Shown piece by piece: positions 1 to 64,000 of a stretch of DNA of 64,000 bases. Numbering within the stretch: position 1 is the first letter of the stretch; every line of letters begins with the position of its first letter. The translations under genes were made by a program, and so were the position numbers. The notes under the pieces were generated by a model. It ran no database searches. It worked only from the letters and a program-made list of their open reading frames with translations, and was not told where the DNA came from. The stretch is from Patescibacteria group bacterium (lineage in GTDB: Bacteria; Patescibacteriota; Patescibacteriia; 2-01-FULL-39-33), in NCBI GenBank assembly GCA_041650895.1, contig JBAZKF010000001.1, positions 359,156 to 423,155 on the forward strand, read 5' to 3'.

Positions 1-3000
1 TGGCACACTTATTGGTTCCGGGATTGGAACAATGAGCGGAATCTTCACAATTCACAGCGCCACTCTCGCAAGAGCATGGCTCGGCGGTGATTTCGCAAAG
101 ATAAGTATAGTCCTTGATCGACTGCGCATAATTTTCGGCCAAATCAGCAGTGATACAATTATTATTGGAAGAAAAAGCCGCTATCGTATTACTGCAATTA
201 CTGGCGCTTCTACAAGTACTGCTATCAGCTTCATCCGCGCTATCGCATTGGCAAGACTTTAAACCACCGCCATAAGACGAATCATTAAGCGTAGCCAAAA
301 CGGAATACTCGCAAACTCTACCATTAGTATTGCCTTGCACCCAAGATTGCACTTCTTCTTGAGCTGGAGTGGTTACGCCTGTACCATCCGAAGTGGTAAT
401 CAGTCCATTGCCGGACGGAACGTAACAAATCGGCAAAGGAATAATGCCTAATGGCTTGGCGCAAACCAAGTTCTTCCACATACCGACTGACAAAACTCCG
501 CCGAACAGAGTATGGCTGGCCGTATCGCCGATAGCGATAAAAATGCCGTCAAATTGAAACTTATAAATAAAAGGATAGCGGAAAAGCGGCGACCAGGTCG
601 GACTAATATTGAATGAAGTGGCCTTAGTTTGTTTGGCATTGGTATCAAATTTTAACGATTCCATGCCGGATTCATTTACGCCTTCACCGAATAGGCCAAA
701 ATTACCCGTATACTGTGAGACGTCCAAAATCATGGTTTTTTTCTCTAAACAATAATACAAGGGATAACGTTCACTATAATAACTAGAGAAATCACTTAAA
801 GTTTCACCACGGATAGAATCAACCGGCCACCACTGCAAGCACTGTTGATTATTAGCCGGATCAGGCGTCAAACAATAGCCATACTGGCCATAAAAATAAT
901 TATTACCGTCATTATATTTGCAGGCCGGCGCATTCATACTGGGATAAACACGGCAAGTTCGATCAATATAACCGCTAGCGCTAGACTTGAGTAATGGTTT
1001 AAGATTGACGTTATCCCATAAAGTATAACCGCCGAGTTTAGAATTATCTATGCCTTTGCTTCCGTCGGGATTCATATTAAATAAGGCGAGCTGCACTCCA
1101 GAAACATTATCGCCCGTACGGAAATGCACGATCACTTGTTTCCAGGGCAAGCCGGTAGGGGTTTGCATTACCTCGCCCTTAACCCAGTCACCCTCGTAAA
1201 CACCGCCATCAACAGCGGCCAAATTAGGACGCGGTTGCCCCTTAGAATTTATAAACCGCAAGCGCAATTCCGCGTAAGGCAAACGGCCGGCAACGCCCGG
1301 ACCTTGCAAATCCTTGGTATGAACCCAGGCAGACAAGAAATAATCTTGATTGGGCAATATATCAACCGATTCAGAAATAACTCCCCAACCCGAGTTAATT
1401 TTCAAATATCCCACACCATCCTTGGCTTTTGCGCCATCACGACCAATAGTGGTATAACTAGCTTGCCAATTCTTATAAACAACATCGGGATTGCCGGCGG
1501 CGCAATCGGAGTTACTGGCGCAATAATAAACGGCCAAACGCCAGCCCAAAGGTTGAGTGGTAGCGCCGAAAGCCTCTTCAAAATTGCCATTAACCACATT
1601 GGACGATTGGCCGACTTGCGTCATAGCATCAAAAGAATAATACCCAACGCGAGAGAAGCCGGATTTATTGGCATCCAATGAAGGAGAATATTGATCGCTA
1701 CTAACAGCATCATTAGCCAGATAATTATTACAAATGCCATTGTCGCCCAAAGAATTACAGGCGCCAACCTCCAAACAGGAATCCTGATCGCTGAAAAAAT
1801 ACGGGGCTAAGGTGGATGATTGGCCCTCCTCTTTCTTTTCAAAAGTAGAGCAAGTCAGCCAATTGGCGCAAGCACGATTGGGTTGCGATTTTAAAATAAT
1901 ATTAGCGTCTTTAGGTTTGCCTGCTTCAGTCACAGCGGCCGGTGGAACCGAGCGGGATAAGCCATTAATACCTTGCGGATAATTATTATCCCGAGTCAGG
2001 CGACTGGAAAAAGACAATGAAGTAGTGGCGCTATTAATCAAATTACTGTAATCAAGCTGACTGCGGTCATTAAATAGAACACAACCCTTATGGTAATCAA
2101 CTTGGCCGTTACAATCACCGCTGCTAACCTTGGAACTTAAAATATAAGAAACGCTGGCTAATCCAACCTTATCCCTGACCAAATCTATTGATGACCCATC
2201 CTGAGTCTTGAAAGTTACACGGCAAGTCAATGACTTGGGATTATCCACAGCTAAATAAAGATAATGGCCAAGATTGTCGGAGAAACTATTGCTTACCCCC
2301 TGAACATCGCTACAAATTATATCGCCAACCTTTATATTATCGGACAAAACATACAGAATGTTTTTCTTAATGGACACATCAACACAGGTGTCCTGGCCTT
2401 CGCAACGTTGCGGAATAAGATTAGACGCCAAGTTTTCCAACGGATCAATGTATTCGCTACAACCGGATTGCTCAGTTGAGCACGCCCCGACCCAGCCACT
2501 ATAAGCCGGACTGGACGGTGCTTGCAAAGTCACTGCATTAATCGGGCCCAACGGCTGTAATTTGTCCGTTGCTGATTTATAACTTAAACCCAATGTTTGC
2601 TGATAAGTGGTGGGACAAGTCTCAACAGTGCCGGATTTAAACCATTTATCCAGGCCGTTGGAACTATCAGAGGAAGTGAATTGGCAAACTTTACCATGCG
2701 GATCCTTAAAGTAAATTAAGGTATTATTACCCGCCCACTCTTCACACCATAAATTCTCCGCCGAACATAAGTCAGTAGAATAACGATCCGGATCGTTTTT
2801 AACATAAATATCCCGATAACCAGTAATCTCATCCCACTTATCTATTAAGGGTAAGCCGTAGCGAGTACAGCCCTTATCCCCTTTAGCACAAGAATACTTG
2901 TCATAATTAACCAAATAGACCAGGGTATCGGTCGCCACAAAAATATCATCATGGTTAACGCTATTGGCGATGTTAAACGATTGCGCCTGAGGCGCACTGG

Positions 3001-6000
3001 AATTAAAGGTATCAATCAAAGCCTCGCAACCGGCCGCCTCCGGACGGCATAAAGAAGCAAAAGATCTTAAGTAAGACACTTTATTCTTACGATCCAGGTA
3101 ACCAGCGCAACCCAGCATCTCTCCAATAGAACAACGCCCAGACTGAGTATCTTGACAAACGCCTTCGGTCTTGGCCTTATTACCATCAGGATCATCTAAT
3201 TTATTATCGCAAGAAAGCGGAGTAAACCAGGAATTTTCGATGGCGTAAACTTGATTCGTAATTTCTTTAAGAATAATATTATCCAAATAAACAACCTGTC
3301 CGTTAGGCATAGAGAACTCCAAGTAATTGCCATCGCCCGGTTCCCAAGTTACAAATAGCGGTCCCAATTCATAACGTTTCCATTCCTCCGTTAATTGCGT
3401 CCGCGGATTAATCAAATTCTCCCCGAGTAAACGGCTGGCGGAAAAATAATTATTGCCGTTAGCGGCGGAATTATCATTCCAATTGATACCGCTCTTTTCA
3501 ACAAATCTAATATTATCAAGATAATAAGAAGCATTGCCTTTGGCCCAGAACGATAAAGTATAAGCTTTGTTCTTCTGAATTGTTATCGGGTAATGAATAG
3601 TAGGATTATTAACCTTATTAGACAGAGAATTACCGCCGGGGAAAGTCGATTCGGAAGAAATAAATAAGCCGTTTCTGCCGCCATTTGCGTCCTCCCACAA
3701 GTCCAAAGCAGTACTGCTGGCGGTAAAATTAACCACATTAATGGCGTTCTTAATATTATTACCTCGATTGCCGGTATAAGCACGACACCCCTGGGCGTTG
3801 GCCGGGCAAATTTTACCTTGTCCGGGGATGGCCATATAAATACATTCATTACTGCCGTTCCACCAACCACTATGGCTTTCGCAATTAGCCTTGGCCTCAG
3901 TAAATGAGGTTTCGGTCATGGTGCGGCGATACGGATGGCAATTATTGGAGACAGAAACGGTACGGGACAGTAAGCGATAATGGATATTGCCGTCTACATC
4001 GTATAATTCGCGGCAATCCGGATTGCTAACCATGTCATCCTTAGTACAAACGCCGAAATCATAACGACCGGCTTCTGCGCCATGGGTATTTGCGGAATCA
4101 TTACAAACAGCATTGCCCGAGGCGTTGTAAATCAAATTAGTGCAAGGAGCAGTGCCCTGGCCGACGCCGGCTGTTTCCGGATCACTGGCAACCTGTGATT
4201 TTTTCAAACTAAACGCTACCAACTGATAGCCGGTGATATCCGAACCCTCCCAAGTATAATAAGCTCCGTCATCAACTGATGGCTTTTGACAGGCTTGGAT
4301 TTGGCTATAGTATTCTTTTTGTTCTCCACCCTGTCCGGCAGTATCAAGGTTGGTAAACTCATCGCAACCGGCATAATTAGCGGAACAAGTCTTAAGTTTA
4401 CTGTCAGCAATAAATTGTCTGAAAGCTTGATTAATGAAACTGGTTTTCTCCTGGTTGTATAATTGATAACCGGCGCACTCCTTTGGGCAAGCATCGAAAT
4501 CCTGCGCCACGCCCGGTATTGACGGATCGCCATTAACGGGCCGATATAACTCACAGCCAACTTCTTGCGGCGTACAAACTCCGGCATAACGGGCGCAATT
4601 GGCATTTTTGTTTTTTAAGACGCTGGTTAACTCCTGTTGATTTTGCGGCCACTGCAAACCGGCAATATCCGGATAAGCGTCGTAACAGCTGAAATAGTCA
4701 GGGGCTTTCTTAAGATAAGCCACTTGTTCAACCGACCGAGCTGCCGGATTATAATCACTATAAATACTAGGATAAGTGGCATTGAAGGAAATCGCCTCAG
4801 TTTTGACATTATCAATAATCGCTTCTTGACCAGTTGCCCCAGTGGAAAACCACAGCTCCATCCTGGCTGCATTATCCGGTGCCTTAAACTTACAGAAGAA
4901 ACGACTAGAAGTCGCAAAAGAAGTAGGAGTGAACTTTAAGGCTAACGTCTGCGGGATGTTGCCATCTTTATCCTGAGCCCATTCGCAAGTCGCAGAAGAA
5001 GTGGCAACCGGCAAAACGGCCCCGGCTTTGGATTTGAATCTCAAGAAAGTTTCAATTAATGTCGCTTGATCGACAGAAATCTGATAACCATCAATAGCCA
5101 AAAAATAATACTGACCGGGAGTAACCTGGATCGTTTTATTGATATTGGCACTATCTAAGCCGCTTAAATAGCTGATTTTAGCTCTAGTGTTATCTGCCAA
5201 AATCAAATTGCTCCAATCATATAAAGTGCCGTCAAAACCGCCATTAATGACAACATTTCCGCCTAAATTTGATTTGGTGCGGATAAATTGGCTGCAACCG
5301 TCGCTCAAGGATGAGCAAGTCTGGGCATCACGATCAAAATACATCTCTGTCGCACCTTCGCGCGAGGAAACAAGAACCGACACGGCGCCGACGCCGCAAG
5401 CAGTACTGATAGGATAGAATTCAAAATCATCAAGATACAAATCAGCATAAACTCCGGCGGGATTACGGACTACCAGAATTATCTGCTCATTGTCGCCGGA
5501 ATTAAAATTAAGATTAGTTTCGCGCCAACCGGAAGAACCGCTGGTCAATTGCAGATTATTCAATAAGGAAGGCCACAAGGAACTATCTTGATCGAAAGAC
5601 GTAGCACCTTTACTGCCAGCCCGCACCTCCACATTAACACTGCCATTAATGGACCCTTTGTAATAGAACCTGACATTATAATTAGTGTTCTTCTCTACTG
5701 GTATGGCCGGTTCGTAACTGATCAGATCAGCCGGAGCATAAAGCGTCTTAATAAAAAGCGAAGCAACGCCACTGTGTTTCTCGGTGGTGACGCGAAGATG
5801 GCGATTATTATTATCAATGAACGCCAAAGTCCAGGAAGCGGCTTTCCACCCTTCCTGACTATTAAGCAATCCTTCCAAACCAAGGTTTGGCTTATTGGCT
5901 ACTTCGGCGGTATAAACGTCAGGGAATAATTTGGCATCATTACATAAACGCAACTGGCAGGACACGCCATTATCCGGAACATTACAAGAAGGATCGCGAG

Positions 6001-8251
6001 GAGCATAACTCGTCTGGTCTATAGCTTCTGAATATTGAAAACTGCAATAATTGCCTCCGGTGGTTTGATGAAAAACACAACCTTTGCCGGTAACATCCAA
6101 TTTGCACATATCCGAAGAACACGGCGAGGCTAAGCGCAAGCGGGAATTGGCGCTGACCTGGTGACCGGCCTGTATCCACCAATCCCTATCGCTTCTACTG
6201 AAAGTAATAACCTGATTGACGGCCTCGGGCGGAGTAAGTTGCGTACCACTACCCAGATTAGTCCAGGTCTGGCTGGAAGGATTATAATCTATGGCATACC
6301 AACGGCAACCAGCCACCTGCGCATTACAATTTCTAAAATCCAAAGTATTGGTTAAATAAGAGGAGGTACCGCCAGTACGCGAAGTATAGGTCTGACAGGA
6401 ATTAACTCTGGCCGGACAGGTTTTGCCTAAATCCCAAATGCGGCGCTCTTCATTGCAATAACCGTAAGCCAAGCAGGCGCCGTTTTCATCTTCTTGCAAA
6501 CATTGTTGCTCGTCAGAGCAGTATTCCAAACGGCCGATGGTTCCGCTTTGATCGTCTTTATTCAGATTTAAAGCGCCATACCCCTGGCGACGACAACTGG
6601 TTTCATACGCCTTAAGCGTCCAGTAGGGGTCAACCATGCCCTTAAAACTATTAGTGGTGCAACCGTTTTTGCCTAAACCCTCATAACAATTAATTAATTC
6701 ACCTAAAGTATATTCGCGATTACTATTAGAATTCCTGATAAGATTAGCGGCCTCTTCCCAACCCACCGGCACGATACGGTATTGACGTAAAACCAAAATA
6801 GAACGGTAAGGAATAGCTGTCTGTAAAGAATTTGACTGTTCTGATCGAGGCGAGAAAACACGATTCTTGATCTGATCAGGCAAATCAATCACATAAGTTT
6901 TGCTTTTAATCACTTGCGCCAAGGAACCATCAATAATACAATCCATTGGTCCGGGATTGGTCTTAGACGAATCATCGCAAGAAGAAAGTCCGACTATTAA
7001 ATCAACCTTCCCGCCTTGTTGACCTTGACTGCCGGAGATGGCATTATTGATTCTCTCTTCAGCTCCTTTAGTGCCTTCGGTTATTATCGGACTGGCCGAA
7101 GGATTAAACAAGGCAGTCAAAGCGCCGGAAAGTATGTTGGAACCTTGACTAGTCAAGGGATTGGAACTACCGCCGGAAGAACCGCCAGATGATGACTGTG
7201 TCAAAGAAAACAAGCCTTCTTTTAACAACCCCAATGATTCAGCCACAACTGTATCCATGAACTCAAATGGCACGGCCATGGCTGTTTCCGTCCAGGTAAT
7301 AGAATATTGGGAGTTACCCTTCTTCAACATAGCATCGGTCATCATGTCATGAAGCATGGTGCCAGGAGTAAGAATTTTACCGTTGAACGTCACCTTACTC
7401 AGCCAACCCTGATTGGTGCTGGCTTCATAGGTCTTAGACTTGACTTGCTGATTGACCGCCAAATCGCGCAAATCCAAAGCCAACAATGAAGCAGTAATGT
7501 CATTTTCCCCGGGCCGTAAAGCCAGAGTGTATTCCAAGGGGAAGGTAGGGTTAGTTACGGCCTCTTGCCAATTAGTCATGATCTCAGAAAAAGTACATCT
7601 GACGCGAGGAGCTGTTCGGCCCAGTTGAATATTGATCAACAACTGGACTTGCAAATCAGGCTGGCAAATATCCACGCCATAATGCTGACTAAAATTATCA
7701 ATAAAATCACCGAGAGCCGAGTCGGCGGCGTTAAGTAAATAAGCATTCCATCCCTCGGTAATATAAGCCGGTTTCTGACCCTTAAGCGCAGTAAAAGCAA
7801 TCTTGGTAGCTTCACGCGTAACACTTCTAAGTAAAGTATCCAACGCTTTAGAAGCGGAATTACTTAAGGCATTTAGAAACTTTTTCCATCTGTCTTGATT
7901 TTTTGCCTTTCTTACTTCCGCCTTTAAATCAGCTTCTATTTGTTGCCCCGTACTATTATCAGAAACATATTTATTGCAGACGGTTTGAGCTTCAGCCAAA
8001 GCGCTTAATTTTGCGCTACAATCATAAAAGCCACAAGGGATGGCGGTTGCCGCCTTTTTTAACGCTTCACACATAGCCAAAGCCTGTTTAGCGGGAAGTC
8101 CAGCTTCAGCCTGACTCAAGGCTGTCTTTGCTTCGCCTAGTTGGGTCTCAAAAGCCGTCGCCGGATCTTGAGCTGAAACGCGTAATGGACAAAAAAAGTA
8201 AAAACAACAAAAAATTACCCCCAATAAGATCATTGGGTTATAAAGCTTCAT
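1..8251 (-). CDS. Giant secreted/cell-surface protein, Cys-rich, more than 2,750 aa; 5' end in window and 3' end beyond the left edge (partial)
   Basis: The ATG is at 8249-8251 (reverse strand) and the N-terminus reads MKLYNPMILLGVIFCCFYFF..., a signal-peptide/TM-like stretch. The minus-strand frame with top position ≡1 mod 3 has no stop in several spot-checked segments (1-61, 1501-1560, 3001-3058, 4202-4231, 6002-6058, 7502-7558) or in a manual read-through. The ORF track lists no complete ORF longer than 130 aa across these 8.2 kb, as expected for an ORF whose stop lies outside the window. Plus-strand ORFs here are short and antisense. Confidence 0.65.
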   Translation of the reverse strand, partial: MKLYNPMILLGVIFCCFYFFCPLRVSAQDPATAFETQLGEAKTALSQAEAGLPAKQALAMCEALKKAATAIPCGFYDCSAKLSALAEAQTVCNKYVSDNSTGQQIEADLKAEVRKAKNQDRWKKFLNALSNSASKALDTLLRSVTREATKIAFTALKGQKPAYITEGWNAYLLNAADSALGDFIDNFSQHYGVDICQPDLQVQLLINIQLGRTAPRVRCTFSEIMTNWQEAVTNPTFPLEYTLALRPGENDITASLLALDLRDLAVNQQVKSKTYEASTNQGWLSKVTFNGKILTPGTMLHDMMTDAMLKKGNSQYSITWTETAMAVPFEFMDTVVAESLGLLKEGLFSLTQSSSGGSSGGSSNPLTSQGSNILSGALTALFNPSASPIITEGTKGAEERINNAISGSQGQQGGKVDLIVGLSSCDDSSKTNPGPMDCIIDGSLAQVIKSKTYVIDLPDQIKNRVFSPRSEQSNSLQTAIPYRSILVLRQYRIVPVGWEEAANLIRNSNSNREYTLGELINCYEGLGKNGCTTNSFKGMVDPYWTLKAYETSCRRQGYGALNLNKDDQSGTIGRLEYCSDEQQCLQEDENGACLAYGYCNEERRIWDLGKTCPARVNSCQTYTSRTGGTSSYLTNTLDFRNCNAQVAGCRWYAIDYNPSSQTWTNLGSGTQLTPPEAVNQVITFSRSDRDWWIQAGHQVSANSRLRLASPCSSDMCKLDVTGKGCVFHQTTGGNYCSFQYSEAIDQTSYAPRDPSCNVPDNGVSCQLRLCNDAKLFPDVYTAEVANKPNLGLEGLLNSQEGWKAASWTLAFIDNNNRHLRVTTEKHSGVASLFIKTLYAPADLISYEPAIPVEKNTNYNVRFYYKGSINGSVNVEVRAGSKGATSFDQDSSLWPSLLNNLQLTSGSSGWRETNLNFNSGDNEQIILVVRNPAGVYADLYLDDFEFYPISTACGVGAVSVLVSSREGATEMYFDRDAQTCSSLSDGCSQFIRTKSNLGGNVVINGGFDGTLYDWSNLILADNTRAKISYLSGLDSANINKTIQVTPGQYYFLAIDGYQISVDQATLIETFLRFKSKAGAVLPVATSSATCEWAQDKDGNIPQTLALKFTPTSFATSSRFFCKFKAPDNAARMELWFSTGATGQEAIIDNVKTEAISFNATYPSIYSDYNPAARSVEQVAYLKKAPDYFSCYDAYPDIAGLQWPQNQQELTSVLKNKNANCARYAGVCTPQEVGCELYRPVNGDPSIPGVAQDFDACPKECAGYQLYNQEKTSFINQAFRQFIADSKLKTCSANYAGCDEFTNLDTAGQGGEQKEYYSQIQACQKPSVDDGAYYTWEGSDITGYQLVAFSLKKSQVASDPETAGVGQGTAPCTNLIYNASGNAVCNDSANTHGAEAGRYDFGVCTKDDMVSNPDCRELYDVDGNIHYRLLSRTVSVSNNCHPYRRTMTETSFTEAKANCESHSGWWNGSNECIYMAIPGQGKICPANAQGCRAYTGNRGNNIKNAINVVNFTASSTALDLWEDANGGRNGLFISSESTFPGGNSLSNKVNNPTIHYPITIQKNKAYTLSFWAKGNASYYLDNIRFVEKSGINWNDNSAANGNNYFSASRLLGENLINPRTQLTEEWKRYELGPLFVTWEPGDGNYLEFSMPNGQVVYLDNIILKEITNQVYAIENSWFTPLSCDNKLDDPDGNKAKTEGVCQDTQSGRCSIGEMLGCAGYLDRKNKVSYLRSFASLCRPEAAGCEALIDTFNSSAPQAQSFNIANSVNHDDIFVATDTLVYLVNYDKYSCAKGDKGCTRYGLPLIDKWDEITGYRDIYVKNDPDRYSTDLCSAENLWCEEWAGNNTLIYFKDPHGKVCQFTSSDSSNGLDKWFKSGTVETCPTTYQQTLGLSYKSATDKLQPLGPINAVTLQAPSSPAYSGWVGACSTEQSGCSEYIDPLENLASNLIPQRCEGQDTCVDVSIKKNILYVLSDNIKVGDIICSDVQGVSNSFSDNLGHYLYLAVDNPKSLTCRVTFKTQDGSSIDLVRDKVGLASVSYILSSKVSSGDCNGQVDYHKGCVLFNDRSQLDYSNLINSATTSLSFSSRLTRDNNYPQGINGLSRSVPPAAVTEAGKPKDANIILKSQPNRACANWLTCSTFEKKEEGQSSTLAPYFFSDQDSCLEVGACNSLGDNGICNNYLANDAVSSDQYSPSLDANKSGFSRVGYYSFDAMTQVGQSSNVVNGNFEEAFGATTQPLGWRLAVYYCASNSDCAAGNPDVVYKNWQASYTTIGRDGAKAKDGVGYLKINSGWGVISESVDILPNQDYFLSAWVHTKDLQGPGVAGRLPYAELRLRFINSKGQPRPNLAAVDGGVYEGDWVKGEVMQTPTGLPWKQVIVHFRTGDNVSGVQLALFNMNPDGSKGIDNSKLGGYTLWDNVNLKPLLKSSASGYIDRTCRVYPSMNAPACKYNDGNNYFYGQYGYCLTPDPANNQQCLQWWPVDSIRGETLSDFSSYYSERYPLYYCLEKKTMILDVSQYTGNFGLFGEGVNESGMESLKFDTNAKQTKATSFNISPTWSPLFRYPFIYKFQFDGIFIAIGDTASHTLFGGVLSVGMWKNLVCAKPLGIIPLPICYVPSGNGLITTSDGTGVTTPAQEEVQSWVQGNTNGRVCEYSVLATLNDSSYGGGLKSCQCDSADEADSSTCRSASNCSNTIAAFSSNNNCITADLAENYAQSIKDYTYLCEITAEPCSCESGAVNCEDSAHCSNPGTNKCA

Positions 8252-8287
8252 TTGTTTATACTTATTCAAAAACATAATCTACAATAT

Positions 8288-9334
8288 TTAAGTGGAGGTT
8301 GCCGTTGAAGAAACCACGCGCTTCTCTAATTCGCTAATAAATATCTGCTTCAGTTCATCATCGCCGGCGGCGTTTAAAATAGTGGAATCGCCGCCGGATT
8401 TAATCAGAATTTGTCTAATCTGCGCGCCGGACAACTCCTTAAAATCAGCCATAGTGGTAACACCGAATGATTCTAAATTAACATTAGCCCAACCGCTCGT
8501 AGCGGCGTCCGTCGTTTCTCCGATCAAGTCCGTTTGATCAATCAAATCATCTGTAGCACCCAAATCACCGCCAATTGCATAAGAAGAAAAAATAGTCGGG
8601 TCAATCAAGCCATATTGCTGTAATTGTTGCGCCATAGTCGGGTTATTCTGCAAATACTGGGCAAAAATCTGCATTAATTCATCGTCAGTGGTATCGGCTA
8701 AATCTTGATCACTAATGCCGCTGTCTTTTAACATTTGCCTGATAACGGACGGAGTCAAAGCCGAATAATTACTGGTCTGGCTAACAGTCGCTGTCGGAGT
8801 AGTCAAATCGGTGAGCTCAGAAGATAATGATCCGCTGACTGAAGGGCTGGCAGTAGAATCCATAGTGGGCAAACCAGTACATTTCTGGCCTTGCGGACAA
8901 TTCGGATCGGTGCCTCTATCCACTTCCATTTTATCATCCAAACCGTCAGAATCGCTATCTTTGAGGTAGGGACTGGTATGATAAACGCTTAACTCAAGAT
9001 TGTCGGCCAAACCGTCAGCATCCGTATCACGGGTCATCATGTCTCTAATCTGCGCCTGTTGCAAAGCCAGCCTTTCCGCGCGGGATTTGTTGCCGGCTTT
9101 AACTATATCCTGAAAAGGATTTTGACTGGCTAAAAAAAACTGCCAAAAACCAAAAACAAGGGCCATTAACCCGATTACTGCGATCAAAACTGTATGCATT
9201 TTTTCCTTGCCTGTAAGTGACTGGCTGATGCCTGAATCTTTGTTGGAGGCTATACTATTGCCTACTTCCAAATTTTTCAAATAATCAGGTTCTTTATCTT
9301 CACTTACCGGCTGGAATTTTTCACTACCTTCCAT
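8288..9334 (-). CDS. Membrane-anchored protein with thrombospondin-type-3-like Ca-binding Asp repeats (DTDADGLAD, DSDSDGLDD), probably co-transcribed with the giant protein gene
   Basis: 348-aa ORF with one TM helix (VLIAVIGLMALVFGFWQFFLA), DxDxDG motifs and a Ser/Thr-rich C-terminus. It ends 37 bp upstream of the giant ORF start. Confidence 0.6.
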   Translation of the reverse strand: MEGSEKFQPVSEDKEPDYLKNLEVGNSIASNKDSGISQSLTGKEKMHTVLIAVIGLMALVFGFWQFFLASQNPFQDIVKAGNKSRAERLALQQAQIRDMMTRDTDADGLADNLELSVYHTSPYLKDSDSDGLDDKMEVDRGTDPNCPQGQKCTGLPTMDSTASPSVSGSLSSELTDLTTPTATVSQTSNYSALTPSVIRQMLKDSGISDQDLADTTDDELMQIFAQYLQNNPTMAQQLQQYGLIDPTIFSSYAIGGDLGATDDLIDQTDLIGETTDAATSGWANVNLESFGVTTMADFKELSGAQIRQILIKSGGDSTILNAAGDDELKQIFISELEKRVVSSTATST

Positions 9335-9490
9335 TTAGAGGTGTGGATAAGTTATGTATTAATTATACCACAAAATCGTTTTCGTAAAAAGATTTATATT
9401 AGAACATTTAAATAATGAATAAATCAAGGAAACAAAAAAACAATAATTACCTATTCTGTTACCTTATCGCCTAATTATTGTCTTATTTTA

Positions 9491-10291
9491 TTATTTGATT
9501 GTTTCCGCCAATTTCACCCAATCTTCTACGCCCAAGTCTTGCGCGCGGATCTTCTCATCCATTCCTAACCCGATCAAAATCGAACGAACCTGCTTTTCCG
9601 GCAGATGCAATCCGCCGGACAAATTATTCTTCATTTGTTTTCTTTTGGCGGCAAAACCGATACGCGCCAAACGGAAAACCTGCTTGGCTCCAGCCGGCGA
9701 AGGTTGCTTTAACTTTATCCGGACTACCGCCGAATCCACCGCCGGAGCGGGCCAAAAACATCCGCGACCGACTTCAAACAATATCTGCGGCTCACCAAAA
9801 AGCTGGGCCGACAAACTCAACAAAGACATTTCTCCCGGCTTAGCCATCAGCCTTTTGGCCACTTCCTTCTGTAACATCAAAATCATTTCTGTTGGCTTTG
9901 GTCCGGTTTCCAAGAATAATTTTAGAAACGCCGCAGTAATGGAATACGGCAAGTTGGCAACAATGCGATAAGAAAAATCCGTAAATCCCTCAGCCGCCAA
10001 ATTAACCCGCAAAATATCACCGGCAATTAATTTGATCTTAGGAAAATTGGTTTTAATATAAGAGATTATTCTTTCGTCTAATTCCACTGCCACTAAATTG
10101 TCAGTGGCCTTAGCCAGCTCTTCGGTCAATACGCCCAATCCCGGTCCGACTTCCAAGATTTTTTCTCCTGGTTCAACGCCGGCGGCGACCATAATTTTTT
10201 TGACAATATTGGCATCAATTAAAAAATTCTGCCCCTTGGACTTGGACGGCCTGATATCATACTGCTGGCATAAGGATTTAACATCAATCAT
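9491..10291 (-). CDS. rsmA: 16S rRNA (adenine1518/1519-N6)-dimethyltransferase RsmA/KsgA
   Basis: Carries the GQNFL motif and an EVGPGLGVLTEEL SAM-binding motif; 266 aa. Confidence 0.85.
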   Translation of the reverse strand: MIDVKSLCQQYDIRPSKSKGQNFLIDANIVKKIMVAAGVEPGEKILEVGPGLGVLTEELAKATDNLVAVELDERIISYIKTNFPKIKLIAGDILRVNLAAEGFTDFSYRIVANLPYSITAAFLKLFLETGPKPTEMILMLQKEVAKRLMAKPGEMSLLSLSAQLFGEPQILFEVGRGCFWPAPAVDSAVVRIKLKQPSPAGAKQVFRLARIGFAAKRKQMKNNLSGGLHLPEKQVRSILIGLGMDEKIRAQDLGVEDWVKLAETIK

Positions 10292-11475
10292 AAACGATAA
10301 AACAAATAGAATAAAGTAAAAATTGCGCCAACGATGAACATCGTGTTCCAGCCCGGCGCCACCAACTGCAAAGCCAAGAAGCAGACAATCATGGCCGCTA
10401 TCTTGCCCAAAACCAAAGTCATCTCAAAAAACACAATGGAATTCATCACCGAACTGTCCCTGGCATCCTTATAAACAAAAGCGGTAATCGGCACCGTCAG
10501 GGAATCCTTGGAGATGCGGGAAAAAATATCCAAAAGCAGCACCCCCCAAGGCAAACGTGTTACCAATTTAAGCAACCAGCTAAAAAAATAAAAAACAATG
10601 CCGTAGCCTAAAATTTGCTGACGAGGGCTCCTATCCGTCCAACGGCCAATAAACAATAGGACGACCAAAGAAATTAAAGTTGATACTGCTGAGAGAATAC
10701 CAAGATTAAGATAAGTGCCGACCGCCAAAAAAACAAAAATCGGCCAAATGATCAAAATAATCCACTCTTCACCAAAGCCCAGATTAGCCCAGAACCTAAG
10801 TCTGTTTTCTTTGGCAAGGATACGCTTAAAAGCCTCGCGATAGCTGAATGGTTTAGGATCAAACTTTTCCTTAGTGATTAACATGGGAATATTAGAAACC
10901 AAAATGAGTATGGCAGTAACCACAAATAACACTTTGAAACCGTAAAATTGCACAATCAAACCACCGACTAAAGGAGAAATAACATAAACAATATTTAAAA
11001 TAACGTACAAATTGCTAATTTGCCTGCCCTGCTCGCCATCAGAGGAAAACTTAGCAAAATTAGAATGGTAAGACGGCCAATAAAGCATCTTAAAAATTAC
11101 ATAGGGTATGGTCGCCAGCCAAACCGCAGGTGCAAAACGATTAGCGGAAAACAACAAAAAATACATTAACACCATAAAAGGCGTAGACAGGGCAATGGAG
11201 TTCTCGTAACCGAAGCGGCGGGCAAATTTGGCGCCAAACGGCACTAAGAAAAAATACGGAATATAAACCAACAAATAAAAAAGAATGATTAACTCTAATG
11301 TATTTTGCAAATTATTAGTCTGTGAAAAAAAAATATATAAAAATACCGGTTCAAAAATACTAACCATACAGACGGCAAAATCCAAAATAATGGAAGAAGC
11401 ATAAAGCTCCTTCACCTGACGAGTCAACCGGTGAGCAAAAAATGACGATAAAACATTTAGTGGATTGCGGCTCAT
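10288..11475 (-). CDS. Polytopic membrane transporter (MFS-like)
   Basis: 395 aa with about 12 predicted hydrophobic helices; overlaps the rsmA start by 4 nt. Confidence 0.5.
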   Translation of the reverse strand: MSRNPLNVLSSFFAHRLTRQVKELYASSIILDFAVCMVSIFEPVFLYIFFSQTNNLQNTLELIILFYLLVYIPYFFLVPFGAKFARRFGYENSIALSTPFMVLMYFLLFSANRFAPAVWLATIPYVIFKMLYWPSYHSNFAKFSSDGEQGRQISNLYVILNIVYVISPLVGGLIVQFYGFKVLFVVTAILILVSNIPMLITKEKFDPKPFSYREAFKRILAKENRLRFWANLGFGEEWIILIIWPIFVFLAVGTYLNLGILSAVSTLISLVVLLFIGRWTDRSPRQQILGYGIVFYFFSWLLKLVTRLPWGVLLLDIFSRISKDSLTVPITAFVYKDARDSSVMNSIVFFEMTLVLGKIAAMIVCFLALQLVAPGWNTMFIVGAIFTLFYLFYRL

Positions 11476-12458
11476 GATCTTCTAATTGTTTTATAAATAA
11501 AATATAACAAAGGATTAGCGACCAGATCATAAGCCCCGGCATACTTAGTCAGCGGGAGCTGAGGGGCAAAACCGACCTTAAACCTAGTCACGCCCGGCCA
11601 TTTATCAGGATCGGCGCCAAAAAAGTCATAATGTTTGCAACCGCGGTTCTGTGCTTCCCTAATCATTTCCCATTGCAATAAGTATGGCGCCATTTTTTCC
11701 CGTGCCTCGTAAGCCGAAGCGCCATGCAGGTAATAACACCAACTACCATAGAACATCATAATGGCAGTAGCAACAGCTTGGCCATTAACTTGAGCAAAAA
11801 CTAATTTTATTTCCGGCTGTTCCAGCATTTTCCGATAATATTCTTCGGGATGAACGGCTATATTATCACGCTTAGCTGTTTGTTTCATTAACACCAGGAA
11901 CTCGCTTAATTCCTTTTGCGGATTAATGCTGGTTATTATTTTTACGCCGTGTTTCTGCGCCACTTTGATATTGTAACGGGTCTTAGGCTTCATCGCTTTC
12001 ATCAAATCCTCTGCAGATTCGGCCAAGTCCAAAACTAGAGTACTCCGAGGCTGGACTTGCCCGCTGGACTTTAATTCATTGGCTATCAAAATATCGTCCC
12101 CCTCCCAGGCCGGATCCATCCTGACAAAAATCGCTTTTTCTTCTTGTGCCAACTTCTTCAATCCTGATAAAACATTTTCAAAAATCTCCTGTCTCTCAAT
12201 CCTGGGCTCAGATTTGATTATCGGCCCTCGAGGCAGATAAAAATAACCCAGCCTGCCGGGCAGCGGCTGGCGAACAATCAGAGCCACGGCAATAATCTTA
12301 TTACCATCCAACCAAGCCAGGCGCCAAATCCGTCGGCCATAAGACCGCTGAAACTCCCCCCAATCCCAAGATTGTAATAAACCTCCGTCAGCGGCATTAG
12401 CCAAGACGAATTCTTCCCAAGAACGGCGATTAAGATTAAAAACTTTTTCTAATTTCAT
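11472..12458 (-). CDS. FemAB-family peptidoglycan aminoacyltransferase
   Basis: 328 aa with FemAB-like sequence (…YYLHGASAYEAREKMAPYLLQWEMIREAQNRGCKHYDFFG…). Confidence 0.6.
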   Translation of the reverse strand: MKLEKVFNLNRRSWEEFVLANAADGGLLQSWDWGEFQRSYGRRIWRLAWLDGNKIIAVALIVRQPLPGRLGYFYLPRGPIIKSEPRIERQEIFENVLSGLKKLAQEEKAIFVRMDPAWEGDDILIANELKSSGQVQPRSTLVLDLAESAEDLMKAMKPKTRYNIKVAQKHGVKIITSINPQKELSEFLVLMKQTAKRDNIAVHPEEYYRKMLEQPEIKLVFAQVNGQAVATAIMMFYGSWCYYLHGASAYEAREKMAPYLLQWEMIREAQNRGCKHYDFFGADPDKWPGVTRFKVGFAPQLPLTKYAGAYDLVANPLLYFIYKTIRRS

Positions 12459-12588
12459 TACTTATATCATAACATAAAAATTAAAAAGCCGCGAAACGCG
12501 GCAAAGTAAAAAACATTTTACCTTGACAAAGCGGCTAAAAATATTATATGATATTGTTTTGTCCCTAAATAACTGATACCATATTAAT

Positions 12589-13944
12589 ATGTCTGATAAA
12601 TTACCACAAGTAGCGATTGTCGGCCGAGCCAATATCGGCAAATCAACCCTATTTAATCGCCTAATCGAGCAGAACAAGGCAATAGTCTCTTCTATTGCCG
12701 GCACTACTCGCGACCGCAACATCGGCATAGCCGAGTGGCGCGGTATCAGGTTTACTTTAGTTGACACTGGCGGATTGGACGTAGACCTGATTGAAGGCGC
12801 ACCCGAAGAAATTGCGCAAGGTATCATTAAACAGGCTCAGCAAGCCATCAAAGCCGCCAAGGTGATTATTTTTGTCGTTGACCTGAAAACCGGCATTTTG
12901 TCTTCGGATAGAGAATTAGCCAAGGCCCTGCTTCAGCAAGGGTTAAGTTCAAAAATACTAGTGGTCGGCAACAAAGCGGAGACGGCTCGTTATGAAAAAC
13001 ACTCAGCGGGTGTAGAAAAGCTAGGCTTGGGCGAACCGTTATTTGTTTCTGCCGCTTCCGGCTCCGGTACCGGCGACCTGCTGGATGAAGTCGTTAAAAA
13101 GCTTCCACCGCAAAAAATCTCCGAACCGGACGAGCGAAAACCCATCCGCGTCGCATTGTTAGGCAAGCCCAATGTCGGCAAGTCGTCTTTGCTTAATTCC
13201 ATCCTGGGCGAAGAAAGGGTTATTGTCAGCCCCTTGCCTCATACCACTCGCGAAGCGCACGATACTGAATTTGAATATCATGATCACAAGTTTGTCATCA
13301 TTGACACGGCCGGCCTGCGCAAAAAAGCCAAAGTGGAAGGCGGACTGGAAAGGAAATCAGTTGATAAATCGCTTAGGGCGCTGGCCGAATGCGATGTGGC
13401 TGTCTTGGTTACTGAAGCGGACAAAAAAATTGACGTACAGGACAAAAAAATAACTCAGGCCATTTTAGAATCCGGCAAATCAGTGATCATTGTTGCCAAC
13501 AAATGGGACTTAATCGGCGATAAGGACACGGCGACGATTGACAAGTTCGTTGACTATTATCACCTGTCTTTTCCTTATTTATGGTGGGCGCCCTTGATCT
13601 TCGTTTCCGCCAAAGAAAATTTACGCAGCAAAAAGATCCTGGACGTTATCCTGGAAATAATCGCCTCGCGCACGGTGGAGATTTCCGATTCGCGCTTGGA
13701 TAAATTCCTAAAGTCCAAAATCAAGCAACACCGGCCGAGTCGAGGCAGAGGATTAAAAAATCCCTACATTTATAATATCCGCCAAGACGGCACCAATCCG
13801 CCCCGTTTTCTTATTAATGTTAATGATCCGGAGACTCTGCATTTTTCTTATTTGCGTTTCCTGCAAAACAACTTGCGCGAAACCTTCAAGATCATCGGCA
13901 CACCCATTCAGATTGAAATGAGAAAATGGCAAGTAAAAAAATAA
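12589..13944 (+). CDS. der: Ribosome-associated GTPase Der (EngA), with two GTPase domains
   Basis: Two G1 motifs are present: GRANIGKST and GKPNVGKSS; 451 aa. Confidence 0.9.
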   Translation: MSDKLPQVAIVGRANIGKSTLFNRLIEQNKAIVSSIAGTTRDRNIGIAEWRGIRFTLVDTGGLDVDLIEGAPEEIAQGIIKQAQQAIKAAKVIIFVVDLKTGILSSDRELAKALLQQGLSSKILVVGNKAETARYEKHSAGVEKLGLGEPLFVSAASGSGTGDLLDEVVKKLPPQKISEPDERKPIRVALLGKPNVGKSSLLNSILGEERVIVSPLPHTTREAHDTEFEYHDHKFVIIDTAGLRKKAKVEGGLERKSVDKSLRALAECDVAVLVTEADKKIDVQDKKITQAILESGKSVIIVANKWDLIGDKDTATIDKFVDYYHLSFPYLWWAPLIFVSAKENLRSKKILDVILEIIASRTVEISDSRLDKFLKSKIKQHRPSRGRGLKNPYIYNIRQDGTNPPRFLINVNDPETLHFSYLRFLQNNLRETFKIIGTPIQIEMRKWQVKK

Positions 13945-13988
13945 TCAAAGTTAAAAGTTTAATCATTAATTATCAGCAATCAATCCTT

Positions 13989-14555
13989 ATGTATTTAATA
14001 ATGGGTCTGGGAAATCCCGGCAAAAAATACGAATCCACCTGGCATAACCTGGGCTGGTTAACTGTTGAAAATTTTCGACAGTTGACTGATCTACCACAGT
14101 TTAAAAAGTCAGCCAAATTCCAGGCGGAAATCAGCGCCGGTGAAGTTAATGGCGAAAAAATTATCGTAGCTAAGCCGCTGACCTACATGAATAATTCCGG
14201 AATCAGCATCGGCGCACTGGCCAAATTCTATAAAATAAAAACCGAAAATATCATCATTGTCCACGACGATAAGGATTTGTCTCTGGGTCGGTTGCGTTTG
14301 TCGCAAGACTCTTCGGCCGGCGGACATAACGGGGTCAAATCGATTATTGAACATCTGAATAGCCAAAAATTCTTGCGTGTTCGTTTGGGCGTCAAAACGC
14401 CGCTGTTGGATAAAGTTTCTACCGCCGATTATGTTTTGATGAAATGGAACAAAAACGAAATGATGGCAATCAAAGAGCAAACAAAAAAAGCCGCAGAAGC
14501 GACTTTAGCTATTATTACCGACGGATTGGCCAAGGCCATGAATCAATATAATTAA
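13989..14555 (+). CDS. pth: Peptidyl-tRNA hydrolase
   Basis: Begins MYLIMGLGNPG… (Pth signature). The start used here is the internal Met of track ORF 13926..14555. Confidence 0.85.
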   Translation: MYLIMGLGNPGKKYESTWHNLGWLTVENFRQLTDLPQFKKSAKFQAEISAGEVNGEKIIVAKPLTYMNNSGISIGALAKFYKIKTENIIIVHDDKDLSLGRLRLSQDSSAGGHNGVKSIIEHLNSQKFLRVRLGVKTPLLDKVSTADYVLMKWNKNEMMAIKEQTKKAAEATLAIITDGLAKAMNQYN

Positions 14556-14792
14556 AAATGACGAGCATAATACTGTCTGCCAATAAGCGAAAATTATCAG
14601 GAGGGGGACAATAATCGCTAGTTAACAGACAGGATTATAACCGTCATTTGCTGTTTTTAATCAAATTATAGCCGATTTGTTTTACGACCCCATCTTAACA
14701 AATAACCCCAAACCCGTCAAGGCCTCGGGGTAAAAAATTAATAAATCATTAAAATTAAGATTTTTTCTTGATTTTTATCTTCTTAGTCGGCC

Positions 14793-15899
14793 ATGATTAA
14801 CGCGCCTTATTTAATAGCCTTGTCACAAATAAGTTTCTTAGGTCCTTCGCGTCTCAGGCGGCTGATTGATTTTTTTTCTGACCCCAAAGACGCTTGGACC
14901 GCCAAACTGCCGGAATTTTTGGCTGCAGGATTCAGTGAAAAGGAAGCGACTGATATAATTATAAAACGCCAGGAAATCAATCCGGAAAATGAATTAAAAC
15001 GATTAGAACAAGCCGGCATTGGATTCATCACTTCTGACGAAGCCGCTTATTCAAAATTGTTGAAAGAAATCTATAACACTCCCCCGCTATTGTATTATCG
15101 TGGCAACATCAATTGCCTGAACATGCCTTGCCTGGGCGTCGTCGGCGCTAGAAAACATACGGCCTACGGCCAGCAAGCAACAGAAAAGATTGTCGCCGGC
15201 ATTGCTCAGGCCGGAATCACAGTAATCTCTGGCTTAGCTTTGGGCATTGACGCTTTAGCGCACAAGATAACTTTGGATCAGGGAGGATTGACGGCGGCCG
15301 TGCTGGGGTCAGACTTAAGCTGGGATAATATCGGGCCTAAGACTAATTTCCATTTAGCTGAAAAAATCTTGGAATCAGCCGGCTGTTTGGTTTCGGAGTT
15401 CCCCTTAGGCGTCAGTGCTAATCGAGCGACTTTCCCCCAACGCAACCGCCTTATCTCCGGCTTATCTTCCGGCGTATTAGTCATTGAAGCCGGCGAGAGC
15501 TCCGGTTCATTGATTACCGCCGATTACGCTTTAGAACAAAATCGCGACGTTTTCGCCGTACCCGGAAGCATCTTTAGCCCCTACTCCGCTGGCACCAATA
15601 ATCTGATAAAAAAGGGGGCTAAGCCAGTCACCGGATCGGATGAGATTATTGAAGAGTACGGCTGGCAAAAACTGCCAAAAATAACAGTAACTGCTACAGA
15701 AAACGAACCGACTGAAACAGAAAAAGAAATTTTGGGGTACCTCTCCGCTGAGCCTCTTCACCTTGACAAAATCGTTCAAGTATGCAATATTAGGATTAAT
15801 ACTCTTTCGTCTTTGTTTATGATAATGTCTATCAAGGGATTAGTAAAAGACATCGGCGGAGGAAATTATATTAGAATCTATAAAAACAAAGACTCATAA
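14793..15899 (+). CDS. dprA: DNA processing protein DprA (Smf)
   Basis: Contains the Rossmann-like core LGVVGARKHTAYGQ…VISGLALGIDALAH; lies upstream of topA as in many bacteria. Confidence 0.85.
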   Translation: MINAPYLIALSQISFLGPSRLRRLIDFFSDPKDAWTAKLPEFLAAGFSEKEATDIIIKRQEINPENELKRLEQAGIGFITSDEAAYSKLLKEIYNTPPLLYYRGNINCLNMPCLGVVGARKHTAYGQQATEKIVAGIAQAGITVISGLALGIDALAHKITLDQGGLTAAVLGSDLSWDNIGPKTNFHLAEKILESAGCLVSEFPLGVSANRATFPQRNRLISGLSSGVLVIEAGESSGSLITADYALEQNRDVFAVPGSIFSPYSAGTNNLIKKGAKPVTGSDEIIEEYGWQKLPKITVTATENEPTETEKEILGYLSAEPLHLDKIVQVCNIRINTLSSLFMIMSIKGLVKDIGGGNYIRIYKNKDS

Positions 15900-16018
15900 A
15901 ATAAAAAGTTTGATAACGGTTTATCCCATCTTTGCCGGCCCCGACCTTAATAACCTTAGGGAAGTTCGACTCTTTTGTTTCTTAATTTAATCAATACGCA
16001 AAAATATTAATTTTTCTT

Positions 16019-18205
16019 ATGCCTCATAAACTTCTCATCGTTGAGTCCCCGGCCAAAGCCAAAACCATCGCCAAATACCTGAATAATGAATATACGGTCA
16101 AGGCATCGGTCGGCCACATTCGCGATCTGCCGAAATCAAACAAAAACGCCATTGATATCAAGGGCGGCTTCATACCGCATTACGAGATTGTCCCCGGCAA
16201 GGAAAAAATTGTCAGCGAATTGAAAAGTTTGGCGCATAAAGCCGACGAAGTGGTATTGGCCACCGATCCGGACCGTGAAGGAGAGGCGATCGCCTGGCAC
16301 ATCAAAGAAGCTATCGGCTTAAAGCACCCCAAAAGAATCGTCTTTCATGAAATTACCAAAGAGGCCGTGCAAGAAGCCATCAAGCATCCGCGCGAGATTG
16401 ATGAAAATCTAAAAGAAGCGCAGGAAGCGCGCCGCGTCCTTGATCGCTTGTTCGGTTACGATCTAAGCGCCTTAATCTGGCAGAAAGTCCGCTACGGGCT
16501 ATCCGCCGGTCGCGTCCAATCCCCGGCTTTGCGTATTCTAACGGAAAAAGAAAAGGAAATCCGCGCTTTCGTGCCGGAAACTTATTTTGTTTTGGAAGCC
16601 GATTTTGAAACGCCCCAAAATGATAAAATAAAATTCAAATGCAGTAAACAGCCCAAAACAGCCGAGGACTCGGAAGACATCCTGACCAAAGCCAAAAAAG
16701 CCGATTGGCAAGTCAAGGCCGTAGAAGAAAACGAGGCCACGCGTCGCGCCAAAGCGCCGTTTACCACCTCAACCTTACAGCAATCTTCCTCTTCACGCCT
16801 GGGTTATTCGCCCAGCCAGACTATGCGTTTGGCGCAAAAACTCTATGAAGCCGGGCACATTACTTACATGCGTACCGATTCCACCACTTTGAGCGGCCAG
16901 GCCATGAAAGAAATCAACAGTTTAATTACAGATAAATTCGGCAAAGAATATGCCAAACCGCAAAAATTCTTAACCAAAAGCAAGAACGCGCAAGAGGCGC
17001 ATGAAGCTGTCCGCCCGACGCATTTCTCTACCGTTGAAGCCGGACATACGCCGCAAGAGAAGCGACTCTACCAATTGATTTGGCAAAGGACTGTCGCCTG
17101 CCAAATGGCCGACGCCAAAACCCTGAAAACCAAAGCCATCGCCATCGTTAAAAACGAAACGGAAATGCCGGAATTTGTCGCCGAAGGCAGCCGCATCACT
17201 TTTGCCGGCTGGCTCAAGGCCGACCCCAAAGCCCGTGGCGAAGAAGTGGAATTGCCCAAAATGACGGCGGGAGAAAAATTAAAACTGCTGGATATTCTGG
17301 CCGAAGAAAAACAGACCGAACCGCCGCACCGCTACACCGAAGCCGGCCTGGTCAAAGAACTGGAAAAACGCGGCATCGGCCGTCCTTCCACTTATGCCTC
17401 TATTATTGACACCGTTATTAAGCGCGGTTACGTCACCAAAGAACAAAAATCACTCAAAGTAACAGAGATCGGCGAGTTGGTGGATGACTTTTTGGAAAAA
17501 AACTTCGGCGACTACATCTCTGACACCTTTACCGCGGAAATGGAAAACCAACTGGATGAAATCGCCCGAGGCCAAGACACTTATATCAAAACCCTGAAAG
17601 ATTTTTACAGTCCCTTTACTGAAACGGTCAAAAGCAAAAAATCCATCCCTAAAATCACTGATTTAGGCGATGCGCCGGCTGATATCAAATGCCCGGAGTG
17701 CGGAGCAAAAATGAAAATAAAACTGGGACGCGGCGGCAAATTCTACTCTTGCGAACGCTTCCCCGATTGTCAAGGCGCTTTGACCATGGAGGGCAAGGTC
17801 TTGGAACCGCCCAAAGACACAGGTGAAATCTGTCCTAAATGCGGCAAGGGCAAACTGATTGAACGCGAAGGCAAATACGGCAAATTCATTGCCTGCTCCA
17901 ATTATCCCAAATGCAAATTCATCAAAAAAGACGAGGTGGCCGAGGCGGAACGCATGAAGGCCGCCGATACCGGCGTGCAATGCCCGGAATGCAAAAAGGG
18001 CACGATGATAGAAAAACGCGGTCGCTTCGGCGTCTTCTACGGTTGCAGTAATTATCCGGAATGCAAAAATATCGTCAAAGCCAAACCCACGGGCAAGCTC
18101 TGCCCGCAATGCGGCAAGCTGATGATGGAAGGAACCAAAACTATTCCGGAAAGATGTTCAGACAAAAACTGCCCTAACCATAATCCGCAAAAACTCAAAA
18201 AATAA
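16019..18205 (+). CDS. topA: DNA topoisomerase I, with repeated C-terminal zinc-ribbon domains
   Basis: Has a Toprim domain N-terminally and four CxxC…CxxC zinc-ribbon repeats at the C-terminus; 728 aa. Confidence 0.9.
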   Translation: MPHKLLIVESPAKAKTIAKYLNNEYTVKASVGHIRDLPKSNKNAIDIKGGFIPHYEIVPGKEKIVSELKSLAHKADEVVLATDPDREGEAIAWHIKEAIGLKHPKRIVFHEITKEAVQEAIKHPREIDENLKEAQEARRVLDRLFGYDLSALIWQKVRYGLSAGRVQSPALRILTEKEKEIRAFVPETYFVLEADFETPQNDKIKFKCSKQPKTAEDSEDILTKAKKADWQVKAVEENEATRRAKAPFTTSTLQQSSSSRLGYSPSQTMRLAQKLYEAGHITYMRTDSTTLSGQAMKEINSLITDKFGKEYAKPQKFLTKSKNAQEAHEAVRPTHFSTVEAGHTPQEKRLYQLIWQRTVACQMADAKTLKTKAIAIVKNETEMPEFVAEGSRITFAGWLKADPKARGEEVELPKMTAGEKLKLLDILAEEKQTEPPHRYTEAGLVKELEKRGIGRPSTYASIIDTVIKRGYVTKEQKSLKVTEIGELVDDFLEKNFGDYISDTFTAEMENQLDEIARGQDTYIKTLKDFYSPFTETVKSKKSIPKITDLGDAPADIKCPECGAKMKIKLGRGGKFYSCERFPDCQGALTMEGKVLEPPKDTGEICPKCGKGKLIEREGKYGKFIACSNYPKCKFIKKDEVAEAERMKAADTGVQCPECKKGTMIEKRGRFGVFYGCSNYPECKNIVKAKPTGKLCPQCGKLMMEGTKTIPERCSDKNCPNHNPQKLKK

Positions 18206-18243
18206 TATTTGCTACGTAGCATGTTACGTAACATGCAGATAAC

Positions 18244-18271
18244 AAAATCCCGCCGGCCGGCGGGATTTTTT
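18244..18271. terminator. Bidirectional intrinsic terminator (perfect 13-bp palindrome aaaatcccgccgg/ccggcgggatttt followed by a T-run)
   Basis: Lies between the convergent topA (+) and the GC-rich minus-strand gene at 18390–19188. Confidence 0.7.
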
Positions 18272-18389
18272 GAAATTAAAAAAGACGCAAAGATCGACCG
18301 AAGCCGCTCTTTGCGCCTTAATAATGAGCGTCGTTCCTGCGAAATCAGGGACCAAAATCCAAAAATCAGATCAATGACCGAGCTCGACA

Positions 18390-19188
18390 TTACCCGATGA
18401 GCAGAAGCCCGCTGGAAAAATCGCAAAACGTGTAAGCCAAGTCGTCGATGCGACCGAGGACGAGACAGTCATCGCGGGCCTCGAAGTAGAGCGAATACGC
18501 TGGCGACTGTAAAGTATTGGACGCGCAATCATTGCCAGGGACACGATGGTCGCGAGCCATTACATCAGGATAGCCGATAATGGCGTGGCCGTGAATGATG
18601 ACGTCCGGCAGGACGAACCTCAGGCCTTGCGGTAGCGTCTCCATCTGCCTGCGAGCATCGAGGATGGACCACGACCGCAAAGCATCCGGGAAATACGCCG
18701 CCACGACCGGACCGGCGTCCATGGCTTCGAGGAACAATCTGAAGTTGATCTCGGGCACATAGTTGACCTGATGTTTGACCTGTCTAGCTATATTGAACGG
18801 CCGTCCTGCGAATTGGCCTTCATAGGCAGACCTGACGCCAGCGAGCACTGTGTTTTCCAGATACGTACCCAAGTCAATCTTGATCGCGCCAGCAGCAAAA
18901 ACGAGTGGCAAGCACGGACCGTTGAGAATATTACACACGTCCTCACGGCCGCTGACGGTTTCGATGATCGCCATGAAGCGAAAGTAGAAATCATTGAGTT
19001 GGGGCAGTTCGGAACCCGCTGGCAAATGCCTCTTGAACTGACTCAGGGCCTGGGCGAAACGCGACTTGCCGAAAAACTGCGGTACAACAAATCGGAAATC
19101 CCAATTGGGCGTGTTGGCCTGATTATTGAGGTCATTATAAGGAATACGGACTCCGTTTTCGTCAAACAAACTGGGTTGCTTGGTCATG
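18390..19188 (-). CDS. Hypothetical protein with anomalous GC (about 58–60%), likely horizontally acquired
   Basis: Track ORF 18390..19367. The true start is probably the ATG at 19186-19188 (MTKQPSLFDENG…), preceded by the RBS AGGAGA and lying downstream of a mapped promoter. GC of a 60-nt sample is 60%, against about 45% locally. Confidence 0.55.
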
Positions 19189-19337
19189 ATCGTTCTCCTA
19201 TTTACCTCGCCAATTTCTTGACGTAGGCCCGGTGTTAGTTTGGGGCCATTCCCCCTTCTTTTTTGGATTGTTTTATAGGTACTGCCACCACTAAGCCGAC
19301 TGGGCCAAGCGGATTGCTTCCAATTTATGGAATATAT

Positions 19338-19366
19338 AATTGTAGCATATCTATTACAATTTGTCA
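19338..19366 (-). promoter_or_regulatory. Sigma70-type promoter: TTGACA-17nt-TACAAT (minus strand)
   Basis: The reverse complement of 19338-19366 reads TTGACAaattgtaatagatatgcTACAAT. It is about 140 nt upstream of the predicted start, implying a long 5' UTR. Confidence 0.55.
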
Positions 19367-19479
19367 ATAGTTATAACAAAAAAGTCTAATTTTAGATATT
19401 TATTTATAAAAAATAAACAAAAAATATAACACTTAATAGACAGCCGACTGTTTATTGCTTATAATAAGCTTACACCAAT

Positions 19480-20943
19480 ATGGCTATCCTTAATCCGCAA
19501 AAAGAGTTTGATAAACTGCTCAAAACCGTTCAGGAAAAACAGATCGGCGGTGATTTGGATATGTTAAAGCTAGCTTATGACTTCGCTTCCGAAGCTCATA
19601 AAGGGCAAATGCGCGCCTCCGGCAACCCCTACATCGTTCATCCGCTGGCGACCGCCCAAAAATTAGCGGAGATGAATTTGGACTTGACGACGATTATTGC
19701 CGGCCTGCTCCATGACATTCCCGAAGATACTGATGTAACACTACAAGAAATAGAAAAAAATTTCGGTCCGGAAGTATCTCAATTAGTTGAGGGTATCACT
19801 AAGCTGGGCAAACTCAAATACCGCGGTATGGAACGCTACGCCGAGAATCTGCGCAAGATGTTCGTAGCCATGTCAGATGACATCAGGGTTATCCTAATAA
19901 AATTCGCCGATCGCTTGCATAACCTGAAAACTTTGGACGCTCTGCCCGCGGACAAACGCTTCCGCATCGCCAAAGAGACCCTGGAGATCTATGCACCCAT
20001 CGCTGATCGTCTGGCTATCGGGCAAATCAAAGGCGAGCTGGAAGATCTATCCTTCCCCTATGTTTATCCTGAAGATTACAAATGGATTACTGCGATTATT
20101 CCGCACGAATATAAAATCAAAGAAAAATACTTGCAAGAAGTCAAAGACAAAGTTAAGAAAAAATTAGCGGAAGAAGGAATCACGATTGATGAAATTTCCA
20201 TCCAAGGCCGCACCAAGCATCTTTACTCGCTATACAAAAAACTTTTGCGACCGCATATCAACCGCGATTTGTCCAAAATATACGATCTAATCGCCTTGCG
20301 CCTGATTGTGCCGACCCTTACCGATTGTTACAGCGCCTTGGGAGTCCTGCACAGCGTTTACCGGCCCATGCCCGGACGCATTAAGGATTATATCGCTAAT
20401 CCCAAACCTAACGGCTACCAATCACTGCACACCACTGTCTTCACTGATGATGGGGAAATCGTGGAATTCCAAATCCGCACCAGAAAAATGCACGAACAAG
20501 CCGAATACGGAATTGCCGCCCATTGGAGTTACAAAGAAGACGGGGGCAAAACCGGCAACACTAACTTAAAATGGCTGAGCGAACTGGTGAAGTGGCAGAA
20601 AAAAGTCAAAGACAACGATCAATTCCTGCAAACCGTCAAGTTGGACGTCTTTCAAAACCGCATTTTCGTTTTCACGCCTCACGGCGATGTCATTGACTTG
20701 CCGGAAGGCGCTACACCGGTTGATTTTGCCTATCATGTCCATAGCTCTCTGGGCGATAAGTGCGTCGGCGCCAAGGTTAACGATCAGTTGGTCAGTTTGG
20801 GCTATCAGCTTAAATCCGGCGATATCGTAGAAATCATTACGGACAAAAACCGCAAAACTCCCAACGCCGACTGGATGGAAACAGTCAAGACTTCCATGGC
20901 CAAAAGTAAAATCAGAGCGGCTATCAATAAGCTAAAAAAATAA
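19480..20943 (+). CDS. rel: (p)ppGpp synthetase/hydrolase, RelA/SpoT family (HD + synthetase + TGS domains; short form)
   Basis: HD motif (HDIPEDT), a synthetase core and a TGS domain (…TPHGDVIDLPEGATPVDFAY…); 487 aa. Confidence 0.85.
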   Translation: MAILNPQKEFDKLLKTVQEKQIGGDLDMLKLAYDFASEAHKGQMRASGNPYIVHPLATAQKLAEMNLDLTTIIAGLLHDIPEDTDVTLQEIEKNFGPEVSQLVEGITKLGKLKYRGMERYAENLRKMFVAMSDDIRVILIKFADRLHNLKTLDALPADKRFRIAKETLEIYAPIADRLAIGQIKGELEDLSFPYVYPEDYKWITAIIPHEYKIKEKYLQEVKDKVKKKLAEEGITIDEISIQGRTKHLYSLYKKLLRPHINRDLSKIYDLIALRLIVPTLTDCYSALGVLHSVYRPMPGRIKDYIANPKPNGYQSLHTTVFTDDGEIVEFQIRTRKMHEQAEYGIAAHWSYKEDGGKTGNTNLKWLSELVKWQKKVKDNDQFLQTVKLDVFQNRIFVFTPHGDVIDLPEGATPVDFAYHVHSSLGDKCVGAKVNDQLVSLGYQLKSGDIVEIITDKNRKTPNADWMETVKTSMAKSKIRAAINKLKK

Positions 20944-20987
20944 AAGACCGCGGAAGCGGCCTTTTATAATTTTTATAATATTTAAAG

Positions 20988-21869
20988 TTAAGAGATTTTG
21001 TTGACTATGCTGCGCAGTTCTTCATTGGAAAAAAACTTAATGGTAATCTGTCCCACCCCGCCATGGCGCCTGATCTCTATCTTGGTGCCCAAGGCCGAAG
21101 CTAAATCTTCCTCCATTTGTTTTGTTTCCGGATCAAATGATACTTTGCGCAAATTCCTCTTGACGACAATGACTTTGGCCGCCTTTTCGGCTTCGCGCAC
21201 GCTCATCTTGTTCTCCAGTATTCGCTGTAAGCCGTCAAACTGCTCATCCTGAGGCAGTCCGGCCAAGGTACGCGCATGCCCTTCAGACAACCGGCCGTCA
21301 ACAATCGCCTCTTTGACTTCCGGTATCAAATTCAGTAAACGCAAACTGTTAGCTACGGAGGAAGTGCTTTTGCCGACTTTTTTGGCCAACTCCGCTCGAC
21401 TAAGATTGAATTCATCCTCTAATTTCTTATAAGCCATGGCCACCTCCAGCGAATTCAAATCCTCGCGCTGCAGATTCTCAATCAAAGCCAACTCCATTTT
21501 TTTCTGTTCGCTTACCTCGCGGATAATCGCCGGAACTGTCCTAAGGCCGGCCAGCTTGCCGGCCTTAAGGCGGCGTTCGCCGGCAATCAACTCATAGTCT
21601 TCGCCGCGCTTAGTAACGATTAACGGCTGAATTATGCCATGTTCCCTAATAGACTCTGCTAATCCTTCCAACGCTTCCGCGTCAAAACTCTGCCGCGGTT
21701 GATGCGGATTAGGCAATATCTTCTCAACCGGCAGTTGATTGATTCTTTCGTGGCTTTCAATCACTTCTTTAATTGTCGGATCGATCAAGCCGATGTTGCT
21801 GTCGGATTTTTTGCCGGCAGGTATAAGTGAACCCAGGCCGCGGCCCAAGCCAGAAGGACGGGTGGACAT
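20988..21869 (-). CDS. parB: Chromosome partitioning protein ParB/Spo0J
   Basis: Contains the ParB box LIAGERRLKA and an HTH. Confidence 0.85.
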   Translation of the reverse strand: MSTRPSGLGRGLGSLIPAGKKSDSNIGLIDPTIKEVIESHERINQLPVEKILPNPHQPRQSFDAEALEGLAESIREHGIIQPLIVTKRGEDYELIAGERRLKAGKLAGLRTVPAIIREVSEQKKMELALIENLQREDLNSLEVAMAYKKLEDEFNLSRAELAKKVGKSTSSVANSLRLLNLIPEVKEAIVDGRLSEGHARTLAGLPQDEQFDGLQRILENKMSVREAEKAAKVIVVKRNLRKVSFDPETKQMEEDLASALGTKIEIRRHGGVGQITIKFFSNEELRSIVNKIS

Positions 21870-21925
21870 AAAATTTAAATTTATATTCTATCTATATCAT
21901 TCCCGCGTAGGCGGGCAAATCGTAA

Positions 21926-22690
21926 TTATTTTTCAGTCAAATACACAAACTCGCGAGCTAAGCGTTCGTAAGCCTTAGCCCCCTTAGATTTAGGGTCGTA
22001 CCCCAAAATAGTCTTGCCATGACTGGGTGCTTCTGATAAACGCACACTGCGAGGGATTACTGTGCGGAATATTTGATTGGGAAAATAATTATACAACTCA
22101 CTTAAAACATCATTAGCCAGCTTGAAACGACTGTCATACATCGTCAGAACCACACCCAAGATATCCAATTCCGGCTTAAGATTTTCGCGGATTAAACCGA
22201 TGGTATCAACTAACTGGCCCAAGCCCTCCAAGGCAAAATATTCGGCTTGCACTGGAATCATCAATTTATCGGCCGCAGTTAGGCCGTTTAAAGTCAAAAG
22301 CCCCAATGATGGCGGACAGTCAATGATAATATAATCATAGTTTTTCTTGACTTCCAATAAATTATCATAAAGCCGGAATTCACGGCGGTCAAGATTGACA
22401 AATTCCACGTTGGCGCCGGCCAAAGAAGTAGTGGAGGGGGCCAGATGATAATTTTCATGGCCGGTTTCTACGGCTACATCAGAAAAAGAGTAGGGACCGG
22501 TTAAAACCTCATACACGCCACGGTCTAAATTCTTGGCTACGCCCAAATGCGAAGTAGCGTTGGACTGAGGATCAAGATCAACCAAAAGCACGCGTTTACC
22601 CAGGCGGCTTAAAAACGCGGCTAAATTAACGGAGGTGGTGGTCTTGCCGACTCCGCCTTTTTGATTAACAACGGAAATTACTTGTCCCAT
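21926..22690 (-). CDS. parA: Chromosome partitioning ATPase ParA/Soj
   Basis: Contains the deviant Walker A motif KGGVGKTT. Confidence 0.9.
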   Translation of the reverse strand: MGQVISVVNQKGGVGKTTTSVNLAAFLSRLGKRVLLVDLDPQSNATSHLGVAKNLDRGVYEVLTGPYSFSDVAVETGHENYHLAPSTTSLAGANVEFVNLDRREFRLYDNLLEVKKNYDYIIIDCPPSLGLLTLNGLTAADKLMIPVQAEYFALEGLGQLVDTIGLIRENLKPELDILGVVLTMYDSRFKLANDVLSELYNYFPNQIFRTVIPRSVRLSEAPSHGKTILGYDPKSKGAKAYERLAREFVYLTEK

Positions 22691-22773
22691 AACGGATTAA
22701 TTATAACACAAAATTACTGAGCGGGCAAAATAAAAAAAATAAAAGCCAGCGTAATGCTGACATTTCATTCCAG

Positions 22774-22845
<72 letters not shown>

Positions 22846-22934
22846 CTAACCAATCACTGATTAATAATTACTAATTACGAATATAATTATTTTAATTCGT
22901 AATTTGAAATCCGTAATTTGTAATTGACATTTGT

Positions 22935-23007
22935 TGCGGGGGGCGGATTCGAACCGCCGACCTCTTGGTTATGAGCCAAGCGAGCTGCCGGACTGCTCTA
23001 CCCCGCG
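22935..23007 (-). tRNA. tRNA with CAU anticodon and a C1·A72 mismatch (initiator-like tRNA-fMet)
   Basis: Reverse complement reads CGCGGGGTAGAGCAGTCCGGCAGCTCGCTTGGCTCATAACCAAGAGGTCGGCGGTTCGAATCCGCCCCCCGCA. The acceptor stem 5' C pairs against 3' A, as in bacterial initiator tRNA. Confidence 0.7.
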
Positions 23008-23052
23008 ATAATATTTTATTTTCCATCTCTCCCTAAATAGATGAGATTGATG

Positions 23053-23134
23053 TGCCCGAGGAGAGACTCGAACTCTCACATATTGCTATACACGATTTTG
23101 AGTCGTGCGCGTCTACCAGTTCCGCCACTCGGGC
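23053..23134 (-). tRNA. tRNA-Leu (CAA), type II with long variable arm
   Basis: Reverse complement reads GCCCGAGTGGCGGAACTGGTAGACGCGCACGACTCAAAATCGTGTATAGCAATATGTGAGAGTTCGAGTCTCTCCTCGGGCA. Confidence 0.8.
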
Positions 23135-23234
23135 AATTTAGACTTTATTTATTTTATACTATTTTTTGAAAATTGTCAAATATTTCAAGGTTTGATATAA
23201 TTAAGTCATTGCAAATCTGCTTATTCCAAGTATA

Positions 23235-23750
23235 TTGTCAACTAAACAGGCAAACCAAAACCATATGTTTATAACCGTACACGCGGCCGCTTCAGCTGTT
23301 ATTGGCAAGGAAATCGCCAACCCCTTTATTGCTTTTGTCATCAGCTTCGTCCTGCATTTTATCTTTGACATCATCCCACATGGCGACAAAGATTATTGTA
23401 CCCGGTTTTTCGGCTTGCAATTCAAGCGCGCCAGCGAGGAAGCAAAATTCAAATCCATGGCCTTATACAGTTTGATTGATACTGTAATCCTGGTTTTTTT
23501 CTTACTCTATTTGTTTAAAAACTTCACTTGGGCCAAGGATGACAGTGTTATCTGGGCGATTATCGGCGGCATTATTCCCGACTTCATTGTGGCACTCTAT
23601 ATGCTGACCAAGTCCCGCTGGCTTAAAGGCTTCTTCGTTTTCCACCATGAAAACCATAGTTTGATCAAACGAGATTTTTCTCTTTACGCCGGCATGATTT
23701 TCCAAGCCGTAATCCTTCTTGGCTTAATCTCATCTCTTTACCTGCTGTAA
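23235..23750 (+). CDS. Small integral membrane protein (hypothetical)
   Basis: 171 aa with four hydrophobic helices; the start may be the internal Met (MFITVH…). Confidence 0.4.
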   Translation: MSTKQANQNHMFITVHAAASAVIGKEIANPFIAFVISFVLHFIFDIIPHGDKDYCTRFFGLQFKRASEEAKFKSMALYSLIDTVILVFFLLYLFKNFTWAKDDSVIWAIIGGIIPDFIVALYMLTKSRWLKGFFVFHHENHSLIKRDFSLYAGMIFQAVILLGLISSLYLL

Positions 23751-24845
23751 CCCCTCCAATAATTCCTTTGTCTGTTGCGCGCATTTATCCCAAGTAAACT
23801 CTCGGGATTTTTGTTTTCCTTTTTCTGCCAACTGCTGTCGAAAATTTTCGACAGTAATTACTTTTTTAATCGCTAAACATATCTCTTCTTCTTTTAAGGG
23901 GTTCACATAGAGCACCGCTTCTCCGCCAATCTCCGGCAAAGAACCGGCGTCGGAAGTTATAACCGGCAAGCCACAAGCCATCGCCTCTGCCACCGGCAAG
24001 CCGAATCCCTCATACAAACTCGGAAAAACAAACACCTCAGCGTGGCTTAATAATTCATGTTTTCTTTCTGGCGTAACATAGCCCAGATACTTTATCGCTT
24101 CTTCCTGCAATTCAGCGTTAGCTTGTCTTAATCCTCTGAATATCTCTTCATTCTTCCAGCCGTTTTTACCGGCCAGAATTAATTTTAAGTCACGCGCCAC
24201 CGGCTCTTCCTGCTTAAGTTTTTTAAACGCCCCGATCAATCGCGTCAGGTTTTTCCGCGGTTCAATAGTACCCAGATACAAAATATATTTCTCTTTGCCT
24301 TTTTGATAAGTCGCTTCTCTGTCGGCCACGCCCTCATAGATCACCTCAATCTTTTCTGGCGCAATGCCAAATAGCTTAATAATATCTCGTTTAGTACTGT
24401 TAGAAACGGCGATAATCTTATCTGCTTGTTTTAAGGATTGCGGTACCAAATAACGCCGATCAAAATTGATCAACCGATCCAGAAATAACTCCGGATAAAG
24501 ATAAACTGCCAAATCATGAATTGTTACCACGGCTTGGCCGCGATAGCCCAAGGGAATAATATTGGCGGGAAACAGGCAGACATCAAGCTTTTGCCGGTTG
24601 ATTAACTTACCAACTATCAACTGGGAATAAAAAAACGGCAAATAACGACGATAACGCGACAACGGAAAACGCTTTATTTCATAATCGCCTGCCACTATTT
24701 CCGGAGGCAGTTTTTCATCTTCATTCAAAAACAAGACATAATGATTATGCTTGTCCTGAATCAATAGATTTTTAACCAACTGCCTGCCGTACTCGCCGAT
24801 TCCCGCCGAGGCAACCAGAGTCCGGCAATCAATCCCGATTCTCAT
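23730..24845 (-). CDS. Glycosyltransferase family 1 (GT4-like)
   Basis: C-terminal motif EGFGLPVAEAMACGLPVITS. Confidence 0.8.
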   Translation of the reverse strand: MRIGIDCRTLVASAGIGEYGRQLVKNLLIQDKHNHYVLFLNEDEKLPPEIVAGDYEIKRFPLSRYRRYLPFFYSQLIVGKLINRQKLDVCLFPANIIPLGYRGQAVVTIHDLAVYLYPELFLDRLINFDRRYLVPQSLKQADKIIAVSNSTKRDIIKLFGIAPEKIEVIYEGVADREATYQKGKEKYILYLGTIEPRKNLTRLIGAFKKLKQEEPVARDLKLILAGKNGWKNEEIFRGLRQANAELQEEAIKYLGYVTPERKHELLSHAEVFVFPSLYEGFGLPVAEAMACGLPVITSDAGSLPEIGGEAVLYVNPLKEEEICLAIKKVITVENFRQQLAEKGKQKSREFTWDKCAQQTKELLEGLQQVKR

Positions 24846-24846
24846 A

Positions 24847-26103
24847 TTATTTGATTAAGCGTCGCAGTTTATCGGCATTTAAGCCCGGCCCGATCAAAGC
24901 TAGATTGACGCGTTTAAAATCAAAAATATCCTTGGCCACCCGTTGCACTTCTTTGGCCGATACTGCAAAAATCTTTTTTAATTTCTGCTCCGGCGTCATT
25001 AACGGCTTATTCATTAATTCCTGATTGACATAAAACTGCGCAATAGACATGGAATCCTCCAAATCCAAAGCGGTCTTTCCGGCAACGAATTCTTTGGCTC
25101 GATTCAATTCCTCAGCAGTCACGCCGCCAGCCAGGATACTTTTAATTTCTAAAATAATCGCCTCTAAAGCCAACTCCAACCGCGCCTTGTCCAAGCCTGC
25201 CTGAATCACTAATAACCCGGTATCCTCATACAGATTCGGCCAGGAACGGATAAAGTAAGCTAGGCCCTTTTGTTCCCGTATGTTAATGAATAAACGCGAA
25301 CTCATATTGCCACCGAGAATAATCGCTAGAAGATTCAAGGCGGGAACGCGTTTATCATGAGTGGACCAAGCAGGAAAACCCAAAGCCAACTGTACTTGTT
25401 CTGTCGCCTTATCCTTGATTTTTATCCTCGGCTTTTGTTGTTTAATTATTGATCGTTTAATGGCTGACTTTTTTCCGCCGGGCAAAGAGAATTTAGCCGA
25501 GATTTCCTTGATCTGCTTATCGCTGAATTTTCCAGCCAAACCGATAACGACATTGGCGCCGTTATAATAATTACGTTTGTAGGCCAAAAGTTTTTTTCTG
25601 TCCAGTCCCCTGACTGTTTTCTTACTGCCGGCAATCAGATGACCCAGCTGCCCGCCGTCAAAGACTAATTCCTCCAACATCTCCTCCACATGCATCAAGG
25701 GATTATCCTCATACATATTGATCTCTTCCACAATCACACCCTTCTCTTTTTCCAACTCAACGGCATCAAATTTAGAATTAATAACCATGTCCGACAGCAT
25801 ATCAATAGCCAGTGGCAAGTGCCGAGCATCGGATTTGATATAATAACCGGTCATATCCTTGCCGGTAAAAGCGTTGTATTCCGCACCAATGCCGTCCAGC
25901 TCCTTGGACAAATCCAAGGTCGTCGGACGCCGATCCGTCCCCTTAAACATCATATGTTCAATAAAATGAGAAACACCTCTAAGCTGTGGCGTTTCCTGGC
26001 GGCTACCCACCTTAAACAGCACCAGCAAGCTGGCAGTCTGAGTATCATGAAGCGGCGCCGTAATCAATCTGATGCCGTTTTTCAGGGTTTGCTTTTTATA
26101 CAT
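24847..26103 (-). CDS. M16-family zinc peptidase (insulinase/pitrilysin-like)
   Basis: HxxEH motif (HFIEHMMFKGT); 418 aa. Confidence 0.8.
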   Translation of the reverse strand: MYKKQTLKNGIRLITAPLHDTQTASLLVLFKVGSRQETPQLRGVSHFIEHMMFKGTDRRPTTLDLSKELDGIGAEYNAFTGKDMTGYYIKSDARHLPLAIDMLSDMVINSKFDAVELEKEKGVIVEEINMYEDNPLMHVEEMLEELVFDGGQLGHLIAGSKKTVRGLDRKKLLAYKRNYYNGANVVIGLAGKFSDKQIKEISAKFSLPGGKKSAIKRSIIKQQKPRIKIKDKATEQVQLALGFPAWSTHDKRVPALNLLAIILGGNMSSRLFINIREQKGLAYFIRSWPNLYEDTGLLVIQAGLDKARLELALEAIILEIKSILAGGVTAEELNRAKEFVAGKTALDLEDSMSIAQFYVNQELMNKPLMTPEQKLKKIFAVSAKEVQRVAKDIFDFKRVNLALIGPGLNADKLRRLIK

Positions 26104-26156
26104 AAACTTATTTTTGCTAAATTTACAAAGTATTTTAATATTTTCGCTATTTTCCT

Positions 26157-26185
26157 ATTGACAAATAATATGGATATGCTATAAT
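26157..26185 (+). promoter_or_regulatory. Strong sigma70 promoter TTGACA-16nt-TATAAT, orphan (points into the 3' end of the convergent NYN gene)
   Basis: Sequence ttgacaaataatatggatatgctataat; there is no plus-strand CDS downstream. Confidence 0.5.
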
Positions 26186-26191
26186 TACGAT

Positions 26192-26252
26192 AGAATCACG
26201 ACGAGAGAGGTTCTCTAAGGGTTTCGTCCCGACGAGAGCCTTTTTCATTTGT
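26192..26252 (+). ncRNA. Candidate small RNA (about 60 nt) driven by the orphan promoter, with nested stem-loops and a 3' T-run
   Basis: acgatagaatcacGACGAgagaggttctctaagggttTCGTCccgacgagagcctttttc: imperfect hairpins followed by TTTTT. Confidence 0.3.
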
Positions 26253-26781
26253 GTTTATTTTTATACTCCAACTTACCCTTCAAAGCATTTAAAAAAATCA
26301 AAATATTATTTGCCGAGGAACTTAAGCGATCCAAAAGACAAGAATAATTATTTTGATTCGGAATTAACACTCTCTTGAGTTTTGAGTTATTAATTAGATA
26401 TTCTACCAAACAATAAAAATCACCATCACCGGAAACAATAATGGCCTTATCATAATTAGAATATTCAATCATGGCGTGCAATACCAATTCGGCATCTACG
26501 TTACCCTTAACTGTGCCATCAGCTAATTCCAGTGTCGGTTTAAATACGCAAATATAGCCATACTCCTGTAATTTTGTATACATCGCTTGATTACCGGGTT
26601 TAAAGCCGATGAATAGGAAGGCCTTTTCAATGCCATATTTATCTTTAAGATAAATCCTGAATCTTCTATAATCAAGCTGCCAGCCGGAATAAATCTTCCG
26701 GTCTTTTTTATAAATGTCTTTTGACAAGCTTTGATATAAATTATTGCTGTCAATAAAAGCGTAGTTTTTTCCTTGTGGCAT
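26245..26781 (-). CDS. NYN-domain (LabA/DUF88, PIN-like) putative RNase, immediately downstream of the DGR RT on the same strand
   Basis: NYN hallmarks YAFIDSNNLY…, KAIIVSGDGDF; 178 aa. Confidence 0.65.
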   Translation of the reverse strand: MPQGKNYAFIDSNNLYQSLSKDIYKKDRKIYSGWQLDYRRFRIYLKDKYGIEKAFLFIGFKPGNQAMYTKLQEYGYICVFKPTLELADGTVKGNVDAELVLHAMIEYSNYDKAIIVSGDGDFYCLVEYLINNSKLKRVLIPNQNNYSCLLDRLSSSANNILIFLNALKGKLEYKNKHK

Positions 26782-26801
26782 ATTATTTTATATAGATAAT
26801 C

Positions 26802-27788
26802 TTAGCAAGTATAAGCCAAATTAGCAATTTTTCGTTGTAATTTATAGCTCTGGCCGTGACTCAATAAACCCAAATATGAATTCATGGTTTCCGGGTTATG
26901 ATTTTTCCTCACTCGCCTGAACATCCTTCTTTTACTCGCCGTCCGAAACACCCGATGATCAAAAAAATTCACCCAACCCAGAAAGTCTAAGCCGGGACTT
27001 AAAGTTTTGATAAATAGCTTATCGGGATGAAGCGTCAGTTTCATTTTATCTCTCAAATAAGCATCAACCGATGGAATTATTTTTTCCAAATAATTTTTAT
27101 CATCAGCCATAATCACGAAGTCATCGGCATAGCGGATATAATATTTTACTTTCAGTTTATGCTTAACAAATTGATCAAATCTGTTCATATAAATATTAAC
27201 CAATAACTGCGAAGTTAAATTCCCCAACGGCAAACCTCCGTTAAAACTGTCAATCGCCTCGTCTAATAAACCCAAAATCTTTTTATCCGGAATATACTCG
27301 GCCAGGATATTTTCCAATATCCCATGATCGATATTGGCAAAAAATTTCCTGATGTCACCCTTTAAAATCCAACAAGTGTGGGTGTTATTCTGGCTGGCTT
27401 TGTAAGCAAATTTCTTGAATCTGGCCAAGGCCTTATGCGTGCCCTTGCCCAGCCGGCAGGAATAAGAATCGACGATGAAAGTCCGGTCAAAAAACGGATA
27501 CAAAATCCGATAAATCGCATGATGAACCAACCTATCACTGACCGACGCCTTATGGATTTGCCGCGACTTGGGATCGCAGATCTTAAAGGCCTGGTAGCCG
27601 CCATGGCGATAAGCGCCGGTTGCCAAATCCCGATGCAATGCGATAAGATTATCCATAAGGCGCAATTGGAATTCCTGCACGTCTTTTCTATTCCTTTTGC
27701 CCCTGACAAACTCCTGCCAAGCCAACAATAAATTATCAAGACAGATAATCTCTTCAAAAGTATGGCTCAACTTGATTTTCCCGTTCAT
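26802..27788 (-). CDS. Diversity-generating retroelement (DGR) reverse transcriptase
   Basis: RT domains with a YADD catalytic box (YIRYADDFVIM) and motif 4 LPLGNLTSQLLVNIYM (the DGR-specific xGxxxSQ, not the QGxxSP of group II/retron RTs). 328 aa, no maturase or endonuclease domain. Adjacent TR/VR pairs are present. Confidence 0.9.
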   Translation of the reverse strand: MNGKIKLSHTFEEIICLDNLLLAWQEFVRGKRNRKDVQEFQLRLMDNLIALHRDLATGAYRHGGYQAFKICDPKSRQIHKASVSDRLVHHAIYRILYPFFDRTFIVDSYSCRLGKGTHKALARFKKFAYKASQNNTHTCWILKGDIRKFFANIDHGILENILAEYIPDKKILGLLDEAIDSFNGGLPLGNLTSQLLVNIYMNRFDQFVKHKLKVKYYIRYADDFVIMADDKNYLEKIIPSVDAYLRDKMKLTLHPDKLFIKTLSPGLDFLGWVNFFDHRVFRTASKRRMFRRVRKNHNPETMNSYLGLLSHGQSYKLQRKIANLAYTC

Positions 27789-27815
27789 AATGATTCCTTT
27801 AATTTACCCCCCCCC

Positions 27816-27825
27816 CAACGGAAAA
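27816..27825. repeat. C10 homopolymeric tract between the divergent RT and avd1 genes
   Basis: cccccccccc in an AT-rich intergenic/5' region; a candidate slipped-strand phase-variation site. Confidence 0.6.
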
Positions 27826-27834
27826 TTTATCCCG

Positions 27835-28140
27835 TTGATTCAAAAAACCAAAACGCTATACATAGTATGGCATGGTTACTACCAATCTCTACCCAAAACC
27901 CATAAATACTCATTGGGTCAAAAAATCGACATCTTCTTTATTGAGGCGATTGAAGCTATGGCTACCGCCAGTTTCCTGCCACCACAAGCCAAACCGCCTC
28001 ATATCTGCCTAGCAATTCAAAAAATTGATTTGATAAAAATCATGCTAATGATTCTATGGGAGATAAAGGCGATTGATAATAATAAGTATTTAAATCTATC
28101 GCAACCACTAGACGAAATCGGCCGGATGCTAGGCGGCTAG
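27835..28140 (+). CDS. Avd-like four-helix-bundle (23S rRNA IVS protein family) accessory protein, copy 1 (start uncertain; no in-frame ATG until 27958)
   Basis: The C-terminus …LWEIKAIDNNKYLNLSQPLDEIGRMLGG matches the Avd/four-helix-bundle family C-terminal helix (…EIGkmLggW). It is paralogous to copy 2 with synonymous third-position differences in this frame. It is on the strand opposite to the RT and TR. Confidence 0.45.
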   Translation: MIQKTKTLYIVWHGYYQSLPKTHKYSLGQKIDIFFIEAIEAMATASFLPPQAKPPHICLAIQKIDLIKIMLMILWEIKAIDNNKYLNLSQPLDEIGRMLGG

Positions 28141-28149
28141 TACAACAAA

Positions 28150-28185
28150 CTGACAAAACAAAACTCCCCGGATAAACTCAGGGAG
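28150..28185 (-). terminator. Hairpin CTCCC-N12-GGGGAG plus T-run immediately 3' of TR1 (minus sense): DGR RNA 3' structure or terminator
   Basis: Minus-sense sequence …cgcaac tctctttatttttCTCCCtgagtttatccGGGGAGttttgtttt. The same element follows TR2. Confidence 0.5.
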
Positions 28186-28199
28186 AAAAATAAAGAGAG

Positions 28200-28320
28200 T
28201 TGCGGAGCGCAGCCGGATTATCGACGTTGAAGTCGTTATCAAGCCAGTTGTAGTTCCAGTTCCATCTGTCGCCATTCCAGTACAGGTAACGCACATACAG
28301 GTTGTCGTCCGAGTTGCGAT
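28200..28320 (-). repeat. DGR template repeat TR1 (cognate to VR1 at 28702-28822)
   Basis: 121-nt match to VR1. All 20 mismatches fall on TR adenines in the minus sense (TR AAC, GAC, TAC, AAT or AGA codons against G, D, C, R or F codons in the VR). Minus-sense TR1 encodes …RNSDDNLYVRYLYWNGDRWNWNYNWLDNDFNVDNPAALRN. Confidence 0.9.
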
Positions 28321-28576
28321 TTTCGCAAAATTCCGCCTAAACCACCATCCGTTGATCCGCCGACTGGCGGAATCTCCAGATTGAATCTTATGCGTGAGCT
28401 AAACTCACATAGAACATTGCGCCAAGTATCTTTACTTTAATTAGGCATTAATATATTACGCTACTACTGACATTGATCAGTAATATTCTGAATAATACTA
28501 ACACCGGCTGAGGTAGCGGATAGCCGTAACCAACCGCGGATTTACCTGTGGCTATTTACATAATAGCAGAATAATT

Positions 28577-28619
28577 TGAAAAAATAAATCCTGCACAAGT
28601 CAGATGACCGATGCAGGAT
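28577..28619 (-). terminator. Intrinsic terminator of target gene 1 (hairpin atcctgca…tgcaggat plus T-run on the minus strand)
   Basis: An 8-bp perfect stem followed by TTATTTTTT in the minus sense. Confidence 0.6.
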
Positions 28620-28697
28620 ATTTTGTACAAAATTTAGGGCTAAGGACTAAAGTTTAAAATTTCAAGAACTGAAAATCAAAATTCTAAGTCCAAAGGA

Positions 28698-29255
28698 CTA
28701 CTTGCGGAGCGCAGCCGGATCACCGACGCCGAAGCCGCCATCAAGCCAGCCGTAGCCCCAGTCCCATCCGCCGCCACCCCAGCACAGGTAACGCACAAAC
28801 AGGCGGTCGTCCGAGTCGCGATAAATAGTCCCCCAAAAGAAAATACATTTGCCTTTCCATTCTTCCGGAATCAACTCGAGATGTGCGAGTAAATAGTCAA
28901 GAACATTAGCGTTCAAGACCAGCTTGCCGGCCAACAACTTACGCAAAGCGTGACCTTTGACGATGTTATTCTTCTGGTCATTGGCCAGATAAAGCTCAAT
29001 CAATGCCGGATTCCACTCCAGTTGACCGCCCTTCTGGTGTTCTTCAACTTTCCAGCCGGACGGAACGAAAGGATGAACGTCGCAGTCAATAATGTACTTG
29101 GTCACGATGATTTCCGCCAAGCCATGCAGCACTTTCTTGAATTCCGCCAAACTCTTAAACTGCTGGAGCTTCGTCATCTCCTCCGGCGTATAACCAGCAG
29201 CTTCAAAAGCATCCATTACCTTGTTGGCTTGGCCTACCGAGTAAAGCGTGGACAT
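28698..29255 (-). CDS. DGR target (variable) protein 1; C-terminal VR at 28702-28822
   Basis: Probable start MSTLYSVGQ… with RBS AGGAGA; the track ORF extends to 29285 via GTG. The C-terminus …FVRYLCWGGGGWDWGYGWLDGGFGVGDPAALRK differs from the TR1-encoded peptide only at Asn/adenine-containing codons. It is paralogous to target 2 (shared core …VLDYL…IPEEWK…FFWGTI…). Confidence 0.85.
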   Translation of the reverse strand: MSTLYSVGQANKVMDAFEAAGYTPEEMTKLQQFKSLAEFKKVLHGLAEIIVTKYIIDCDVHPFVPSGWKVEEHQKGGQLEWNPALIELYLANDQKNNIVKGHALRKLLAGKLVLNANVLDYLLAHLELIPEEWKGKCIFFWGTIYRDSDDRLFVRYLCWGGGGWDWGYGWLDGGFGVGDPAALRK

Positions 29256-29338
29256 AGTCCATCTCCTTTTTGCGGACACGTTCACTTTGGAACCCGTCCA
29301 GTTTGAGGTGCGAATTGGCCTTGCATACAGAGCAATTC

Positions 29339-29367
29339 CAATATATTAAGTATAGCACGTATTATAT
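29339..29367 (-). promoter_or_regulatory. Promoter of target gene 1: TTGACA-17-TATACT (minus strand), with a TTTATCCAC motif just upstream
   Basis: Reverse complement reads TTGACAaaatatataatacgtgcTATACT. Confidence 0.5.
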
Positions 29368-29455
29368 ATTTTGTCAATAGATTTATCCACTCTACCAACT
29401 AACTAATTATTTTTATCTAAATTTAAACAAAAAATCACCACTATCTATTGGGATA

Positions 29456-29701
29456 ATGGAAGCAATTGCCACGGCCAGTTTCCTGGACAAACTGAGTAAG
29501 TCGCCGTATGTGGAAACAGCGATCAGAAAAACTGATATTTTAAAAATATTATTATTACTTTTGTGGGAGACAAAATCATTAGATAATAATAAATATTTGG
29601 CCTTATCAATTAAGATTGATGAGGTGGGCAAAATGCTTGGCGGCTGGAAAGGACAATTACTAAGTAAAAACTCCCCCGACAATAAAGCGGGAGAGAAATG
29701 A
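29456..29701 (+). CDS. Avd-like four-helix-bundle accessory protein, copy 2 (81 aa)
   Basis: MEAIATASFL…LWETKSLDNNKYLALSIKIDEVGKMLGGW…; resembles the BPP-1 Avd C-terminus (…EVGRILGSW…). A 40-nt upstream element (aaatttaaacaaaaaatcacc…ttgggataATG) is shared with a truncated third copy at 31508-31556. Confidence 0.5.
   Translation: MEAIATASFLDKLSKSPYVETAIRKTDILKILLLLLWETKSLDNNKYLALSIKIDEVGKMLGGWKGQLLSKNSPDNKAGEK
29663..29695 (-). terminator. Hairpin CTCTCCCGC-N-GGGGGAG plus T-run immediately 3' of TR2 (minus sense), homologous to the element after TR1
   Basis: Minus-sense sequence …gcaactcacttcatttCTCTCCCgctttattgtcGGGGGAGttttta. Confidence 0.5.
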
Positions 29702-29707
29702 AGTGAG

Positions 29708-29829
29708 TTGCGAGAACCGCAGCCGGATTATCGACGTTGAAGTCGTTATCAAGCCAGTTATAGTTCTCATTCCACTGGCTGTCGTTCCAATACAAGTAAC
29801 GGACGTAGAGGTTGCCATCAGAGTTGCGG
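29708..29829 (-). repeat. DGR template repeat TR2 (cognate to VR2 at 30184-30305)
   Basis: 122 nt, with no indels against VR2. The minus-sense sequence encodes RNSDGNLYVRYLYWNDSQWNENYNWLDNDFNVDNPAAVLA against the VR2 peptide RRSDGRLYVRCLFWSGSQWRGCYSWLDSGFVGGSPAAVLA. Most mismatches fall at TR adenines, and four non-adenine mismatches cluster at the 3' end (IMH/IMH*-like). Confidence 0.85.
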
Positions 29830-30065
29830 TTGTATGTGGCGCGCCGCCGATATCACTGCCCGTCGAATACTCTCTGGGCTGGATCTTATTTGTGATCTTA
29901 AATCACTTAGCGCTCCGCACCAAGTATCTTCATTTTTGAAGTTTCTACAGGCGCCACACTGCCTGAAGCCTTGACCGCAGGCATTCTCGGCGACTGGACA
30001 CTGGATTCGGTGGCAAGCAGCCATAACCGCTTGCTGATATTCACCTAATACCTTTTTTATTTTAG

Positions 30066-30101
30066 CATAAAAAATAATCCCGAACCATTGCTGATTCGGG
30101 A
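30066..30101 (-). terminator. Intrinsic terminator of target gene 2 (ttcccgaa…ttcggga plus T-run)
   Basis: A 7-bp stem followed by TTATTTTTT in the minus sense. Confidence 0.6.
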
Positions 30102-30169
30102 ATATGTTCAAAAAAATTGCATTAAGGTCAAATTTCCCAAGGATCCATATAGATCCAGGAAATCAAGAC

Positions 30170-30847
30170 CTAAGCGCTGATACTTGCGAGAACCGCAGCG
30201 GGGCTGCCGCCGACGAAGCCGCTATCAAGCCAGCTATAGCACCCACGCCACTGGCTGCCGCTCCAAAACAAGCAACGGACGTAGAGGCGGCCATCAGAGC
30301 GGCGGAAAATTGTGCCCCAGAAAAAGATAAAGATAATATTTCCTTTTTCATTTTTTTCCTTCCACTCTTCGGGGATGTACTCCTGATTGGCCCTAAGAAA
30401 GTCCAGAACGCTTGCCGACAACACCGGCCGGCCGTCAAGTTCTTTACGTAGTTCATGGCCGACAATAAATCGACCGTTAACCTGGAGCGTTGAGCGATAC
30501 AAAACGACTTTCTGTCCGTCAATGTATAAACCGTCAAATCTCTTTTCAATTGAAATCTTGCCCTGGCGGGCATGTTTCTCAACTGTTGCGTCAGTAAATG
30601 GCGGTCGCGGATCATTGTCCGTATCAATTACCGCCCGAAGGATCGGCGTTGTCTGGCGCAGAAATTCCTCGCCGATTTCCTTGAGTTTCTCAACAAAAAA
30701 ACTCTTGCCCGGACCAGTCGCCCAATCAATCACTTCGGCGCCGACCTTGATTTTCTTCAGAGTTGCGGCTATCAGCGAGAATAGATTGGCGAGCGCCGCC
30801 ACAAACTGCCCGACTTCCTTCCAATTCAAACTCTTTTTCGTCGACAT
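30170..30847 (-). CDS. DGR target (variable) protein 2; C-terminal VR at 30184-30305
   Basis: 225 aa; paralogous to target 1, and its C-terminus matches the TR2 product apart from differences at Asn codons. Confidence 0.85.
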   Translation of the reverse strand: MSTKKSLNWKEVGQFVAALANLFSLIAATLKKIKVGAEVIDWATGPGKSFFVEKLKEIGEEFLRQTTPILRAVIDTDNDPRPPFTDATVEKHARQGKISIEKRFDGLYIDGQKVVLYRSTLQVNGRFIVGHELRKELDGRPVLSASVLDFLRANQEYIPEEWKEKNEKGNIIFIFFWGTIFRRSDGRLYVRCLFWSGSQWRGCYSWLDSGFVGGSPAAVLASISA

Positions 30848-30974
30848 CTTTCACGTCCTTTCTATCTCCCCCATTACTGGCTCCTGGCCAACTCCGGATT
30901 GATATATTGAACTTCATGCAACAATTGGCTCTGCCGGAATGACAGCTTGCCAATATACTATTTTGTATCATACA

Positions 30975-31003
30975 TCAATAATTTTGTCAAGGGGTTTATC
31001 CAC
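30975..31003 (-). promoter_or_regulatory. Promoter of target gene 2 (TTGACA -35 box; weaker -10), with a TTTATCCACTCC motif upstream as for target 1
   Basis: Reverse complement reads …gtggataaaccccTTGACAaaattattgatgtatgaTACAAA. Confidence 0.4.
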
Positions 31004-31098
31004 TCCACTGAACTTTTTATCCGTGATTCAATGATTAATAGCCTATAATTACCAAAAAACAATAAAAAAGCCATCCGTCAACGGGTGGCTAAAGAACC

Positions 31099-31431
31099 TT
31101 ATTTACTCTGCAGACATGGTAACGCCGAAAGCCATTTATCAAATTTCCTATAAATCCGCCCCAAAAACCTGTTCCATTTTTTCTCACCATAAAAATCTAT
31201 GTACCTTTGCCTAAATTCAAGAAAAGACACTCTGGGAGCTAACCGTGGAACTCCAATCATCGCCTTGATCCTATTGGGATATTCTTTGATAAATCTCCTG
31301 GGGAATCGTTGGTGAATAAAAGCAATCGTATACGGGTCATCATCATGATTGCCCAATAACGGAACCACGAGCCTTTCATAAAGATCTTGACCATGCAACC
31401 CAATAAATTCAGACTTACTCATTACGTCCAT
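31099..31431 (-). CDS. Hypothetical 110-aa protein with its own TTGACA-17-TATGCT promoter and GGAGG RBS
   Basis: Has an ORF, an RBS and a promoter at 31450-31480 (reverse complement). The ORF shows no similarity to the DGR targets. Confidence 0.45.
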   Translation of the reverse strand: MDVMSKSEFIGLHGQDLYERLVVPLLGNHDDDPYTIAFIHQRFPRRFIKEYPNRIKAMIGVPRLAPRVSFLEFRQRYIDFYGEKKWNRFLGRIYRKFDKWLSALPCLQSK

Positions 31432-31580
31432 GACGCCCTCCTTTGTTTTTATTGTTTCTTAGAAAGCATAGACGACTTTAGAAAAAATGTCAATAATTTT
31501 GTTACTATTCAAATTTAAACAAAAAATCACCGCTATCTTTTGGGATAATGATGATTTTTAGTCAATCTCTGATTTTATAA

Positions 31581-32981
31581 TTATTTTAATCTCTTTTTCA
31601 CCCATTCCTTCAATTCTTCCGTCTTAACCTTATCCTGCTTCATAGTGTCGCGATTGCGGACAGTCACCTCGCCTTTTTCCAAGGTGTCAAAATCAACGGT
31701 AACGCAAAACGGCGTACCCACCTCATCTTGCCGGCGATAGCGTTTGCCCACATTGCCGTTATCATCAAATTCACATTTAAATTCACTGCGCAGATCGTCA
31801 AATATCTCCCGCGCCTTAGCCACTAGTTCCGGCTTGTTTTTCAGTAACGGGAAAACCGCGACCTTAACCGGGGCGATTTTGACTGGGAACTTCAATACCA
31901 CTCGGGAATCGCCTTCGTCCAAGTCCTCTTCAGTATAAGCGGCTGACAAAGCCACCAGCACCGAACGATCCAAACCAAAAGTTGGCTCTAGGACATGAGG
32001 CAGATATTTTTTGCCGGCTTGCTGATCAAAATAACTCAAGTCCGTGCCGGAAAATTTCTGATGCTGACTCAAATCAAAATCCCCGCGATGCGCCAAGCCG
32101 AACAATTCGGCAAAACCAAAGGGAAAATTATACTCAATATCCACAGTCTTACGGGAATAATGCGACAATTTTTCTTTCGGATGCTCATAATGCTTCAAGT
32201 CTTCTTTTTTAGCTCCCAATTCCAGGGCAAATTCTTCTTGCGCCTTCAGCCAATCCTTAAACAACGATTTCCACTCGGCATCCGGTGAAATAAAATATTC
32301 TATCTCCATTTGCTCGAATTCACGCACGCGAAAAATAAAATTACGCGCCACGATCTCATTGCGAAACGCCTTGCCGATCTGCCCGATGCCAAACGGCACC
32401 TTCACCCGACAAGAATCAACCACATTCTTAAAATCGGAAAAGATCGCGCCGGCCGTTTCCGGTCGCAAGTAAACCGGCTCATCAATGCCATTCATTTCCG
32501 TCTTAAACATCATATTGAAAAACCGGGCCTCAGTCCAATTCTTCTTGCCACAATTAGGGCAACTAATCTTTTCTTGAATAACTTTACTCATTTCATCCAA
32601 TTTTCCCTCTAAGTCTTCCCCCAAGACCTCACTGATCAAATTATCAGCCCGATAACGCATTTTGCAATTCTTACAGTCAACCATCGCATCATTAAAACCG
32701 CTCAAATGACCGGAAGCCTCCCATAACTTAGGATGCAACATGATTGGGCCGTCAATTCCCACCATATCCTCACGCTCGGTAACGAACATCTTCCACCATA
32801 AGGCCTTAATGTTATTCTTGAGTTCTACGCCATACGGGCCATAGGAGTAAGCATTGGCAAAGCCACCATAAATCTCACAGGCCGGAAAAACAAAGCCTTT
32901 CCGCTTGCATAAAGCCACAATTTTCTCCATCTTGTCATTCTGTTGCTGTTTATTAGCCATAAAAATAAAGTTATTTAACAA
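31581..32981 (-). CDS. glyQS: Glycine--tRNA ligase (class II, dimeric GlyQS type)
   Basis: …GFVFPACEIYGGFANAYSYGPYGVELKNNIK… and class II motifs; 466 aa (the start may be a later Met). Confidence 0.85.
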   Translation of the reverse strand: MLNNFIFMANKQQQNDKMEKIVALCKRKGFVFPACEIYGGFANAYSYGPYGVELKNNIKALWWKMFVTEREDMVGIDGPIMLHPKLWEASGHLSGFNDAMVDCKNCKMRYRADNLISEVLGEDLEGKLDEMSKVIQEKISCPNCGKKNWTEARFFNMMFKTEMNGIDEPVYLRPETAGAIFSDFKNVVDSCRVKVPFGIGQIGKAFRNEIVARNFIFRVREFEQMEIEYFISPDAEWKSLFKDWLKAQEEFALELGAKKEDLKHYEHPKEKLSHYSRKTVDIEYNFPFGFAELFGLAHRGDFDLSQHQKFSGTDLSYFDQQAGKKYLPHVLEPTFGLDRSVLVALSAAYTEEDLDEGDSRVVLKFPVKIAPVKVAVFPLLKNKPELVAKAREIFDDLRSEFKCEFDDNGNVGKRYRRQDEVGTPFCVTVDFDTLEKGEVTVRNRDTMKQDKVKTEELKEWVKKRLK

Positions 32982-33011
32982 GGTAAATCTTAACTAAAAT
33001 CGCCGGTTTAG

Positions 33012-33653
33012 TCAAAAACCGGCTTGATCCGTTCCTCCGGCCACTCGACCTCGCCGTTTTATGAGGTTGTATTTAATTAACCGTTCTATTTTGTCTGTTA
33101 TAACCTCATCATTAATTTTAACCAAAACTTTTTGATTTACTAACTCCACCGGCGCTCGGTAAACCGCTTGAGCGGCCGGAATAAAAGTATAATTCAAAAA
33201 ATATTTAGAACAATAAACCAACAAATAAGAATTACGCGGTATAAAACTGACAACTAATCCGGCTACGACTAACGCCGTTACGGCCACCAAAGCCGCTTCG
33301 CCCGCCAAATGACGCCAAAAAAAACTTTTCTTCCCCGACGATTTAACGCGCTTAGTTTGCACCCAGACCGAAGGACGCGATTGCAGATGGCGTTCCAATT
33401 CTTTATCCAGATGCTGATGGAAGCCGGACAAAAATTCAGCCAAACGCTTGGGCTCAGTGTACCATTCTAAACCGACTTTAAAAGCTTTGAGCCTACCCTT
33501 AACCGCCAAGCCAACCAAGTATTCCTGGCGCACATTAAACTTTTTGGCAGCATCAGACAAGGCAACCAATTCGGCTTGCAATAAATCCGCCAGTTGTTGT
33601 TTTAACTCTTGAGTCATAGCCATATTATAGCACAAATAGACGGCCGGCGGCAA
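33012..33653 (-). CDS. Hypothetical membrane protein
   Basis: 213 aa with one TM segment; a terminator hairpin (ccggttt…aaaccgg) overlaps the stop codon. Confidence 0.4.
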   Translation of the reverse strand: MPPAVYLCYNMAMTQELKQQLADLLQAELVALSDAAKKFNVRQEYLVGLAVKGRLKAFKVGLEWYTEPKRLAEFLSGFHQHLDKELERHLQSRPSVWVQTKRVKSSGKKSFFWRHLAGEAALVAVTALVVAGLVVSFIPRNSYLLVYCSKYFLNYTFIPAAQAVYRAPVELVNQKVLVKINDEVITDKIERLIKYNLIKRRGRVAGGTDQAGF

Positions 33654-33696
33654 AACAAAAAGACCACCCCGTAAGGGGCGGCCTCGTTATAAAACA

Positions 33697-34242
33697 TTAT
33701 TTGGTTGCTGTTTTTTGATCGCTGATATATTTGCTGATGGCCTGTACCACGCGAGAATCCTTCTTCAACTTTTCCGTCAAAAGAATCATATCGCGATTAA
33801 TGACCATGCGATCAGACGGCCCATGGATTTCATTGCCTAATTTGATCAAAGTCAGCTCTTGCTGGGATTGATCGCCGGTAGCGGTAGCGCTCTGTTGGGT
33901 TTGCTGCAAAGGCTTAGTAACGACTTGCAAGTAATAGATGTCAGTCAAAGTCAGAGTCTTTCTGCCGACAGCAGTAACTTTACCGAAGTAAACTTGGCCA
34001 TTGCCTAAGAAAACCGCCTGCCAATCGGCTGATGTAACATGAGCAATAGGATCACCGCCTAAAAGCGAACCGCCCCAGCGCATAACTGCGCCGACGGCCA
34101 GAATCGCGATAATCAATACGATAATAATACTGATGATTGATTTCCAAACGCCTCTTTTTCTGCGTCCGGCCATCGGCATTTCTGAAGGCAGACCCGCCTC
34201 AGGCATATCATCATCCATAGAACGAAATTTTGCGTAAGCCAT
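33697..34242 (-). CDS. Hypothetical membrane-anchored protein
   Basis: 181 aa with one N-terminal TM segment. Confidence 0.4.
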   Translation of the reverse strand: MAYAKFRSMDDDMPEAGLPSEMPMAGRRKRGVWKSIISIIIVLIIAILAVGAVMRWGGSLLGGDPIAHVTSADWQAVFLGNGQVYFGKVTAVGRKTLTLTDIYYLQVVTKPLQQTQQSATATGDQSQQELTLIKLGNEIHGPSDRMVINRDMILLTEKLKKDSRVVQAISKYISDQKTATK

Positions 34243-34344
34243 GTTATTTTCTCCTCAATGCGGCAAAATAGAAGCCGCGTTAATTTTTAATATTTAGTTT
34301 ATTGATTGCAATTAGTATAAAATAAAATTTATAATTTCGCCAAA

Positions 34345-35382
34345 TTATTTTGATTTCCGATGCTCCAAATAATCACCTAGGCCCACGCCGATCGCCGTGG
34401 CTACCGGTACGGATAGTATAATACCCATCAATCCGCTTAATTTAAAACCGATCATCATGACAATAATGGTAATAACCGGATTAAGACCGATCGCCTTGCG
34501 CATGACTTGCGGAGTAATAAAATAATTTTCCGATTGCTGGACAACGATGAACAAAATCAAAACCGCTAGGCCCAACCAAGGCGACTGAGTAGAAGCGATA
34601 AATACTGCCGGAATGCCAGCCATAAAAGGCCCGAGATAGGGAATGATTTCGGTTATGCCGGCGATTAATGCCAAGACCCAGGCATACTTAACCCCTAAAA
34701 CCAGCAAGCCAACCAAAGACATGATAAAAATAATCAAACACAGCAAAAGCTGGCCGCGCAACCATAAGCCGATCTTCTCTTGCATACGATCAATCAGATG
34801 GTCAAAGTAATCACGATGATTGGCAGGCAAAAAATTCCGAGCCACTATTTTCATCTGCCGATCATAAACCGCCAAATAAAAAGTCATGACCAATATTACC
34901 AATAGAGAGAACACGCCACCAATAAAAGAAACCAAGCCACCGACTAAATTTGTTGCCAGCGAAGTCAAGCCGGCTTGCATGGCTGACAAAGCATCTTCAA
35001 TATTCTGTTTCAAGCCGTGGCTTTGGGAAAACGCCGCCACATGATTCCAACCGGAGGAAACATTCTGCCAATAAACCGGAAAATCCTCAGACAAGTTTTT
35101 GATTTCCGAACTAATAGGATTAATCAAGAGGAAAAAAGCCATAAACACCGCCCATAATCCGATCAAATAAATTATCAAAATCCCCAAAGAGCGCGGGACC
35201 TTGTTTTTGGCAAACCAATCCACCCAAGGTTTAATAGCCGAGGCCAAAATCAAAGAAACAAAGACCATTAACAAAATATCGCGGATATAAAACAACAAAA
35301 GCAATGCCAAACAGACGACGGCTATCTTCAATAGTGTAGATAAGTTAAAATCAATAGTAAATTTTTTGTTGCTGACTTGCAT
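34345..35382 (-). CDS. AI-2E family transporter (PerM/UPF0118)
   Basis: Eight TM helices and the characteristic …ITEIIPYLGPFMAGIPAV… region. Confidence 0.7.
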   Translation of the reverse strand: MQVSNKKFTIDFNLSTLLKIAVVCLALLLLFYIRDILLMVFVSLILASAIKPWVDWFAKNKVPRSLGILIIYLIGLWAVFMAFFLLINPISSEIKNLSEDFPVYWQNVSSGWNHVAAFSQSHGLKQNIEDALSAMQAGLTSLATNLVGGLVSFIGGVFSLLVILVMTFYLAVYDRQMKIVARNFLPANHRDYFDHLIDRMQEKIGLWLRGQLLLCLIIFIMSLVGLLVLGVKYAWVLALIAGITEIIPYLGPFMAGIPAVFIASTQSPWLGLAVLILFIVVQQSENYFITPQVMRKAIGLNPVITIIVMMIGFKLSGLMGIILSVPVATAIGVGLGDYLEHRKSK

Positions 35383-35455
35383 GGGTGGGTTGTAATATCC
35401 CTTAGATATATTATACTATAAAAGTACTGGGAGTGCAAAACTAATTATTTTAATT

Positions 35456-35905
35456 ATGTCGGTGATCACCAAAAACAAAGAAGGCTTGTTCGGTTATGAG
35501 ATTATTGACACCTGGCGAGCCGGCATTGTTCTGTCCGGTCCGGAAGTTAAGGCGGTTAAGTTGGGACAAATCAGCCTGAAAGGAAGTTTTGTTCAAATTG
35601 ACAATAAAAACGAAGCTTGGATAGTTAATTGCCATATCAGCCCCTATAAACCGGCTAAAGGCCACCAAAACGGCTATAACCCCGATAAAAGCCGTAAACT
35701 CCTCCTAAACAAAAAAGAAATCGCCTCAATTATAGGCAAAAAAGCCCAAAAGGGGTTGACAATTATCCCCATTTCGGTATATACTTATAAAAGACTAATC
35801 AAGGTGGAAATCGGACTGGCCCGCAGCCGAACCAAGGTAGACAAGCGAGAGGTCGTCAAAAAACGAGAGCAAGAACGGGAGATAGAAAGAACGTTGAAAA
35901 AGTAA
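35456..35905 (+). CDS. smpB: SsrA-binding protein SmpB
   Basis: …GYEIIDTWRAGIVLSGPEVKAVK…; 149 aa. Confidence 0.85.
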   Translation: MSVITKNKEGLFGYEIIDTWRAGIVLSGPEVKAVKLGQISLKGSFVQIDNKNEAWIVNCHISPYKPAKGHQNGYNPDKSRKLLLNKKEIASIIGKKAQKGLTIIPISVYTYKRLIKVEIGLARSRTKVDKREVVKKREQEREIERTLKK

Positions 35906-36007
35906 ACTGGGTCAGAGACCTGCCGGCAGGCAAGTCCGTAAAATCTACGCTTGTAACTTTAGACCTGCTTAATCGGCAAATAAGCTTTCGACCCGCGACT
36001 TAATTTT

Positions 36008-36395
36008 GGGGATGTTTTGCTTTGATAGAGATAATGTTTTCCTATTAGCAAACCGAGCATGGCGGCAAACTCGTTAATCCGTCGCCACAGGCAAAAATGC
36101 CAAAAACATCTTAGCTAAAGTCCAATCTGCTTTTAGCAGCCTGGCTTTGGCTCCTGTTCTCGCTTAATATCGAGAACCATCGCCGCGCCCATTCCCGGTA
36201 AGCGCTAAGCGGTGTTATATTATCGGGATCGCCACTGACGTCGCCAGAGCGCCCTTGGTCAAACTTTTCTGGATCGCTTAAGGATTTTTTGCCGCTTTTT
36301 CAGTCCTTAAGTCAGAATATAAAACGGCTAAGTTTGTATCACTTTAGGGGATAATTTATTTCTAGACAGGGGCTCATTACCCCTCATCTCCACAC
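36008..36395 (+). ncRNA. ssrA: Candidate tmRNA (ssrA) downstream of smpB
   Basis: The 5' GGGGATG pairs with the 3' CATCTCC, followed by a discriminator A (acceptor stem). An internal ORF …AKNILAKVQSAFSSLALAPVLA ends with TAA inside the loop of the hairpin gttctcg-cttaatat-cgagaac. A T-arm-like GGGG-ctcatta-CCCC lies just before the 3' end. The length, about 388 nt, is typical. The region is a 575-nt non-coding gap. Confidence 0.45.
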
Positions 36396-36489
36396 AAAAT
36401 TAAAAAGTCATTGAAGTCATAAAGTTAAACATCAACATCATTGCTTTAAATTTTATGGGCTTTAGACTTTAATAGACTAAATTAATACC

Positions 36490-37059
36490 ATGCGTAAATC
36501 ATTCAGAGGACGCCATCAAAAGCCGGAAGGCCCCAAGGAATTCCGCATCAATGAAAAAATCTTTTCTCCGGAATTGATGATTATTGATGAAAACGGAGCC
36601 AATCTCGGGGCCATGAGCCGTGATCAAGCGCTTAGCGAAGCTCGCGAACGGGAGCTTGATTTGGTTGAAGTTTCACCCAAGGCCAATCCGCCCATAGCCA
36701 AATTCATGGATTATGGCAGTTTCAAGTATCAGCGCGAAAAACAAGAGCGCAAAGCCAAGGCCAAACAAAAAACCACCGAAACAAAAACAGTCAAAATCTC
36801 GCCACGCATCGGCCAGCACGATTTGGAGGTCAGAGCGTCACAAGCCGCCGGATTCTTGGCTGACGGCGACAAAGTCAAAATAGAGCTGCAACTTCGTGGC
36901 CGGGAAAACCAACATACTGATTTAGCCAAAGGAAACATCCGCGAACTGGTTGAGGCTATCAAAGTCAGACTGATTGAGAAAAAAGAAGAACAGCCGATCA
37001 GGATTGAATCCGACATCACCAAGCAAGGCGGCCGTTTATCCATGACCATCACCTTATAA
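36490..37059 (+). CDS. infC: Translation initiation factor IF-3
   Basis: …MIIDENGANLGAMSRDQALSEARERELDLVEVSP…; the true start may be a non-ATG codon. Confidence 0.85.
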   Translation: MRKSFRGRHQKPEGPKEFRINEKIFSPELMIIDENGANLGAMSRDQALSEARERELDLVEVSPKANPPIAKFMDYGSFKYQREKQERKAKAKQKTTETKTVKISPRIGQHDLEVRASQAAGFLADGDKVKIELQLRGRENQHTDLAKGNIRELVEAIKVRLIEKKEEQPIRIESDITKQGGRLSMTITL

Positions 37060-37163
37060 ATAAAAAAATAATAAAAATCTGAATTCCCGAAAAATTCCAG
37101 TCCGCTAACGCCCGCTGCAAATTTTAGAGAATAACAAAATAAGGATAAATACTATTTTATAAT

Positions 37164-37364
37164 ATGCCTAAAATCAAGAGCAAGCAATCTATTGCTAAAA
37201 GATTCAAAATCACCAAAAAGAAGAAGGTTATCAAGCGTTCCACCGGTCAAAACCACTTTAACGCTAGAGAAACCGGCAAGACCAAACGCGCCAAAAGATC
37301 AGACGTTTCTTTGCAGGGCAAACAAACAGCGGCCAATATCCGCCGTCTTTTACCGTATAATTAA
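37164..37364 (+). CDS. rpmI: 50S ribosomal protein L35
   Basis: MPKIKSKQSIAKRFKITKK…; 66 aa. Confidence 0.85.
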   Translation: MPKIKSKQSIAKRFKITKKKKVIKRSTGQNHFNARETGKTKRAKRSDVSLQGKQTAANIRRLLPYN

Positions 37365-37437
37365 TTAATAACTAACAGTCCATAAAGTCCAAACTTTCAA
37401 CTTTACAGGCTTTAAAGACTTTCAATTTTATTACCAT

Positions 37438-37782
37438 ATGCCTAGAGTAAAACGCGGCGTCATGCATGCCAAAAGACGAAAAAACTTATTAAAAACCACC
37501 AAAGGTTTTGAACGAGGCCGCAAAAAGCTAATCAAACTGGCCAAAACCGCCTCCATTAAAGCCGGCGCTAACGCTTTACGCGACAGGCGCGCCAAGAAAC
37601 GAACAACCCGCACCCTCTGGCAAATCCAGCTTAATGCGGCTGTCCGCGAATACGGCTTGTCCTATTCCAAATTCATCGCCGGCCTCAAAAAAGCCAAAAT
37701 TGATTTGGATCGCAAAGTGCTGGCTCAACTGGCCCAGAAAGAACCGGCGGTCTTTGCCAAAATTGTGGAAAAAGTTAAATAA
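37438..37782 (+). CDS. rplT: 50S ribosomal protein L20
   Basis: MPRVKRGVMHAKRRKNLLKTTKGF…. Confidence 0.9.
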   Translation: MPRVKRGVMHAKRRKNLLKTTKGFERGRKKLIKLAKTASIKAGANALRDRRAKKRTTRTLWQIQLNAAVREYGLSYSKFIAGLKKAKIDLDRKVLAQLAQKEPAVFAKIVEKVK

Positions 37783-37790
37783 AAAAAGTA

Positions 37791-37828
37791 GGTCGCTCCG
37801 ATATTGCATCGGGGCGATTTTTTTATAA
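37791..37828 (+). terminator. Intrinsic terminator after rplT
   Basis: tcgctccgat…atcggggcga followed by TTTTTTT. Confidence 0.6.
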
Positions 37829-37916
37829 CGCAAATATTATTCTGACAAAAAACCGTGTCAGACAATGCCGACACGGCGTAAAGAACAAAAAAATTCAACA
37901 ACTCATAAAGAAAGAG

Positions 37917-38843
37917 TTAAAAATCAAACTTCCGGAAAAGACAGACGCGCAAATCAAAACTCGGTCTGCTGTGTTTGTGATTTTCGACACGGAGGCCGTA
38001 AGCATGGAAAAAGCCGACGGAAACGAACCAGTTAAAACTATCAGTCACGCTTGAACAATGTTGCCAATCTTCAGCTAAACGCTCTCCATTGATCATGAAA
38101 TTAGTCAGAATCGCTTCGCTAAAGATGGCGGGATTGACGCGCTCGTAAAGCGATTCGGGCTTCTGCGATTCCGCTTCCCGTTGGCCCCAATTGTGCCCAA
38201 CCCATCGACCCTTAAAGTCAATCAGATGGTAGCCACTGGCCGGCTGATGCTTAACCCAATAACCCTCTTTGTCGTGCAACCACCAGGTATAACCACTATG
38301 AAAACATGGCTGTTTTTCTTTCTCCCCGCCCTTACCGCGGATTTCGTACTGCTGGCGCAGGGATTTGCCGCTGACAAACACCAGGCGCCAATCAGTCCGG
38401 CCGGAGTAATTTTCAGCGGCCGCCTGTTTCAGTGTTGCTTTGGTGTAACGGATAGGTCCGTTAACAATCGGCTGACGCCAAACTCTAGCTGTGGCACGAG
38501 CCATGATCACCTTATTGGCACCAAGGATTCTAATCGCCTGTCGTACTGACAGATTAATCTGCACCGTTGCTTCATTTTGTGCTTGTGTTTGTATTGGATT
38601 AATCTGCACCGTTACTTCATTCCGCAATATGGCAGCGATCATAGCCGCCTGACCATCTCTTGGCACATCAGCCAAAACACGATTCAATACGGCTTCAAGC
38701 TGGCCGAGGTCAATATCGCCATATTTAATCGGTTTCCCGGCCTTGGCAGCTAAAAGCCGCGCCGCAGGCACGCCCAAGTGCTCAAGCAGAGCATAAACTT
38801 CATGTAATGTAAAAGTTCTGCAATCTTTCTTTTCATCTTCCAT
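37917..38843 (-). CDS. Hypothetical protein, moderately GC-rich, with an internal 22-bp direct repeat and a W/G/Y-rich segment
   Basis: 308 aa; RBS AAGGAGA. The consensus promoter TTGACA-17-TATAAT lies at 38960-38990 (reverse complement). attaatctgcaccgtt[g/a]cttcatt is repeated at 38559 and 38606. Confidence 0.5.
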   Translation of the reverse strand: MEDEKKDCRTFTLHEVYALLEHLGVPAARLLAAKAGKPIKYGDIDLGQLEAVLNRVLADVPRDGQAAMIAAILRNEVTVQINPIQTQAQNEATVQINLSVRQAIRILGANKVIMARATARVWRQPIVNGPIRYTKATLKQAAAENYSGRTDWRLVFVSGKSLRQQYEIRGKGGEKEKQPCFHSGYTWWLHDKEGYWVKHQPASGYHLIDFKGRWVGHNWGQREAESQKPESLYERVNPAIFSEAILTNFMINGERLAEDWQHCSSVTDSFNWFVSVGFFHAYGLRVENHKHSRPSFDLRVCLFRKFDF

Positions 38844-39194
38844 CTCATTCTCCTTTCAGGCGATTGGCCCGATTGATGGAATTTTTCCCCTACCCGAGGA
38901 TCAGGGTAACTCGACAATCACAATGCCAAGCCAACGAGTCATTATATCAAAAACAATATAATTTGTCAATAGTGTAAAGTAATAACAAAAAATTAGTAAT
39001 AAAATATCTAATTTTAGACAAAATTAACCATCTTGACTTTACCCAAACAATACGATATAATGATAACACAACTTAACCCTTTCCCATTCCCTTTTCAGGG
39101 GCTCTTAAGCGCCAAACGACTTAAGAAAAGGCAAACAACCACGATTCCTACGAGAATTCCAGGCTTGCCTTGGGATTTTTTTAATGTCTCGCTT

Positions 39195-39356
39195 GTCATT
39201 CCGACTAAGCGAGCAAGGCGAACGCGTGGAGGAATCGCTTGTTCTTCTTTGTCATTCCGACTAAGCGAGCAAGGCGAACGCGTGGAGGAATCGCTTGTAT
39301 TAAATAATTAAGGAATTCCTCGACTCCACTCCCGCTTCGCTTACGTTGCGCTCGGA
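39195..39356. repeat. Tandem direct repeat (2 × about 55 bp: ttgtcattccgactaagcgagcaaggcgaacgcgtggaggaatcgcttgt) plus a diverged inverted copy, upstream of rpsF
   Basis: Exact duplication at 39195-39249 and 39250-39304. Each unit is itself hairpin-forming (ATTCC…GGAAT). An inverted partial copy lies at 39320-39356. Confidence 0.7.
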
Positions 39357-39403
39357 ATAACAATGAGGAAAAACGCTGAATATTAATATAATTAACTCAT
39401 ACT

Positions 39404-39877
39404 ATGAACAATTACGAATTACTCTACATCATCTCCAATCAGTACACTGATGATGAAGCCGCCAAAATCAAAGCTAAAATCGACGGCATGCTTAAGGGCT
39501 TTGGCGCCGTTATCGGACTAGAAGAAAACTTAGGCAAAAAAAAATTAGCCTACCCCATCAATCGTATCGCCCACGGTTATTATTTACTCAATGAATTTGA
39601 ATTGGAAGACGGCAATCAACTCAAACAAATCAACGAGTTCTTACGCTTAGACAAAGAGATCCTGCGCGCGCAAATCGTTATCAAAAAGAAACTGTCTCCC
39701 GAAGAAATCGAAAAACAGAAAAAGCGCGAACAAGCCGCTGAGTTGCGCCGAGCCGCCGGAGAAAAAACCGAGGAAAAAGCCAAGCCGGCCGAAGCCAAAA
39801 AAGAAAGCAAGAAGGTAGACATTAAGGACTTAGACGAAAAATTGGAGGAGATTTTAAAAACCGACGATTTAGTGTAA
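39404..39877 (+). CDS. rpsF: 30S ribosomal protein S6 (with Lys/Glu-rich C-terminal extension)
   Basis: MNNYELLYIISNQYTDDEAAKIKAKIDGMLKGFG…. Confidence 0.85.
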   Translation: MNNYELLYIISNQYTDDEAAKIKAKIDGMLKGFGAVIGLEENLGKKKLAYPINRIAHGYYLLNEFELEDGNQLKQINEFLRLDKEILRAQIVIKKKLSPEEIEKQKKREQAAELRRAAGEKTEEKAKPAEAKKESKKVDIKDLDEKLEEILKTDDLV

Positions 39878-39991
39878 ACTGTAATAGTCCAAAGCTCATA
39901 AAGCCACAAGCCAAAACATCAAAAGGGGCTTCAACTTTATAAATTTTCGGACTTTATAAACCCAATAAATAATTACTCTAAATAAAATCGT

Positions 39992-40468
39992 ATGAACCTA
40001 AACAAAGCCATTATCATTGGCAATCTCACCGCCAATCCCGAGGTCAAAAAAACCGCTTCAGGTCAAACCATTGCCAATTTCTCCATCGCCACCAACCGCG
40101 TCTGGACCAACCAGCAGGGTGTTAAGCAGGAACAAGCCGAGTTTCATGCCATCGTCGCCTTCGGCCGCCTGGCCGAGATCGTCGGCCAATACCTGGCCAA
40201 GGGTCGCCTCTGTATGGTGGAAGGCCGTATCCAAACCCGCAACTGGATGGATACCAGTAATGTTAAACATTGGAAGACAGAAATCGTCGCTGAAAATATC
40301 CAATTAGGACCGCGTAGCACCACTTCCGCTAATGGCGGTTACGGCCAAGAGAGACCGAGTAACGGCGGCTATGATGCCGCTCCGGCTTATGAAGTTGAAC
40401 AGGTAGCTGCCGCTCCTGTAGCCAACGATAATGAAGAAGAAATAAAAGTTGAAGATATTCCATTTTAA
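39992..40468 (+). CDS. ssb: Single-stranded DNA-binding protein
   Basis: An OB-fold and the C-terminal acidic tail …EEEIKVEDIPF. Confidence 0.9.
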   Translation: MNLNKAIIIGNLTANPEVKKTASGQTIANFSIATNRVWTNQQGVKQEQAEFHAIVAFGRLAEIVGQYLAKGRLCMVEGRIQTRNWMDTSNVKHWKTEIVAENIQLGPRSTTSANGGYGQERPSNGGYDAAPAYEVEQVAAAPVANDNEEEIKVEDIPF

Positions 40469-40561
40469 ACCATCATTAAGTCAAAAGTCCATAAAGCCCG
40501 TGGAGTTAATTAATTTTGATTTTAACTTTGCGGACTTTGACTTTAAAAGACCACCAATATT

Positions 40562-40804
40562 ATGATCCAAAATAAAAAAAACACCAGTGCCGCAACACCG
40601 CAAAAACGCTATTGCCATTTTTGCGTCCACAATGTCAGCGACATTGATTACAAAAACGTTAATTTATTGCGCCGTTTCATCTCTTCTTATTCCAAAATCG
40701 TACCGCGCAAAAGAAGCGGTGTCTGCGCCTTCCATCAACGCAAACTCTCTAACGCCATTAAGCGCGCCAGAATCATGGCCCTGTTGCCGTTTGTTACAAA
40801 ATAA
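40562..40804 (+). CDS. rpsR: 30S ribosomal protein S18
   Basis: …[26 protein letters not shown]…. Confidence 0.85.
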
Positions 40805-40916
40805 ACAGTTATAAGCCTGAAAAATCATAAGTCATAAATCATAAAACCAAACATTTTATGAACTTGCAGATTTTTAATTTTAAGGGCTTTATAAACTTTT
40901 CACCAGAACTACTCCT

Positions 40917-41486
40917 ATGTCAATTTCCACCTTAAATGATATCAAAAAAGGCGTGAGTGTTATTTATAATGGCGAACCCTATGCCGTTGTTGAAGCCAAC
41001 TTTGTCAGAATGCAACAGCGCAAACCGGTCATGCAAACCAAACTGCGCAATCTATTAAACGGCAAAATAGCCGAATACAGCTTTCATCAAGGCGAGAGAG
41101 TCGACGAAGCCGACATGACCAGAAAAAAAGTCGACTACCTGTATAACGACGGCACCAGCTATTATTTCATGTCGCAAGATGATTTTGAACAATTTGCTTT
41201 GTCCGGCGAAAGCTTAAGCGACAAAGTCGGCTATCTGAAAGAAGGCGACAAGGTTGACGCTCTCTACTGGAACAATAATCCTGTTTCCGTTTCCCTACCG
41301 CCGAAAGTAGAGTTTAAAGTAATATCAGCTCCGGAAGGCGTTAAAGGCAACTCCGCCCAAGGCCGTGTCACCAAAACCGCTGAAATAGAAACCGGCCTCT
41401 CCGTACAGGTCCCCCTGTTCGTCAAGGAAGGCGACACTATTAGAATCAATACCGACACCGGCGAATACGTGGAGCGAGTCAACTAA
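40917..41486 (+). CDS. efp: Elongation factor P
   Basis: MSISTLNDIKKGVSVIYNGEPYAVVE…; 189 aa. Confidence 0.85.
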   Translation: MSISTLNDIKKGVSVIYNGEPYAVVEANFVRMQQRKPVMQTKLRNLLNGKIAEYSFHQGERVDEADMTRKKVDYLYNDGTSYYFMSQDDFEQFALSGESLSDKVGYLKEGDKVDALYWNNNPVSVSLPPKVEFKVISAPEGVKGNSAQGRVTKTAEIETGLSVQVPLFVKEGDTIRINTDTGEYVERVN

Positions 41487-41488
41487 CC

Positions 41489-41533
41489 CCGAGATATATA
41501 AAACAGCTCCGAGATAATCGGGGCTGTTTTTAT
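41489..41533. terminator. Bidirectional terminator between efp and recA
   Basis: ccccgagat…atcggggctg followed by a T-run. Confidence 0.5.
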
Positions 41534-41541
41534 ATATAATT

Positions 41542-42630
41542 TTATTCTTTCATTGCCGGTTCATCTTCATAACCATCATTGTTGGCTGGTGGCGGAGCAA
41601 CGCCCGCTTGTTCAGCCTCTCTAAGCTTTTTTACCTCTTCCAGAATCTGTTTCCTAATTATAGTCATCAGCTTGGGATTAGCCTTAAGATAAGCCTTGGC
41701 ATTTTCACGGCCTGTGCCTAGCTTTTCTTCGCTGAAAGTATAAGTATTGCCGGCTTTGCTGATAACGCCTTTCTCTAAACCGACATCCAGTAAATCGCCG
41801 GAAACAGAAATGCCTTCATTATACATGATATCAAATTCGCAAGTCTGAAAAGGCGCGGCCACTTTATTCTTAACCACTTTAACCTTAACCCGATTGCCGA
41901 TATTTTTATCGCCCTGTTTTATTTGCGCGGCGCGACGGACTTCAATGCGGACTGAAGAATAAAACTTCAAAGCGGTGCCGCCGGTAGTGGTCTCCGGATT
42001 ACCGAAAAACACGCCAATCTTCATGCGGGTCTGGTTAATGAAAATCAATACGGTTTTAGATTTGGAAATGGCGCCGGTCAGTTTCCTCAATGCTTGACTC
42101 ATCAGACGCGCCTGCAGGCCCATGTGGGAATCACCCATATCACCTTCAATTTCCGCTTTAGGCACCAAAGCCGCCACCGAATCTACTACTACGACATCAA
42201 CGGCATTGGAGCGAATCAGGGTTTCTACTATCTCTAAAGCCTGTTCGCCGGTATCGGGCTGAGAAATAAACAACTCATCAACCTTCACGCCGATTTTTCT
42301 GGCATAATCGGGATCCAACGCATGCTCTGCGTCAACGAAAGCGGCCACGCCACCCAATTTCTGCACCTCAGCCACAATATGCTGAGCCAGAGTGGTTTTG
42401 CCTGATGCCTCCGGTCCGAAAACCTCCACAATCCTGCCTCGAGGCACTCCACCCACGCCTAAGGCGATATCCAATGACAGAGCGCCTGTGGACACGGCAT
42501 CAACTTCCATAGCCCGAGCCTCACCGAACTTCATAATGGCTCCATCGCCAAAACGCTCTTTAATCTGGCTGATAGCCGATTCTACGGCCTTGAACTTCTC
42601 ATTTCCCTCCTCGCTGGTCTTTTTAGGCAT
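41542..42630 (-). CDS. recA: Recombinase RecA
   Basis: Walker [10 protein letters not shown] and RecA signature sequences; 362 aa. Confidence 0.95.
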
Positions 42631-42641
42631 AAATATAAAAA

Positions 42642-43277
42642 TTACTGATTAATCTCGTTAAATAGCACACGGATGATCGCTTCGGACTGGCGACTGTAAC
42701 GCTTCTTCGCAGTTATTTTAATCAAATTCAAGCCCTTTTGCAAGTCAACAGTAGTGGAAAAATTACCGCCGGTATCCACAAACACCGCTCGGTTATTAAT
42801 GACAATTTCCGCCTCGCGCGAAGACGTACCAGTCACTTCCAACTGGCGATTAACTGTTATCAATCCGTCAGTCGGGTGTAACACCGTCAACTGCGGCGGC
42901 CGAAAAATTTCATTGACCCGCCAAATCAAAAAAGCCAGAAGCGCAATAATACCGATAATAACCACTGCCTGGGAAATAAAATTAGACCAGACAAACAAAT
43001 TTTTGTTCTTCAACGATTTATAAGACAAGGAATGCAGTTTATCGGCGGCCTCTTGGCAAACAGGATGGTCCAAACCCAAGTAGTCACAGTAAGTCTTGAG
43101 AAATTTAGGCAGATAGTCTTTACCCGGCAAGAGCCAAGGTTGATTCTGCTCCAAGGCCTCCAGATATTTAGTGGCGATTTTGGTTTCTCCTGATGCCTTA
43201 AGTAAGCTCACGCCCTTTTTGAGGCGCGCCTCTTTTAAATTATCCCCCAAATTTTCAATAAAACCTTTTTCTAACAT
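42642..43277 (-). CDS. HTH (XRE-type) domain membrane protein, RodZ-like
   Basis: An N-terminal HTH ([30 protein letters not shown]), a TM helix and a C-terminal β-rich domain. Confidence 0.5.
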
Positions 43278-43295
43278 AAAATAATTGATTTATAA

Positions 43296-43378
43296 AGTCA
43301 AAAGTCCATAAAGTCCATAAAGTCAAGACTTCCAATATTTAATGACTTTAGACCTTATGGACTTTCAACTTTTAACTT
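43296..43378. repeat. REP-like intergenic palindrome (GTCCATAAAGTC … GACTTTATGGAC family), one of at least six copies
   Basis: aAGTCCATAAAGTCCATAAAGTCaagacttcc…GACTTTAGACCTTATGGACTTTc. Related hairpin units occur at 36405-36475, 37375-37435, 39878-39960, 40470-40555 and 40805-40910. Confidence 0.6.
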
Positions 43379-43384
43379 AAAAAG

Positions 43385-46255
43385 CTAAGCCCATTCGTCA
43401 TCGTCAAAGTAATTCTTTGACGATCCTTTTGTTGATTTTTTAATTTTAACTTCCTCTTCTTCTGGCTCCTCCGGCTGGTTATCGGCGGTAAACGGTTTTT
43501 CCTCCTCTTCTTCCTTTATTATTTCTTCTTTTGATTCTTCCCGCATTTCCTCCGTCTTCTCCGGCTCTTGCGGGGTTTTCTCAAACGCCGGCTTTATTCT
43601 TTCCTTCTTTTCTTTCTTCTCAACTTTGTTCGGCTTATCTTTGTACGATACTTGTTCAAATTCTTCCACTTCCGCAAACTGAGCCATAGGCAATTCTTCC
43701 TCTTTTTCGCCTTTTTCTTCCTGGATCAACGAAACGTCTTCCGGCTCATTCAATTCCTTCTCCAAAAAATCCGGCGATTCTTCATCTGACTCTGCTAATT
43801 CCTCGCTGGATCCAAACAGATCGTCACTATCATCCTCCGGTGGACGGAAGGCGGTAAAACTCGGCTCTTCTTCGGCTTCATCGGAATCAGCCTCCACAAA
43901 AGGATTATCATCCAATGGCCTTAGCTCTCCGGTTAAGCCGTGTTCGCGGGCAGCAAACTCTACCGGGTCAGCTCCGCCTAATTTATCCAAAAATATCTCT
44001 CGGGGTTTGGCGCCGTCAGCCGGACCAATCACGCCTCGTTCTTCCAATAAATCAAGAATTCTGGCCGCCCGAGCATAACCCAATTTCAAACGGCGTTGCA
44101 ACAACGAAGCCGAGGCTTTGCCATTCTGTTTGATTACCTCAACCGCCTCGCCCAGAAGCGGCTCGTCATCGCTATCAAAACTGCCATTACCGCCACCGCC
44201 GAAACTGCCACCGGTCGTGGCCAAATCATCAATATAGTCGGCTTGGCCTTGTTTCTTAATATAGCTAACCACGTCATTAATCTCATGGTCAGACAAGAAT
44301 ACCCCTTGAATGCGTTTGGACTTGGCGAATTCCGCTCCCAAATACAGCATATCGCCGCGGCCCACTAACTTCTCTGCGCCAGTACCGTCAAGAATAGTGC
44401 GCGAATCAATGGAAGAAGCAACAGCAAAAGAAATACGCGTAGGAATATTTGCCTTAATCAACCCGGTGATAACCTCGGTGGAGGGGCGTTGAGTAGCCAA
44501 AACCAAATGAATGCCCACGGCGCGAGCCATTTGCGCCAATCGCACAATACCCGCTTCCATATCATTAGGATTGGAAGCCATCAAGTCGGCCAGCTCGTCA
44601 ATAATCACGACAATGTAAGGCATCTTCTCGGCATGGGTTTGGTTATAAGACGCGATATTGCGATTACCGAATTTAGCCAGAAGTTCAAAACGCCTTTCCA
44701 TTTCTGTAATCAGCCATTTCAAAGCGCCAACAGTCTTTTTGACATCAGTAACAACCGGAGTAAGCAGATAAGGAATATTATTATACACCGGCATTTCTAC
44801 GCGCTTGGGATCAATTAAAATGAATTTCAACTCGTCCGGACTGTTCTGGTACATTAAAGAAACAATAATGGAATTAACACAGACGGATTTGCCGCTGCCC
44901 GTCTGGCCGGCGATAAGTAAATGAGGCATACGGCCCAAATCAGCAAAAATCGGCTTACCGGACACATCTTTGCCCAAGGCCAAAAATAAATTATTGCCCC
45001 GCTCTTTGAATTCCTTGCTGGCCAGCACTTCTCCCATAGTCACCTTGGCCGCGGTTTGATTGGGAATCTCTATGCCCACCAAGGCCTTGCCAGGGATAGG
45101 CGCTTCAATACGAATCGGATGAGCGGCTAAAGCCAAGGCCAAATCAGCATTAAGCGTAGTCAAACGCGCCAACTTTATTCCGGCAGCCGGACGCATGGTG
45201 TATTGAGTGACAGTCGGACCGACATTGACTTCGCCCATTTCCACATCCACACCAAAATTAGCCAACGTACGCCTAATGATTTCTTGATTGGCCTTAATAT
45301 CTCCGGAAGTAGGTTTGCCTGATTTGGCAGACAGTAAACTCAAAGGCAAATCTAGTCGGCCGAACTTGCGACGCTTGGCTTCAGGCGTAAATTCATCCCT
45401 AATGCCGGAATCAGTCAGCGGTTTGTTGGTAAAATTCGGGCTATCGTCGTCAGTCGGCATAACCGATCCATCCTCTTCGGTACCTTCCTCTTCGGCCGAT
45501 TCACCTACCGCCTCTTCCTCATAATCTTCTTCGGCCGCCAGATTGGCCAGTTTGCGCTCGTTGCGCTTAAGCCGATAATAAAAATACCAATCCTTCAGTT
45601 TTCCAAAAACAAATTTAAATAATTTTATCGGCCACATCAAACCGTAAAAAGAAGTTTCTAAAGCCAACAGAATGCCGACCAAAAGCAAAGCGATCAAAAC
45701 TACCAGGGCACCCCAAAAACTCATCAGCCGTACTAAGGGCAAAGCGACAAGCGCTCCGAGATAACCGCCGCCTTGGCCGATCTTAGCCATCTCTAACGCC
45801 TGCCAGGAATCGTATTGCAAATGGAATAAGCCACACAAGCTGACGACCAAAAATAAGGCGCCTAAATAATTAATAAAACTGATGGGATATTTTTCCTCGT
45901 AAAGCAAGAAAAAAATCAAAGCAGCCAAAAGAACCGGAATCAGCCATTTAACACTGCCGAAGACTATGGCCAGGACATAAGCCGCCACCTGCCCTATTTG
46001 GCCGGACAAATCAAACAAGCCCAAAATAGTCAGGGCGGCAAAGACAAACAGGAAAATAATAAATATCCCCTTTTTGGTCTCCGGCGACAAACCGCGCCAA
46101 TAATCAAAAAAATTAAAACGCGGTGCCGTGTAATGGCCGCGATTGGATTTTCCCCGGCCCCAGAAGGCGCGGTTGGTTTTACGATAATGACGAGGCATGA
46201 AAAATAGAGACGTTTCTTTTGCCTTATTATACCACAAAAAGCAAAAAAGCGCCAA
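43385..46255 (-). CDS. ftsK: DNA translocase FtsK/SpoIIIE with an approximately 230-aa acidic low-complexity C-terminal extension
   Basis: N-terminal TM helices, the motor Walker A GQTGSGKS and a γ winged-helix (…LLQRRLKLGYARAARILDLLEERGVIGP), followed by a D/E/K-rich tail. Confidence 0.9.
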   Translation of the reverse strand: MALFCFLWYNKAKETSLFFMPRHYRKTNRAFWGRGKSNRGHYTAPRFNFFDYWRGLSPETKKGIFIIFLFVFAALTILGLFDLSGQIGQVAAYVLAIVFGSVKWLIPVLLAALIFFLLYEEKYPISFINYLGALFLVVSLCGLFHLQYDSWQALEMAKIGQGGGYLGALVALPLVRLMSFWGALVVLIALLLVGILLALETSFYGLMWPIKLFKFVFGKLKDWYFYYRLKRNERKLANLAAEEDYEEEAVGESAEEEGTEEDGSVMPTDDDSPNFTNKPLTDSGIRDEFTPEAKRRKFGRLDLPLSLLSAKSGKPTSGDIKANQEIIRRTLANFGVDVEMGEVNVGPTVTQYTMRPAAGIKLARLTTLNADLALALAAHPIRIEAPIPGKALVGIEIPNQTAAKVTMGEVLASKEFKERGNNLFLALGKDVSGKPIFADLGRMPHLLIAGQTGSGKSVCVNSIIVSLMYQNSPDELKFILIDPKRVEMPVYNNIPYLLTPVVTDVKKTVGALKWLITEMERRFELLAKFGNRNIASYNQTHAEKMPYIVVIIDELADLMASNPNDMEAGIVRLAQMARAVGIHLVLATQRPSTEVITGLIKANIPTRISFAVASSIDSRTILDGTGAEKLVGRGDMLYLGAEFAKSKRIQGVFLSDHEINDVVSYIKKQGQADYIDDLATTGGSFGGGGNGSFDSDDEPLLGEAVEVIKQNGKASASLLQRRLKLGYARAARILDLLEERGVIGPADGAKPREIFLDKLGGADPVEFAAREHGLTGELRPLDDNPFVEADSDEAEEEPSFTAFRPPEDDSDDLFGSSEELAESDEESPDFLEKELNEPEDVSLIQEEKGEKEEELPMAQFAEVEEFEQVSYKDKPNKVEKKEKKERIKPAFEKTPQEPEKTEEMREESKEEIIKEEEEEKPFTADNQPEEPEEEEVKIKKSTKGSSKNYFDDDEWA

Positions 46256-46422
46256 AAGATTTTGACGCTTTTTACAGCCGGTAAGGCGCTTTAATAATTG
46301 CAGAGATCAAAGCGCCCAAACCGCCAATATCAGAAGGGGCACGACAAGCCAAATTAAATCGATCAGGGCCTTTCTCGGATCCTTGCGTTTCTGGTAAGTT
46401 TCGATGTTTAGGAAGGTCATAA

Positions 46423-46668
46423 TCAGCGGCGAAAATACTTTTTTATTTCCCTGATAGTCAAACGACGAGCGGTTTGCAATCGCTGTATTTCCTTGAGCCG
46501 TTTCAAGGCCCAAGACCGGTCATACAGGCGATAACCGCCTGGTGATTGATCGGCGAATTTAAGCAACCCTTCCCGCGTATAGTAATGGATGGTGGAGGGC
46601 AAAACTCTGGCCGCTTGGGCCAATTCCCCGATTTTTAACAACTCAGCCAACCGGCCGCTCTTGTCCAT
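46423..46668 (-). CDS. MerR-family HTH transcriptional regulator (short, 81 aa)
   Basis: LAELLKIGELAQAARVLPSTIHYYTREGLL matches a MerR HTH. A possible small TM peptide overlaps its 3' end (46307-46420). Confidence 0.55.
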   Translation of the reverse strand: MDKSGRLAELLKIGELAQAARVLPSTIHYYTREGLLKFADQSPGGYRLYDRSWALKRLKEIQRLQTARRLTIREIKKYFRR

Positions 46669-46899
46669 AATTATAGCTTCCCGGTATTGCCGTCTCAGCT
46701 GTATTCAAATACAACGATCCGGCATAACGGTAAGGGGTGACACTAACCATAAAGTATGAAGTACGAAGTACGAAGTACGAAGTAATAAGGCATACTTTAT
46801 AGTTAGTATATTACAGCAATTTTTTCTTTCTGACAAGAGACGGTTATCCACAGGGGAAAACTCATTGTTCAGAACAAATTAAAACAATAAAAAAAACCG

Positions 46900-46935
46900 C
46901 TCCCCCGAAGGAGAGCGGTTTTTATAGTAAACTTA
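46900..46935 (-). terminator. Intrinsic terminator of rpoC
   Basis: ccgctctccttcgggggagcgg plus a T-run in the minus sense. Confidence 0.7.
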
Positions 46936-46943
46936 ATTTAGTT

Positions 46944-49900
46944 TTAGAGCTTGCCGTAAACAAAGCCGGTACCGGCCGGAATCTTGCGACCGATGATAAT
47001 GTTTTCTTTCGGTCCGGTCAAATCGTCTGTTTTGCCGGTAATAGCGGCGTTAATTAACACTTTAGCCGTCTCTTGAAATGAGGCGGAAGCCAGCCAGGAA
47101 CGAGTAGACAAAGAAACCTTGGTAATGCCCATAAGCAACTGCTCATATTGGGCCAAAGTCTTTTTATGCTTCTTTAATTCGTTATTGGCATTGGCGACAT
47201 CCACATATTCCACCACTTCACCCGGCATGAAATCGGAATCACCGGAATCCAGCACATACACCTTGGAAAACATCTGACGCACGATCACTTCAACGTGTTT
47301 GTCATTGATCTTCTGGCCCTGACTGGAATAAATATGCTGAATTTCCTTCATGATATACTTCTTGGTGAAATCAGCTTCTTTTAATTTATGCAATTGATGC
47401 AAATCAAGAGGGCCTTCAGTCAACTGGTCGCCGGCCTCAACTTTGGAATTATCCTTAACCATAATTGATTTAACCGAGGCTACCAAATATTCTTTAACGC
47501 CCAACTCATTACCCAACAAAGTCAGGGAGTGTCCATCAATTTTGACCGTGCCGGCAAACGGTGAAAAATATTTATTTTCGCCGTTCTCATACAAGACCTG
47601 GCCGTCTTTGACTTCATCGCCGTCTTTGACCTGCAGGACAACCTTCTTGCCTTTAGGTATATTGATTTTCTTTTCTTTATCCTGATCAAAGGAAATCTCC
47701 AAAATCCTCTCTTTGCCCGAGGTCTTGATTATGGGCTGGCCATCCTCGCTGATGATTTCTCGCTGGCGCGGTTCCTTGATATGCACAATACCGGAAACAT
47801 CGGCAATAATCGCCTTGTTCTTCGGCGTGCGCGCCTCAAAAATTTCCTCCACGCGCGGCAAACCTTGCGTAATATCGCTTTCAGAAGCCACACCGCCGGT
47901 ATGGAAAGTTCTCATGGTCAGCTGAGTACCGGGTTCGCCCACGGATTCAGCGGCGATAACGCCCACGGCCACGCCCAATTCCACTGGTTTATTATAAGCC
48001 AAGTCATAACCATAGCATTTGGAACAAACACCGCGAATATTCTTGCAAGTCATGACTGAGCGATAGGTCGCTTCTTCAATCTCCGCCGAACCGATCTTAG
48101 CCGCTACTTCTTCCGTCACCATCTCTCCGGCCTTGGCCACCACCTTCTTGCCGGCGATCAAATCCTTAACCAGATAACGTCCCAGCAAGCGGTTAGCCAA
48201 CTTATCGCCCATGACTTCTGATTCGGCCTTAGTAACAGTCAAACCGGAAGTATCATGGCAATCCTCATTATTAATAACTATGTCTTGCGCCACATCCACC
48301 AAACGGCGAGTCAAGTAACCGGCAGAAGAAGTACGCAAAGCCGTATCGGATAAGCCCTTTCTGGCACCATGGCTGGAAATAAAGAATTCCAAAACATTAA
48401 AGCCGCGCTTGAAATTGTTTTTGACCGGTAATTCAATAACTTCGTAATTAGGATTGACCACCGGGCCCTTCATGCCGATCATCTGCGACAACTGTCCCCA
48501 GGAACCGCGGGCGCCCGAATCAATCATGGACAAAATGGAATTGCCTTCGGTCATGCAATGTTTGACCTTATCTAAAATCTGAGTATTGATGCGCAACCAA
48601 TTTTCCACAATCTTCTCATGGCGTTCGTCTTCGGTCAGAAGACCCATCATATACTGACTGTCAATAACATCAACCTCCTTGTCCCCTTTCGCCACCAATT
48701 CATCACGACCTTCTACATTGACTAAATCGGCAATACCGAAAGATTGAGCGGATAAGGTCAAATATTTAAAACCGGTATCTTTCATGGCGTCCAAAGTCTT
48801 AACGGTCGCTTCGGGACCGAATTGATAAAGCACGTCAGCCAAAATTTTAGACAAATCTTTCTTACTCACGCGTTTATTGACAAAGTCAAACTCCGCCGGC
48901 AGAACCGCATTGAAAATAATACGTCCGACGGAAGTCTCCAATAATTCTTTCTTGGAACGTTTATCGGTTTTTCTGGCGTATAAAACCTTAATCTTTGATT
49001 GCAAAGAAATAATATGCTTATCAACGGCCAAAATCGCCTCATCCAAAGAAGAAAATGCCCGGACCGGCTGGCTTTCATCCAGAGTAGTCAAATAGTAACA
49101 GCCCCAGACGATATCTTGGTTAGGCGTAACAATTGGTTGTCCGCTGGCCGGTTTCAATAGATTTTTAGAAGCCAGCATTCTCTCGGCCGCCTCTTTATTG
49201 GCGTCCTCAGATAACGGTACATGGACGGCCATCTGGTCGCCGTCAAAGTCAGCGTTGAAAGCGGCGCAAACCAAAGGATGGATTTGAATAGCCAAACCCT
49301 CAATCAAAATCGGTTTAAACGCCTGGATACCCAAACGATGTAAAGTCGGAGCACGATTCAATAAAACATGAGCGCCTTTGACCACTTCCTCCAAAATGTC
49401 CCAGACTTCGTCATGCTTGGCGTCGATATAACGATTGGCGCTTCTGATATTATGCACAATACCGCGCTCGATTAATTTGGAAATAATAAACGGTTTAAAT
49501 AACTCCAAAGCCATAATCTTAGGAATACCGCATTGATCCAAACGCAATTTTGGGCCGACTACGATAACTGAACGGCCGGAATAATCGATGCGTTTGCCCA
49601 ACAAGTTCTGACGAAAACGGCCCTGTTTGCCCTTAAGAATATCGGCTAAGGATTTAAGCATGCGCTTCTGCCCGGTCGAGGCCACTACAGTCTTGCCATG
49701 GCGCGCATTATTATCGATTAGAGAATCTACCGCTTCCTGCAACATGCGTTTCTCGTTTCTAGTGATAACTTCGGGCGCATTAAGCTCCTGCAACTGTTTT
49801 AAACGATTGTTGCGGTTAATAACGCGACGATACAAGTCATTCAAATCGGAAGTGGCGAAACGTCCGCCATCAAGCGGTACCATAGGACGCAAATCCGGCG

Positions 49901-50831
49901 GGATTACCGGAACGGCGGTCAAAACCATCCATTCGGGACGGAGGCCGTTCTTGATCAAGTTGTTAAAAAATTTGACACGGCGGATCAGCTTATCTTTCTT
50001 GGCGCCGACTGTAACGATGATTTGCTTATCAAGCTCTTCCACGGTCTTAGTCAAATCAATACGCGACATCAACTCGCGAATCGCTTCCGCGCCGATGCCC
50101 GCTTCAAAAATATGACCGTATTTCAATGACAACTCATGAAAGGTATGCTCGGAAATAATCTTTAAGGGGCGGATTTCTTTGAGTTCGCTTTCCGCCATCA
50201 AGACAGTCTCTTCCAATTCCTTCAATTTTTCATCGCGCAACTTGGCAAAATTCTCCAAGGCTTCGGACTTTTCCGCCTCAGGATTGCCGGAAGCGCTCAG
50301 CTGTTTGACTTTATTATCATAATCAGCTTCAATCTGCTTGCGGTATTGCTTATACTCCCCTCGCAACTGTTCAAATGTCTGACTCTTTAAATCTTCATTG
50401 ACATTGGTAATGATAAAATCAGCAAAATAAATAACTTTTTCCAAATTCTGGACAGACATGTCCAACGCCAAGCCGATCTTGGACGGAATACCGCGCAAGA
50501 ACCAAATATGCGAAACCGGGGACGCCAAATCAATATGACCCATGCGTTCGCGGCGTACCACGGCGCGAGTCACTTCTACGCCACATTTGTCGCAGATAAT
50601 GCCCTTATACCGAATTTTCTTGTATTTGCCGCAATAGCATTCCCAATCTTTAATCGGACCAAAAATACGTTCGCAGAATAAGCCGTCTTTTTCCGGCTTC
50701 TGCGTACGGTAATTAATGGTTTCGGGACGCGTCACCTCGCCGTGCGACCAGGTATGGATATCCTCGGGCGATGCCATTTTTAACCGAATAGAGTCAAAAT
50801 GGATGTTGGGCACTTGTTCTTGGTTGAACAT
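46944..50831 (-). CDS. rpoC: DNA-directed RNA polymerase subunit beta'
   Basis: 1295 aa with a Zn-binding CxxC…CxxC region, the NADFDGD catalytic motif and other conserved blocks. Confidence 0.95.
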
Positions 50832-50859
50832 ATTATGTTAGTAATTAGGAATAAAGAAA

Positions 50860-53800
50860 TTAAGCGTCTATTTCCTCATCGTCTTTTATCATGCCGGACT
50901 CGATCTTATCATCAGCGTTCCTGATCGGCTTATTATTTTCCAACAATTCCACATTAAGCGCCAATCCCTTAAGTTCACGAATCAAAACGTTAAACGATTC
51001 CGGAATATATAAGTTAGTAATAGGTTCACCCTTGATGATGTTTTCGTAAGTCTTGCTGCGGCCGACCACATCATCGGATTTGATGGTTAAAATCTCCTGC
51101 AAGGTCGCGGCGGCGCCATAGGCTTCCAGCGCCCACACTTCCATTTCGCCGAATCTTTGTCCGCCGAATTGCGCTTTACCGCCCAAAGGCTGTTGAGTAA
51201 TCAAGGAATAAGGGCCGATAGAACGAGCATGAATCTTATCTTCCACCAAATGATTCAACTTCAACATATACACCATGCCGACAGTTGATTTCTTGGCAAA
51301 GGATTCACCGGTACGGCCATCATACAATTGAATACGCCCATCTTCCGGATAACCAGCGGCTTTAAGCTGTTCACGGATATTATCTTCGGTCGCGCCATTA
51401 AAGACGTTGGTCGCCACTTTATAACCCAAAGCTTTGGCGGCCAGACCCAAATGAGTCTCCAAAATCTGTCCCAGGTTCATACGGGAAACAACGCCTAAGG
51501 GAGACAGGATAATATCAACCGGTGTGCCATCAGCCAAATGCGGCATATCTTCTACGGGCACAACCTTGGAAATAACACCCTTATTGCCGTGACGGCCGGC
51601 CATTTTATCGCCGACTTGCACCTTGCGCAAAGAAGCGACAGTCACCTGAACCATCTTAATCATGCCGGCTGACATCTTATCGCCGTTCTCGCGGGAGAAA
51701 ATCTTGATATCAATCACCTTGCCGGAAGAACCATGCTCCAAGTATAAAGAAGAATCGCGGACGTCTCGAGCTTTTTCACCAAAAATGGCGCGCAACAATT
51801 TCTCTTCGGCCGACAGTTCGGTTTCGCCCTTTGGCGTAATCTTACCGCACAGAATATCGCCGGACTTGACGGTGGCGCCGATGCGCACAATTCCTTCCTC
51901 ATCCAAATCTTTTAACTTTTCTTCACTAATATTAGGAATATCGGAAGTAACGATTTCCGGACCCAGTTTAGTCTCACGCACTTCGCAAGTATAATTTTCA
52001 ATATGAATCGAAGAATAACGATCCTTCTGCACTAATTTTTCCGACAGGATAATCGCGTCTTCATAGTTATATCCCTGCCACGGCATGAAAGCGACCAAAA
52101 CATTCTGACCCAAAGACAGTTCTCCCTGATCGGTGCCGGGCCCGTCAGCCAAAACATCACCCTTCTTAATTTCCTGATCAATACTGACAATCGGCTTCTG
52201 GTTAATGCAGGTGGAAGCATTAGAGCGGGTATATTTGGTCAAACGGTAAGTATCTATTTTATTATTTTTATTCAAAATTTCAATCTTGTCGCCATGCAAA
52301 CCGATGACTTTGCCGTCTTCTTTGGCTAAAGCCACATGGCCGGAATCGCGAGCGGCGATGCGCTCCAGTCCGGTGCCGATCAGAGGCGCTTGCGGCCTGA
52401 CCACGCAAACAGCTTGGCGTTGCATGTTCGTACCCATCAACGCGCGGACAGCGTCATCATGTTCCAAAAACGGAATACAAGAAGTGGCAATAGAAACAAT
52501 CTGGTTGGACGACACGTCCATATAATCAACTTGATTGGTGGGAGCGACAGTCGGATTCAATTTAACGCGAGCCTCCACTTTATCAGATTTAAAATATCCC
52601 CCTTCATCCAATTCCGTATTATACGGAGTGGTAGTGGAACGAGATTCCTCAAAAGCATCAATATATTTAATTTCATCGGTCACGCGCGGCTTAACGCTGA
52701 TCTTTTTCAATTCGGCGTTTTCTGCCAAAACCTTGGCGATTTCTTTAGAAATTTTCTCTCCGGCCTTGACTGCGACCGAACCGCTTCCGTCTTTCAGATC
52801 AACTTGGGCGATTTCGCCGACAGCGGCCTTGCCATCATTAACCAAAGTATGGGCCACTTTATAATAAGGGGCTTCAATAAAACCATATTCGTTAATACGG
52901 CAATAACCGGCCAAATGGCCGACCAAACCGATATTGGGACCTTCCGGAGTGGCAATCGGGCAGATTCTGCCATAATGAGTCGGGTGTACGTCGCGCACTT
53001 CAAAACCGGCGCGTTCGCGGGATAAGCCGCCCGGACCAAGCGCCGAGATTCTGCGTTTATGCTCCAGCTCGGCCAAAGGATTGACCTGATCCATAAACTG
53101 CGACAGCTGGGAAGACATGAAAAATTCCTTGACCACCGACATTAATGGTCGCGCGTTGATTAATTTTGACGGGTTTAAGGTGGTAACATCCAAAGTGGAC
53201 ATGCGATCTTTAATGATCCTCTCCATTCTAGCTAAACCGATGCGGAACTTAGCCTGGACTAATTCGCCTACGGCCTTAACCCGGCGATTTCCCAGATGAT
53301 CAATATCATCAGCTTGCTCCTGAGTCAAAGTCAGGCGCATGATTTCTTTCAAAATATTAATAATATCTTCTTTCAGCAAGACTCTGCTCTCTTTATTGAT
53401 TTCGCGATCGCTTTCAAAACGCTGATTCATCTTATAGCGACCCACTGAACCGAAATCGTAACGCGAAAAATTAAAAAACATGTTATCAATCAACTGTTTG
53501 GCATTATCGGGCGCAGCCAGATCTCCCGGACGAATACGCTTATAGACTTCAATCAAGCCTTCGGCTTCATTTTCTGAGACGTCTTTCTTGATGGTCGCCT
53601 CAATAAACTCTTCGGCGCCTTCAAAATCAGTGAATTGGCCAAGTATTTCTTCATTGCTGGAAAAACCGAAAGCGCGCAACAAAGCGGTTGCGGCTACTTT
53701 TCTTTTGCGGTCAATCTTAACCCAAAGCACTTTATTCAAATCAGTTTCAAACTCCAGCCAAGAACCGCGATTAGGAATGACTTTAGCACCGTATAATTTG

Positions 53801-54264
53801 CGATCAACTGCCGGAGTGGAAGTAAAGAAAACACCGGCCGATCGGACTAATTGAGAAACAACGACACGCTCAATACCATTAACGATAAACGTACCGCGAT
53901 CGGTCATCAAAGGATAATCGCCCAAATAAATCTCCTGTTCCATGCTTTGGCCGGTCTTTTTATTAACCAACTTAACATTAACGCGTAATGGCGCTTCATA
54001 AGTAATATTCTTCTCCTTGGAGGCCACTTCATCAAATTTGGGTTCATCCATGTAATAATTCATGAAATACACCTCTAAATCTCGGCCGATAAAGTCGGTA
54101 ATCGGTGAAAATTCATCCAAAAGCTCGCGCAAACCAACTTTCCAGAACCAGTCATAAGACCATTTCTGCAATTCAATCAAATCAGGCGCCTGAAACAAAT
54201 TTTTTGTTAGAGGCGCAAAATTAACTCGACCGTTAACCACGTTCAAATTATTTTTATTAGACAT
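50860..54264 (-). CDS. rpoB: DNA-directed RNA polymerase subunit beta
   Basis: 1134 aa with conserved β-subunit blocks. Confidence 0.95.
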   Translation of the reverse strand: MSNKNNLNVVNGRVNFAPLTKNLFQAPDLIELQKWSYDWFWKVGLRELLDEFSPITDFIGRDLEVYFMNYYMDEPKFDEVASKEKNITYEAPLRVNVKLVNKKTGQSMEQEIYLGDYPLMTDRGTFIVNGIERVVVSQLVRSAGVFFTSTPAVDRKLYGAKVIPNRGSWLEFETDLNKVLWVKIDRKRKVAATALLRAFGFSSNEEILGQFTDFEGAEEFIEATIKKDVSENEAEGLIEVYKRIRPGDLAAPDNAKQLIDNMFFNFSRYDFGSVGRYKMNQRFESDREINKESRVLLKEDIINILKEIMRLTLTQEQADDIDHLGNRRVKAVGELVQAKFRIGLARMERIIKDRMSTLDVTTLNPSKLINARPLMSVVKEFFMSSQLSQFMDQVNPLAELEHKRRISALGPGGLSRERAGFEVRDVHPTHYGRICPIATPEGPNIGLVGHLAGYCRINEYGFIEAPYYKVAHTLVNDGKAAVGEIAQVDLKDGSGSVAVKAGEKISKEIAKVLAENAELKKISVKPRVTDEIKYIDAFEESRSTTTPYNTELDEGGYFKSDKVEARVKLNPTVAPTNQVDYMDVSSNQIVSIATSCIPFLEHDDAVRALMGTNMQRQAVCVVRPQAPLIGTGLERIAARDSGHVALAKEDGKVIGLHGDKIEILNKNNKIDTYRLTKYTRSNASTCINQKPIVSIDQEIKKGDVLADGPGTDQGELSLGQNVLVAFMPWQGYNYEDAIILSEKLVQKDRYSSIHIENYTCEVRETKLGPEIVTSDIPNISEEKLKDLDEEGIVRIGATVKSGDILCGKITPKGETELSAEEKLLRAIFGEKARDVRDSSLYLEHGSSGKVIDIKIFSRENGDKMSAGMIKMVQVTVASLRKVQVGDKMAGRHGNKGVISKVVPVEDMPHLADGTPVDIILSPLGVVSRMNLGQILETHLGLAAKALGYKVATNVFNGATEDNIREQLKAAGYPEDGRIQLYDGRTGESFAKKSTVGMVYMLKLNHLVEDKIHARSIGPYSLITQQPLGGKAQFGGQRFGEMEVWALEAYGAAATLQEILTIKSDDVVGRSKTYENIIKGEPITNLYIPESFNVLIRELKGLALNVELLENNKPIRNADDKIESGMIKDDEEIDA

Positions 54265-54753
54265 AAAAAAGCCCTCATTTCCCTTATTTTAGCCAAATAC
54301 TTGGCCATGAGCGTTAGAAATGAGTTCGATTATTTATTTATTGAGTTGTATTTTTAGAATAAGACACTAATTTTTACGGCTTATTAGTGTTCACAAGCAC
54401 TCTAAATGACTTCTCCGCCCGTTAGCGGATAAAGATTTAATATAATTATATTAACAGAAACGATAAAAGAAGTCAACACTTTTTTTGACCACTTGAGCAA
54501 GATTTTATTATTTGTCAAATAATAATTAATTATTATCTAAATTTAGCCAATAATAGGTATAAAATATCTAAAAAATTAAAATTATAAATTAAAAAATATT
54601 TGAGTTATCCACAGGTAGATTACTAATCTAATCAGTAGTCAAACTGCAATAGTTGATTTTTATGCTTCTTAGGATTATACTTACCAATACATTTTAGCAA
54701 AAAATGAGGCACTTTACAAAATCATTGCACAAAACGCAAAGGAGTAAAAAACG

Positions 54754-56472
54754 ATGATAGTCCCACGAGTTAAGCTTTTACGCCTGATTATCCCCGCCTA
54801 TCCCCCATTTAATCCTTATAATCAGTTTTATAGCCGTACGACCGCCCTGGGAGCGATCCTGACTGCCTCGGCGGCTAACAAAATACCGGATTGGGAAGTT
54901 GAGGTAATTGACGAAAATAACTGCCCCAATACTCCTGCCTGGCTGAAATTGACACCCGATGGCCGGATTGACCATCAAACCTTGCAAAAAGAACGGCCGG
55001 CAGATATTGTCGCTTTATGCGCCTCACTCAGTTCAACCATGCCCCGCGTCTTTGAATTGGCCGAGACTTACCAATCATGCGGAATACTAACGGTGGCTGG
55101 CGGTTATCACGTTACCGCTTTACCCGAGGAAGCGCTTGATCATTATCTGGATATCGTGATTACGGATGACGAAGAAAAAACAATCATGCAAGTCATGAAA
55201 GTTTACGATTCTTTATGTCAGGATATTAATTATGACTTATACCTGGCAAACAGAGCGATAGAAACCTATAAAAATAATCGCTCGTCTCATTTTTATGAGC
55301 TGGAAGAAAATATAAAGAACTATTGGCTTAAAGTGGACGGCATTGCCTTTCGGCATATTAATGAAACCATAATCAACCCGCTTGCCAACCGACCATACAA
55401 CTGCCGACCGGCATCATTGCCTGATTTTAGTTTGTTGCGTTACGCCAAATTGGAAGTCTATCCTATTAATTGGCACCGTGGCTGTCCGCTTAGATGCGAG
55501 TTCTGCGCCGTCAGAGAAAAACCCAGCAAGGAGTCGGCTCTTGATCTGTTTAAAGTTGTCCGACATTATCATGAAAAATTCGGGGCTGATAACTTTTTTA
55601 TCGTTGACGATCGTTTTGGCGGCAATCTAAACAACAAAACAGAACGCGATGAACTGATCTCGGCCTTGAAACTGCTCATCACTTACCAAAAAAAAGTCAG
55701 GCGGAACTTTAGCTTCAGCGCCCAATTGGAACTTAATGCTTCAGATGATACCAAACTTCTTTTATTACTATATCAAGCAGGAATAAACACCGTACGCTTA
55801 AGCTATGATTCGTCCATTATTGAGGCTCCGGAGATTAATGATGGAACCCACCATCAAGCGACCAAAGGCCACACTATAAAATGGCGCACTATGGTTTATT
55901 ATACTCGGCAATGGCATCAGGCGGGATTTCTCGTCCATGGCATGTTTATTTTCAATTATCCCCAAAAGGCGGAAACGATTGCCGATTGGGCTAATGAATT
56001 AAAACAACACGGGGAGTTGAGCGCCGAAACAGAAAAGATTATTAATCTTGTGGCCGAAGCCGAACAAACCTGCGGCCTCAACGAGTTGCCGACAATAAAA
56101 GATCGAGTCCGCGCCGTAAAAGAATTCATCAAATGGGCGAGAATAGATACAATACAAGTAACTCTGGCTGTGCCTTCGCCGGGAACCGCATTGCGCTCCC
56201 GATTGGAAAAATCAGGACAACTCTTCTCTCCGACAGAAGTCGGCTGGGAATACTATGACGGGCAATTCCCGCTATACCAGCCAAGCAACTGCGAAGCGGA
56301 AGAAATGTGGCAAGGAGCTCAAGACATTATGTCCGGCTTCTATGGCTTGAAGAATCTCTTCCGTCAACTTTCCGTAAGCGGTTGGGCGATCAAGAGAAAC
56401 CGGATGAATGAATCGGTACGCCATAATTTTTTGGGCAAACTAAAAAGAGCCAAAACAGCTCTTAACAAGTAA
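54754..56472 (+). CDS. B12-binding-domain radical SAM protein (class B-like), function unknown
   Basis: Carries the Cx3Cx2C motif (GCPLRCEFC) and an N-terminal cobalamin-binding-like Rossmann region. 572 aa. The track start may be a non-ATG codon. Confidence 0.65.
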   Translation: MIVPRVKLLRLIIPAYPPFNPYNQFYSRTTALGAILTASAANKIPDWEVEVIDENNCPNTPAWLKLTPDGRIDHQTLQKERPADIVALCASLSSTMPRVFELAETYQSCGILTVAGGYHVTALPEEALDHYLDIVITDDEEKTIMQVMKVYDSLCQDINYDLYLANRAIETYKNNRSSHFYELEENIKNYWLKVDGIAFRHINETIINPLANRPYNCRPASLPDFSLLRYAKLEVYPINWHRGCPLRCEFCAVREKPSKESALDLFKVVRHYHEKFGADNFFIVDDRFGGNLNNKTERDELISALKLLITYQKKVRRNFSFSAQLELNASDDTKLLLLLYQAGINTVRLSYDSSIIEAPEINDGTHHQATKGHTIKWRTMVYYTRQWHQAGFLVHGMFIFNYPQKAETIADWANELKQHGELSAETEKIINLVAEAEQTCGLNELPTIKDRVRAVKEFIKWARIDTIQVTLAVPSPGTALRSRLEKSGQLFSPTEVGWEYYDGQFPLYQPSNCEAEEMWQGAQDIMSGFYGLKNLFRQLSVSGWAIKRNRMNESVRHNFLGKLKRAKTALNK

Positions 56473-56479
56473 TCGTACT

Positions 56480-56788
56480 TTATACCGTTCGCTTCGACGA
56501 ACGGTTTTTCTTTTGCCAAAATTCTTCAATCTGCTTGGCGATTATTCCCGGTTTAGCGGTGTAAACAAATAAAAATTGCCTGGCGTTAATTCCGCGAACC
56601 ATCAGTTTCAACCCCGCCTCAATCGCTGTTATCTTTATCCGGCGCGGACCATGCTCAATGGACTTTATTTCACCGGTGACAATTTTCGTTACTAACGACT
56701 GGCGATATAGAAATTTCACCAACTTATCCGCTTCATCAATAACAGTAGAATGGCCCGAAGCGACTTTTTTTCCGGCAATATGCGGCAT
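56480..56788 (-). CDS. Hypothetical 102-aa protein
   Basis: Has an ORF; convergent with the rSAM gene. Confidence 0.35.
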   Translation of the reverse strand: MPHIAGKKVASGHSTVIDEADKLVKFLYRQSLVTKIVTGEIKSIEHGPRRIKITAIEAGLKLMVRGINARQFLFVYTAKPGIIAKQIEEFWQKKNRSSKRTV

Positions 56789-56812
56789 AAATAAATCAGC
56801 TAAAAAAACTAA

Positions 56813-58123
56813 TTAAAGTTGTTTAAGCAATTCCCTGACCACTCCCCGTTCATCCCATTTCAACTTACGGCCGTTAGCAACACAAATCGCCTGCTCCGAA
56901 CCCTTGCCGGTCAAAAGAACCAAATCGCCAGCCTGGGCCAGATCCAAGGCGAACTTGATAGCCTCGCGCCGATCCAAAATCCTAAACAAATTTTCGCCCT
57001 CAAGCTTGCCGGACTTACTGGCGCCCTCGGCCACCTGATCAATAATCATCTGCGGATCATCATCGTAAGGATCCTCATTAGTTATCACGCAAACGTCGGA
57101 ATTCTTTGCCGACAATTCTCCCAAAATCGGACGACGACTAATATCCCGGCCCCCGCCACAAGAACCAAAAACATGGATTATTTTGTTGTCAGTACCGACT
57201 AATTGATGGTCTTTGACGGTGGCGAACAATTGCCGCATCGATTCCGGTTCCGGCGCATAATCAACCAAAACCTTAAACGGCTGGCCAACAGCGATAAACT
57301 CCATTCGGCCGGGCACGCCAGCAACTTGCTCCAGAGATCCCCGGCATTGCGCGAGAGCCACTCCCTGCGACTGCGCCACGGCAATCGCCGCCAAAGAATT
57401 ATAAATATTGAATCTGCCGAACAGCTTAAGATCGAATTTTTCATCTCCGACAGTAAAACCGACACCATTGGGCTGATAAGAAACATTTTCCGCTTTGATT
57501 TGGTTGCTGTCAGCTAAACCAAAAATAGTTTTTTTATCAACTTGAAAATTCAAAAATTCTTTGGCATAACCGTCATCGCCGTTAGCGATTATGGCTTTAG
57601 TTATTTTTCGTCCGGCGATTATTTTAACCGGAGAATCCTCCAAATGCTGGAACAGCTTTAATTTGGCGTTTTTGTAATTTTCAAATCCGCCATGCGCTTC
57701 AATATGCTCCGGTGTCAAATTGGTAAAAACGCAAACGTCATAGTGAATCCCTAAATGGCGATACTGCTCAATACCCTGGGAGGAGGTTTCAATCACGGCA
57801 TACTGACAACCGGCGGAAACCATCTGAGAAAGCAGTCTTTGCAAGGCCAACCGCCCCAACATAGTCATTTTTTTATCATTCAGCTTCTCCTTATCAGCAA
57901 TTTTAAACAAGGTCGTAGAAGCGGCACCGACTTTATAACCGGCGCCTTCAAGAATTTCAGCGATCAGACTGACTGTGCTGGATTTGCCATTAGTGCCGGT
58001 TACCCCGATAACGATCATTTTTTCCGACGGCCGGCCATAAATAATATTGGCCAAAAGCGCCAAACACTTATGGTAAGTATTCAGCCAGGATACAGGAATG
58101 ACTTTTTTTATTTTAGCTAACAT
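56813..58123 (-). CDS. murE: Mur ligase family protein (MurE-like UDP-MurNAc-tripeptide synthetase)
   Basis: GVTGTNGKSST P-loop and the Mur ligase middle and C-terminal domains. Confidence 0.75.
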   Translation of the reverse strand: MLAKIKKVIPVSWLNTYHKCLALLANIIYGRPSEKMIVIGVTGTNGKSSTVSLIAEILEGAGYKVGAASTTLFKIADKEKLNDKKMTMLGRLALQRLLSQMVSAGCQYAVIETSSQGIEQYRHLGIHYDVCVFTNLTPEHIEAHGGFENYKNAKLKLFQHLEDSPVKIIAGRKITKAIIANGDDGYAKEFLNFQVDKKTIFGLADSNQIKAENVSYQPNGVGFTVGDEKFDLKLFGRFNIYNSLAAIAVAQSQGVALAQCRGSLEQVAGVPGRMEFIAVGQPFKVLVDYAPEPESMRQLFATVKDHQLVGTDNKIIHVFGSCGGGRDISRRPILGELSAKNSDVCVITNEDPYDDDPQMIIDQVAEGASKSGKLEGENLFRILDRREAIKFALDLAQAGDLVLLTGKGSEQAICVANGRKLKWDERGVVRELLKQL

Positions 58124-58137
58124 AGAATTTTAACGGG

Positions 58138-58761
58138 TTATCTTCCCAAAATCTTCAACGCTTCCTTAATCTTATCACCGGCGTCCAACGATTGGCACTG
58201 GCTAAGCGCCTCGCGCGCCTGGCCGGCCGAATAACCCAAGGACACCAGCGCTTCCAGGGCGTCGCCAAAGCTATCATTCCAAGAGGCGGCGGCGCCAGTC
58301 ATTGTTCCGCCCAATTTATCCTTAAGTCCTGTTACGATTTTTTCCGCGGTCTTAGGACCGATGCCGGAAACTTTAGCCAGAATCTCGTGATTACCGCTTT
58401 GCACGGCGGTAATAATATCATCGATCTTAGCTTTACGCAGAATATCCAAAGCGCTTCTGGGGCCGATGCCGGATAAGGATAGCAGTAACTCAAAAAATTC
58501 CAATTCCTCGTGAGTGGCAAAGCCGTACAAATCCAACACGCCTTCGGCCACTTGCGTATAAATAAAAGCTTCTGCCGTCTGGCCGATAGCTAAATCATTC
58601 AATAATCTGTCCAAAACATAAACTTTATAGCCGACCCCGCTAACATCAATCACCGCGAAGTTTTCCCTCTTCAGCTGATTGGATTTTAAGCGGACTTGGC
58701 CTTTAAGATAAGCAATCATAAACGCTTGACAAATGTTATTTACCTCATTATAATACAGCAA
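58138..58761 (-). CDS. ruvA: Holliday junction DNA helicase RuvA
   Basis: Contains the HhH motifs (…LLSLSGIGPRSALDIL… and …AKVSGIGPKTAEKIV…). Confidence 0.85.
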   Translation of the reverse strand: MLYYNEVNNICQAFMIAYLKGQVRLKSNQLKRENFAVIDVSGVGYKVYVLDRLLNDLAIGQTAEAFIYTQVAEGVLDLYGFATHEELEFFELLLSLSGIGPRSALDILRKAKIDDIITAVQSGNHEILAKVSGIGPKTAEKIVTGLKDKLGGTMTGAAASWNDSFGDALEALVSLGYSAGQAREALSQCQSLDAGDKIKEALKILGR

Positions 58762-58810
58762 AACAGAACATTTTACAACCTCAAAAAATCAAACCTTAAA
58801 GGAGGTAACT

Positions 58811-59014
58811 ATGCCCGACAATTGCCGACATATCCCGAAATTCGTAACAAAAGATGAGAGGGTTTGCCGATTATGCGGAAAAAAATTCGGAAGACATGAA
58901 GTGCTTACGCCGGAAGAAATAGCCGCATTGCTCGGGGCCGAACCGCCGACAAAAAAAAGATTCGTCGTGACCGGCGGACTCGGAGCATTTTTCTTATCTT
59001 GGCTTAAAAGGTAA
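58811..59014 (+). CDS. Small CxxC…CxxC protein with a C-terminal hydrophobic segment (hypothetical)
   Basis: Strong SD (AAAGGAGGtaactATG); 67 aa; followed by a terminator. Confidence 0.45.
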   Translation: MPDNCRHIPKFVTKDERVCRLCGKKFGRHEVLTPEEIAALLGAEPPTKKRFVVTGGLGAFFLSWLKR

Positions 59015-59050
59015 TTTTAATCGAACATTTAACTACTAGAATAAAAGCTG

Positions 59051-59085
59051 TCGAAAATTTTCGACAGCTTTTTATTTTTCTTATC
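59051..59085. terminator. Bidirectional terminator: perfect palindrome agctgtcgaaaattttcgacagct followed by a T-run
   Basis: The same 21-bp palindrome also occurs inside the glycosyltransferase gene at about 23833-23853. Confidence 0.6.
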
Positions 59086-60052
59086 TTTTGACTCTGATTA
59101 ACCCGGAAAACGGCGAAACTTCCACGCTGTGCTTCTCCAGCTCATCCAAGAACAGATTAACGCCCAGGGAATCGGAAGACATGTGTCCGGCGATTACTAC
59201 ATTGACATGGTATTTTTGCGCTTCTTTCTTATGCTCCTCGCTCATATGCATGCCGACAATCGTGCCGATGCCGGCTTGCGCCATCTTCTCATAAATATCT
59301 TTGGAGTTGGAAGTACCACCGGTGATTTCCGTCAAGACAACCCGGCCGCAATAGTTATCCTCACTGCCGGCAAAAATTTTCGGACCGGTTTTCTGCTTGG
59401 CCGCCAACTGATATTCAGTAATCTCTTTCAATAGTTTCATTAGTTCGCCAACCGTCTCCAACTCTCCGGCTTCCACCTTGCCCTTCAAAAATCTCGCCGC
59501 CAAGTTGTCGCAGGGAGTATGAAGGCAAACCAGATTAATATCTAATAGTTTCGCCGCGTCCACCGAACGCTGATGGTTGGCCGGCGAAACCCCGCGCGCC
59601 ACCTCGGAAATCCGCTCTTTGGTAATGGCTTGCGCCACATTAATCGGCACGCCATATTGCGCCAGCACTTCCGCCTGCAAATGCATAACATCGCCCAAGT
59701 CAGCCAAAGCCTCGCCTTCCGGGTGATGAGCGATAACCGTGTCATAACCCAATTGCTTGGCCAAAATCAACTCCGGCGTTTCAATGTCAATGCCGCACAT
59801 AACTTTCTTCACCTCTCGGCCGTTGTCGTACAAAATCCTGGAGTCGGCATAAGGGTTGATGAGTTTCTCCGTATCAAAATCATTCTTCTGTTCCTCGCTC
59901 AGTTTATCAAATTTCTCTTTAGCTTTGGCCAGGTTTTTCCTCACCCGCTCCTCGCCTCGCAGATCCGCTTCAATGCCCATTTTAATCGCCAGGGCGTAAA
60001 TGTCTTTAAGCAACATAAAGTTAAAATTAAAATTATTAGTTAATCTAACCAT
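59081..60052 (-). CDS. Nif3-family dinuclear metal-centre protein (YqfO/GTP cyclohydrolase I type 2-like)
   Basis: …DTVIAHHPEG… and …VIAGHMSSDSLGVN… are His/Asp metal-ligand blocks typical of the NIF3 family. Confidence 0.6.
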   Translation of the reverse strand: MVRLTNNFNFNFMLLKDIYALAIKMGIEADLRGEERVRKNLAKAKEKFDKLSEEQKNDFDTEKLINPYADSRILYDNGREVKKVMCGIDIETPELILAKQLGYDTVIAHHPEGEALADLGDVMHLQAEVLAQYGVPINVAQAITKERISEVARGVSPANHQRSVDAAKLLDINLVCLHTPCDNLAARFLKGKVEAGELETVGELMKLLKEITEYQLAAKQKTGPKIFAGSEDNYCGRVVLTEITGGTSNSKDIYEKMAQAGIGTIVGMHMSEEHKKEAQKYHVNVVIAGHMSSDSLGVNLFLDELEKHSVEVSPFSGLIRVKR

Positions 60053-60121
60053 TAATTAGAAAAAAAGTCAAAAAAAACATCCCGAGACCACAGTGGCTCG
60101 GGATGATGGTAAGATAAGGGT

Positions 60122-61165
60122 TTATATTTCCTTGCCCATAATTACCTGAGGCAACTCGCGAAAATCCTGCACCACCCTTTCCAGTTTGCTGGTTTCTTCA
60201 TTGCCCGCCAACCGGTCAAACAACACTGTCCAACCCGCCCACTGAAAAGTTGTAATCAATCCAGTGACGACAAAAATTATCAGCAGAATGGCGATCAGAC
60301 AAATCAAAGAGATAATCATTTTGATCCAAAAAACCAAGAAAGGAAAATACAGGGGAATGACTACGACTGAAACGGCAATAAAAACCAAAACCAAAAAAGT
60401 TACAACGAAAGCGGCAATCATATAAGCCAAAAACATAAACAAAGCCATCTCCAAAGAAATCAGCCAATTAGCCTTAAACAACTCCCAAGCGGAGATCAAA
60501 GCGGTTCCCATTTTTTGCTTTTTAAGCAGGATGAAAAAAATTTGATATTTAATGACGAAAGACACGACCAAAGCCAAAATAACAAAAATCAGAAAAGATA
60601 GAATATAAATCGCCACGCCCCACATACCCAAGCCGGAAATCAACCCTGCCTGCCAACCCAATAAAGAGAATAAAACAAATAAAACCAATTTTAACAGGAC
60701 AACTGCGCCAAAAACCGGCCAAAAATTAGCCCAAGCAAACTGCCAGGCCTCCTTGAGGATCGGTTTCTTGTTGCGATTATACAAAGCGATATTGCGAATA
60801 AGCCCCGACTGACATAAAACAGCAACAGCAATAACCGCAAAAATTATAGCCAAGGAAACCAAAAGTATTAATAGGGCTACGCCCAAAAGAATAGCGCTGG
60901 ACGGCCAAGCAGATTGAAAAGCCGACCAACTCAAGGTAGCGCCACTGGCCACAGCCGTAGCTGCACCCTCTTGAAAACCGCTGATAACCGAGCTGACGAT
61001 ATTAGTGGATGAATTATTAAGGAAAGCGCGGGAAATAATTTCGTATTCTCCGCCCGAGGAAATCAAAACGGCGACAAGTCCCAGCCACCAAAGTTTTTTG
61101 TAGCGCCAGGTGATTCCCCAGGCCCGTTTTAAAACGGGACGATAAAGATAATTGGTTGTTTGCAT
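60122..61165 (-). CDS. Polytopic integral membrane protein (hypothetical)
   Basis: 347 aa with at least eight hydrophobic helices. Confidence 0.5.
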   Translation of the reverse strand: MQTTNYLYRPVLKRAWGITWRYKKLWWLGLVAVLISSGGEYEIISRAFLNNSSTNIVSSVISGFQEGAATAVASGATLSWSAFQSAWPSSAILLGVALLILLVSLAIIFAVIAVAVLCQSGLIRNIALYNRNKKPILKEAWQFAWANFWPVFGAVVLLKLVLFVLFSLLGWQAGLISGLGMWGVAIYILSFLIFVILALVVSFVIKYQIFFILLKKQKMGTALISAWELFKANWLISLEMALFMFLAYMIAAFVVTFLVLVFIAVSVVVIPLYFPFLVFWIKMIISLICLIAILLIIFVVTGLITTFQWAGWTVLFDRLAGNEETSKLERVVQDFRELPQVIMGKEI

Positions 61166-61403
61166 ATACTTGGTTAAATTGCTTACTTATATATTATAGC
61201 ATAAAAAACAACAAGGTAAAAAGACGGCGGAGTAACAAATAATAGATAGAAGATAAAAAAACATAATTAAAAAAATAAAAAGAAGGGGCTATCCACGATA
61301 TTACTGCGGACAACCCCTTGGGATGTAGCGACCGCCTACGGCGGAAAGTGCAAGGATCAAATGACAAGGAGTCAAAAAATCCAATGGTTCAAGCGTTCAA
61401 AGC

Positions 61404-62141
61404 TCAAATTACTGCGAGAGAAGCCCGGAAGCCGAACCGTAGAGGTCGTGGGCAAGGACCCAGAGCGTGTCGAACCAGACCCCGGCCGCCGTCGAACCCG
61501 AAGCAGAAGCACGGAGACTCCGAGAAGTCGCCATCGGCAACGAGAGCATATTCGTCGCCGGGGCAATCAATGTGGAGTTGTTCGCATTGAACGAGCCGTT
61601 CGGGATGAGCGATGAGCATACAGCCCACGATGAATGACCCGAGGCCGAACTCGCCGGGGGCATACACGACTCGCACGCGCCGAACCGAACGTCCGCGGTG
61701 GCTGAAACCGAATTGCGCCGGGATGAGTAGGAAATCGCCCTTCTGCTTTTCGCCGAGCATCTGGAGAGCGACCGCCGTCCGTTCCGTAAGCCGCAAATAC
61801 TTCTCGTCGAGCTTGCCCTTGCGGAAGTTGTAAAGCGTCCGCGTTTTGCCGATGATGTCTATCACTCGTTCAACGGCGTCGTTGTAGTCCTTGCCGACCT
61901 TCTCAAACTTCGGTACGGCGAACCATCTCTCTGCTCCTGATGGCAGGATCGGCAATTCCTTGGAACTGTTCAATGCCGAGCTAGCATCAAGGTTGGGGAG
62001 ATGCCTGGATAACGCCACGAGCTGTTCGGCTATCGGCTTCACGGCATATCCTTGCGGATAACCGTAATTGGATTGCACTTCCTCGTTGGCGTAAAACGGG
62101 CAGGCAGCGGCCATGGCCGGTGCTGCAACGTGAGTCGTCAT
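61404..62141 (-). CDS. Hypothetical protein with anomalous GC (about 58%), likely horizontally acquired
   Basis: 245 aa. A consensus promoter TTGACA-17-TATACT lies at 62308-62336 (reverse complement); a GTTATCCACAG motif at 62412-62422 lies upstream. Confidence 0.5.
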   Translation of the reverse strand: MTTHVAAPAMAAACPFYANEEVQSNYGYPQGYAVKPIAEQLVALSRHLPNLDASSALNSSKELPILPSGAERWFAVPKFEKVGKDYNDAVERVIDIIGKTRTLYNFRKGKLDEKYLRLTERTAVALQMLGEKQKGDFLLIPAQFGFSHRGRSVRRVRVVYAPGEFGLGSFIVGCMLIAHPERLVQCEQLHIDCPGDEYALVADGDFSESPCFCFGFDGGRGLVRHALGPCPRPLRFGFRASLAVI

Positions 62142-62520
62142 GATGACAACATCCTTCTTCTTTTGGATCTGCCAGAGTCGCTCTGGCTGACGTCTTGCCT
62201 CTATCTATATGAGGCGAGCATATTAGACACGAATAATTCATGTCCGATACGCTTGCCTCATAATCCTATAAGCCTAAATTTAATGCTTTTAAGGAACAAT
62301 AACTATCATATTAGTATAGCAAATATGGTAAATTTTGTCAAGCATTTTAGGTATGGTCTACGGACATATCCGACACTTTCGTGGTAATATTTAGCCAAAA
62401 CAAGCTAAATGGTTATCCACAGAAATTTCCAAGCAACAGCAATCCATAAGAATCTATTAAATAAAAAGGCCCGACTAAGAATTAATCAGGCCTCATTAAA
62501 AATTCAATCGTGATACTAAA

Positions 62521-64000
62521 CTAAACAAACAACTGTTTGAATTCTTCAGATTCTATGGTTTCTTTTTCTATCAAAGTATTGGCAATCTTATCCAGATATT
62601 CCCGCTTTTCGGTGATGACTTTTAAAGCCAGTTTGGCGGCCTCATCCAGCAAGCGACTGATTTCTTTATCAATCTCTTCGGCTGTCCGATCGGAATAATC
62701 GCGTTCCTCATGAAGTTCTCGGCCCAAGAAAATCAACTCTTCCCGTTCGCCGAAAGTTCTTAGTCCCATCTTCTCGCTCATGCCGAAATCGGAAATCAAG
62801 CGACGCGCCAGCTTAGTGGCTTGACGCAAATCATTCTGGTCGCCGGTAGTCACTTCATTAAACACCTCTTCTTCGGCGATACGGCCGGCCAGCATTACTG
62901 CCAAATCCTCCAAAAATTCGCTCTTGGTATGAAGCTTCTTGTCTTCTAACGGCAGTTTCAAAGTATAACCGGCAGCCGAACCGCGGGCGATAATAGAAAC
63001 TTTCCTGACCGGATCAGTATGAGGCAACTCATGAGCGAGCAGGGCATGGCCGGCTTCATGATAAGCCGTAATCTTTTTTTCCTGGTTGTTCAAGATGTGG
63101 CTCTTGCGTTCCGGCCCAAGCAAAACTTTATCAATGCAGGATAAAATATCATTTTGAATCACTGATTTCTGATTGGTTAAGGCGGCTTTAATCGCCGCTT
63201 CATTCAGCAAGTTCATCAAATCAGCGCCGGAAAATCCCGGCGTGCGCTCCGCTATTTGGCGCAAATCAACATCCTTGGCCAAGGGTTTTTTCTTGGCATG
63301 GACTTTCATGATGGCTTCGCGATCATTAATGTCAGGCAAATCCAAAGTCACTCGGCGATCAAAACGTCCCGGCCGCAATAAAGCGGCATCAAGGACATCG
63401 GGCCGATTAGTGGCGGCCATAACAATGACATTATCTGACGGTTCAAAGCCGTCCATTTCGGTTAAAATCTGATTCAAAGTCTGCTCGCGTTCATCATGCG
63501 ATCCGCCCAGTCCGGCTCCGCGCTGTCGGCCGACAGCATCAATCTCATCAATAAAAATAATGCACGGAGAATGCTTCTTGGCTTTCTTGAACAAGTCGCG
63601 CACGCGGGACGCGCCCACGCCCACAAACATTTCCACGAATTCCGAGCCAGAGATAGAAAAAAAAGGCACACTCGCTTCGCCGGCGACCGCTTTGGCCAGC
63701 AAAGTTTTGCCGGTGCCGGGAGAACCCAAAAGCAAAACGCCTTTGGGAATAGTCGCGCCCATAGCCAAAAACTTTTTCGGGCTTTTCAAAAAATCAACCA
63801 CCTCCAATAATTCCTGTTTAGCTTCCTTAACGCCGGCCACATCCTTGAAAGTGACCTTATTATCCTTATCCGGATTAAACTGTCGCGCGCCACTCTGGCC
63901 GAAAGACATAGCTTTGTTGTTGGCGCCCGAAGCCGACTTCAGCATGAACCAAAAAAAAGCTAAGATTATGACAGCGGGGATAACGATGGGTAAAAGCGTA
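62521..64000 (-). CDS. ftsH: ATP-dependent zinc metalloprotease FtsH; N-terminus beyond the right window edge (partial)
   Basis: AAA+ Walker A GSPGTGKT, an SRH region and the HEAGH zinc motif. The frame upstream of the listed Met stays open and encodes a TM helix (…[17 protein letters not shown]…) that runs to position 64000. Confidence 0.9.

Follow-up and report, generated by a model that had tools for sequence, protein, structure and literature searches.

Translational phase variation through homopolymeric contingency loci is known from Campylobacter jejuni (poly-G tracts), from Neisseria and Helicobacter (poly-G/C tracts) and from bvgS of Bordetella pertussis (a C run). Graded expression of lic1 (licA) in Haemophilus influenzae stems from several start codons that precede the repeat and do not share one frame. 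Repeats can also control promoters: in H. influenzae, a (TA)n repeat separates the divergent hifA and hifB promoters, and in Neisseria, porA and opc have poly-G/C promoter spacers. Frameshift or slippage sites are known from dnaX, from insertion-sequence transposases and from poly-A rescue in endosymbionts. The reverse transcriptases (RTs) of diversity-generating retroelements (DGRs) require the accessory protein Avd for cDNA synthesis, as established in the Bordetella phage system, and DGRs are very frequent in candidate-phyla-radiation bacteria, whose genomes are tiny. To our knowledge, little has been described of the ways in which cells hold DGR mutagenesis in check or set its timing.

The window, by which we mean the whole 64-kb stretch of DNA analyzed here, comes from an uncultured Patescibacteria genome and carries a DGR with two template repeats and two avd copies (Table 1). 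All 21 mismatches between TR1 and its variable repeat VR1 fall at TR adenines (minus strand), as do 21 of the 25 mismatches between TR2 and VR2, and both VRs end at the stop codons of the target-gene open reading frames (28698-29285 and 30170-30847). Directly after TR1 lies a terminator-like hairpin, which points to a TR RNA that stops short of avd and of the run described below; a similar hairpin was found after TR2. The second avd copy has neither a run nor an adjoining RT. The homologues of the window RT are Patescibacteria RTs adjoining avd, and in all related loci with enough upstream sequence avd likewise lies on the opposite strand between TR and RT. The locus is a genuine DGR, is of the Patescibacteria type and follows the layout TR-(avd)-RT (architecture B3). 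B3 accounts for 90% of the DGRs in the CPR set (Wu et al. 2018, PMC5758913), and DGR clade 2 is restricted to Patescibacteria (Roux et al. 2021, PMC8144416). Gene order, orientation and host group as given in these surveys match the window locus exactly.

Table 1. Positions in the window of the DGR genes, repeats and sequence elements discussed in the text.
Feature	Position	Strand	Basis or remark
C10/G10 homopolymer	27807..27816	.	read from letters; same length in L001
Conserved upstream avd ATG, antisense to RT His9 codon CAT	27762..27764	+	+1 out of frame with the Avd core here
47-aa out-of-frame ORF from the conserved ATG at C10	27762..27905	+	ORF list, in silico translation
avd1 readable at C10, 116 aa	27790..28140	+	second ATG in frame; ends at premature TAG 28138-28140
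DGR reverse transcriptase, 328 aa	26802..27788	-	Pfam RVT_1 E = 1e-22; LGNLTSQ, YADD
RT Shine-Dalgarno-like AAGGAA	27794..27799	-	5 nt before RT ATG, 7 nt after G run
Template repeat TR1	28200..28320	-	TR1/VR1 mismatches
Terminator-like hairpin + U run, directly after TR1	28164..28185	-	sequence scan
Target gene 1	28698..29285	-	VR1 at 28702-28822
avd2, 5'-truncated second avd copy	29456..29701	+	HMM positions 33-101 only
Template repeat TR2	29708..29830	-	TR2/VR2 mismatches
Target gene 2	30170..30847	-	VR2 at 30184-30306

The product of avd1 matched Pfam bAvd (PF22296) with E = 4e-8 and 34 bits, under the curated cut-off of 40, and reached E = 4e-43 in an iterative HMM search. Homology to the Avd core starts at TTG 27835. 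This gene is annotated as a 116-aa protein by JGI (P0241) and as a 75-aa fragment by NCBI (P0125); elsewhere, pipelines use non-canonical avd starts or call no gene. The Avd of the closest relatives starts at the conserved ATG (P0242, MAQLNFPVHNDSFNYPPPNGKF...), and the gene-called Avd proteins of relatives begin M-x-Q-L-N-F-H...PPP...LLPVLQK. Past the site of the premature TAG, the proteins of relatives and avd2 continue with a tryptophan, so that the window copy of avd1 may be impaired, separately from the run.

The initial annotation had drawn attention to a run of ten cytosines between the RT and avd1, and the run is indeed present, although it lies 9 nt to the left of the position given there (27816-27825) and still within the reported interval 27789-27840. 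It reads C10 on the plus strand and G10 on the RT (minus) strand. The RT start is where it had been placed, with the start codon at 27786-27788 (minus strand). The surroundings, described as AT rich, are only moderately so (40 to 43% GC around the run, 44% in the whole window). No other G/C homopolymer in the window is longer than 6, and base composition predicts only about 0.04 C runs and 0.005 G runs of at least 10 per window. G10 was also present in an independent Logan assembly of SRR8542065 (L001), and the two assemblies of this genome thus agree.

As proposed in the initial annotation, the tract was compared across related genomes, using 73 distinct related loci (RT identity, 53 to 83%) that share ancestry, so that the counts given here are partly dependent. 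A G/C run of at least 7 was found at the same spot in 56 of the 73. The run measured 10 in 26 loci, 9 in 17 and 11 in 10, and 7, 8 and 14 in one locus each, so that 53 of 56 runs are 9 to 11 long. With an equivalent run in this many related loci, and given the base composition of the window, a chance origin of the C10 run is rejected. Three further loci carry (CT)10, (CT)8 or (CT)6 in place of the run, suggesting that what is kept at this site is repetitiveness and not G/C content. These genomes are not generally prone to such runs: further G/C runs of at least 7 are rare in the related loci and sit in unrelated GC-rich palindromes, and other long G/C runs are nearly absent from approximately 600 kb of related loci. 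Selection for poly-proline at the protein level was also rejected, since CCC makes up only 23% of the proline codons in these genes and the homopolymer is nevertheless pure in 56 families. A scan of viral contigs returned one distant RT only (36% identity), without a run.

The distance from the run to the RT start is 12 to 36 nt in most loci and 12 to 127 nt overall, and that from the run to the Avd core is 11 to 28 nt. In L035, L065 and L009, where 52 to 127 nt separate the run from the RT start, the Avd core remains 11 to 15 nt away, and the run is still entered by an ORF that begins with ATG. Most relatives harbor a conserved TTA and a purine-rich box after the run, and flank profiles anchored on the run were only weakly conserved. 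The RT start codon downstream of the run is ATG in 49 of 58 loci and GTG or TTG in 9. The run is therefore not part of the RT coding sequence, which starts downstream of it, except at loci with (GA)n, whose repeat falls within the RT frame. Similarly, the G run does not act as the RT ribosome-binding site, as a separate purine-rich box lies between the two and the distance from run to start varies from 12 to 127 nt.

The 50-nt intergenic gap reported between RT and avd1 proved to be apparent only. The avd frame is open through the run, with ATGs at 27762 and 27790 upstream of it and core homology from 27835 onward, and the first 9 RT codons overlap the conserved avd 5' frame head-to-head and in antisense. 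The RT His9 codon is CAT in 69 of 71 loci, compared to 61% CAT elsewhere in the RT. Furthermore, in RT codons 2 to 8, the leucine codons TTA and CTA, which would be antisense stops, account for 2 of 64 (34% in the RT body), and the serine codon TCA, which would also be an antisense stop, for 0 of 28 (17% in the RT body). The frame leading from the ATG to the run is stop-free in 52 of 55 loci, whereas the other two frames lack stops in only 14 and 3 of the 55, and at least one ATG-initiated ORF enters the run in 56 of 58 loci. From these sequence patterns, we infer that the run lies inside the avd reading frame, downstream of the start codon. Two frames are armed by ATGs in 14 of 58 related loci; the second ATG of the window (27790) is not conserved between close relatives. 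Additionally, an ATG, GTG or TTG occurs between the run and the core in approximately 45% of the loci, including the window (TTG 27835), and it is a clear ATG in the L004 and L121 families. In these loci, Avd may be made whatever the length of the run.

Translating the window in silico at different run lengths gave three outcomes, as its two ATGs read into the run in different frames. At C10, the frame of ATG 27790 leads into the Avd core and reads the run as Y-PPP-N; the conserved ATG 27762 is out of frame. At C9, ATG 27762 is in frame and yields a 125-aa Avd, and at C11, both ATGs are out of frame. A change in run length is thus predicted, in silico, to switch Avd on or off in the window.

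The relation between the upstream start and the Avd core differed strongly according to the presence of the run. The ATG and the core shared a frame in 15 of 17 loci that have no run or one of at most 6 (p = 4e-6 compared with an expected one third), and the two were 11 to 26 codons apart. In run-bearing loci, the offsets 0, +1 and -1 occurred 20, 24 and 13 times (chi-square p = 0.2), and these families showed no conserved single-direction offset between upstream and downstream frames. In this comparison, only loci with the run escape the frame constraint. The in-frame share of the run-bearing loci (approximately 35 to 41%) equals the neutral prediction and hence gives no sign of selection for the "on" state. 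Eight of the out-of-frame families lack any canonical in-frame start before the core, and in four others the sole such start is far upstream. Canonical starts downstream of the run were not enriched in out-of-frame loci (17 of 37, versus 9 of 20 in-frame loci). The Avd core is nevertheless full length and stop-free in every out-of-frame locus, and its dN/dS in out-of-frame pairs (0.14 to 0.27) is the same as in in-frame and run-less pairs.

Three pairs of near-identical contigs differed by one base in the length of the run, a difference that in a G10 run may also stem from short-read assembly error. L104 and L081 share 1,108 nt with 0 mismatches and differ solely by G10 versus G9, and L082 and L019 share 2,077 nt with 0 mismatches and differ solely by G10 versus G11. 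A third pair, L013 and L056, is 99.6% identical and again harbors G10 versus G11. Approximately 25 other homopolymers in these pair alignments (A/T of 7 to 8, G/C of 6) showed no length change. In two of the three pairs, the one-base change converts an in-frame avd to an out-of-frame one. Overall, 3 of approximately 11 families represented by several assemblies differ by one base and 8 are constant, with G9 in 7 assemblies (L015), G10 in 8 (P0096), G8 in 3 and G6 in 5. Among contigs with identical RT proteins, three families are constant at G10, G8 and G6, another family has no run, and a fifth is represented by a single contig. In the L015 family, the out-of-frame C9 is fixed across strains that are 96 to 100% identical. 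The consensus VRs are nearly identical among the 7 assemblies of this out-of-frame population, a comparison that is uninformative on DGR activity.

We propose that the conserved slippage-prone repeat in the avd 5' frame is a slippage switch on Avd supply, a reading to which we give about an even chance of being correct. Avd translation would start at the ATG antisense to RT His9, and avd would then read back over the RT start codon and its ribosome-binding site. The C run would be read as Pro-Pro-Pro, followed 11 to 28 nt further on by the four-helix Avd core. Because the run consists of 9 to 11 identical G:C pairs, replication slippage would be frequent, presumably adding or removing one base in the DNA at a rate high enough to be useful and thereby bringing the start codon or codons into or out of register with the Avd core. 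Provided that loss of Avd stops the DGR in this clade, as we assume from the Bordetella system, the need of cDNA synthesis for Avd would then place retrohoming under the control of the run, and mutagenic retrohoming would be on in a subpopulation of cells and off in the rest, reversibly. Somewhat more tentatively, we suggest that the DGR machinery of Patescibacteria is itself under a heritable stochastic switch, consisting of a hypermutable homopolymer, or of (CT)n in some lineages, where the 5' ends of avd and RT overlap. By turning Avd on and off, it would confine mutagenic retrohoming to a shifting minority of cells, which would amount to a two-tier bet-hedging. Of the two routes suggested in the initial annotation, we favor the frameshift of an upstream-initiated avd, in view of the run conserved between ATG and core, the loss of frame constraint and the one-base differences; the effect on RT promoter or 5' untranslated region spacing gained no support, as set out below.

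The frame could also be restored during gene expression. If RNA polymerase slipped on the run, or if ribosomes slipped there by +1 or -1, a fraction of Avd would always be made, at a low or regulated level. The near-random 20:24:13 offsets, the intact Avd core under purifying selection in every out-of-frame lineage, and L015-type populations fixed at out-of-frame C9 would all be compatible with such recoding. A run of at least 7 C is, moreover, formally an X XXY YYZ slippery site on which tRNA-Pro can re-pair in every frame, and poly-proline stalling could help ribosomal slippage on CCC CCC C. We still consider this explanation rather unlikely, because the loci have no fixed offset or direction, unlike usual programmed frameshift sites, and because the fold of 27740-27900, computed for the minus strand and hence antisense to the avd mRNA, gave z = 0.15 against shuffles, that is, no stable structure on that strand. 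Most documented cases of efficient transcriptional slippage involve A/T runs, the (CT)n substitutes are not obvious ribosomal slip sites, and the length differences between sister contigs are found at the level of DNA. Alternatively, the run could be a cis-regulatory element of the divergent avd/RT region whose length tunes transcription or translation of one or both genes, the G run belonging to the RT promoter or 5' untranslated region and the C run to the avd leader, with Avd starting after the run (at TTG 27835) and the upstream ORF being a leader peptide or an accident of the overlap. A repeat between divergent genes recalls known promoter-spacer switches, and the position of the run 12 to 36 nt upstream of the RT start in most loci, ahead of the conserved TTA and purine-rich box, would fit such a role, as would the starts found between run and core in approximately 45% of the loci, with their clear ATGs in the L004 and L121 families. 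However, a consensus scan of 27500-28400 for sigma-70-type promoters found no promoter-like hexamer pair around the run, which eliminates it as a promoter spacer of that type, and where avd and RT are spaced by 52 to 127 nt, the run stays 11 to 15 nt from the Avd core and not near the RT. These two observations also leave the RT promoter or 5' untranslated region route unsupported. In addition, a Shine-Dalgarno box of its own precedes the RT, downstream starts are no commoner in out-of-frame loci, with 8 to 12 families having none, and the upstream ATG is in frame in 15 of the 17 loci without a run. Finally, the post-run residues x-L-L-P-V-L-Q-K vary by synonymous leucine codons, as expected of a translated stretch and not of a start site. 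On balance, we find the cis-regulatory explanation improbable.

TR1, the G run and the RT are on the same strand, and the Bordetella DGR depends for its function on the spacer that separates TR from the RT gene; the G run might in this way belong to a long TR-spacer RNA, as an element for priming or for binding RT-Avd. This is very improbable, given the terminator-like hairpin and U run that follow TR1 approximately 350 nt before the run, the second cassette in which TR2 has no run after it, and the (GA)n that substitutes for the G run in 3 loci. No significant structure was found around the run either: the minus-strand fold was no better than shuffles and an Rfam search gave no match at the run, so that a structured RNA at this place was rejected. 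That the run has no function at all, being a neutral mutational hotspot or an artifact of assembly or sequencing, is hardly credible to us. Homopolymer lengths from short reads are error-prone, and the in-frame fraction equals the neutral expectation, but 56 independent locus families, drawn from numerous studies and assemblers, share a run at the same site, mostly 9 to 11 long, and the two assemblies of the window genome agree on its length. The near absence of other long G/C runs from the approximately 600 kb of related loci is also difficult to reconcile with a hotspot, and a neutral run would decay through substitution.

Term searches within PMC5758913 and PMC8144416 gave no mention of a homopolymer, of the avd/RT 5' overlap or of avd frame scrambling, and the feature is not described in the searchable literature on DGRs in combination with homopolymers, phase variation, contingency loci, slippage or poly-G. 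If true, the switch on Avd supply would give this DGR clade its first proposed principle of regulation, with a contingency locus governing a targeted hypermutator and conserved although the RTs have diverged to 53% identity. The DGRs of Patescibacteria form the principal cellular clade of DGRs among groundwater and aquatic microbes. In these genomes, avd is mis-called by annotation pipelines, and predictions of DGR activity based on metagenomes should consider the state of the run. The head-to-head overlap of avd and RT, with the avd start antisense to RT His9, represents an unreported constraint on both genes.

Among the systems known to rely on repeats, the sites of dnaX, of transposases and of endosymbionts resemble this locus in that a slippery homopolymer links an upstream start to a downstream frame, and many of the loci studied here would need a shift. 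Unlike at dnaX-type sites, all three offsets occur here, the direction is not conserved, and folding of the minus strand, antisense to the avd mRNA, revealed no stimulatory structure. As between hifA and hifB, a simple repeat is found at the meeting point of divergent genes and could in principle affect both; unlike in hifA/hifB, porA and opc, however, there is no sigma-70-type -35/-10 pair at the run, which lies in a conserved ORF and tracks avd and not the RT. The window is similar to licA in that two ATGs in two frames, 27762 and 27790, read into the repeat. The licA repeat is a tetranucleotide, whereas here it is a homopolymer, and the second ATG is not conserved in close relatives. The locus also resembles the contingency loci: in both cases, a G/C run of about 8 to 11 follows soon after a start codon in an AT-leaning genome, one-base changes shift the frame of the downstream protein, both in-frame and out-of-frame genomes occur, and a pure homopolymer is kept. 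Here, unlike in those loci, the run at the same time falls in the 5' leader region of an RT gene that is divergent from avd and overlaps it. Moreover, contingency loci control surface structures or restriction-modification, whereas the switching that we predict from sequence would act on the accessory protein of a retroelement that is itself diversity-generating.

The ten cytosines on the plus strand of the window (G10 on the RT strand) occupy positions 27807 to 27816, in the context TAATTTA-CCCCCCCCCC-AACGGA. The initial annotation had placed them at 27816 to 27825, nine bases too far to the right, although the run does fall within its broader range of 27789 to 27840. It had also called the locus AT-rich, which is only moderately so, with a local GC content of 40 to 43%. 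No other G/C homopolymer exceeds 6 anywhere in the 64-kb window, for which base composition predicts about 0.04 C runs and 0.005 G runs of at least 10. An independent Logan assembly of SRR8542065 (contig L001) also contains G10.

The locus is a genuine diversity-generating retroelement (DGR) in a Patescibacteria metagenome-assembled genome, laid out in architecture B3, TR-(avd)-RT. According to two surveys, this architecture represents 90% of candidate-phyla-radiation DGRs (Wu et al., PMC5758913), and such elements were assigned to a Patescibacteria-restricted clade (Roux et al., PMC8144416).

Features of the DGR in the window (TR and VR, template and variable repeats; avd, gene of the RT helper protein)
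Feature	Position	Strand	Characteristics
RT	26802-27788	-	RVT_1 E = 1e-22; motifs LGNLTSQ, YADD
avd1	between TR1 and RT	+ (opposite to RT)	iterative HMM E = 4e-43
Terminator-like hairpin and U run TTTTGTTTTG	28164-28185	- (TR/RT strand)	directly 3' of TR1
TR1	28200-28320	- (RT strand)	TR1/VR1 mismatches at template adenines 21/21
VR1	28702-28822	- (RT strand)	pairs with TR1
TR2	29708-29830	- (RT strand)	TR2/VR2 mismatches at adenines 21/25
VR2	30184-30306	- (RT strand)	pairs with TR2

The terminator-like hairpin after TR1 suggests that the TR RNA probably ends well short of the run. It may mark the 3' terminus of the template RNA, which would then converge with avd, and a similar hairpin follows TR2 (about 29680 to 29700). 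The target-VR-TR-(avd) module is present twice, its second set lying at 29456 to 29701 (plus strand) and at 29708 to 29830 and 30170 to 30847 (minus strand), and a single RT apparently serves both TR/VR pairs. The second avd copy, avd2 (29456 to 29701, plus strand), is truncated at its 5' end, with homology starting from avd1 position 27939, and has neither a C run nor an adjoining RT. Upstream of each TR lies a 66-nt element (28373 to 28438 and 29871 to 29936; 71% identical). A match to the Rfam RT-7 RNA (RF03028) between VR1 and TR1 (28439 to 28492, minus strand) is sub-threshold (26.6 bits versus a gathering score of 116.8) and covers the 5' hairpin alone. On the strand of RT, 20 nt beyond its end, comes a gene for an NYN-domain protein, a predicted RNase (26245 to 26781, minus strand), which L001 also has.

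We then compared the tract across related genomes, as the initial annotation had proposed. The RT protein was used to fetch 118 loci, 38 of them from species-representative genomes and 80 from metagenomes, and avd was divergent from RT in all those with enough upstream sequence. A G/C run of at least 7 separated the RT start from the conserved part of Avd (the Avd core) in 56 of the 73 families left after duplicate removal, the loci being phylogenetically related to each other and their RT identity to the window falling as low as 53%. Run lengths, taken from short-read assemblies, were mostly 10 (26 loci), 9 (17), and 11 (10), while 7, 8, and 14 (the last in L088) occurred once each. The flanks are poorly conserved, and at the nucleotide level nothing in the junction is better conserved than the run. 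Across about 600 kb of related loci, further long G/C runs were rare and unrelated to it. Three loci harbor (CT)n at this position, namely L016 with (CT)10, L100 with (CT)8, and L028 with (CT)6; conservation thus concerns a repeat prone to slippage and not a G- or C-specific signal. In L016, the repeat also lies within the RT frame (…RERERE…) with no RT start codon after it, and could there shift both genes. P0144, an avd1 homolog, has six prolines in a row after the conserved N terminus (MTQLNFHTSNSTPPPPPPINLQ…), a sign that certain lineages may carry a far longer run.

Rather than occupying an intergenic gap, as had been assumed, the run lies inside the avd reading frame, as indicated by the open upstream frame and by the proteins of relatives. 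RT residue His9 is encoded by CAT in 69 of 71 families, compared to 61% CAT in the rest of RT, and its antisense is an ATG upstream of the run (27762 to 27764, plus strand; here the conserved ATG). Over RT codons 2 to 8, codons that read as antisense stops are scarce: TTA and CTA make up 2 of 64 Leu codons (versus 34%) and TCA none of 28 Ser codons (versus 17%). The frame leading from the conserved ATG to the run contains a stop in 3 of 55 run-bearing loci, against 41 and 52 of 55 for the other two frames. Gene-called Avd proteins of relatives begin at this ATG and read the run as prolines (e.g., P0242, MAQLNFPVHNDSFNYPPPNGKFIPLIQK...). In L009, L035, and L065, the avd-RT spacing is enlarged to 52 to 127 nt, the run is still beside the Avd core, and an ATG-started ORF continues into it. 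The open frame, the protein starts, and the expanded loci thus indicate a head-to-head overlap of about 25 nt between avd and RT. As far as can be read from these putative start codons, the run is part of an N-terminal extension of Avd. Avd-core homology starts 11 to 28 nt past the run, and the intervening residues (x-L-L-P-[VIL]-L-Q-K) show synonymous variation at their Leu codons, which marks them as translated. In this interval, many loci lack a canonical start codon.

Between run and RT start, L035 (4887 to 5000) and L065 (4880 to 5000) carry an insertion of about 100 nt with a 16-nt inverted repeat of RT codons 2 to 6 (TTCACCCCGTTAGAAA / TTTCTAACGGGGTGAA), a potential hairpin that could occlude the RT start. 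A similar pairing is possible in the window between RT codons 2 to 4 (AACGGGAAAA) and TTTTCCGTT, which lies immediately 5' of the G run.

Where the run is absent or no longer than 6, the conserved ATG shares the Avd-core frame in 15 of 17 families (P = 4e-6 versus one third). The distance from this ATG to the core varies from 11 to 26 codons, and the frame has thus survived many indels. The run-bearing families divide into 20 in frame, 24 needing +1, and 13 needing -1, which is indistinguishable from random (P = 0.2); any upstream ATG arms the Avd frame in 24 of 58. Start codons after the run are not enriched in out-of-frame families (17 of 37, versus 9 of 20 in frame), a canonical in-frame start is missing from eight families, and in another four the only one is far upstream. 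The Avd core is complete and stop-free in every out-of-frame locus, and its dN/dS in out-of-frame pairs (0.14 to 0.27, indicative only because dS is saturated) is the same as in in-frame and no-run pairs. The out-of-frame avd are therefore not dead genes. Judging from this conservation, Avd must be made from such loci at least sometimes, which would require a frame change at the run.

Run length varies among contigs that otherwise hardly differ. Over 1108 nt, the sole difference between L104 and L081 is G10 versus G9, and that between L082 and L019 over 2077 nt is G10 versus G11. L013 and L056 (99.6% identical) have G10 and G11; about 25 other homopolymers in these three alignments (A/T of 7 to 8, G/C of 6) showed no length change. 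In each of the first two pairs, only one of the two contigs has the conserved ATG in frame. Most repeatedly sampled populations are constant at consensus (G9 in 7 assemblies, G10 in 8, G8 in 3, G6 in 5), and one-base differences at G10 could possibly stem from assembly error.

The window carries one T more directly before the run than L041, its closest in-frame relative, which likewise has C10 (ATTTAC versus ATTAC), and this puts the conserved ATG at +1. At C10, this ATG yields only a 47-amino-acid peptide (27762 to 27905), and it is a second ATG, at 27790, that by chance matches the Avd frame, giving the 116-amino-acid Avd annotated by JGI; the NCBI annotation is a 75-amino-acid fragment only. 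In silico, C9 gives a 125-amino-acid Avd from the conserved ATG, and C11 puts both ATGs out of frame, with TTG 27835 alone left. Moreover, avd1 ends at a TAG (28138 to 28140) where avd2 and the closest relatives (P0242, 155 amino acids) keep a Trp (…MLGGW…), followed by about 18 residues in avd2 and 30 in P0242. This TAG looks like a premature stop, and the avd1 copy may thus be impaired independently of the run. Public avd calls in related loci are inconsistent because of the run and the missing canonical start: that of L132 (439 to 762) apparently starts at a noncanonical Ile codon (hand count), L122 and L123 have none, yet their approximately 110 nt upstream of the RT start are identical to L121, where avd is called, and in L133 (262 to 682) avd is split into two ORFs.

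Avd is required for DGR cDNA synthesis in the Bordetella system. On comparative and computational grounds, the reading with the most support is that of a simple repeat switching the Avd frame. Slippage would bring the Avd core into register with its start codon(s), or take it out of register, and, by analogy, might gate cDNA synthesis. The avd frameshift route of the originally suggested switch is thereby retained, whereas its promoter-spacer route failed in a scan of 27500 to 28400 for sigma-70-type consensus hexamers, which gave no promoter-like pair around the run. That the switch is heritable and operates at the DNA level we regard as an evenly balanced proposition. Slippage by RNA polymerase or the ribosome, which we consider rather unlikely, would account just as well for the random frames and for populations fixed out of frame, but there is no conserved offset and no stimulatory structure in the fold of the minus strand, antisense to the avd mRNA; a programmed frameshift site failed on the same two tests.

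A cis-regulatory element of the RT leader or of divergent promoters, with Avd starting downstream of the run, is conceivable where loci have a start codon after it. It seems improbable, however, since it leaves unexplained why the upstream frame is open and conserved, why loci without a run keep to the in-frame rule, and why the run stays with avd. There is little to recommend the run as a functional part of the template RNA, because a terminator-like hairpin follows TR1 and no structure was seen at the run, and conservation makes an artifactual or neutral run very unlikely, the least credible reading of all.

We found no description of this feature in the literature searched. What is new is the target of the proposed switch, the accessory gene of a retroelement whose own function is to generate diversity, together with the head-to-head avd/RT overlap and the conservation of the run across a whole DGR clade. 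In function, the Avd run would resemble classical homopolymeric contingency loci, and the two start codons in two frames seen in the window are arranged like those of H. influenzae lic1.

Follow-up and report, generated by a model that had tools for sequence, protein, structure and literature searches.

Reversed avd genes and template repeat RNA units at a two-cassette DGR locus of a Patescibacteria bacterium

INTRODUCTION

We asked why the avd-like genes of a Patescibacteria DGR locus run against the direction of the reverse transcriptase (RT), the template repeats (TRs) and the target genes, and whether both of these avd-like ORFs can be working genes. The initial annotation of the window (the whole 64,000-nt stretch of DNA that was analysed) had placed avd-like ORFs at 27835-28140 and 29456-29701 on the plus strand, and the RT, both TRs and both targets on the minus strand. 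These coordinates and strands are correct, and the adenine-specific TR-to-VR mismatches likewise belong to the minus strand. The features of the locus are as follows.

26802-27788, minus: DGR reverse transcriptase, 328 aa (RVT_1 E=1.1e-22; YADD and LGNLTSQ in the translation; thousands of CPR homologues)
27790-28140, plus: avd copy 1, 116 aa from ATG 27790 (alternative TTG 27772; TAG 28138-28140)
28164-28185, minus: terminator-like stem-loop of the TR1 RNA, CTCCCTG-loop-CGGGGAG, then a U-run at 28155-28163
28187-28196, minus: 3' strand of the long-range duplex of unit 1, UCUUUAUUUU (partner: leader 28429-28438)
28199-28320, minus: TR1, A-sense on minus (24/24 core mismatches to VR1 at TR adenines)
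28327-28492, minus: structured leader of the TR1 RNA, with P0 hairpin, AAGAUACUUGG and P1-P2-P3 junction (nhmmer E=2.5e-23)
28698-29285, minus: target gene 1, 195-aa ORF (VR1 at 28701-28822)
29407-29458, strand not assigned: repeat D6, left junction of the extra cassette (87% identity to 31499-31550; terminator-like on minus)
29456-29701, plus: avd copy 2, 81 aa, from the 3' part of another avd allele (last part of helix 2, then helices 3-4 and tail)
29671-29695, minus: terminator-like stem-loop of the TR2 RNA (U-run 29662-29670)
29696-29703, minus: 3' strand of the long-range duplex of unit 2 (copy 2 stop codon within, antisense)
29709-29829, minus: TR2 (mismatches to VR2: 23 at A, and 4 at other bases in a cluster near the 3' end)
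29845-29990, minus: structured leader of the TR2 RNA (nhmmer E=5e-31)
30170-30847, minus: target gene 2, 225-aa ORF (VR2 at 30185-30305)
31499-31550, strand not assigned: repeat D6', terminator-like, just downstream of the glyS stop
31581-32981, minus: glyS

RESULTS

Differences between TR and VR fall nearly all at TR adenines: in the core of pair 1 every one of the 24 TR1-VR1 mismatches lies at a minus-strand A, and in pair 2 there are 23 mismatches at A and ∼4 at other bases, the latter clustered toward the 3' end. The 3' 42 nt of TR2 are the same as in TR1, with no difference. A DGR-type RT adjoins the TR, and its catalytic motifs are intact in the translation; its best NCBIfam match was a group II RT model, under the cutoff of that model, in libraries that held no DGR-specific RT HMM. 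VR1 and VR2 form the C-terminal ends of intact target ORFs. An NYN gene 3' of the RT was considered as a general accessory and rejected, as it was found only in the closest relatives and at one further locus (L034). The arrangement of the locus is unchanged across three independent metagenome assemblies, among which the sole mismatch (28437) lies outside the VRs. We found no VR differences between the window and the two other assemblies (99.95-100% identity), a comparison of consensus sequences that is blind to read-level VR variation.

We then asked whether the orientation of avd is unusual. The initial annotation had regarded an avd antisense to the TR and RT as a departure from the canonical arrangement. 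Wu et al. 2018 (NAR 46:11, PMC5758913) described the B3 architecture, TR-(avd)-RT with avd reversed, in 90% of CPR DGRs, and the same order (TR, avd on the reverse strand, RT) is found at the window locus. The related genomes, which had been proposed as a check, agree: of 80 RT-related genome loci, 74 extend far enough upstream to tell, and each of these has exactly one avd, opposite to and abutting the RT. Thus, the orientation flagged as an anomaly is of little significance, being the documented norm for CPR DGRs. In this class, avd and RT diverge from start codons that abut or overlap.

The frame of copy 1 is open from 27697, and an ATG in this frame (27790-27792) precedes the TTG proposed earlier by 45 nt; a single base separates this ATG from the RT start codon (CAT 27786-27788). 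The N-terminus of the resulting 116-aa product aligns with full-length homologues (M-x5-PPP...), and the claim that copy 1 has no ATG does not hold. The ATG that it was thought to have lost relative to copy 2 (ggataATGgaagca) is an internal codon of the motif I-E-I-[I/M]-E-A. The suggestion of a pseudogene or a TTG start arose because the ATG at 27790 had been overlooked. Copy 1 matched NF033474 (DivGenRetAVD) with E=8.7e-14 over profile positions 2-101 of 104 (51.7 bits, curated cutoff 80) and Pfam PF22296 bAvd with E=4.4e-8 over positions 4-102 of 107 (34 bits, curated cutoff 40), and a precomputed PF22296 match exists in nearly all of 100 homologues. As copy 2 also matches both models (see below), the proposed likeness of the two ORFs to Avd stands.

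The structure prediction suggested for this gene gave a four-helix-bundle fold like that of BPP-1 Avd: the AF2 model of copy 1 (pLDDT 89.6) has helices at residues 15-31, 36-62, 69-91 and 97-113, and in Foldseek it aligned with BPP-1 Avd (4DWL/8UB7) at TM 0.72-0.75 with probability 1.00, while the best structural matches were 2GSC/2RLD (TM 0.77-0.81). The fold search was needed, since searching the PDB by sequence profile yielded no more than a marginal match, to BPP-1 Avd 4DWL (E=0.15).

The real oddity of copy 1, missed in the initial annotation, is a TGG-to-TAG change. Its stop codon sits exactly at a nearly invariant W of the family, and the conserved tail GGW.GQL.KQNSP....GEK is absent. 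Reassignment of TAG was rejected, as TAG ends 3 of the 32 long ORFs in the window. Several family members are short-tailed too, and L088, the closest relative, has lost the canonical stop and reads on past it; the tail can evidently vary freely. Copy 1 would be the working Avd, starting at ATG 27790 or possibly at TTG 27772, with all four helices and lacking only the C-terminal tail.

Copy 2 matched NF033474 with E=1.8e-8 over only positions 52-102 of 104, which bears out the earlier view that it corresponds to the C-terminal Avd helices alone, and Pfam bAvd with E=3.5e-6 over only positions 65-104 of 107. The alignment begins at the end of helix 2, and the complete four-helix domain is absent. 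Where did this half-gene come from? The copy 2 protein is 75% identical to the avd product of a related locus (L085) and 70-78% identical to those of other organisms, but only 57% identical to copy 1. The closest relative, L088, is colinear with window positions 26779-29457 and then jumps to 31513, without 29458-31512. L085 has, at the same glyS/M16 locus, an avd2-type ORF of full length along with counterparts of TR2 and target 2; it is 73% identical to window positions 29474-30913 and carries an RT remnant beside its avd. The junction sequence TATTGGGATAATG fits both the avd motif and repeat D6, and a 13-nt microhomology joins copy 2 to the duplicated glyS-terminator-like repeat. Copy 2 is thus the 3' 40% of a different avd allele and most likely a leftover of recombination. 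From this layout we infer a history in which an RT-avd1-TR1-target1 cassette was joined, at the microhomology, beside a resident target2-TR2-avd2 cassette, and in which the joining event would have removed RT2 and the 5' part of avd2 and left the 3' part behind. The last ∼40 nt of copy 2 may still provide the TR2 RNA with its 3' elements, in antisense; what remains of copy 2 is most likely a relic, and TR2 would be used in trans by RT-Avd1.

Short (75-93 aa) Avd-like database proteins were considered as a conserved 'half-Avd' family. This was rejected, because the reading frame at L001 and L085 continues open upstream to full length, and gene calling had settled on an internal ATG or TTG. Many short database 'Avd' proteins are start-codon artefacts of this kind, including the NCBI 75-aa call for copy 1.

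Finally, we asked how the TR can be transcribed toward a convergent avd. Of 76 avd 3' ends, 63 had a terminator-like hairpin in the RT sense and 4 had one in the avd sense, against 6.9% of shuffles. Upstream of the TR lies the structured leader, one per locus and always on the RT-sense strand; only this window has two. Its 23 pairs are paired in 95.8% of cells (74.4% in shuffles) and show 254 double-sided changes against 71.5 in shuffles, none of 500 shuffles reaching the observed value. The long-range duplex that joins leader and 3' flank had a mean energy of -6.66 kcal/mol with its own partner versus -5.33 kcal/mol with cross-partners (0/2000 permutations as low), and it shows a compensatory change between unit 1 and unit 2. 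These data are consistent with a TR that sits in a separate, self-contained non-coding RNA gene running toward avd, composed in order of the structured leader (P0 and the P1-P2-P3 junction), the TR, the duplex strand, and the stem-loop with its U-run, with the duplex strand and the stem-loop/U-run lying antisense in the final ∼15 avd codons. Transcription of the TR is predicted to stop at the hairpin, at the end of avd, and not to cross avd. Such a unit, with a terminator-like hairpin at the avd 3' end, resolves the apparent transcription conflict. The hairpin could also be a protein-binding stem-loop, instead of or besides a terminator. In a sigma-70 scan, neither the two TR RNAs nor avd1 nor copy 2 had a convincing promoter.

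DISCUSSION

The anatomy of the locus, its conservation and synteny, and the covariation in its RNA are shown here; termination at the hairpin, use of TR2 in trans and the recombination history are proposals. We consider it probable that the locus is a Patescibacteria (CPR) DGR of the known TR-(avd)-RT 'B3' architecture, with a working Avd1 and a relic half-avd.

Could the element instead be decaying, with Avd1 a pseudogene by premature stop and diversification ended? The replacement of a nearly invariant W by TAG, the three assemblies without VR variation, the non-A mismatches in VR2 and the loss of the RT at L085 would all fit, but we regard decay as unlikely: copy 1 keeps all four helices, the short-tailed members and the run-on ORF of L088 point to a tail that is free to vary, the TR1/VR1 mismatches are exclusively at A (24/24), the catalytic motifs of the RT are intact and every helix is retained in both RNA units. 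In a rather unlikely reading, the reversed avd also serves as a regulatory device: TR transcripts that run on beyond the hairpin would yield antisense RNA against avd and a sense RT message, and would tie the levels of Avd and RT to transcription of the TR. At every locus the TR unit and avd converge, the 5' ends of avd and RT overlap, so that their promoters must sit inside each other's coding sequence, and the U-run follows the hairpin on one strand only. However, the argument is purely inferential, and regulation of this kind would be compatible with a self-contained TR RNA unit rather than a true alternative to it.

The other two alternatives concern copy 2. It is quite improbable that copy 2 encodes a functional truncated Avd-like protein, for example one that co-assembles with the tail-less Avd1 or supplies its tail. 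Its 81-codon ORF is intact, has an ATG and has lost none of the family-invariant residues that fall within it, it retains exactly the tail that copy 1 is missing, and its arrangement is stable in the three metagenome assemblies. Moreover, comparison with the L085 orthologue (pN 0.16, pS 0.68, omega ∼0.10) gave values that would also be expected of a small protein still under selection. However, the low omega can date from the full-length era of the gene, and RNA elements on the opposite strand account better for the conserved tail; in addition, copy 2 has no helix 1 and little of helix 2, its single-sequence model is poor (pLDDT 58.7), its ATG is not preceded by Shine-Dalgarno-like spacing, and it is unique among about 75 loci. 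We also think it unlikely that a segment comprising D6, the target, the TR and the avd 3' part was duplicated in tandem in situ, the two cassettes then diverging for a long time, even though each target has direct repeats (D6 and D10) upstream of it and the units are colinear from mid-avd through the leader. Against this, copy 2 stands nearer to the avd of other organisms (70-78%) than to copy 1 (57%), a truncated duplicate could not regenerate the full-length copy-2-type avd that L085 has beside its RT remnant, and the avd and TR parts (70-77%) have diverged far more than D6 (87%). We prefer the joining of two distinct cassettes, with copy 2 as the remnant of the resident one.

For the wider group, these results describe a large DGR clade in which the TR RNA unit is well defined and covaries strongly, its 3' elements overlapping the stop codon of avd, and they offer a concrete, testable model for the delimitation and recognition of CPR DGR RNAs. 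The self-contained unit of this clade may be previously undescribed; the representative groups displayed in a structural survey that took 40 nt upstream and 100 nt downstream of the TR include no CPR DGR RNAs.

How does the locus compare with known systems? As in the B3 loci of Wu et al. 2018 (PMC5758913), the targets in the window lie upstream and on the RT strand. In contrast to B3, one RT is accompanied by two TR RNA units and two targets, and unit 2 by a truncated avd, of which there is none in about 70 informative relatives. Among four-helix-bundle proteins, those of the 23S rRNA IVS/S23-like type (2GSC, 2RLD; PF05635) are the closest in structure, and a few homologues have PF05635 co-matches, but the context in the window is a DGR, with no rRNA operon. 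The likeness is at the level of the fold only: the search against TIGR02436 that had been suggested was run within NCBIfam, and neither window ORF matched at E<=0.01. Weinberg et al. 2017 (PMC5737381) reported the RT-7 and RT-9 motifs near RT genes, with function unknown. The 5' hairpin of Rfam RT-7 (RF03028) and RT-9 (RF03080) corresponds to P0 upstream of each TR (E=0.0024, 3.3e-4 and 0.43), whereas the rest of each model is unaligned. Membership of these families was rejected, with scores of 26.6 and 25.6 against a gathering threshold of 116.8 and of 21.4 against 46.1; at gathering thresholds, Rfam returned only tRNA and rRNA in 11 related loci.

The DGR of Bordetella phage BPP-1 (mtd-avd-TR-brt; Handa et al. 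2018, PMC6182149; bioRxiv 10.1101/2023.10.23.563531) shares with the window adenine-specific TR-to-VR transfer, the four-helix Avd fold (TM 0.72-0.75 to 4DWL/8UB7), a stem-loop just 3' of the TR and an upstream-downstream duplex that would loop out the TR. The two differ in that avd runs the other way in the window, where the large structured RNA domain precedes the TR, while in BPP-1 it follows the TR (the Sp region); the 3' flank in the window is only ∼45 nt long and antisense within avd. A tentative reading, which we put forward as a possibility, is that the CPR B3 DGR RNA is permuted relative to that of BPP-1, with its large structured domain (P0 and the covarying P1-P2-P3 junction) 5' of the TR and no 3' elements but one duplex strand and the stem-loop with its U-run, both antisense in the last ∼15 codons of avd; the conserved Avd tail (K-Q-N-S-P...G-E-K-stop) would then be largely a by-product of RNA structure, the half-avd would be kept as the RNA 3' end of an orphan TR, and one RT-Avd pair would serve two units in trans.

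Layout of the locus

The source is a metagenome-assembled genome of the Patescibacteria (CPR) with a contig of 957,791 bp, and between 26.2 and 33 kb of the window nearly all genes lie on the minus strand.

Genes of the locus
32981-31581, minus strand: glyS
31099-31431: 110-aa ORF between glyS and target 2
30847-30170, minus strand: target 2
29456-29701, plus strand: avd copy 2, Avd profile match
29285-28698, minus strand: target 1
27697/27790-28140, plus strand: avd copy 1, Avd profile match
27788-26802, minus strand: reverse transcriptase (RT)
after RT, last in minus-strand order: NYN-domain gene

A ~122-nt repeat is present in four copies, which form two template/variable repeat (TR/VR) pairs. 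Aligned without gaps, TR1 (28320-28199) and VR1 show 24 core differences, all 24 at TR adenines of the minus strand, and TR2 and VR2 show 23 adenine differences plus ~4 clustered non-A differences near the 3' end. Together with the gene map, these adenine-specific mismatches confirm the initial annotation both in its identification of a DGR and in its strands (avd genes plus; RT, TRs and targets minus). Both avd ORFs also matched the NF033474 (E=8.7e-14 for copy 1 and 1.8e-8 for copy 2) and Pfam bAvd (E=4.4e-8 and 3.5e-6) profiles in the HMM search, with scores under the curated cutoffs.

The 110-aa ORF lies between two 26-nt inverted repeats (31043-31068 and 31446-31471). In a comparison over 24000-27236, the genes flanking the DGR share ~86% DNA identity with assembly GCA_041662745.1 (96% for the NYN protein). 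Divergence from this assembly is much greater in the DGR itself (RT 83% at the amino acid level, avd/TR region 75% at the nucleotide level), and the assembly has a single target of 631 aa, different from those of the window. By these identities, the DGR cassette evolves, or is replaced through exchange, more quickly than the flanking DNA.

Reversed avd is the rule among relatives

The antisense position of avd had been taken as a departure from the canonical arrangement. It is instead the known B3 architecture, TR-(avd)-RT with parentheses for the reverse strand, of the DGR cassette classification (Wu et al. 2018), and the orientation is ordinary. We collected 80 loci from reference genomes by RT-homologue alignment, set them with RT on the plus strand, and searched their six-frame translations with an Avd HMM built from the homologue alignment. 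Exactly one avd was found in each of the 74 loci with upstream sequence, always opposite to RT and abutting or overlapping the RT start, so that reversed avd is universal in this clade; the six loci without an avd match begin at RT. In the window the two start codons are one base apart (CAT-A-ATG, 27786-27792), and in relatives they overlap by up to ~17 nt. Each promoter must therefore sit within the coding sequence of the other gene, and the 5' ends of the two mRNAs would be complementary. A second avd, or a second leader (the structured RNA upstream of TR), was absent from all of the other ~75 loci. A relative, L087, carries two tandem target 1-like genes (2787-4078), each with a VR, beside one TR and one avd, thus target duplication without TR duplication also occurs in the lineage.

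Copy 1 has a start codon and a shortened tail

Copy 1 had been described as lacking an ATG, and perhaps as a pseudogene or a gene with a TTG start. Its frame is open from 27697 and contains an in-frame ATG (27790-27792), which precedes the TTG proposed initially by 45 nt and is separated from the RT start codon (CAT, 27786-27788) by a single base; translation could alternatively begin at a TTG at 27772. The ATG regarded as lost relative to copy 2 lies within the coding sequence, in the family motif I-E-I-[I/M]-E-A, and gene callers often mispick it as the start. Translation from 27790 gives a product of 116 aa (MIPLIYPPPNGKFIPLIQK...) whose beginning lines up with that of full-length homologues (e.g. 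MTYSTPPPTILPVLQK), and its AlphaFold2 model (45-sequence alignment, pLDDT 89.6) has four helices (15-31, 36-62, 69-91 and 97-113). A Foldseek search of the PDB with this model returned 23S-IVS-like bundles (2GSC, 2RLD) and BPP-1 Avd (4DWL, 8UB7) at TM 0.72-0.81.

Copy 1 ends at a TAG (28138-28140), an ordinary stop codon in this genome, which arose by a TGG-to-TAG change at the nearly invariant W of the family. It consequently lacks the conserved tail of ~20 residues (GGW.GQL.KQNSP....GEK), which copy 2 retains. In the closest relative, L088 (86% nucleotide identity), the W is kept, the canonical stop is absent and the ORF extends into TR by 19 codons. Run-on in one and truncation in the other mean that the tail is evolutionarily labile in this sub-lineage. 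These features mark copy 1 as a normal Avd gene whose ATG had been overlooked and whose tail has been lost.

The NCBI call for copy 1 is 75 aa only. Other short "four helix bundle" proteins (P0124, P0228, P0224 and many database entries of 75-93 aa) appear to be start-codon artefacts, in which the avd frame stays open further upstream but offers no ATG there, so that the caller settles on the Met inside IEIMEA or on a TTG. This was confirmed for the two checked, P0228 (80 aa) and P0224 (93 aa), which both lie in longer open frames encoding all four helices.

Copy 2 and the history of the two cassettes

The alignment of copy 2 begins no earlier than the end of helix 2, which bears out the earlier view that it corresponds to the C-terminal helices; structure prediction for the 81-aa product gave only a poor single-sequence model (pLDDT 58.7). 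Copy 2 shares 57% identity with copy 1, compared with 70-78% for the avd genes of other organisms. L088 is colinear with 26779-29457 (RT, avd copy 1, TR1, target 1) and then continues directly at 31513-32017 (end of glyS), hence it lacks 29458-31512, the 2.09 kb with copy 2, the TR2 unit, target 2 and the 110-aa ORF. At the same glyS/M16-peptidase locus, another relative, L085 (1-3954, Logan SRR8925740; 73% nucleotide identity to 29474-30913), has a target 2-type gene, a TR2-type repeat and a full-length copy 2-type avd. Its RT is reduced to the final ~264 nt, and it has no NYN gene; this decayed DGR nevertheless retains the full-length avd ORF, TR unit and target.

The 2.09-kb segment is bounded by a 52-nt direct repeat, D6 (29407-29458 and 31499-31550, 87% identical). 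This repeat, a short way past the end of glyS, is terminator-like when read on the minus strand. At the left junction, TATTGGGATAATG agrees with D6 as well as with the avd motif ATTGAGATAATG. In the simplest history, an RT-avd1-TR1-target1-D6 cassette would have recombined into a genome bearing the other allele, through a crossover within homologous flanking sequence and another at the microhomology of the left junction, and would thereby have deleted the second RT and the 5' 60% of the second avd.

Copy 2 and its L085 orthologue differ with pN 0.16 and pS 0.68 (omega ~0.10). This value fits both a truncation that is recent relative to the divergence from L085 and a fragment that is still under constraint. 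Copy 2 is most likely a relic of recombination, with a 3' end that coincides with functional RNA elements of TR2.

TR1 and TR2 are 77% identical overall and identical in their 3' 42 nt (28199-28240 and 29709-29750), a pattern suggestive of gene conversion, or of selection to remain recognisable to the one RT-Avd pair. The four clustered non-A mismatches of VR2 (30185-30226) fall exactly within this stretch, as would be the case had VR2 escaped rewriting after a TR1-to-TR2 conversion, and suggest that such a conversion followed the last homing into VR2. Two further metagenome contigs were 99.95-100% identical to 28235-30598, with no differences in VR1 or VR2 that would show either cassette to be currently active.

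A covarying TR RNA unit with 3' elements antisense to the end of avd

The strongly covarying RNA unit around TR, with its 3' elements antisense in the avd stop region, is the most interesting material beside the orientation of avd.

RNA elements (minus strand)
28327-28492: TR1 leader (P0, AAGAUACUUGG, P1, P2, P3)
29845-29990: TR2 leader (P0, AAGAUACUUGG, P1, P2, P3)
28429-28438 with 28187-28196: long-range duplex of unit 1, covarying
29696-29703 with the unit 2 leader: long-range duplex of unit 2, covarying
28185-28164: TR1 hairpin, intact, downstream of the premature TAG of copy 1; with U-run 28155-28185, terminator-like
29695-29671: TR2 hairpin, terminator-like; with U-run 29662-29695, terminator-like

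The 11-mer AAGAUACUUGG, an invariant part of the leader, occurs ~100 nt upstream of TR in many loci. RNAalifold (44 sequences) predicted a 12-bp closing helix P1 with hairpins P2 and P3, and 21 of the 23 pairs show compensatory changes. Paired cells amounted to 95.8% (74.4% in shuffles, 30-54% with slid partners) and double-sided changes to 254 (71.5 in shuffles); none of 500 shuffles equalled the observed value. A leader profile matched once per locus, on the RT-sense strand only, in all loci with enough upstream sequence (~70 related), and twice only in the window, where both units retain all helices. No Rfam family matched the leader at gathering; the further upstream hairpin P0 alone gave weak partial matches to RT-7 and RT-9, motifs described near RT genes without assigned function (PMC5737381).

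Directly 5' of UACUUGG in the leader, AAAUGAAGA is complementary to UCUUCAUUU, which lies between TR and the 3' hairpin and contains the avd stop codon in antisense. This duplex covaries across loci (own-partner energy -6.66 versus -5.33 kcal/mol cross-locus; 0/2000 permutations as low) and between the two units of the window (UGAAG:CUUCA versus UAAAG:CUUUA), and TR appears to be looped out between P1 and the duplex. In the avd copy 1 sub-lineage a compensated change destroyed the canonical TGA stop, which is why the L088 ORF continues into TR.

Directly 3' of TR, the RT-sense strand carries a stem-loop and a U-run in almost every locus (e.g. CUCUCCC-loop-GGGAGAG-UUUUGUUUU), with freely varying stems (CUCCGCCG/CGGCGGAG, CAAAGACCCC/GGGGUCUUUG, CCUGGCGCGUA/UACGCGCCGGG). 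When 76 avd 3' ends were scanned on both strands with strict terminator-type criteria, it turned up in 63 in the RT sense and in four in the avd sense (6.9% in shuffles), and in 58 of the 63 the hairpin overlaps avd coding sequence. Termination at this element would spare TR and avd a clash of transcription. Since the reverse complements of GGGAG-UUUUGUUU and UUUCUCxCC read K-Q-N-S-P and G-E-K, the conserved Avd tail is largely an antisense reading of this terminator-like element.

Comparison with the BPP-1 DGR

In BPP-1, cryo-EM places an Avd-binding stem-loop immediately 3' of TR and a "cPRT Stop" duplex joins sequences up- and downstream of TR (bioRxiv 10.1101/2023.10.23.563531; also PMC6182149). 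The CPR layout differs in having the bulk of the structure 5' of TR, and it looks like a permutation of the BPP-1 plan, in which the corresponding elements may be functionally analogous.

Follow-up and report, generated by a model that had tools for sequence, protein, structure and literature searches.

A conserved template RNA around the TR-flanking hairpins of a Patescibacteria DGR

The window analysed here, a stretch of 64,000 nucleotides from a Patescibacteria group bacterium, carries two DGR cassettes in which each TR is flanked by a hairpin on either side. This raises the question of whether these hairpins belong to a structured RNA and, if so, how such an RNA is laid out. Both hairpins are real, and both lie within a larger conserved RNA of about 400 bases that carries the DGR mutagenesis template in these tiny groundwater bacteria. 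All of its helices covary, and the element is universal in the RT family of the window. We favour, with moderate confidence, the view that the cassettes encode two paralogous DGR template RNAs, each about 390-400 nt long, to which the hairpins belong and whose layout and mechanism are described below.

The genes and repeats of the two cassettes are the following.

26802..27788, minus strand: DGR reverse transcriptase (RVT_1, E 1e-22)
27835..28140, plus strand: avd2 (bAvd-like), convergent with the TR2 RNA and divergent from the RT
28200..28319, minus strand: TR2, 120 nt, with VR2 at 28821..28702 in the target gene 29255..28698
29456..29701, plus strand: avd1 remnant without its N-terminal ~45 aa, antisense through the 3' hairpin (ending in ...GGWKGQLLSKNSPDNKAGEK*)
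29708..29829, minus strand: TR1, 122 nt, with VR1 at 30305..30184 in the target gene 30847..30170

The differences between TR and VR are focused on adenines, since 20 of the 24 mismatches between TR1 and VR1 and all 21 mismatches between TR2 and VR2 fall at TR adenines. The RT adjoining the TR is of the DGR type. It has more than 8000 homologues, the named ones being from Patescibacteria, and it carries the motif LGNLTSQLLVN, whose SQ we take to be a mark of DGR RTs. The product of avd2 matches the Pfam bAvd-like family PF22296 over its full length (E 3.5e-8), with 34.3 bits against a curated cut-off of 40, and its stop codon is a TAG at the site of a Trp codon that is conserved in relatives. 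An avd homologue was found in every related locus, and it is antisense in all loci with upstream sequence. The gene order TR-(avd)-RT with an inverted avd is that of DGR architecture B3 (Wu et al. 2018, PMC5758913); that paper deals with gene order only, and its text mentions neither RNA structure nor secondary structure. One RT (26802..27788) and one intact avd would serve the TR RNAs of both cassettes.

The hairpins downstream of the TRs, each followed by a U-tract, are placed as follows.

28154..28185, minus strand: cassette 2 3' hairpin (28185..28164) and U-tract (28163..28154), from sequence, consensus scan and fold
29662..29695, minus strand: cassette 1 3' hairpin (29695..29671) and U-tract (29670..29662), from sequence, family scan and fold

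These positions match exactly those of the first-pass annotation, which had reported hairpins with a T-run at 28164-28185 and 29671-29695. The cassette 2 hairpin is CUCCCUG-agtttatc-CGGGGAG, followed by UUUUGUUUUG, while that of cassette 1 is CUCUCCCG-ctttattgt-CGGGGGAG, followed by UUUUUACUU. Folded alone, they reach -11.3 kcal/mol (z -2.7) and -14.1 kcal/mol (z -3.8), respectively, and the consensus scan returned the former as terminator-like. In the window they start 12-14 nt past the TR. Of 72 avd-bearing entries, 67 have a hairpin and U-tract (T-tract in DNA) after the TR. Among these, the stem starts in 21 different ways, the median stem is 9 bp, the median loop is 5 nt and 8 of the next 9 bases are T; about 60% of the stems have CUCYCC...GGRGAG in common. 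G-U pairs account for 58 of the 599 stem pairs, and the structure is therefore specific to the TR-sense strand. A GC-rich stem-loop with a U-tract on the transcribed strand has the form of an intrinsic terminator. A terminator is the best reading of this element, which is probably also the Avd-binding stem-loop. Because the stems are only of moderate strength and the U-tract (UUUUGUUUU) is not continuous, read-through from the TR into the antisense avd and the RT may occur.

Upstream of each TR, the conserved structure consists of a domain of three helices, P1, P2 and P3.

28323..28422, minus strand: cassette 2 5' domain (covariance-model match of 85 bits, E 2e-16)
28422..28411 with 28334..28323, minus strand: cassette 2 P1
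28408..28404 with 28398..28394, minus strand: cassette 2 P2
28381..28377 with 28351..28347, minus strand: cassette 2 P3, with an extra hairpin (28370..28357) in its loop
29834..29920, minus strand: cassette 1 5' domain (covariance-model match of 106 bits, E 5e-21; covariation)
29920..29909 with 29845..29834, minus strand: cassette 1 P1
29906..29902 with 29896..29892, minus strand: cassette 1 P2
29879..29875 with 29862..29858, minus strand: cassette 1 P3, with the loop AGAGUAUUCGA

The 5' hairpins first placed at 28410-28426 and 29900-29916 do exist, but these coordinates are 8-16 nt too high. They correspond to GUGAG-uuuag-CUCAC in cassette 2 (28408..28394, minus strand) and to GUGAU-uuaag-AUCAC in cassette 1 (29906..29892, minus strand), and lie about 63-75 nt 5' of their TR. 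The compensatory difference between the cassettes was also borne out and amounts to one swap, G-C versus U-A, at the fifth pair. This 5' hairpin is P2, one helix of the larger domain, which covaries. Among related CPR DGR loci whose upstream sequence is long enough, 69 of 69 have this domain ahead of the TR.

Covariation across homologous CPR DGRs, which the first-pass annotation had named as one check of its proposal, is strong in the TR flanks. In the 69 homologous loci, P2 shows compensatory changes at all 5 pairs, with 92.8% of cells paired. RNAalifold predicted P1, P2 and P3 alike. In an alignment of 45 sequences, 95.5% of the cells of the 5' domain are paired, against 31-52% when the partners are slid, compensatory changes occur in 20 of the 22 pairs, and 254 cells carry double changes against 76±11 in shuffles, none of 500 shuffles reaching 254. 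With 69 sequences, 95.0% of the cells are paired and 411 carry double changes against 113±15; these alignments include related sequences, and the shuffle controls leave phylogenetic signal in place, although the controls with slid or permuted partners do address complementarity. The closing pair of P1 is U-G in 63 of 69 sequences and P1 contains many G-U pairs; within it, P2 and P3 are separated by a conserved single strand of 12 nt. A covariance model of the domain found exactly 2 matches in the 64-kb window and one copy per locus in 69 of 80 loci, always on the RT strand and upstream of avd, the remaining 11 being the loci without upstream sequence. As a single sequence, the cassette 2 domain folds at -39.8 kcal/mol (z -3.9). 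A pseudoknot between GAUACUU and the P3 loop GAGUAUU was considered and rejected: loci with AAGC for AAGA retain the same loop, and there is thus no compensation.

A long-range helix, P0, joins the two sides of the TR. It pairs AAAUGAAGA, upstream of the P1-P3 domain, with UCUUCAUUU, just 3' of the TR.

28429..28437, minus strand: cassette 2 P0 5' strand AAGUAAAGA, then the linker UACUUGG (28428..28422), from fold and covariation
28188..28196, minus strand: cassette 2 P0 3' strand UCUUUAUUU, 3 nt past the end of TR2
29927..29935, minus strand: cassette 1 P0 5' strand AAAUGAAGA, then the conserved linker UACUUGG (29926..29920)
29696..29704, minus strand: cassette 1 P0 3' strand ACUUCAUUU, 3 nt past the end of TR1

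A test at fixed offsets, in which the 9 nt preceding NANTYGG were matched to the 9 nt preceding the hairpin start, yielded 6.6 pairs out of 9 versus 6.0 for mismatched loci; it was non-discriminating because the registers shift by 1-2 nt, for which it is too rigid, and because the sequence is too A/U-rich. It was replaced by a MAFFT-based count and a duplex-energy permutation test. In the former, P0 was 89.6% paired against 47-55% when slid, and double changes occurred in 28 cells, a number that none of 500 shuffles reached (7.2±2.2). In the latter, the cognate duplexes of 62 loci had an energy of -5.09 kcal/mol against -2.99±0.21 with permuted partners (z -9.9). Divergent subfamilies have wholly different P0 sequences, such as CUGUUGC/GCAACGG and AAUACAG/CUGUAUU. 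The full-length fold of cassette 2 predicted P0 de novo, both as MFE and as centroid. In the MFE fold of cassette 1, a local hairpin CUUCA-AAAA-UGAAG competes with P0; this hairpin was discarded, as the subfamilies with other P0 sequences do not conserve it. A small ORF starting at the ATG in AAAUGAAGA was likewise dismissed, the ATG being unconserved (ACG, AUA and GUA variants). The U-tract could plausibly pair with the A-run that lies 5' of P0, but both are homopolymeric, G-to-A and G-to-C variants of the U-tract lack compensation, and this pairing was set aside.

Further upstream, each cassette bears a promoter-like box and a leader.

30059..30067, minus strand: cassette 1 extended -10-like box TGcTAAAAT, just past the target-1 terminator (30101..30078)
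29940..30052, minus strand: cassette 1 leader, with hairpin modules A (30052..30003) and B (30002..29940)
28560..28568, minus strand: cassette 2 extended -10-like box TGcTATTAT, past a terminator-like hairpin of target 2 (~28617..28588)
28444..28547, minus strand: cassette 2 leader, divergent, with modules 28547..28511 and 28505..28444 (full-length fold)

The apical loops of the cassette 1 leader are GGUUAUGGCU and GGUCAAGGCU. From 24 leader sequences RNAalifold predicted 34 pairs, and compensatory changes are seen in 21 of these. Of 33 loci, 32 have a TANNNT box whose end lies 4-12 nt upstream of the leader start, compared with 15% of control positions. The TR is located between a target-gene terminator with a TGnTAnnnT -10 box on one side and a hairpin with a U-tract on the other. 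Together with the antisense avd, the -10 box and the leader of two hairpins suggest that the RNA, some 400 nt long, is self-contained. From the box, the terminator-like 3' end and the covariation of the flanks, we infer that the TR RNA is an independent transcript ending at the hairpin and U-tract, in agreement with the stand-alone structured RNA that had been proposed at the outset.

Several other explanations of these elements were weighed. The hairpins might be alike in both cassettes merely from a recent tandem duplication, the single compensatory change being due to chance. The cassettes are indeed paralogous, with 78% mean column identity over ~600 nt and an avd1 remnant that indicates a segmental duplication; moreover, one swapped pair has no statistical weight, and two paralogous copies alone are insufficient. 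However, 69 independent loci, with RT identities of 57-83%, form the same helices from many different sequences, and the compensatory changes at all 5 pairs of P2 refute this explanation, to which we attach next to no credence. Just as little credit goes to the idea that the 5' palindrome is the DNA operator of a dimeric regulator, or that AAGATACTTGG is a promoter, rather than RNA structure. It is true that GTGAKTTWAGMTCAC is a near-perfect inverted repeat, and that GATACT, which some loci combine with TAGACA at a distance of 16 nt on its upstream side, is similar to a -10 box. Nevertheless, P2 is nested in P1, whose U-G closing pair and many G-U pairs fit an RNA of one strand, and a better -10 box lies ~125 nt further upstream of GATACT. 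The promoter was rejected because the A in its putative -10 box is not constant: many loci have C instead, and the position covaries with a G of the P0 3' strand.

The 3' hairpin and U-tract could be an intrinsic terminator only, parting the convergent transcripts of the TR RNA and avd with no part in reverse transcription or in the binding of Avd. Its classic form (GC-rich stem, then T at 8 of 9 bases) agrees with this, and so does the freedom of the stem sequence to vary in some subfamilies, as in a generic terminator. On the other hand, the hairpin always adjoins the P0 3' strand, 40 of 67 entries have a distance of 27-29 nt between the end of its 3' arm and the avd GG codon, and the sequence shared by about 60% of the stems also argues against a generic terminator. 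In addition, of 278 Avd-containing DGRs, 207 have a stem-loop in this position, and the post-TR stem-loop of BPP-1 touches all five Avd protomers (Handa et al., bioRxiv 10.1101/2023.10.23.563531). The two roles can coexist, and a terminator without any binding role, while a real contender, is unlikely. It is much less probable that the element was kept because the opposite strand encodes the C-terminal tail of Avd (…KQNSP…). The avd frame enters or crosses the hairpin in 60 of 67 entries, KQN being antisense to UUUUGUUUU and NSP to the 3' arm. Yet the avd stop codon lies in or spanning the loop in 25 entries, in an arm in 9, past the hairpin in 26 and before it in 7, and the Avd tails differ widely among entries. 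Besides, avd2 of the window ends before a hairpin that is nonetheless intact, the pairing survives changes on both sides, and the G-U stem pairs would be A-C mismatches on the avd strand. Similarly improbable is that this family has, as its duplex across the TR, the one that Handa et al. predicted for CPR genomes (bioRxiv 10.1101/2023.10.23.563531). It pairs a segment at most 40 nt upstream of the TR (e.g. AAUGGGCAGU) with GCUGUCCAUU, which lies 48-57 nt downstream and is antisense to the avd WNGQL codons, and it would need read-through of the hairpin. That duplex is perfect (10/10) in one locus, L010, and Table S3 of the same preprint lists it for an Azambacteria genome with identical hairpin and duplex sequences. 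But the best 10-nt duplex of this type scored 8.63 over 46 loci, against 8.57 for pairs from mismatched loci and 8.53 for shuffled partners, so that our duplex scoring does not support the 'stop duplex' of Handa et al. for CPR genomes. Furthermore, its upstream segment is the P3 3' strand, which covaries with a local partner.

We return to the template RNA with P0 and the P1-P3 domain. P1 and P0 bracket the TR/VR homology. In 58 loci, the median distance from P1 to the start of this homology is 2.5 nt, and that from its end to the hairpin is 10 nt, which places the end at the edge of the P0 strand of 9 nt. In the proposed layout, the TR1 RNA would span ~30052..29662 and the TR2 RNA ~28553..28154 (both on the minus strand). 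After the -10 box would come the two-hairpin leader, the P0 5' strand, the linker UACUUGG, the P1-P3 domain, a gap of 2-5 nt, the TR, about 3 nt, the P0 3' strand and finally the 3' hairpin with its U-tract, which would be antisense to the C-terminal codons of the convergent avd. The RT-Avd complex would bind the P1-P3 domain and possibly the 3' hairpin. P0 would act as the primer:template duplex and set the 3' edge of the TR beside the priming nucleotide, the candidate priming group being a 2'-OH, either on the final nucleotide of P0 or in the nearly invariant UA next to it. The last P0 base pair is variable (A-U in 31, C-G in 5 and unpaired in 8 of 45 sequences), and therefore no single priming nucleotide is defined. 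From there, cDNA synthesis would traverse the TR and stop at P1. We infer these functions from position and topology only.

The preprint of Handa et al. reportedly became a paper in Nature in 2025. The element order and geometry of the BPP-1 RNA used for comparison were taken from it (bioRxiv 10.1101/2023.10.23.563531). The BPP-1 DGR RNA comprises the 3' end of avd, the TR and a 140-nt spacer (Handa et al. 2018 NAR; bioRxiv 10.1101/2023.10.23.563531), and no sequence similarity to it was detectable. As in BPP-1, the TR is looped out between two neighbouring helices, one of which, the covarying P0, joins sequences upstream and downstream of the TR. One continuous strand provides the primer-side strand, a short linker and the stop-side strand, past which come a short stem-loop, A-rich nucleotides, a single strand of ~12 nt and another stem-loop; a stem-loop lies directly 3' of the TR, and the partner proteins are an RT and a bAvd-like protein. 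P0 would then correspond to the TR:Sp template:primer duplex, P1 to the cPRT Stop duplex, P2 with the A-rich stretch after it to the stop stem-loop, the 12-nt single strand to the Thumb Ring, P3 to the bRT-binding stem-loop and the 3' hairpin to the Avd-binding stem-loop at the 5' end of the spacer. The upstream strand of P0 lies ~110-125 nt from the TR and the downstream strand abuts it, which fits a template:primer duplex and not a stop duplex. It had been suggested that the 3' hairpin is the analogue of the BPP-1 spacer structure needed for priming. This finds support only in part: by position the hairpin matches the Avd-binding stem-loop, and the analogue of the priming duplex is more likely P0, a helix that the first-pass annotation had not noticed.

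The two RNAs also differ. In the CPR loci the chain order is permuted: the RT-side elements, which P1 closes, come before the TR, and the post-TR stem-loop would be directly followed by the 3' end of the RNA. Instead of a structured TR-RT spacer of the BPP-1 type, with a priming site and RT-binding elements, a conserved domain was found upstream of the TR. The linker has 6-7 nt (UACUUGG) versus 2 nt in BPP-1, the P0 3' strand lies just outside the TR/VR homology whereas the template strand of the BPP-1 priming duplex is inside the TR (TR117-129), a two-hairpin leader is added, and avd is on the opposite strand.

The CPR topology is also that of a retron msr-msd, with hybridising inverted repeats, hairpins first and the template next. 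In retrons (PMC7736814), one to three hairpins precede the template and the flanking inverted repeats hybridise. The RT initiates at the 3' repeat, beside a conserved nucleotide that directly follows the 5' repeat; it then copies in the 5' direction and stops short of the hairpins. P0, the P1-P3 domain and the TR take the places of the terminal repeats, the hairpins and the template, respectively. In contrast to retrons, the CPR element has a DGR-clade RT whose partner is Avd, its template is a TR for which a cognate VR exists, the mismatches being adenine-specific, and the RNA is not obviously co-transcribed ahead of the RT because the antisense avd intervenes. The TR/VR pair and avd argue for a DGR, so that the likeness to retrons would be one of topology and not of membership. 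The CPR RNA is best read as a retron-like circular permutation of the DGR RNA of Bordetella phage BPP-1. We extend this only tentatively to the CPR DGRs of architecture B3, the most abundant class, as a circularly permuted, retron-like template RNA with 2'-OH priming upstream of the TR and a stop at P1. The priming site would be at the end of the P0 5' strand or at the adjacent UA of UACUUGG, and would leave a branched RNA-cDNA junction 5' of the template, where that of BPP-1 is 3'.

The gene order (architecture B3) and the 3' hairpin are already published. The post-TR hairpin of CPR genomes was assigned as an Avd-binding stem-loop by Handa et al. (Table S3, bioRxiv 10.1101/2023.10.23.563531), whose CUCUCCCUAUCUUACGGGAGAG, 13-34 nt past the TR of an Azambacteria genome, is identical in sequence to the hairpin of L010. 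The 5' domain and P0 appear to be undescribed; the span analysed in that work, 40 nt upstream and 100 nt downstream of the TR, left the P0 5' strand and the whole P1-P3 domain out of view. CPR bacteria hold a large share of the known DGRs, yet the only element whose mechanism is understood comes from a Bordetella phage and has an RNA of different arrangement. In the CPR RNA the template is bracketed by two covarying helices, with a conserved domain upstream that resembles a protein-binding one. This layout predicts where the RNA starts and ends, where cDNA synthesis starts and stops, and which nucleotides to mutate in this class of DGRs. It suggests that the priming geometries of retrons and DGRs are variants of one design, and the permuted-RNA reading, if true, would link the two priming architectures. 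In metagenomes, the covariance model could also help to annotate TRs and orphan TR cassettes better.

Among known RT-associated RNA motifs, Rfam RT-7 (RF03028) and RT-9 (RF03080) (Weinberg et al. 2017, PMC5737381) were compared with the leader. At the gathering level, the Rfam RT families had no matches in the window or in 16 related loci, and none at E<0.1 in 8 more loci; Rfam gave nothing for the P0-P3 domain and no RT-10 match. The likeness to RT-7 and RT-9 is limited to a leader hairpin, module B, which resembles their 5' hairpin in its GGUCAAGGC-type apical loop and AGAGU-type internal loop. RT-7 matched module B of cassette 2 below threshold (28492..28439, E 0.001, 26.6 bits against a gathering score of 116.8), and RT-9 matched module B of cassette 1 weakly (21.4 bits against a gathering score of 46.1).

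The locus in the window is a diversity-generating retroelement (DGR) whose cassette of target gene and template repeat (TR) is duplicated in tandem, with the following features (window positions):

30847..30170, minus strand, target gene 1
30305..30184, minus strand, variable repeat VR1, inside target gene 1
30101..30078, minus strand, target-1 terminator, after target gene 1
between the target-1 terminator and TR1, minus strand, non-coding stretch of ~250 nt
29906..29892, minus strand, 5' hairpin (P2) of cassette 1, GUGAU/AUCAC
29829..29708, minus strand, TR1
29695..29671, minus strand, 3' hairpin of cassette 1, 3' of TR1, T-run next
29456..29701, plus strand, truncated remnant of the accessory gene avd in cassette 1, without the N-terminal ~45 aa
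29255..28698, minus strand, target gene 2, directly after cassette 1, same pattern
28821..28702, minus strand, VR2, inside target gene 2
28408..28394, minus strand, 5' hairpin (P2) of cassette 2, GUGAG/CUCAC
28319..28200, minus strand, TR2
28185..28164, minus strand, 3' hairpin of cassette 2, 3' of TR2, U-rich run next
27835..28140, plus strand, avd2, a full-length bAvd-like gene
27788..26802, minus strand, single-copy reverse transcriptase (RT) gene, after cassette 2

The avd remnant at the end of cassette 1 indicates that the unit made of target, TR, hairpin and avd 3' part arose by a tandem segmental duplication of ~1.6 kb (29377-30985). TR2 and VR2 differ at 21 positions, all of them TR adenines, and 20 of the 24 mismatches between TR1 and VR1 fall at adenines. 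The four non-adenine mismatches of the latter pair (29708-29829 versus 30184-30305; none in TR2/VR2) are clustered near GTCGATAATCC; cassette 1 may have lower activity or be in decay.

Since two paralogous copies cannot go beyond shared ancestry, relatives were examined. More than 8000 RT homologues were found at E<1e-40, the named ones being Patescibacteria (CPR), and the comparison set comprised 80 loci from GTDB species representatives, with RTs 57-83% identical to that of the window. Wherever a locus includes upstream sequence, avd is on the strand opposite to the RT and starts ~45 nt from the RT start. This TR-(avd)-RT order is architecture B3 of Wu et al., found in 90% of their CPR set (PMC5758913).

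The first-pass annotation had placed a hairpin 5' of each TR, with a compensatory change between the two. Both hairpins exist, 8-16 nt away from where they had been located, and the G-C to U-A swap between them was confirmed. The covariation search in homologous CPR DGRs that it had called for showed that this hairpin is P2, one helix of a larger covarying domain. Every TR is preceded, in this order, by an A-run, AUGAAGA, UACUUGG, P1 (12 bp), P2 (5 bp), the conserved single strand AAUAMGAUACAG, P3, AGUGG... and the P1 3' strand. RNAalifold recovered P1, P2 and P3 with compensatory changes at 21 of 23 predicted pairs, and 95.5% of cells were paired, versus 31-52% with slid partners. Double-change cells numbered 254, versus 76±11 in shuffles, although shuffle controls, here and below, overstate significance because the sequences are related, and slid and permuted-partner controls are more relevant. 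The trimmed alignment was turned into a covariance model, which matched the 64-kb window at two places and no others, cassette 1 (106 bits) outscoring cassette 2 (85 bits) despite the non-adenine mismatches of TR1. The model also found one copy per locus in 69 loci, 26 of them outside the seed alignment, always on the RT strand and upstream of avd; the other 11 loci lacked upstream sequence. All 69 carry a single TR RNA within the fetched flanks. In the alignment of these matches, which the model itself shaped and which is therefore biased towards the structure, 95.0% of cells were paired and 411 showed double changes (113±15 in shuffles). The pair closing P1 is a conserved U-G (63/69), which fits an RNA of the RT strand and not a DNA palindrome. 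Taken by itself, the RNA structure is very probable. The P3 loop is AGAGUAUUCAA, with an inserted hairpin in some loci. In cassette 2 the insertion (28370-28357, minus) is CCGCCAGUCGGCGG; cassette 1 has none, and similar insertions occur in the related loci L001, L024, L032, L044, L052, L060 and L080.

A long-range helix, P0, pairs across the TR. The 9 nt preceding UACUUGG (typically AAAUGAAGA) can base-pair with the 9 nt preceding the 3' hairpin (typically UCUUCAUUU), and the two window cassettes differ by a compensatory change (AUGAAG/CUUCAU versus GUAAAG/CUUUAU). In the alignment with the TR removed, P0 was paired in 89.6% of cells (47-55% when slid), with 28 double-change cells versus 7.2±2.2 in shuffles (0/500). 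Divergent subfamilies carry unrelated P0 sequences (AAUACAG/CUGUAUU, AAAAAUAA/UUAUUUUU and CUGUUGC/GCAACGG), and cognate strands from 62 loci gave a duplex energy of -5.09 kcal/mol, versus -2.99±0.21 with permuted partners (z -9.9). When the full-length RNA of cassette 2 was folded, P0 appeared in both the MFE and centroid structures. The MFE fold of cassette 1 contains a local hairpin that is a rival to P0, ACUUCA-AAAAA-UGAAGA (29943-29928, minus). This hairpin is possible in cassette 1 and many relatives, is not conserved in subfamilies with other P0 sequences, and may be a co-transcriptional folding intermediate. P1 and P0 bracket the TR. In the 58 loci with a VR on the same contig, TR/VR homology starts a median of 2.5 nt (IQR 2-4.75) past the last P1 nucleotide and ends a median of 10 nt (IQR 9-13) before the hairpin, which puts its end at the border of the 9-nt P0 strand. 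The corresponding window gaps are 4-5 nt (P1 to TR) and 3 nt (TR to P0).

The 3' hairpins lie exactly where the first-pass annotation had put them, each followed by a U-rich run. Folded alone, they reach -11.3 kcal/mol (z -2.7) in cassette 2 and -14.1 kcal/mol (z -3.8) in cassette 1, and a terminator scan picks up the 28185..28164 hairpin. In a list drawn up with a finder that selects for pairing, a hairpin with a T-tract follows the TR in 67 of the 72 entries that bear avd (the two window cassettes and 70 related loci), with median stem of 9 bp, median loop of 5 nt, T at 8 of the next 9 bases and 21 different stem starts. In 40 entries the distance from the end of its 3' arm to the avd GG codon is 27-29 nt. 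Changes on both sides were seen at 7 of 8 hairpin pairs in a MAFFT alignment, and 58 of 599 stem pairs are G-U. On the avd strand each of these G-U pairs would become an A-C mismatch, so it is the TR-sense RNA that carries the structure. The avd frame mostly enters or crosses the hairpin antisense, with variable stop codon and tail. Since avd2 stops short of the hairpin and the hairpin is still intact, coding constraint on avd does not account for it. The avd2 gene ends in TAG (28138-28140, plus) at the site of a Trp codon (GGW...) conserved in 66/67 related entries, and lacks the C-terminal tail (~6-25 residues in relatives), whose coding sequence is antisense to the hairpin and its U-tract.

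A leader made up of two hairpin modules separates the target-gene terminator from P0; compensatory changes were found at 21 of its 34 predicted pairs (24 sequences). It starts with GGYAGUAGG, and a TANNNT box ends 4-12 nt before this start in 32/33 loci (15% at control positions), being TG-extended in 20 of the 32. From the leader, this promoter-like box, the 3' hairpin, the U-tract and the antisense avd we infer a separate RNA of ~390-400 nt per cassette; on such sequence features, the stand-alone TR transcript proposed in the first-pass annotation is likely. Leader hairpins whose apical loops are GAUCAAUGUC and GGUCAAGGC (28492-28439 and 29985-29931, minus) had sub-threshold Rfam matches to RT-7 (E 0.001) and RT-9 (E 2.5), in each case to the family's 5' hairpin. 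In relatives the loop GRYYAMGGYU occurs twice per leader, and this module may be a protein-binding module common to RT-associated RNAs.

In BPP-1, the TR forms a loop flanked by two neighbouring duplexes, the template:primer duplex (TR117-129 with Sp47-56, the primer being the 2'-OH of Sp A56) and the 'cPRT Stop' duplex (avd 3' end with Sp59-70). The stop strand is followed by a short stem-loop, unpaired nucleotides, the single-stranded Thumb Ring and a bRT-binding stem-loop, and an Avd-binding stem-loop comes after the TR (Handa et al., bioRxiv 10.1101/2023.10.23.563531). Connectivity in the CPR RNA is the same: a single uninterrupted strand runs from the P0 5' strand through a short linker into the P1 5' strand, and their partners follow in the order P1 3' strand, TR, P0 3' strand. 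After the P1 5' strand, P2, an A-rich start, the 12-nt single strand and P3 keep the BPP-1 order, and a stem-loop 3' of the TR is common to both. Unlike BPP-1, the CPR RNA would end past this stem-loop, and its RT-side elements lie upstream of the TR, closed by P1. With the chain break moved and the connectivity retained, the CPR RNA is best read as a circular permutation of the BPP-1 RNA. Its P0 3' strand also differs from the BPP-1 template strand in lying outside TR/VR homology. In retrons, inverted repeats hybridise, with hairpins and then the template between them, and synthesis is primed beside the 5' repeat and halts before the hairpins (PMC7736814); the CPR RNA has this arrangement, with hybridised repeats and hairpins ahead of the template.

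Judged from position and covariation, the basis of all functional roles given here, P0 would be the primer:template duplex, P1 the stop for synthesis, and the 3' hairpin a terminator and perhaps also an Avd-binding element. Priming at P0 is a tentative assignment, at slightly under an even chance, and Avd binding by the 3' hairpin is a little more doubtful. The 3' hairpin had been likened to the BPP-1 priming structure; its place after the TR agrees with that of the Avd-binding stem-loop, but the priming role more likely falls to P0.

The gene order (Wu et al.), the concept of a DGR RNA and the CPR post-TR stem-loop are already known. Handa et al. give the last in their Table S3 as a putative Avd-binding stem-loop, with a sequence identical to the hairpin of L010, one of the related loci. 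Their analysis took 40 nt upstream of the TR only, so the P0 5' strand and P1-P3 were beyond its reach; the 'stop duplex' they predicted for CPR genomes is without support in the related loci. Searches of the window and related loci found no Rfam model for the CPR template RNA, and the literature that could be searched yielded no account of the 5' domain, of P0 or of the leader. These three elements are apparently undescribed.

The divergent avd and RT genes start ~45 nt apart, and the gap holds a homopolymer at 27807-27816, which reads C10 on the plus strand and G10 on the RT strand. It is upstream of both start codons, by 18 nt in each case: the RT ATG (27788) and, read as C10, the avd TTG (27835). 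No paper connecting DGRs to tracts of this kind came up in a text search. A G6-G13 run occupies the same position in 64/73 loci, with (GA)n or (CTGG)n instead in five others. Only four other G/C runs of at least 7 occur in 575 kb of loci, and the 64-kb window has none besides the gap tract. The tract looks like a slipped-strand phase-variation switch that would act on RT and avd expression. Elsewhere in the window, a tmRNA gene and three tRNA genes are located at 36008-36395 (+) and 22774-23134 (-).
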